Shown piece by piece: positions 1 to 12,173 of a stretch of DNA of 12,173 nucleotides. Position numbers and translations under genes: made by a program. Source of the DNA: an uncultured bacterium (GTDB lineage: Bacteria; Hydrothermota; UBA3073; NMUJ01); assembly GCA_965612795.1 (NCBI GenBank), contig CBFDTI010000037.1, positions 1-12,173 of the forward strand, written 5' to 3'. The notes under the pieces are model-generated. The model did not search any database. It was not told the DNA's origin and worked only from the letters and a program-made list of their open reading frames with translations. The first letter of the stretch is position 1; each line of letters opens with the position of its first letter.

Positions 1-1415
1 CATACCTCGAAATTGCCCGCCCCCAAACCCGGTGTAAACTTCGTATGTAGTTTAGCTTGTGGTATACAAAGTAGTTTACCCTCAAGTTGCTCAGTTATTG
101 GATACGATAGCTTTAACGTCTCCGGCATTACCATGGCGTTTGTATCGGTACGTAATAAAATGAAACATTCATCTCCCCCATATGTGAGCTCCGTCATCCC
201 ATTGTATTCCTGAACTTTACCCTTTACGATGATCTCGTCACCCACCCGTGGATTATAGTCGAACCCATAAATAGCCACACCTGCGGTGGTATCCTGAATG
301 AAGAATTGGCCACCCGCCATTTGGGGTGAGGTTATCACACCTCTTACAGTTACGATTTGACCCAATAACTGTGAATCATAGCCGGAGGTATCGGGTTGCT
401 GCACTTCACTAATAGATATTATAGGTAACGAATCGATTACATTGATCACAGGTATGGTTGGCACAGCGACCAGCATTCCCCCAGGTGGTGCAGTTTTCAC
501 TCCGAATTGGTGCTCACCAACCTCGTATGGTTCCACATCATGAAGATATATACGGAGTGAATCCACCACAGTTAGGCTGTCAAAGTATAGATGTGATGGG
601 CTGGCCTCACCCAACACGGGTTGCATCGGATATATTGTATATCCCAAAGAATGCCATGTCCAACCTTCAGGTATTATTATTTCAAGCTTCTCAATAGTAT
701 CAGAGGTTATGATGTCAAACCTTAGTGTTAATCGCTCATTTTTGAACACCACGTGTGGGTTAAGTTTTACTATACCAGGGCCTACCGCGGCAGGGGTGAA
801 ATCTGCAGGCGATCTTGGCTCAATCTGATAACTCTCATAGTATTGTGTAAGTGGCGAGATAATGTTGACATACTCTTCCGGGATCGCAGCACCTACCATC
901 GAATCGTTATACTTGCTTACCCATACCGGTAACTGGTTACCTTCATTATCTTCAATATGGTATGTAGTGTTACCCTGGAACGTACCAGATTCTATGAATC
1001 TTACGCTATCGATACGTATGAGCATACCTTCATAGTCCTCACCATTACTATGTATCGCAGGTATAGTGAGTTTATAAGGTGACGGCAGACTATGATTACG
1101 TGCTACTATATGTATCGTAAAGATGTCGTTGCTTACCCACAATTCAGTGAGATTGGCAAACTCCTTCACCAACCCCGTAATTACAATGCTATCACCTACG
1201 TGTATATCGGGTGTATTTCTGCCACCTCTATAGACATATATACCGGAACGTAATTCACCCGACATATCTTGTAAGTAGAAATTATTACCCGTAAGACCTG
1301 TCACTATACCTGACGTTGTAACTGTATCACCTACGTAGGGAGAGGTATCACCTCCACCCTGTATTTCGCTAATAGAACAATAAGGATAAAGAATGAGAAC
1401 CATTAAGATCAACAT
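1..1415 (-). CDS. Secreted protein with repeated YhcR-like OB-fold modules (nuclease-associated type); partial, 3' end outside the window
   Basis: Hand translation from ATG at 1415 stays open for 471 codons to the window edge: MLILMVLILYPYCSISEIQGGGDTSPYVGDTVTTSGIVTGLTGNNFYLQD...SGIYVY...VGDSIVITGLVKEFANLTEL...EDYEGMLIRI...YQIEPRSPADF. The motifs I.EIQG...SP..G..V...G.VT, F.LQD, GD...V.G.V.E....TEL and E..EG.L are typical of OB-fold domains in extracellular nucleases. Missing from the ORF track because there is no stop codon in the window. Confidence 0.85.
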   Translation of the reverse strand, partial: MLILMVLILYPYCSISEIQGGGDTSPYVGDTVTTSGIVTGLTGNNFYLQDMSGELRSGIYVYRGGRNTPDIHVGDSIVITGLVKEFANLTELWVSNDIFTIHIVARNHSLPSPYKLTIPAIHSNGEDYEGMLIRIDSVRFIESGTFQGNTTYHIEDNEGNQLPVWVSKYNDSMVGAAIPEEYVNIISPLTQYYESYQIEPRSPADFTPAAVGPGIVKLNPHVVFKNERLTLRFDIITSDTIEKLEIIIPEGWTWHSLGYTIYPMQPVLGEASPSHLYFDSLTVVDSLRIYLHDVEPYEVGEHQFGVKTAPPGGMLVAVPTIPVINVIDSLPIISISEVQQPDTSGYDSQLLGQIVTVRGVITSPQMAGGQFFIQDTTAGVAIYGFDYNPRVGDEIIVKGKVQEYNGMTELTYGGDECFILLRTDTNAMVMPETLKLSYPITEQLEGKLLCIPQAKLHTKFTPGLGAGNFEV

Positions 1416-1421
1416 TTTTTA

Positions 1422-1448
1422 AAAATATTCGGGTCTACAAAATTACAA
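1422..1448 (-). promoter_or_regulatory. Possible sigma70-type promoter for the OB-fold gene
   Basis: Minus strand reads TTGTAA (1448-1443), 15 nt, TATTTT (1427-1422), 6 nt, ATG. The spacer is short and the region is AT-rich, so support is weak. Confidence 0.3.
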
Positions 1449-1463
1449 CCCACGGAGTGGATT
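1447..1463 (-). terminator. Small stem-loop after the long gene run; weak terminator or processing-site candidate
   Basis: Minus-strand RNA AAUCCAC-UCC-GUGGGUU forms a 7-bp stem (one G-U pair) with a 3-nt loop, followed by GUAAUUUUG; it starts 18 nt after the stop codon at 1482. Confidence 0.25.
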
Positions 1464-1481
1464 CTATGCCTCATTTGTGAG

Positions 1482-1805
1482 TTAACGTGTAAGCAACAAC
1501 ATATATGCAACTGTTACACCCAATATATCAGCTATGATATCCTTGTAGCTTACGTACGTGTGACGTACTTTCCAATCGTACAGCTCTTTCAATACACCCA
1601 ACGATATCGTAACCCCTATCGCTAAGTTACGTGCAGGTTCATAACGCCAATCATTTTGGCAATACGTCACATGGAATAATATCGTCGATATACCAAGAGA
1701 GTAACTAAAATGGTGCAACTTATCCACACTGAACCACTTATCTTCAATTTTATACGTACTGTCGGGTGATACCATCACCAGTATACCTATAAGGATGATA
1801 GCCAT
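1482..1805 (-). CDS. YfiM/DUF2279/VanZ-like small membrane protein
   Basis: Motifs DKWFSVDKLHHF, KELYD and SYKDIIADILG with hydrophobic helices. ATG at 1805 (MAIILIGILVMV), preceded by GGTGGGG, is preferred over the track's GTG start at 1817. Confidence 0.75.
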   Translation of the reverse strand: MAIILIGILVMVSPDSTYKIEDKWFSVDKLHHFSYSLGISTILFHVTYCQNDWRYEPARNLAIGVTISLGVLKELYDWKVRHTYVSYKDIIADILGVTVAYMLLLTR

Positions 1806-2494
1806 TCGCCCCACCACAGAATACCACGTAACGTTAGATGAACATCGTAGCGATAACCCATAAATTCAGCCCCTAACCAACCCCAACCTCCTGTGAATAT
1901 AATTTTCATACCCTCTGCTTGTTGCTTAAACCGCTGAATAATGCCTTCAATACGGGCAACTTCACCCCATACGATGCCGGCTACTACACCTTCGTTCGTG
2001 TTACGTCCAATAAGTGGTACCTGTTTGGTGATTGTGAATTCGGGTTTTATGTTTAAATGTGGCAATTTTTTATGATAAAACTCACACGAATAAGACACAC
2101 CTGGTAGTATTAGCCCACCTTGATGTCTGTGATCAACTAGAAAGTCCACCGTGGTTGCCGTCCCCATATCTATTACAAGTAAAGGCGAACCCAGCATTTT
2201 ATGTCCCGCTATTACGTTTGCACGTCGGTCAACCCCCAACCCTTCATAAGCCCATTGTATAGGGGCGGGTGTCCTTTTGGTTAGCCATACAAATTTGTCT
2301 CTATGAGTTGTTATACTTACTGTAGTATCACGTACGGATATGATAAACACTCTTATCACTTTATCCAGATATTGCTCAATTATCGATAAGGCTTCGTCCC
2401 ATGTATCTTTACACCATGCTTTCTCTATATCTGTAGTACCTAAACCCACCTTGATTTTGGTAGTACCTATATCAACTGCTAGCTTCCATGCCAT
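1787..2494 (-). CDS. coaX: Type III pantothenate kinase
   Basis: LAVDIGTT (canonical DxGNT), GLGVDR, VIDMGTATTVD, GGLILPG, GRNT, IFTGG and LTLRG match the CoaX motifs in order. Confidence 0.93.
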   Translation of the reverse strand: MAWKLAVDIGTTKIKVGLGTTDIEKAWCKDTWDEALSIIEQYLDKVIRVFIISVRDTTVSITTHRDKFVWLTKRTPAPIQWAYEGLGVDRRANVIAGHKMLGSPLLVIDMGTATTVDFLVDHRHQGGLILPGVSYSCEFYHKKLPHLNIKPEFTITKQVPLIGRNTNEGVVAGIVWGEVARIEGIIQRFKQQAEGMKIIFTGGWGWLGAEFMGYRYDVHLTLRGILWWGEWLSSL

Positions 2495-3518
2495 TAATGA
2501 ATGACTTCACTAGTTCGGCACGCTCTTTCTCGGCGATATGTTGTTGTAATTTTCTACCTGTACGTTTTTCGAGATGTGAATGCCTTGTGATCAACAGCAA
2601 GTTGGTAAATCTTGGCAATTCCTTTGCTGAAAATATGAGCCCCATCGAGATACCCATCCGGATACCTGAGATGTAGGTCCAGGTTTCCTCTTCTGATAAT
2701 AGTCGTGCGTATTTTAGTAACCCCCACGATCTGGTGACTTTATCTTCTAGAATATCGGCCAGATGTGTATTCATAACCTCACGTGCCTTGTTCTCTTGTT
2801 TGATGAGCGCATTAGCAAGATACTCGAAGGGTGTGATTATCTCTTCACGAAATGCCCAAGTAAGTGCGTTAGTTACCACGAATATGTAGCCGGTAGTACC
2901 TGCACCCCATAGGTTGTGAAATATGAACCCCTGTGGAGTAAGTGTCTCCACAGTAAAGTTATATTGTCTCAACAATACTAATGCAGGGAGATGCAAGGTG
3001 ATCGCAACCCTCAACCCTGTACCTACCTCAAGTGGTGACGCAGTGAGGTGCCCCCATTCCTCTGAATATGCATATTCGAGGCCTAATATTTTTGCGGTTT
3101 CGTTCGCTTTATGATACGCTTCCCTTATGTTAAGCCCGCTCGCAAAACTCTGTATCACAAGGTGGTCACGGTCGTTCACCATTATGCTTATGTCTTCGTC
3201 AGTACTTATAGCTACGAGTTTACCTTTGGGTGAATCGAGGAACGTCTTACTGATGAGAAACCTCTCCCATAAGAAGTTGCGGTCCTCTGGGCTTAGCTCT
3301 TCGCCCTTAAAGGTTGTGAACTCTTTCAACTTTTTACTATGTTCGATCGCATAGGCTATGATCTCGCGCACCTCTTCGAGTTCGTCATCGCTCGCCTTCA
3401 GGGGGAAATTGTATCCTTTAAGGTTGCGTACGAGTTTAGCCCTTGTAAAAAGTGGTATATCAGAAGTAGTATCGCCCCACCACTCAGGTGCTCTTTTGGC
3501 CTTTTGCTCTAAGTTCAT
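2472..3518 (-). CDS. mcsB: McsB-family ATP:guanido phosphotransferase homologue, probably catalytically inactive
   Basis: RNLKGYNFP, SIMVNDRDHL, GHLTASPLEVGTGLR, LHLPAL, EDKVTRSWGLLKYARLLS and SGIRMG follow the McsB scaffold, and the gene lies directly downstream of mcsA. Active-site motifs are substituted (see findings). Confidence 0.9.
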   Translation of the reverse strand: MNLEQKAKRAPEWWGDTTSDIPLFTRAKLVRNLKGYNFPLKASDDELEEVREIIAYAIEHSKKLKEFTTFKGEELSPEDRNFLWERFLISKTFLDSPKGKLVAISTDEDISIMVNDRDHLVIQSFASGLNIREAYHKANETAKILGLEYAYSEEWGHLTASPLEVGTGLRVAITLHLPALVLLRQYNFTVETLTPQGFIFHNLWGAGTTGYIFVVTNALTWAFREEIITPFEYLANALIKQENKAREVMNTHLADILEDKVTRSWGLLKYARLLSEEETWTYISGIRMGISMGLIFSAKELPRFTNLLLITRHSHLEKRTGRKLQQHIAEKERAELVKSFINGMEASS

Positions 3519-3963
3519 TTTCGATTTCTCTTATCTTATCGCGTATCTTGGCAGCCTCCTCGTATGCCTCCTTGTCAAGCAGCTCCTGCAATTTCCTCCT
3601 CAATTTGTAAAGCTGAAGGTGTTTGTCAGGTTCTTCGTCCCTTATTTCTGCACCTTTTGGGGGTACCTCTTTCTGCCATGGTGTACGTACTAATAAGTTT
3701 TTAATAAATTGGCCAAACGTTTCATAGCAGGCGATACACCCGAGCTCCATATTCTGTAGGAACTCTTCGTATGTGAGCCCACAACGTGGACATACGCGTT
3801 GCCCTTGCTGTACATCGTGTTTTGGGACATAGGGTTCTTTCGATATTTCCAGCTTATTACGCAGGCATATACTACATATAGGGATGATCTCCTTATTCTC
3901 TCGGAAGACTACTATTACATACTTGAATTGGGCTTCACGTTTACCGCAAACAGCGCACTTCAT
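3484..3963 (-). CDS. mcsA: McsA-family protein (four CxxC motifs plus C-terminal UvrB/UvrC coiled coil)
   Basis: CAVC, CSIC, CPRCGLTYEEF, LGCIACYETF and LQELLDKEAYEEAAKIRDKIREIE; adjacent to mcsB. Confidence 0.92.
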   Translation of the reverse strand: MKCAVCGKREAQFKYVIVVFRENKEIIPICSICLRNKLEISKEPYVPKHDVQQGQRVCPRCGLTYEEFLQNMELGCIACYETFGQFIKNLLVRTPWQKEVPPKGAEIRDEEPDKHLQLYKLRRKLQELLDKEAYEEAAKIRDKIREIENELRAKGQKST

Positions 3964-4615
3964 TTAATACCCCCTTACTTAATTGATAGCAGCGATCTGC
4001 AATTTTCATCATTTTATTTTTGTGTGTCACTATCACCGCGGCCATCTTTCTATCTTTAATTACTCGATAGATCAAATTATGCAATAGGTCACTCGACTTC
4101 TCGTCAAGGTTACCTGATGGTTCGTCTGCTAATAGTATTGATGGTAGGTTTATTAGTGCGCGTGCAACTGCAACCCGTTGACGTTCGCCACCTGATAATT
4201 CTGCGGGATAGTGAAACGTTTTACCATGTAACCCCACAAGATTGAGTAGTTCCACCCCAAAGTCGAGATCGGGCTTCTTACCCTTAATTATAGAAGGTAG
4301 TAGCACGTTTTCAACCACGGTTAACTCAGGTATTAATTGGTGGAACTGAAACACAAACCCTATTTTCTCGTTACGTAAGCGGGCAAGCTCACGATCACCC
4401 AACGTGGATGTATCACGTCCATCGATCCATACTTTGCCAGTGTCGGGTTTGTCGAGTGTCCCCAGTATGTTGAGCAGTGTGGTCTTACCCGAACCCGATG
4501 GTCCTAACACCACCACAATTTCGTTTGCACGTACTTCCAAGTTTATACCCCTAAGTACAGTCAACCGTCTCTTATCCTCTGGGTAGCTCTTCCAGATATT
4601 TTCTGCTTTAAGCAT
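3941..4615 (-). CDS. lolD: ABC transporter ATP-binding protein, LolD/MacB-like
   Basis: Walker A GPSGSGKTT, LRNEKIGFVFQFHQL, signature LSGGERQRVAVARAL, LADEPSGNLD and IVTH switch; 224 aa. Family is certain; lolD orthology is only probable. Confidence 0.8.
   Translation of the reverse strand: MLKAENIWKSYPEDKRRLTVLRGINLEVRANEIVVVLGPSGSGKTTLLNILGTLDKPDTGKVWIDGRDTSTLGDRELARLRNEKIGFVFQFHQLIPELTVVENVLLPSIIKGKKPDLDFGVELLNLVGLHGKTFHYPAELSGGERQRVAVARALINLPSILLADEPSGNLDEKSSDLLHNLIYRVIKDRKMAAVIVTHKNKMMKIADRCYQLSKGVLNEVRCLR
3970..3976 (-). promoter_or_regulatory. Shine-Dalgarno-like site for mcsA
   Basis: AAGGGGG followed by TATTAA and the ATG at 3963. Confidence 0.5.
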
Positions 4616-7600
4616 TAGCGGATGACAAGAAATTTATCAAGTTTGCTAGTGGTTAGGCGTTGACCAGGCTCTTCTCTTATTGCAACAACCTTGTAGAAGT
4701 AGATACCGCTGCCAATTTTGTCGCCGATAAAGTCGCATGTATCCCATTCGATCTCATTATAGCCGGCGGATAGGTCGAACGGGCCCAACACCTGTATCAC
4801 CCTACCCGTGATCGTGTAAATACGTATCCATACCATGCTTTCTTTAGTTAGGTAGAAATAGAATGTAACTTTATCACCACGCACGGGGTTGGGGTAAACC
4901 CGCAATTGTGTAATGTCAAGCGGTTGCTCCCACATTACAGTTATGTGAAAAGAATCTACCCGCACATTACATATGTTATCAGAAGCTGAGAAGTATAAGG
5001 TAAAATCCGATAGCGCAGGTGGTACATTCACCTCGTACTCGAGCTTGCCGCGTGTCTGGCTACCTAAATCGTACGTGAAGTAATCACTTAGATATATAGG
5101 GTTGGAAAATCGTGGATCATCGTAACTCATACGTATCGCATAAGGACCAGTTCTATCGAATATATTGATACCGCTTGAATCCTCTATCACACCATAGAGG
5201 GTAAAAGATGGTGGTATCTCCATGCCAGACCTTAGTTGTTTACCATTAACATAGAGTTTGATGGTTGGTGGCACGGTATCGTTAATCACATGCGTATCTC
5301 GTATCACTATACCTGATATGCCTATAGTTGCCTCGTTGTCGGTACCGTCCCACCATATAAGGCTTATCTTACCGTCATCACCCGCCATGGGTGGCTGTAA
5401 TAGTGGCCATGCTGGTGTGACAAACCGTATGCTAAACTTACCACCTACTACCGGTGCTATGCCTTCGAAGATAATCTCTTTATCTACCCTACCAGGGTAT
5501 GGGAAATACTGGTTGTTATACCCAGTAAATGGTGGAGCCCCTCTCATTGTATAGGTGATTGTGCCACCCCCCGGCAAGCTATGCGTATGCGTGTACGCAG
5601 ATGATAGCACGGTAACGTAGACCATACCATTGGGTAGACCATCGCCTTCGATCAGCGCTTCGGCTCCCCCATATAATGTATCAGGTACGTGTATATACCA
5701 TGTACTTATGTCGATATTGTTTAATCTTACTCTTATCAAGGGTTCACCAAACCCCTGATAGTTATCGTAGCTACCACCCGGGTATAACTTAGCCATAAGG
5801 AATGCATCACCTAACCGATTTACACTATCGGAGAATATCGATCTGAGCAACCTTACTCCTACGTTTTGGTTGGTAGTCGCCGATGCGGCACGGGTTGACG
5901 CCAACACCCCTATGGCACCGCCATGTGGCCACTTCTCGAGGTAATCACCGAGCCCATCTTTAGCTAAACGGTCGAAACACCCTACACCACATGCACCGAA
6001 GTAAAATATTGGTAGCTTGTAGTTATTTTCAAGCCCGTAGATATCGTCAGGGTTGACAAATACGCGTTCATGAGCTATAGTCTCTATGCTGCCATGGCCC
6101 ATCCACATAGCCAGAAACATACCCTTGTGTAGATAACGTAATATATCTTCCTTAGCACCGGGCTTATTACCAGGTCGGCTCGCAGGTGTCCAACTTGGAT
6201 CAGTAGCTTGTGTTACACCTTGGTAATTCATCAAGTATACCTTGTAGATGTCGTAACCTGCTGGTATTAATGGGGCGAATGAATTTTCAACCTGACTTGT
6301 ATGAAGCGATTCATTGATGGATTGTCCGTATTCGTCATCTGCTATGAGTAATACGCGGTGACGCCACCCACCATAAGAATGTTCGTAGTTGATAATCTTT
6401 TCTGTTAGCCAATAGGCTTCTTCTTCATTTTTTACAGTTGACCGCGTTATGACAACATCTGGAATGTCATCCTCATCGTAATTAATGCACGCAAAGTAAT
6501 CATCATAGCATTTATTCCCCTGAGGTGGGTACCCAAATATTCCGATGAGATAACCAGTCTCGTATGGAGGGATACGGTTACGATCGACTTCCTCTTTATA
6601 TCCATATGTACCTGCACCAAACAGATACACGTAACATAATCCCCAGTTATTGTATGCGTAGCGGATGAACCTCCTTATAGCGTCTGGGTGTGGGTAGCCG
6701 AACGAAAAATTGTCGTAGATTTCGTCGATTGGTACCACTTTCGTTTTTATACCGTGTGATGTACGCCATTCAGCTATTCGATTCGCGTAGGGTATGAACT
6801 CACGTATAGTGATGATTGTATAGTCCACATCTTCGTCCGTATAAAGCGAATATGGGTTAGATCTTTCAATTGCATCCACTGAGTAAGGGGTCGCTGTCCC
6901 TATATAGACGCCAGGTGAGGCATGAAATTTGTAGATATTACCCTCAAATGTACCACCTACCACTCGTACGGGTGTATAGCTATCCGTGATATTGAAAACG
7001 TAGGGATATGCACCAAACCCACTGATATAGACATTGGTATCCTCTTTTATTTCGAATTTTATGTCACGGTCGTGGGGTTCAAACCTACAGTCTGCAGTTA
7101 CTTCGAAGTAATCGAAATATAACCTATCTTCGAGCGTATCTTGGGGTGCCTTCCACTGTAGGATTGTGAACTTGTTTTCACCAGTTTTTAAATTGGTTAC
7201 TGGTACTTCCAACACCCATGGTGTGTAGGTGCTACCACCTTGTATGGTATCAGTACCGACCACGTGGTCGTTCAGTAGTAGCTTTACTCTATGTACCTGA
7301 GCACTTGGATTTTCACCGCTAAGATTGGTCCAATATCGATAGAATACTACCTTGAGGTAGCCACATGAATCTGCCAACTCTGGCAAATTAAATGTATAGG
7401 ACCAGCGGTTTTCAACTTCTATGGGGGAGCGGACAAGTTCCGTCCATATCCAACGTAACCCACCACGTGCGGGACAGAGGTGATCCTCCTCCCAATGGAA
7501 CGTATATGTGAATCTGTCCGGTGGTGTTTCACCTGTAGGGGGTGCTACCATGCTGTCTCTTCTACCGTCAGCGCCACCCCAGGTCAGCCAGTACGTTATG

Positions 7601-8460
7601 TAATCAGAGTATGGATTAAGATAGGTGGTGGGGAATTTATCCCATCCGTGTGGCCCCATCGCATAGAATATGATTTCGGAGGTTTCGTCAAATGTTATGC
7701 CACTTTTTACGTAGATAGGTATTTCTACAAGTGTGTCACCGAATGATAGCCTTAACCCAACGGGTGGTGCGTATATTTTAATTGTGCGAGGGTCGATGAA
7801 GTCGGGTTCAATACCTGCATTTATGAGATCTTGATATGTGATCCTATATATACCTTCGTGCGAAATCCTTAGCTTATACCAATTGGCTGTAGTCTTCTGG
7901 GGTGTGACCGGTTTACGGGGTACACGCCAGGATTTTGCCGTCTCATAATTGAGCAACAATGCACGATAAAGAGGTTCCATTTTGTCGACCTTGTAACTAC
8001 CTGGCTGGCCTCCAACGAAGGTCACCTTTACTCTCATCATCCTGTGTATGCGCAGGGTTTGGGTTGCAGGATTATACTGTGCGAAGTTTAGCTTAATAAA
8101 GGCGATATGTTGATCCCTAAACATACCCTGCTTGGCGAGTTCAACAGGTGCTGGTGGATAGTACTGGTTGGACGTCAAAGTGTGGATTGGCTCACCATAT
8201 ATTGGAGGTACGGGTTTGATGTAGTGTTTGAACTGCTGGGTTTCTGTATCCAATAGTTTCACATCAATTTGAGCACCTGGAGGTATACCAAGCACCACAA
8301 AGTCGTATGGCACCATAGGTAGACCTGGGTCGCTGGGATAATAATAAGGTGCACATTCGATGTCATCTATTGTAATTTCCGATCGATAGATGAACTCCAT
8401 ACCGTGTGGGCCACTTTTGACCACCTCGATCTGCACAATGAGCAATAATGCTATCAACAT
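4615..8460 (-). CDS. C25-family (gingipain clan) cysteine peptidase, PorU-like, with N-terminal propeptide and C-terminal T9SS type A/FlgD-Ig-like domain
   Basis: Propeptide-like PGLPMVP...LGIPPG...QYNP; PorU-like WYKLRISHEGIYRITYQDL, FYAMG, NPYSD...YWLT, IYDNFSFG..HPDAIRRFIR, LLIADD; dyad motifs WMGHG (His789) and FGACGVGCFD (Cys824); DTVPPTIKL, IEDSSGIN; C-terminal VYPNP...IRIYTITGRVI...GYNEIEWD...SGIYFYKV. Confidence 0.88.
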   Translation of the reverse strand: MLIALLLIVQIEVVKSGPHGMEFIYRSEITIDDIECAPYYYPSDPGLPMVPYDFVVLGIPPGAQIDVKLLDTETQQFKHYIKPVPPIYGEPIHTLTSNQYYPPAPVELAKQGMFRDQHIAFIKLNFAQYNPATQTLRIHRMMRVKVTFVGGQPGSYKVDKMEPLYRALLLNYETAKSWRVPRKPVTPQKTTANWYKLRISHEGIYRITYQDLINAGIEPDFIDPRTIKIYAPPVGLRLSFGDTLVEIPIYVKSGITFDETSEIIFYAMGPHGWDKFPTTYLNPYSDYITYWLTWGGADGRRDSMVAPPTGETPPDRFTYTFHWEEDHLCPARGGLRWIWTELVRSPIEVENRWSYTFNLPELADSCGYLKVVFYRYWTNLSGENPSAQVHRVKLLLNDHVVGTDTIQGGSTYTPWVLEVPVTNLKTGENKFTILQWKAPQDTLEDRLYFDYFEVTADCRFEPHDRDIKFEIKEDTNVYISGFGAYPYVFNITDSYTPVRVVGGTFEGNIYKFHASPGVYIGTATPYSVDAIERSNPYSLYTDEDVDYTIITIREFIPYANRIAEWRTSHGIKTKVVPIDEIYDNFSFGYPHPDAIRRFIRYAYNNWGLCYVYLFGAGTYGYKEEVDRNRIPPYETGYLIGIFGYPPQGNKCYDDYFACINYDEDDIPDVVITRSTVKNEEEAYWLTEKIINYEHSYGGWRHRVLLIADDEYGQSINESLHTSQVENSFAPLIPAGYDIYKVYLMNYQGVTQATDPSWTPASRPGNKPGAKEDILRYLHKGMFLAMWMGHGSIETIAHERVFVNPDDIYGLENNYKLPIFYFGACGVGCFDRLAKDGLGDYLEKWPHGGAIGVLASTRAASATTNQNVGVRLLRSIFSDSVNRLGDAFLMAKLYPGGSYDNYQGFGEPLIRVRLNNIDISTWYIHVPDTLYGGAEALIEGDGLPNGMVYVTVLSSAYTHTHSLPGGGTITYTMRGAPPFTGYNNQYFPYPGRVDKEIIFEGIAPVVGGKFSIRFVTPAWPLLQPPMAGDDGKISLIWWDGTDNEATIGISGIVIRDTHVINDTVPPTIKLYVNGKQLRSGMEIPPSFTLYGVIEDSSGINIFDRTGPYAIRMSYDDPRFSNPIYLSDYFTYDLGSQTRGKLEYEVNVPPALSDFTLYFSASDNICNVRVDSFHITVMWEQPLDITQLRVYPNPVRGDKVTFYFYLTKESMVWIRIYTITGRVIQVLGPFDLSAGYNEIEWDTCDFIGDKIGSGIYFYKVVAIREEPGQRLTTSKLDKFLVIR

Positions 8461-8693
8461 TGGCCCTTAATTGCTATACATGTGGTGGTCGATAATATTC
8501 CATCAAGTTTATGTACCTTACCCGCGATTAAATCGCCCAGCTTCTGAAAATCTTCCACTTTAACAAAGGCGATGAGATCGAACGGACCGGTCACCACACA
8601 TGCGGTTTTTACCTCTTTTATTTCTGTGAGCTCTGCTAATACGTTATCTACTTTGTTTGCCTCTGTTCGTATGAGGACGTAGGCTTTTATCAT
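8454..8693 (-). CDS. Stand-alone Lrp/AsnC ligand-binding (RAM) domain protein, no HTH
   Basis: 79 aa: AYVLI...V...L..IKEV.....VTGPFDLIAFV.VED...L...I..KV.KLDGI..TTT.I is the characteristic AsnC C-terminal pattern. Confidence 0.88.
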   Translation of the reverse strand: MIKAYVLIRTEANKVDNVLAELTEIKEVKTACVVTGPFDLIAFVKVEDFQKLGDLIAGKVHKLDGILSTTTCIAIKGQC

Positions 8694-9010
8694 TGTGTGC
8701 TCTTTGCTTCCAGAGTTTCTATGAAATATTCTAACCCTTTGCGCTTCTCAAGTGCTGATTGTAACTTATCGTACACCGTAGTTGTGGGATATATCATCTG
8801 TATTATGGGTCTAAGTATTAGCATCACCTGTGACCCTATAAAACTTAGGGGCTTGCTTGACTGTGCAAACAATATTGTAGGTACGGTGAGCCCACGCTTA
8901 ACGATTTCGTCGGCAAACTGTTCAAGTACCTTCTTTTCTTCCTCTGTAAGCTCATACTCCTCGGATTCGACTGCAAACGCGTGCCTTAGTGCGTGCCAGA
9001 ATTTACCCAT
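8690..9010 (-). CDS. Conserved hypothetical protein
   Basis: 106 aa, overlaps both neighbours (8 nt and 4 nt); core IVKRGLTVPTILF..S.KPLSFIGSQ; amphipathic N-terminus MGKFWHALRHAF. Confidence 0.8.
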   Translation of the reverse strand: MGKFWHALRHAFAVESEEYELTEEEKKVLEQFADEIVKRGLTVPTILFAQSSKPLSFIGSQVMLILRPIIQMIYPTTTVYDKLQSALEKRKGLEYFIETLEAKSTQ

Positions 9011-10436
9011 AATAATTTACGTTTAGGTCACGTGAAGCTTTACCTTCATTAACCCTCTTAACCGGCATGGTGTGGGGTGCGTTTTTCACGATATCGGGGT
9101 TGGTTTGGGCTTCGTCTACAATTTCCCTAATAGCAGTGGCGAATGCATCGAGTGTAGCCTTGCTTTCGGTTTCGGTTGGCTCTATCATGAGCGCTTCCTT
9201 GACTATAAGCGGAAAGTATATAGTGGGTGGGTGAAACCCTTTGTCGAGCAACCGTTTGGCTAAGTCAAACGTCCTCACACCATATTGGAGTAGTGGTTTG
9301 CCGGAGGCAACAAATTCATGCATGTAAGGACCAGGATATGGGATTGGCAGTATTTCATGGATTAGGGTTGCAAGATAATTTGCATTCAGTACCGCATGTT
9401 CGGCTACTTTTTTGAGTCCAGGCGAGCCCATCATCCTTATGTATATGAAACCTTTGAGGTTAACAAGGAAGTTACCATAAAATGTATGTATTTTGCCGAT
9501 AGAATGTGGACATTCCGAATCCCAGTAGTATTTATTGCCTCGCTTTTTGACACGAGGTACTGGAAGGAAAGGCTCTAGGAATTTCTTCACCCCCAACGCA
9601 CCACCACCGGGGCCACCGCTGCCGTGGGGTGCACCAAACGTCTTATGTAGGTTGAAATGCACGATATCGAAACCCATCTCACCAGGTTTGACCCACCCAA
9701 CATATGAGTTGAGGTTGGCACCATCGAGATACATGATACCACCCGCTTCGTGTACAGTTTGTGCTATTTTAAGTATGTCCCTCTCGAATATGCCTAAGGT
9801 ATTAGGTACTGTTAACATAATGACAGCTAGTTTATCGGTAGCGTGACGTTTTAATTCGTTTATATCTACCATACCAAATGAGTTCGATTTTATCTCCACA
9901 GGGGTGAACCCTGCCATCCTTGCGCTGGCGGGGTTGGTACCGTGTGCTGAATCGGGTATCAATACTATTGAACGATCTTCGCCTCTCTGTTTGAAGTACG
10001 CACGTGCAAGTAATAAGCCGACAAGTTCACCATGTGCACCTGCTGCTGGATGTAAAGTGACTGCATCCATACCGCTAATTTCGGCCAGAAGGTGTTCTAA
10101 CTCGTACATCACACGTAATGCACCCTGTACAGCGGAAGCGGGTGCAAGCGGATGTAGTGATAACCATGAGGGGTGGCTCACGAGTCGCTCAGAAATAGGT
10201 GGATTATACTTCATGGTACAGCTACCGAGTGGATAGAAATTTTTATCTATGTGTAGGTTACGGCTGGCAAGTTCATTATAGTGGCGTGCAACCTCGATTG
10301 GCGAAAGTTCGGGTAACTTCAGCCCAGCCTTACGCAATAGGGATTGAGGTAATAGATTAGGTTGCGGTGCCACATCGAACTTCGGTAAACTATAGCTCCT
10401 GTGGCCGGGTTTACTCTTTTCGAATACCAATTTCAT
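9003..10436 (-). CDS. gcvPB: Glycine dehydrogenase (aminomethyl-transferring) subunit 2
   Basis: FYPLGSCTMKYNP, PAAGAHGE, IPDSAHGTNPASA, PNTLGIFE, YLDGANLN, PLP-lysine motif HFNLHKTF, PHGSGGPG, AVLNANYL, HPPTIYFPLIV and MIEPTETESK. Confidence 0.97.
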   Translation of the reverse strand: MKLVFEKSKPGHRSYSLPKFDVAPQPNLLPQSLLRKAGLKLPELSPIEVARHYNELASRNLHIDKNFYPLGSCTMKYNPPISERLVSHPSWLSLHPLAPASAVQGALRVMYELEHLLAEISGMDAVTLHPAAGAHGELVGLLLARAYFKQRGEDRSIVLIPDSAHGTNPASARMAGFTPVEIKSNSFGMVDINELKRHATDKLAVIMLTVPNTLGIFERDILKIAQTVHEAGGIMYLDGANLNSYVGWVKPGEMGFDIVHFNLHKTFGAPHGSGGPGGGALGVKKFLEPFLPVPRVKKRGNKYYWDSECPHSIGKIHTFYGNFLVNLKGFIYIRMMGSPGLKKVAEHAVLNANYLATLIHEILPIPYPGPYMHEFVASGKPLLQYGVRTFDLAKRLLDKGFHPPTIYFPLIVKEALMIEPTETESKATLDAFATAIREIVDEAQTNPDIVKNAPHTMPVKRVNEGKASRDLNVNYYG

Positions 10437-11796
10437 CTTCTATCTCAGATAGCTCTTTCTCGACTATCTGCTTTATTTTCTGGAGGTTGGCTTCATCTTT
10501 GGCTTCAAACCTCAACACAAGTATCGGTTGTGTGTTGGATGCACGTACGAGCGCCCATCCATCGGGAAAATATATTCGTGCACCATCTATATCTAGTAGT
10601 TTATAACCCTTTTCGCGAAACCTATCACGTAGCTTGTTGACGATTGTGAACTTATGTTCGTCAGTTGAGGGGCGCCTTATTTCAGGGGTTGAGCAATAAT
10701 ATGGTATTTCGGATACAAGTTCGGAGAACGGTTTACCTGATTTAGACCATATCTCGACCAGTTTCAGTGATGCAAATATTGCATCATCAAACCCATAGTA
10801 ATCCTCTTTGATGAACATATGGGCGGACATCTCACCCGCAAGTAATGCGTGCTCTTCACGCATTTTAGCTTTAAGTAATGAATGGCCAGTCTTCCAAATT
10901 ATTGGGGTGCCACCAAGTTGGCGAATATATTCCTCCAATCCCTGTGAACATTTGACATCGAATATTATCTTAGCACCAGGATGACGGGTAAGTAGATCCT
11001 TCGCTAATATACCGAGTAGTTGATCGCCATACACCATGTCTCCTTTCTCGGTGATGATACCAACACGATCTGCATCACCATCGTAACTGATACCGAGGTC
11101 GGCACCTTTGGTGGTGACCATACGTTGTAAATCCTTCACAAACTCAGGTACGGTGGGATCTGGTAGGTGGTTGGGGAAATTGCCATCAGGCTCACAATAT
11201 ATGCATTCAACCTTTGCACCAAGTTCAGTGAAGAGCTGTTTGGCGATTGGACCTGCAGTACCGTTACCCGGGTCGATAATAATATAGGGGGAACGTACGA
11301 ACTTGACCTTGGTTTTGAGCATCTCAATATAACGGGGTACGATATGTTCCTCCTTTAAGTTACCTAACCCACCATTAAAGTCTTCCTCTTCCATTATACG
11401 GCGTATTTCTTGTATCTGTTCACCGTATATGGTTTCATCACGTAGCATTAACTTGAACCCATTGTATTCGGGTGGGTTATGGCTACCGGTTATCATCACA
11501 CCAGCGTCGACGTTGAGCTCATACACGGAGAAGTAAAGTACAGGAGTGGGTACTACACCTATGTCGATCACGTTTATCCCTACATTAGTTAACCCATGTA
11601 TGAGGCTGTTACGTAATCTATTAGAGGATAGACGGACGTCACGTCCAAGCGATAAAGTTTTAACCCCTTTACGGCGTAAGTATGTACCTATAGCTTTACC
11701 TAAAAGTATAGTTACAGGGTCGATGAAATCTCTATCCGCTATGCCACGTATGTCGTATTGCCTGAAGATGTAAGGGTTTACCTCTACTCGTGCCAT
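10411..11796 (-). CDS. Phosphomannomutase/phosphoglucomutase (AlgC-like)
   Basis: IFRQYDIRG, phosphoserine motif TGSHNP, metal loop DGDADR, sugar-binding GEMSAH, and DGARI...GWALVRASNTQP. Confidence 0.96.
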   Translation of the reverse strand: MARVEVNPYIFRQYDIRGIADRDFIDPVTILLGKAIGTYLRRKGVKTLSLGRDVRLSSNRLRNSLIHGLTNVGINVIDIGVVPTPVLYFSVYELNVDAGVMITGSHNPPEYNGFKLMLRDETIYGEQIQEIRRIMEEEDFNGGLGNLKEEHIVPRYIEMLKTKVKFVRSPYIIIDPGNGTAGPIAKQLFTELGAKVECIYCEPDGNFPNHLPDPTVPEFVKDLQRMVTTKGADLGISYDGDADRVGIITEKGDMVYGDQLLGILAKDLLTRHPGAKIIFDVKCSQGLEEYIRQLGGTPIIWKTGHSLLKAKMREEHALLAGEMSAHMFIKEDYYGFDDAIFASLKLVEIWSKSGKPFSELVSEIPYYCSTPEIRRPSTDEHKFTIVNKLRDRFREKGYKLLDIDGARIYFPDGWALVRASNTQPILVLRFEAKDEANLQKIKQIVEKELSEIEDEIGIRKE

Positions 11797-12173
11797 AATA
11801 CCTCCAGGTTGTGTGCATCCTTTGGCGTTATAGCGCCTACCGCACTGATGGAGAATTGGTCAGGTTTCAAATATTTGTCGAGCGTCGCTAATATATCGTC
11901 CATCTTTATAGAGTTAAATCTAGCGATAACTTCATCAAGTGGTACGTACTTACCTTCGTAGATCTCGTCACGCATAAGTTTACGCATACGGTATACGGTA
12001 CTCTCAGATGATATTATGAGTCCCCCTGTGATATAGTTTTTCATACGCTGGAGCTCATCTTCTTGTAGTTTTTTGCGTAGGTGTAGCATCTCTTCACGTA
12101 TGGATTTGAGCGATTTCACCACATTACGTGGTGCAGTAGCAAAATATATCTCTAAACTACCAGCTTCACAATA
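11784..12173 (-). CDS. M16-family (pitrilysin/insulinase) peptidase, C-terminal part; 5' end outside the window
   Basis: Frame is open from the window edge: YCEAGSLEIYFATAPRNVVKSLKSIREEM...EDELQRMKNYITGGLIISSESTVYRMRKL...EIYEGKYVPLDEVIARFNSIKMDDI, matching the M16 C-terminal pattern. The track's start at 12122 is internal. The HxxEH motif is outside the window. Confidence 0.8.
   Translation of the reverse strand, partial: YCEAGSLEIYFATAPRNVVKSLKSIREEMLHLRKKLQEDELQRMKNYITGGLIISSESTVYRMRKLMRDEIYEGKYVPLDEVIARFNSIKMDDILATLDKYLKPDQFSISAVGAITPKDAHNLEVLWHE
11800..11805 (-). promoter_or_regulatory. Shine-Dalgarno site for the PMM/PGM gene
   Basis: GGAGGT-ATT-ATG on the minus strand, inside the upstream CDS. 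Confidence 0.6.

Follow-up and report, generated by a model that had tools for sequence, protein, structure and literature searches.

An McsB homologue stripped of arginine-phosphorylating residues and kept under strong selection beside McsA in a WOR-3 bacterium: a probable non-enzymatic helper

McsB is understood as the writer of a phospho-arginine degradation tag, which is read by ClpC. What, then, is the function of an McsB homologue in which the catalytic residues have been replaced? This question is raised by a gene from a small genome of the WOR-3 group, which is encoded together with a gene for an McsA-like protein on the stretch of DNA that was analyzed (12,173 nt, referred to as the window). 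The relevant features are collected in Table 1. A preliminary description, made from the sequence alone, had proposed that the scaffold of the protein is kept while its chemistry is dismantled, and that it is under selection for a non-catalytic role. We lean, with slightly better than even confidence, towards a natural pseudo-kinase derived from McsB, kept as an McsA-bound and probably ClpC-linked non-catalytic module. A helper role of this kind is suggested by the loss of the arginine-phosphorylating residues under strong selection beside McsA.

Table 1. Genes, replaced motifs and invariant region at the mcsB-like locus (positions in the window; residue numbers of P0001 unless B. subtilis is given or an arrow starts from it).
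Feature	Position	Strand	Remarks
mcsB-like gene (P0001, 348 aa)	2472..3518	-	phosphagen-kinase-type domain and C-terminal dimerisation domain; catalytic residues replaced
FTRAK for SSRIR, residues 24-28	3435..3449	-	R29 kept as R26; R31 -> K28
NDRDH for NEEDH, residues 115-119	3162..3176	-	R117 at the catalytic Glu (B. subtilis E121)
V121 for B. subtilis R125 (HLVIQ, residues 119-123)	3156..3158	-	from the alignment to solved McsB
S161 for the catalytic Cys (B. subtilis C167)	3036..3038	-	equals the laboratory kinase-inactive allele C167S
HNLWGAG for RG.YGEG, residues 201-207	2898..2918	-	R207 -> H201; E212 -> A206
AEKERA for RD..RA, residues 329-334	2517..2534	-	R337 -> A329; D338 -> E330; R341 kept as R333
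Residues 207-334 (end of kinase domain and dimerisation domain)	2517..2900	-	no amino acid difference among three genus genomes
mcsA-like gene (P0122, 159 aa)	3484..3963	-	two four-Cys zinc domains and UVR-type coiled coil; 35-nt overlap with mcsB
LolD-like ABC ATPase	3941..4615	-	TIGR02211, 243 bits (cut-off 308); 23-nt overlap with mcsA
coaX (type III pantothenate kinase)	1787..2494	-	23-nt overlap with the mcsB 3' end

The reading frame is open, as initially described, and on sequence grounds its product is a full-length McsB homologue. It matches PF00217 (ATP:guanido phosphotransferase; E 1.3e-32, 113 bits, cut-off 22.4), and phmmer aligns it over the full length with solved McsB structures (6fh1, E 2.6e-48; 8wtb_A, E 9.2e-48). 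It stays below the cut-offs of the NCBIfam McsB equivalog models NF002194 (256.7 bits vs 385) and NF053707 (237.3 vs 500), and likewise below those of three more NCBIfam models. The McsB fold is predicted to be retained: the AF2 model (pLDDT 91.8, pTM 0.90) is matched by Foldseek to 6tv6, 6fh3 and 6fh1 with a TM score of 0.89-0.91 and an rmsd of 2.2-2.5 Å. Two-domain architecture and length are the same as in McsB from Bacillus subtilis and Geobacillus stearothermophilus (6TV6, 6FH1-3; with McsA 8WTB/8WTC; S. aureus 8GQD).

All motif replacements that had been read from the sequence were confirmed, including their coordinates. The phmmer alignment sets each motif opposite its canonical counterpart, with ERFLIS (residues 85-90) opposite EKHLIS of solved McsB, the S161 region opposite LTSCPTN, and HLVIQ opposite HIRIQ of NEEDHIRIQ. 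The residues are thus replaced and not shifted. A shift, which the preliminary description had named as one case against its proposal and for which it had suggested this alignment, is ruled out, the local alignment being ungapped around each motif. The residue numbering was checked on B. subtilis R125, C167, R176, R207 and R337. The catalytic triad E121, C167 and E212 corresponds to R117, S161 and A206, in columns that are 98-100% conserved in 119 other best hits. Four of the seven arginines that are essential in B. subtilis McsB are replaced (R31, R125, R207 and R337). Half of the six kinase arginines (R29, R31, R34, R125, R176 and R207) are kept, as R26, R31 and R170, and in the phospho-arginine receptor pocket (R337-D338-x-x-R341) a single residue of three is kept (R333). 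Unlike Bacillus McsB, the protein thus has no equivalents of E121, C167, E212, R31, R125, R207, R337 and D338. D118, H119 and the GTGLR loop are retained; because this loop is kept together with R26, R31 and R170, nucleotide binding may still be possible.

For B. subtilis McsB, C167S is reported as a kinase-inactive allele (PMC7235348; PMC11046695), each of the substitutions R29K, R31K, R34K, R125K, R176K, R207K and R337K as abolishing activity (PMC7235348), and R337/D338 as the pArg receptor (PMC8370763). Glu225, Glu314 and Cys271 are reported to be essential in arginine kinase (PMC11075012). The residue roles given in the preliminary description agree with the McsB data. By analogy with these B. 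subtilis single-residue mutants, P0001 is presumably devoid of kinase activity.

It is improbable that the protein is still an enzyme, i.e. a phosphotransferase or another catalyst whose chemistry has been re-wired or whose substrate is new. The replacements do more than trim residues to small ones; charges are swapped in some of them (Glu to Arg117, Asn to Glu164, Arg to His201), and the exchange of the catalytic Glu for Arg recurs independently in another WOR-3 family (f12, L044-L046). The retention of D118, H119, R170 and the GTGLR loop would also fit an enzyme. However, seven positions, each of which is required in B. subtilis McsB or in arginine kinase, are changed together, and the ex-catalytic position 206, which is Ala in P0001, is Thr in the two other genomes of the genus. 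In addition, no enzyme with a phosphagen-kinase fold that works without these residues was found in those parts of the literature that were examined.

The divergence of P0001, as judged from alignments, far exceeds ordinary drift in the McsB family. Among 78 columns with at least 90% conservation in the 119 other best hits, it is off the consensus at 26 and keeps it at 52; the other hits depart at a median of 1 column, and the worst unrelated one after P0001 at 10. In a set of 150 cluster representatives (50% identity), 101 of which keep 16 or 17 of 17 key residues, it comes last with 5. Identity to the nearest canonical relative is no more than 36%, so that the case of recent decay with close relatives retaining NEEDH and CPTN, which had been considered at the outset, did not arise. 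No intermediates between the McsB of this genus and canonical McsB were found at 40-94% identity. An exhaustive HMMER search returned one close match, a fragment of 159 aa with 99% identity, the next being at 38% or less. The stem branch leading to the McsB of the genus is long (1.4-1.7 substitutions per site).

The same form of McsB is carried by two genus mates (G001 and G002; the genome that contains the window is G000) at 94% identity, with one match each when P0001 is used as query. The mcsB gene of this genus is under strong purifying selection, as had been expected: dN/dS is 0.055-0.104 at a dS of 0.24-0.48 across the three genomes (binomial p 1e-17 to 1e-35), which is below the value for the neighboring coaX (0.14-0.20). 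P0001 thereby combines features expected of a pseudoenzyme: homology to an active enzyme, loss of catalytic residues and purifying selection. The 31 positions that vary within the genus all lie outside of the invariant run of 128 residues (residues 207-334; simulated p 2e-5). None of the three genomes differs from the others at the new pocket residues R117, E164, H201 and W204. Variation is seen at two ex-active-site positions (160 and 206) but nowhere in the dimerisation domain, which means that the former pocket is not the focus of the constraint. An assembly artefact of a single MAG is ruled out, as both genus mates have the same form of McsB, and so do contigs of four metagenome runs, each from a different study, for which no indels or joints are listed inside the mcsB gene. 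A look-up of RNA data sets for positions 1787-4615 listed none.

That the gene is a decaying relic, which has recently lost its function and is still undisrupted, is very improbable. The small size of the genome (1.42 Mb), the NCBIfam McsB scores under the cut-off and the long stem branch would be compatible with such a relic. They are, however, opposed by the low dN/dS over a dS of up to 0.48, by a frame that is intact in three genomes and free of listed indels in four further populations, by the invariant run and by the confidently predicted fold. Recent pseudogenisation of mcsB is ruled out by the dN/dS values together with the intact frames.

P0001 is the sole PF00217 match in its genome, which is 99.48% complete, and the search with P0001 as query gave one match each in G001 and G002. 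Because of this, one of the roles suggested in the preliminary description, in which P0001 would inhibit or hetero-oligomerise with an active paralog of McsB, is rejected; we consider it scarcely conceivable, even though McsB is reported to assemble into dimers and larger oligomers (PMC8370763) and no other part of P0001 is as well conserved as its dimerisation domain.

The partner that is encoded in the window is McsA-like. P0122 has a PF02151 (UVR) match, scores 74 bits with NF053706 (below the cut-off of 210) and aligns with the McsA chain 8wtb_B (E 9.4e-13). All eight zinc cysteines are present; they are invariant in 22 WOR-3 McsAs. The dN/dS of mcsA is 0.067 (G000 vs G001). The predicted complex of P0122 and P0001 reaches an ipSAE of 0.75, compared to 0.00 for the best control; among complexes with a solved structure, 116 of 157 attain that mark, against 2 of 215 mismatched pairs. 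The model runs share at least 41% of the contacts, and the pLDDT of the partner is at least 58. In the model, residues 32-41, 117, 150-165 and 221 of McsB contact residues 60-91 of McsA, which is the lambda1-3 / Z2 interface reported for the solved B. subtilis complex (PMC11046695). The resemblance to solved complexes suggests that McsA docks on P0001 at the canonical site, but the model may owe its score to the predictor's memory of the solved McsA/McsB structures 8WTB, 8WTC and 8GQD. The McsA of this genus is altered at the interface: R96 of B. subtilis is replaced by E73, and loop L3 no longer has the H.GK motif that is conserved elsewhere, so that the canonical activating contact is changed. 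In B. subtilis, McsA R96K is reported to lose stimulation (PMC7235348). In the G002 assembly, a deletion of 203 bp removes the 5' part of mcsA and leaves mcsB intact. This deletion was not seen in the four metagenome runs; if it is real, the function of McsB in that genome would be independent of full-length McsA.

As in Bacillus, mcsA is immediately upstream of mcsB, the predicted docking site for McsA-Z2 is the same, and the genome encodes ClpC (with two Clp_N repeats, both G.EH glutamates and the IGF loop) and ClpP. Unlike in the Bacillus system, clpC is not beside mcsB (it is found on contig C92), ctsR was not found, and McsA has neither an R96 equivalent nor the H.GK motif. The CtsR profile (PF05848) has no match in G000 or in any of 41 WOR-3 genomes, while it does match in B. 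subtilis and L. lactis as a control. The genome search proposed in the preliminary description has thus recovered clpC but neither a second mcsB nor ctsR. The layout of the class III heat-shock operon of Bacillota, with ctsR and clpC flanking mcsA-mcsB, is absent, and the flanks are the lolD-like gene and coaX. An ABC_tran gene is directly upstream of mcsA in 16 of the 22 WOR-3 loci tested, and coaX also adjoins the canonical McsB genes of three loci (L009, L010 and L016). At five canonical WOR-3 loci and a degenerate one (L031), clpC is directly downstream of mcsB. There is no simple pattern that would link McsB degeneracy to clpC adjacency, other downstream genes being found in both classes. 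Loss of the two G.EH glutamates, which belong to the phospho-arginine pockets of ClpC, was sought in G000, and both are kept; these pockets do not discriminate, because the ClpCs of WOR-3 genomes with an adjacent canonical McsB look alike.

If P0001 is a pseudo-kinase, as we prefer to think, the mcsB ortholog of this genus would have stayed in the ancestral lolD-mcsA-mcsB-coaX position. It would have lost the residues that bind the ATP phosphates, that orient and deprotonate the substrate guanidinium and that receive phospho-arginine, and would have kept the fold, the dimerisation domain and the McsA-docking surface. The protein would then most likely be a non-catalytic dimer that is bound to McsA and serves protein quality control; it may recognise clients and hand them over to ClpC/ClpP, or may regulate ClpC/ClpP, without arginine phosphorylation. 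A link to ClpC is suggested by family knowledge and by other WOR-3 lineages, among them the degenerate one, in which clpC directly follows mcsB. For B. subtilis, mcsB C167S is reported to be less severe than the deletion with respect to MgsR turnover, for which the authors invoke a kinase-independent adaptor function (PMC7235348). This allele has the same Cys to Ser exchange as S161, but there it was engineered as the only change to a canonical enzyme, whereas at least seven essential positions are changed in P0001, naturally and fixed in the genus. In B. subtilis, McsB is reported to engage ClpC in a manner that requires arginine phosphorylation (PMC7235348), and a dead McsB would therefore need another route to ClpC.

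Less probable, but to be taken seriously, is a non-catalytic sensor or regulator that acts with McsA and not via ClpC. Examples would be a holdase that senses redox state or heat, a sensor of a nucleotide or another ligand that uses the remodelled pocket, or a factor in lipoprotein or envelope quality control through lolD. The unlinked clpC would be consistent with it, as would the frequent LolD-type ABC ATPase upstream of mcsA, with overlapping frames in G000. The pocket residues that are identical in three genomes, together with the retained R26, R31 and R170, could serve a ligand sensor, and the eight zinc cysteines, reported to be a redox-sensitive element of McsA in B. subtilis (PMC7235348), are all kept. 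However, the variation at positions 160 and 206 next to an invariant dimerisation domain speaks against a constraint centred on the pocket, the lolD neighbour is also found with canonical McsBs and its position may simply reflect gene order, and no result points to any ligand.

The pseudo-kinase that we favor would resemble pseudokinases in general, in which fold and partners are likewise kept under selection and the catalytic residues are gone. The best-known ones have a eukaryotic-like Ser/Thr kinase fold, whereas that of P0001 is the phosphagen (guanidino) kinase fold. The examined passages of a 2025 review on bacterial pseudokinases name McsB in the reference list only (PMC12599244), and no description of a natural kinase-dead McsB was found in the open literature searched. 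A small, streamlined genome spends a conserved gene of 348 codons, and a partner, on a version of McsB that does not plausibly write the tag. McsA-McsB may therefore have a second activity that is not enzymatic, which has so far only been hinted at genetically in B. subtilis via C167S. With natural dead McsBs, adaptor or regulatory functions could be cleanly told apart from the kinase function. They also call for caution, as matches to "protein arginine kinase" outside Bacillota are not automatically evidence of arginine phosphorylation.

Loss of catalytic residues from McsB is not restricted to this genus. In the 35 WOR-3 genomes that encode a full-length homolog, the Glu-Cys-Glu triad is incomplete in 18 of these proteins, with at least six changes of state on the gene tree. 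The other degenerate lineages (L022/25/27, L020/24/26, L023, L031/L043, L042, L044-46 and L007/13) show the same sort of loss, yet are separate from this genus in the tree. The exchange of Cys for Ser recurs in most of them, and McsA is retained beside every degenerate WOR-3 McsB that was examined. It is thus conceivable, although we hold this with somewhat less than even confidence, that a dead McsB is a recurrent stable state. The core function of McsA-McsB would then be kinase-independent (for instance client recognition or ClpC regulation by the McsA-bound dimer) and would be enough for many bacteria, and arginine phosphorylation would be an addition that they can do without. The genus analyzed here is the most stripped of the 150 representatives and, among those examined, the only one in which McsA has also lost the H.GK motif.

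Twelve long ORFs lie on the minus strand of the window; those discussed here are listed in the table. In the product of the mcsB-like gene (P0001), the ATP:guanido phosphotransferase catalytic domain (PF00217, Pfam) matches residues 50-244 (E 1.3e-32). All five NCBIfam 'protein arginine kinase' models match, each well under its curated cut-off (top 256.7 bits, cut-off 385). Among solved structures, the top matches are McsB from G. stearothermophilus (6fh1, E 2.6e-48, query 17-339) and B. subtilis (8wtb_A, 6tv6); the classical arginine and creatine kinases match far more weakly.

Features of the window considered in the text
Feature	Coordinates	Strand	Evidence or remarks
coaX	1787-2494	-	
mcsB-like, P0001, 348 residues	2472-3518	-	PF00217, NCBIfam, solved McsB structures
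mcsA-like	3484-3963	-	overlaps mcsB by 35 nt; UVR motif; NCBIfam McsA below cut-off
lolD-like	3941-4615	-	LolD-type ABC ATPase
PorU-type type IX secretion sortase, 1281 residues	4615-8460	-	NF033707, 462 bits, above cut-off
Lrp/AsnC ligand-binding domain alone, without DNA-binding domain, 79 residues	within 8454-9010	-	preceded by 106-residue ORF
106-residue ORF	within 8454-9010	-	no Pfam or NCBIfam match

The preliminary description had called P0001 a candidate arginine pseudokinase because of a set of altered motifs. Their nucleotide coordinates were exact, and in phmmer alignments with the solved structures the motifs lie opposite their canonical McsB counterparts with no gaps close by: FTRAK (canonical SSRIR), ERFLIS (EKHLIS), NDRDHLVIQ (NEEDHIRIQ), LTASPLE (LTSCPTN), HNLWGAG (RG.YGEG) and AEKERA (RD.RRA). 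B. subtilis numbering was counted along the 8wtb_A alignment (chain index is native plus 2); R125, C167, R176, R207, E212 and R337 in this count agree with the positions given in papers. At the catalytic-type positions, E121 is replaced by R117, C167 by S161 and E212 by A206. The arginines R31, R125 and R207 correspond to K28, V121 and H201, and R337 and D338 to A329 and E330; R29 (R26), R34 (R31), R176 (R170) and R341 (R333) are retained. The role of E121 within McsB itself is presumed from arginine-kinase homology.

In arginine kinase, Glu225, Glu314 and Cys271 are essential (PMC11075012). C167 is the catalytic cysteine of McsB (PMC11046695), C167S is a kinase-inactive allele of B. subtilis mcsB, and R29K, R31K, R34K, R125K, R176K, R207K and R337K each abolished the phospho-signal in vitro (PMC7235348). 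The pArg receptor site is R337/D338 (PMC8370763). Because of these established mutant data, P0001 is very unlikely to have arginine-kinase activity. Re-wired catalysis would be a possible but unsupported alternative.

The replacements go beyond drift, as judged from an alignment of P0001 with its best 120 database matches. P0001 is off consensus at 26 of the 78 columns that are at least 90% conserved in the 119 sequences outside the genus (median of the others 1, highest unrelated sequence 10). It keeps five of 17 key positions, the lowest of 150 representatives scored; 101 of these retain 16 or 17, and ten retain 12 or fewer. When 1.84 billion cluster representatives were searched exhaustively with HMMER, only a 159-residue fragment was close (99% identity), all else being at most 38% identical.

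The two genus mates (G001, G002) carry the same degenerate form, with 94% identity to P0001. The preliminary description held that purifying selection would support a function, and such selection is seen over the three genomes: mcsB has a dN/dS of 0.055-0.104 at dS 0.24-0.48 (Nei-Gojobori), compared to 0.14-0.20 for coaX and 0.067 for mcsA (G000, the window's genome, versus G001). The non-synonymous share is far under the neutral expectation (binomial p 4e-17 to 7e-35). The 31 variable amino-acid positions fall in 4-160, 206 and 335-347. Residues 207-334 form an invariant run of 128 residues (simulated p 2e-5), which takes in the dimerisation domain as well as the last part of the kinase domain. 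Positions 160 and 206, once part of the active site, are variable. Contigs from four metagenome runs (four studies) cover mcsB with about 90-99% identity, and no indel or joint inside 2472-3518 is listed in them. Decay of the gene was rejected on the basis of these dN/dS values and the metagenome contigs. In the gene trees, the genus stem has 1.4-1.7 substitutions per site versus a median end branch of 0.15-0.22, in keeping with a phase of rapid change and tight constraint thereafter. In the metagenome contigs, coaX has the sole listed indels, which come in +1/-1 pairs (2319-2357; 3-5 bases apart in three of the four runs), with the frame regained after one or two codons.

With P0001 as query, a match was obtained in 37 of 41 related WOR-3 genomes. 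The nearest beyond the genus, from G003 (same order), has 36% identity and an intact Glu-Cys-Glu triad. The gene order lolD-mcsA-mcsB-coaX is common to G003 and G000, and mcsB of G000 is therefore a resident orthologue that changed in place. In the G000 assembly (1.42 Mb, 99.48% complete), of which the window is contig C37, this ORF alone matches PF00217, so that an active McsB paralogue was rejected. An AlphaFold2 model has pLDDT 91.8 and pTM 0.90, with values below 50 only at lid residues 206-208, and in a Foldseek search of the PDB the top matches are McsB chains (6tv6, 6fh3, 6fh1; TM 0.89-0.91, rmsd 2.2-2.5 A, about 355 columns). Because the underlying alignment, that of the best 120 matches, is mostly canonical McsB, the model indicates fold compatibility and is not independent proof.

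The mcsA-like product matches B. subtilis McsA 81-180 (8wtb_B, E 9.4e-13). A McsA-sized gene with eight cysteines is found upstream of mcsB in each of 25 loci aligned, apart from a 5'-truncated copy in G002, and all eight zinc-binding cysteines are invariant across 22 WOR-3 McsAs. The second zinc domain and loop L3 of McsA bind McsB loops 35-45, 143-173 and 227-233 (PMC11046695). Prediction of the McsB-McsA complex gave an ipSAE of 0.75, a mark that 116 of 157 solved complexes and 2 of the 215 mismatched pairs attain; the highest of three controls had 0.00. Between runs, at least 41% of contacts agree, and the partner pLDDT is at least 58. The predicted interface (McsB 32-41, 117, 150-165, 221; McsA 60-63, 71-91) coincides with the one in the solved B. 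subtilis complex. As structures of similar complexes exist, this result attests likeness and is not proof that the pair still binds. The R96K exchange in B. subtilis McsA causes loss of stimulation (PMC7235348). This position is Glu73 in the G000 genus, and mostly Lys, with a few Arg or His, in other WOR-3 McsAs. Other residues also stand in place of the loop L3 motif H.GK, which the remaining aligned WOR-3 McsAs keep, save L005 (Y.GK). Both changes are confined to this genus among the WOR-3 McsAs aligned.

P0001 is, in sum, a single-copy McsB orthologue under selection, with a well-folded predicted structure, which lacks residues needed by the enzyme and is paired with a zinc-finger McsA. The literature searched, mostly from outside the subscription journals, contained no account of a naturally occurring McsB that is catalytically dead; in the accessible text of a 2025 review of bacterial pseudokinases, McsB occurs in the reference list only (PMC12599244).

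Of the companion genes named in the preliminary description, G000 has clpC; ctsR and a second mcsB were not found. CtsR was found in none of the 41 WOR-3 genomes either (control searches were positive in B. subtilis and L. lactis). The ClpC-type unfoldase (contig C92) has an IGF loop, a short middle domain of UVR type and two Clp_N repeats, each of which keeps the G.EH glutamate. ClpP is encoded on C81. The 1055-codon frame of a ClpB-like protein is on C52 (L033); just one Clp_N repeat can be recognised in it, and a long insertion separates this repeat from the first AAA domain. The sole low-molecular-weight phosphatase domain of G000 (C18:11409-11807 (+), L035; P-loop CTGNRTRS) is fused behind an N-terminal region judged by eye to be Sua5/TsaC-like, in one 351-codon frame. 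In six other WOR-3 loci (L015, L018, L019, L021, L029, L031), clpC directly follows mcsB, and the McsB of L031 is degenerate. At the positions that could be judged, no difference was seen between ClpC N-domains beside canonical McsBs and those beside degenerate ones.

We favour a role of P0001 in protein quality control as a McsA-bound dimer that would act without catalysis, probably on ClpC/ClpP, because the known partners of the family are all present, mcsB has clpC as an operon neighbour in other parts of the phylum, and an adaptor function of McsB that does not need its kinase activity had been suggested by genetic work in B. subtilis (PMC7235348). This is weakened by the reported dependence of ClpC engagement on phosphorylation in B. 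subtilis (PMC7235348), the altered McsA activating contacts in the G000 genus and the lack of linkage between clpC and mcsB in G000. The main rival is a role as sensor or holdase independent of ClpC, which may be linked with the conserved LolD-type neighbour.

Degenerate McsBs also occur elsewhere in WOR-3. Among 35 full-length homologues from 35 genomes (30 loci from the P0001 search plus five lower-scoring ones), the triad is incomplete in 18 and complete in 17, in a sample of non-independent kin weighted towards relatives of G000. Two fragments were left out, an N-terminal one (G037), canonical as far as present, and a C-terminal one (G020). Parsimony on the gene tree requires six changes of triad state, a rough count, as the tree used the trait's own columns and long branches attract. 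The Cys-to-Ser exchange is recurrent, being seen in most of the degenerate lineages. At the catalytic Glu position, Arg is found again in family f12 (L044, L045, L046 from G038, G026, G032; 21-24% identity to P0001), a very divergent McsB-like clade with a stem of 3.2 substitutions per site. Its members also have Ser at the catalytic Cys, an apparent convergence with the G000 genus. Four homologues of 502-535 residues (P0133, P0174, P0193, P0264), with the McsB match starting at about residue 157-202, may be McsA-McsB fusions, the N-terminal extension being McsA-sized.

The lolD-mcsA-mcsB synteny is phylum-wide in WOR-3, and its functional reason is not obvious. In 16 of the 22 loci tested (L009-L031), and in the window as well, a LolD-type ABC ATPase gene immediately precedes mcsA, often with overlapping frames. 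In G002 (L003/L040), a 110-bp deletion within lolD and a 203-bp deletion that takes the 3' end of lolD and the beginning of mcsA, first zinc domain included, are both out of frame (region of about window 3800-4560), and mcsB is intact. These deletions were not seen in the contigs of the four metagenome runs and are perhaps peculiar to the strain or artefacts of assembly. The Lrp/AsnC-domain gene and the 106-residue ORF are just downstream of gcvPB. The PorU-type sortase gene, in a host genome of just 1.42 Mb, ends one base ahead of the lolD-like start.
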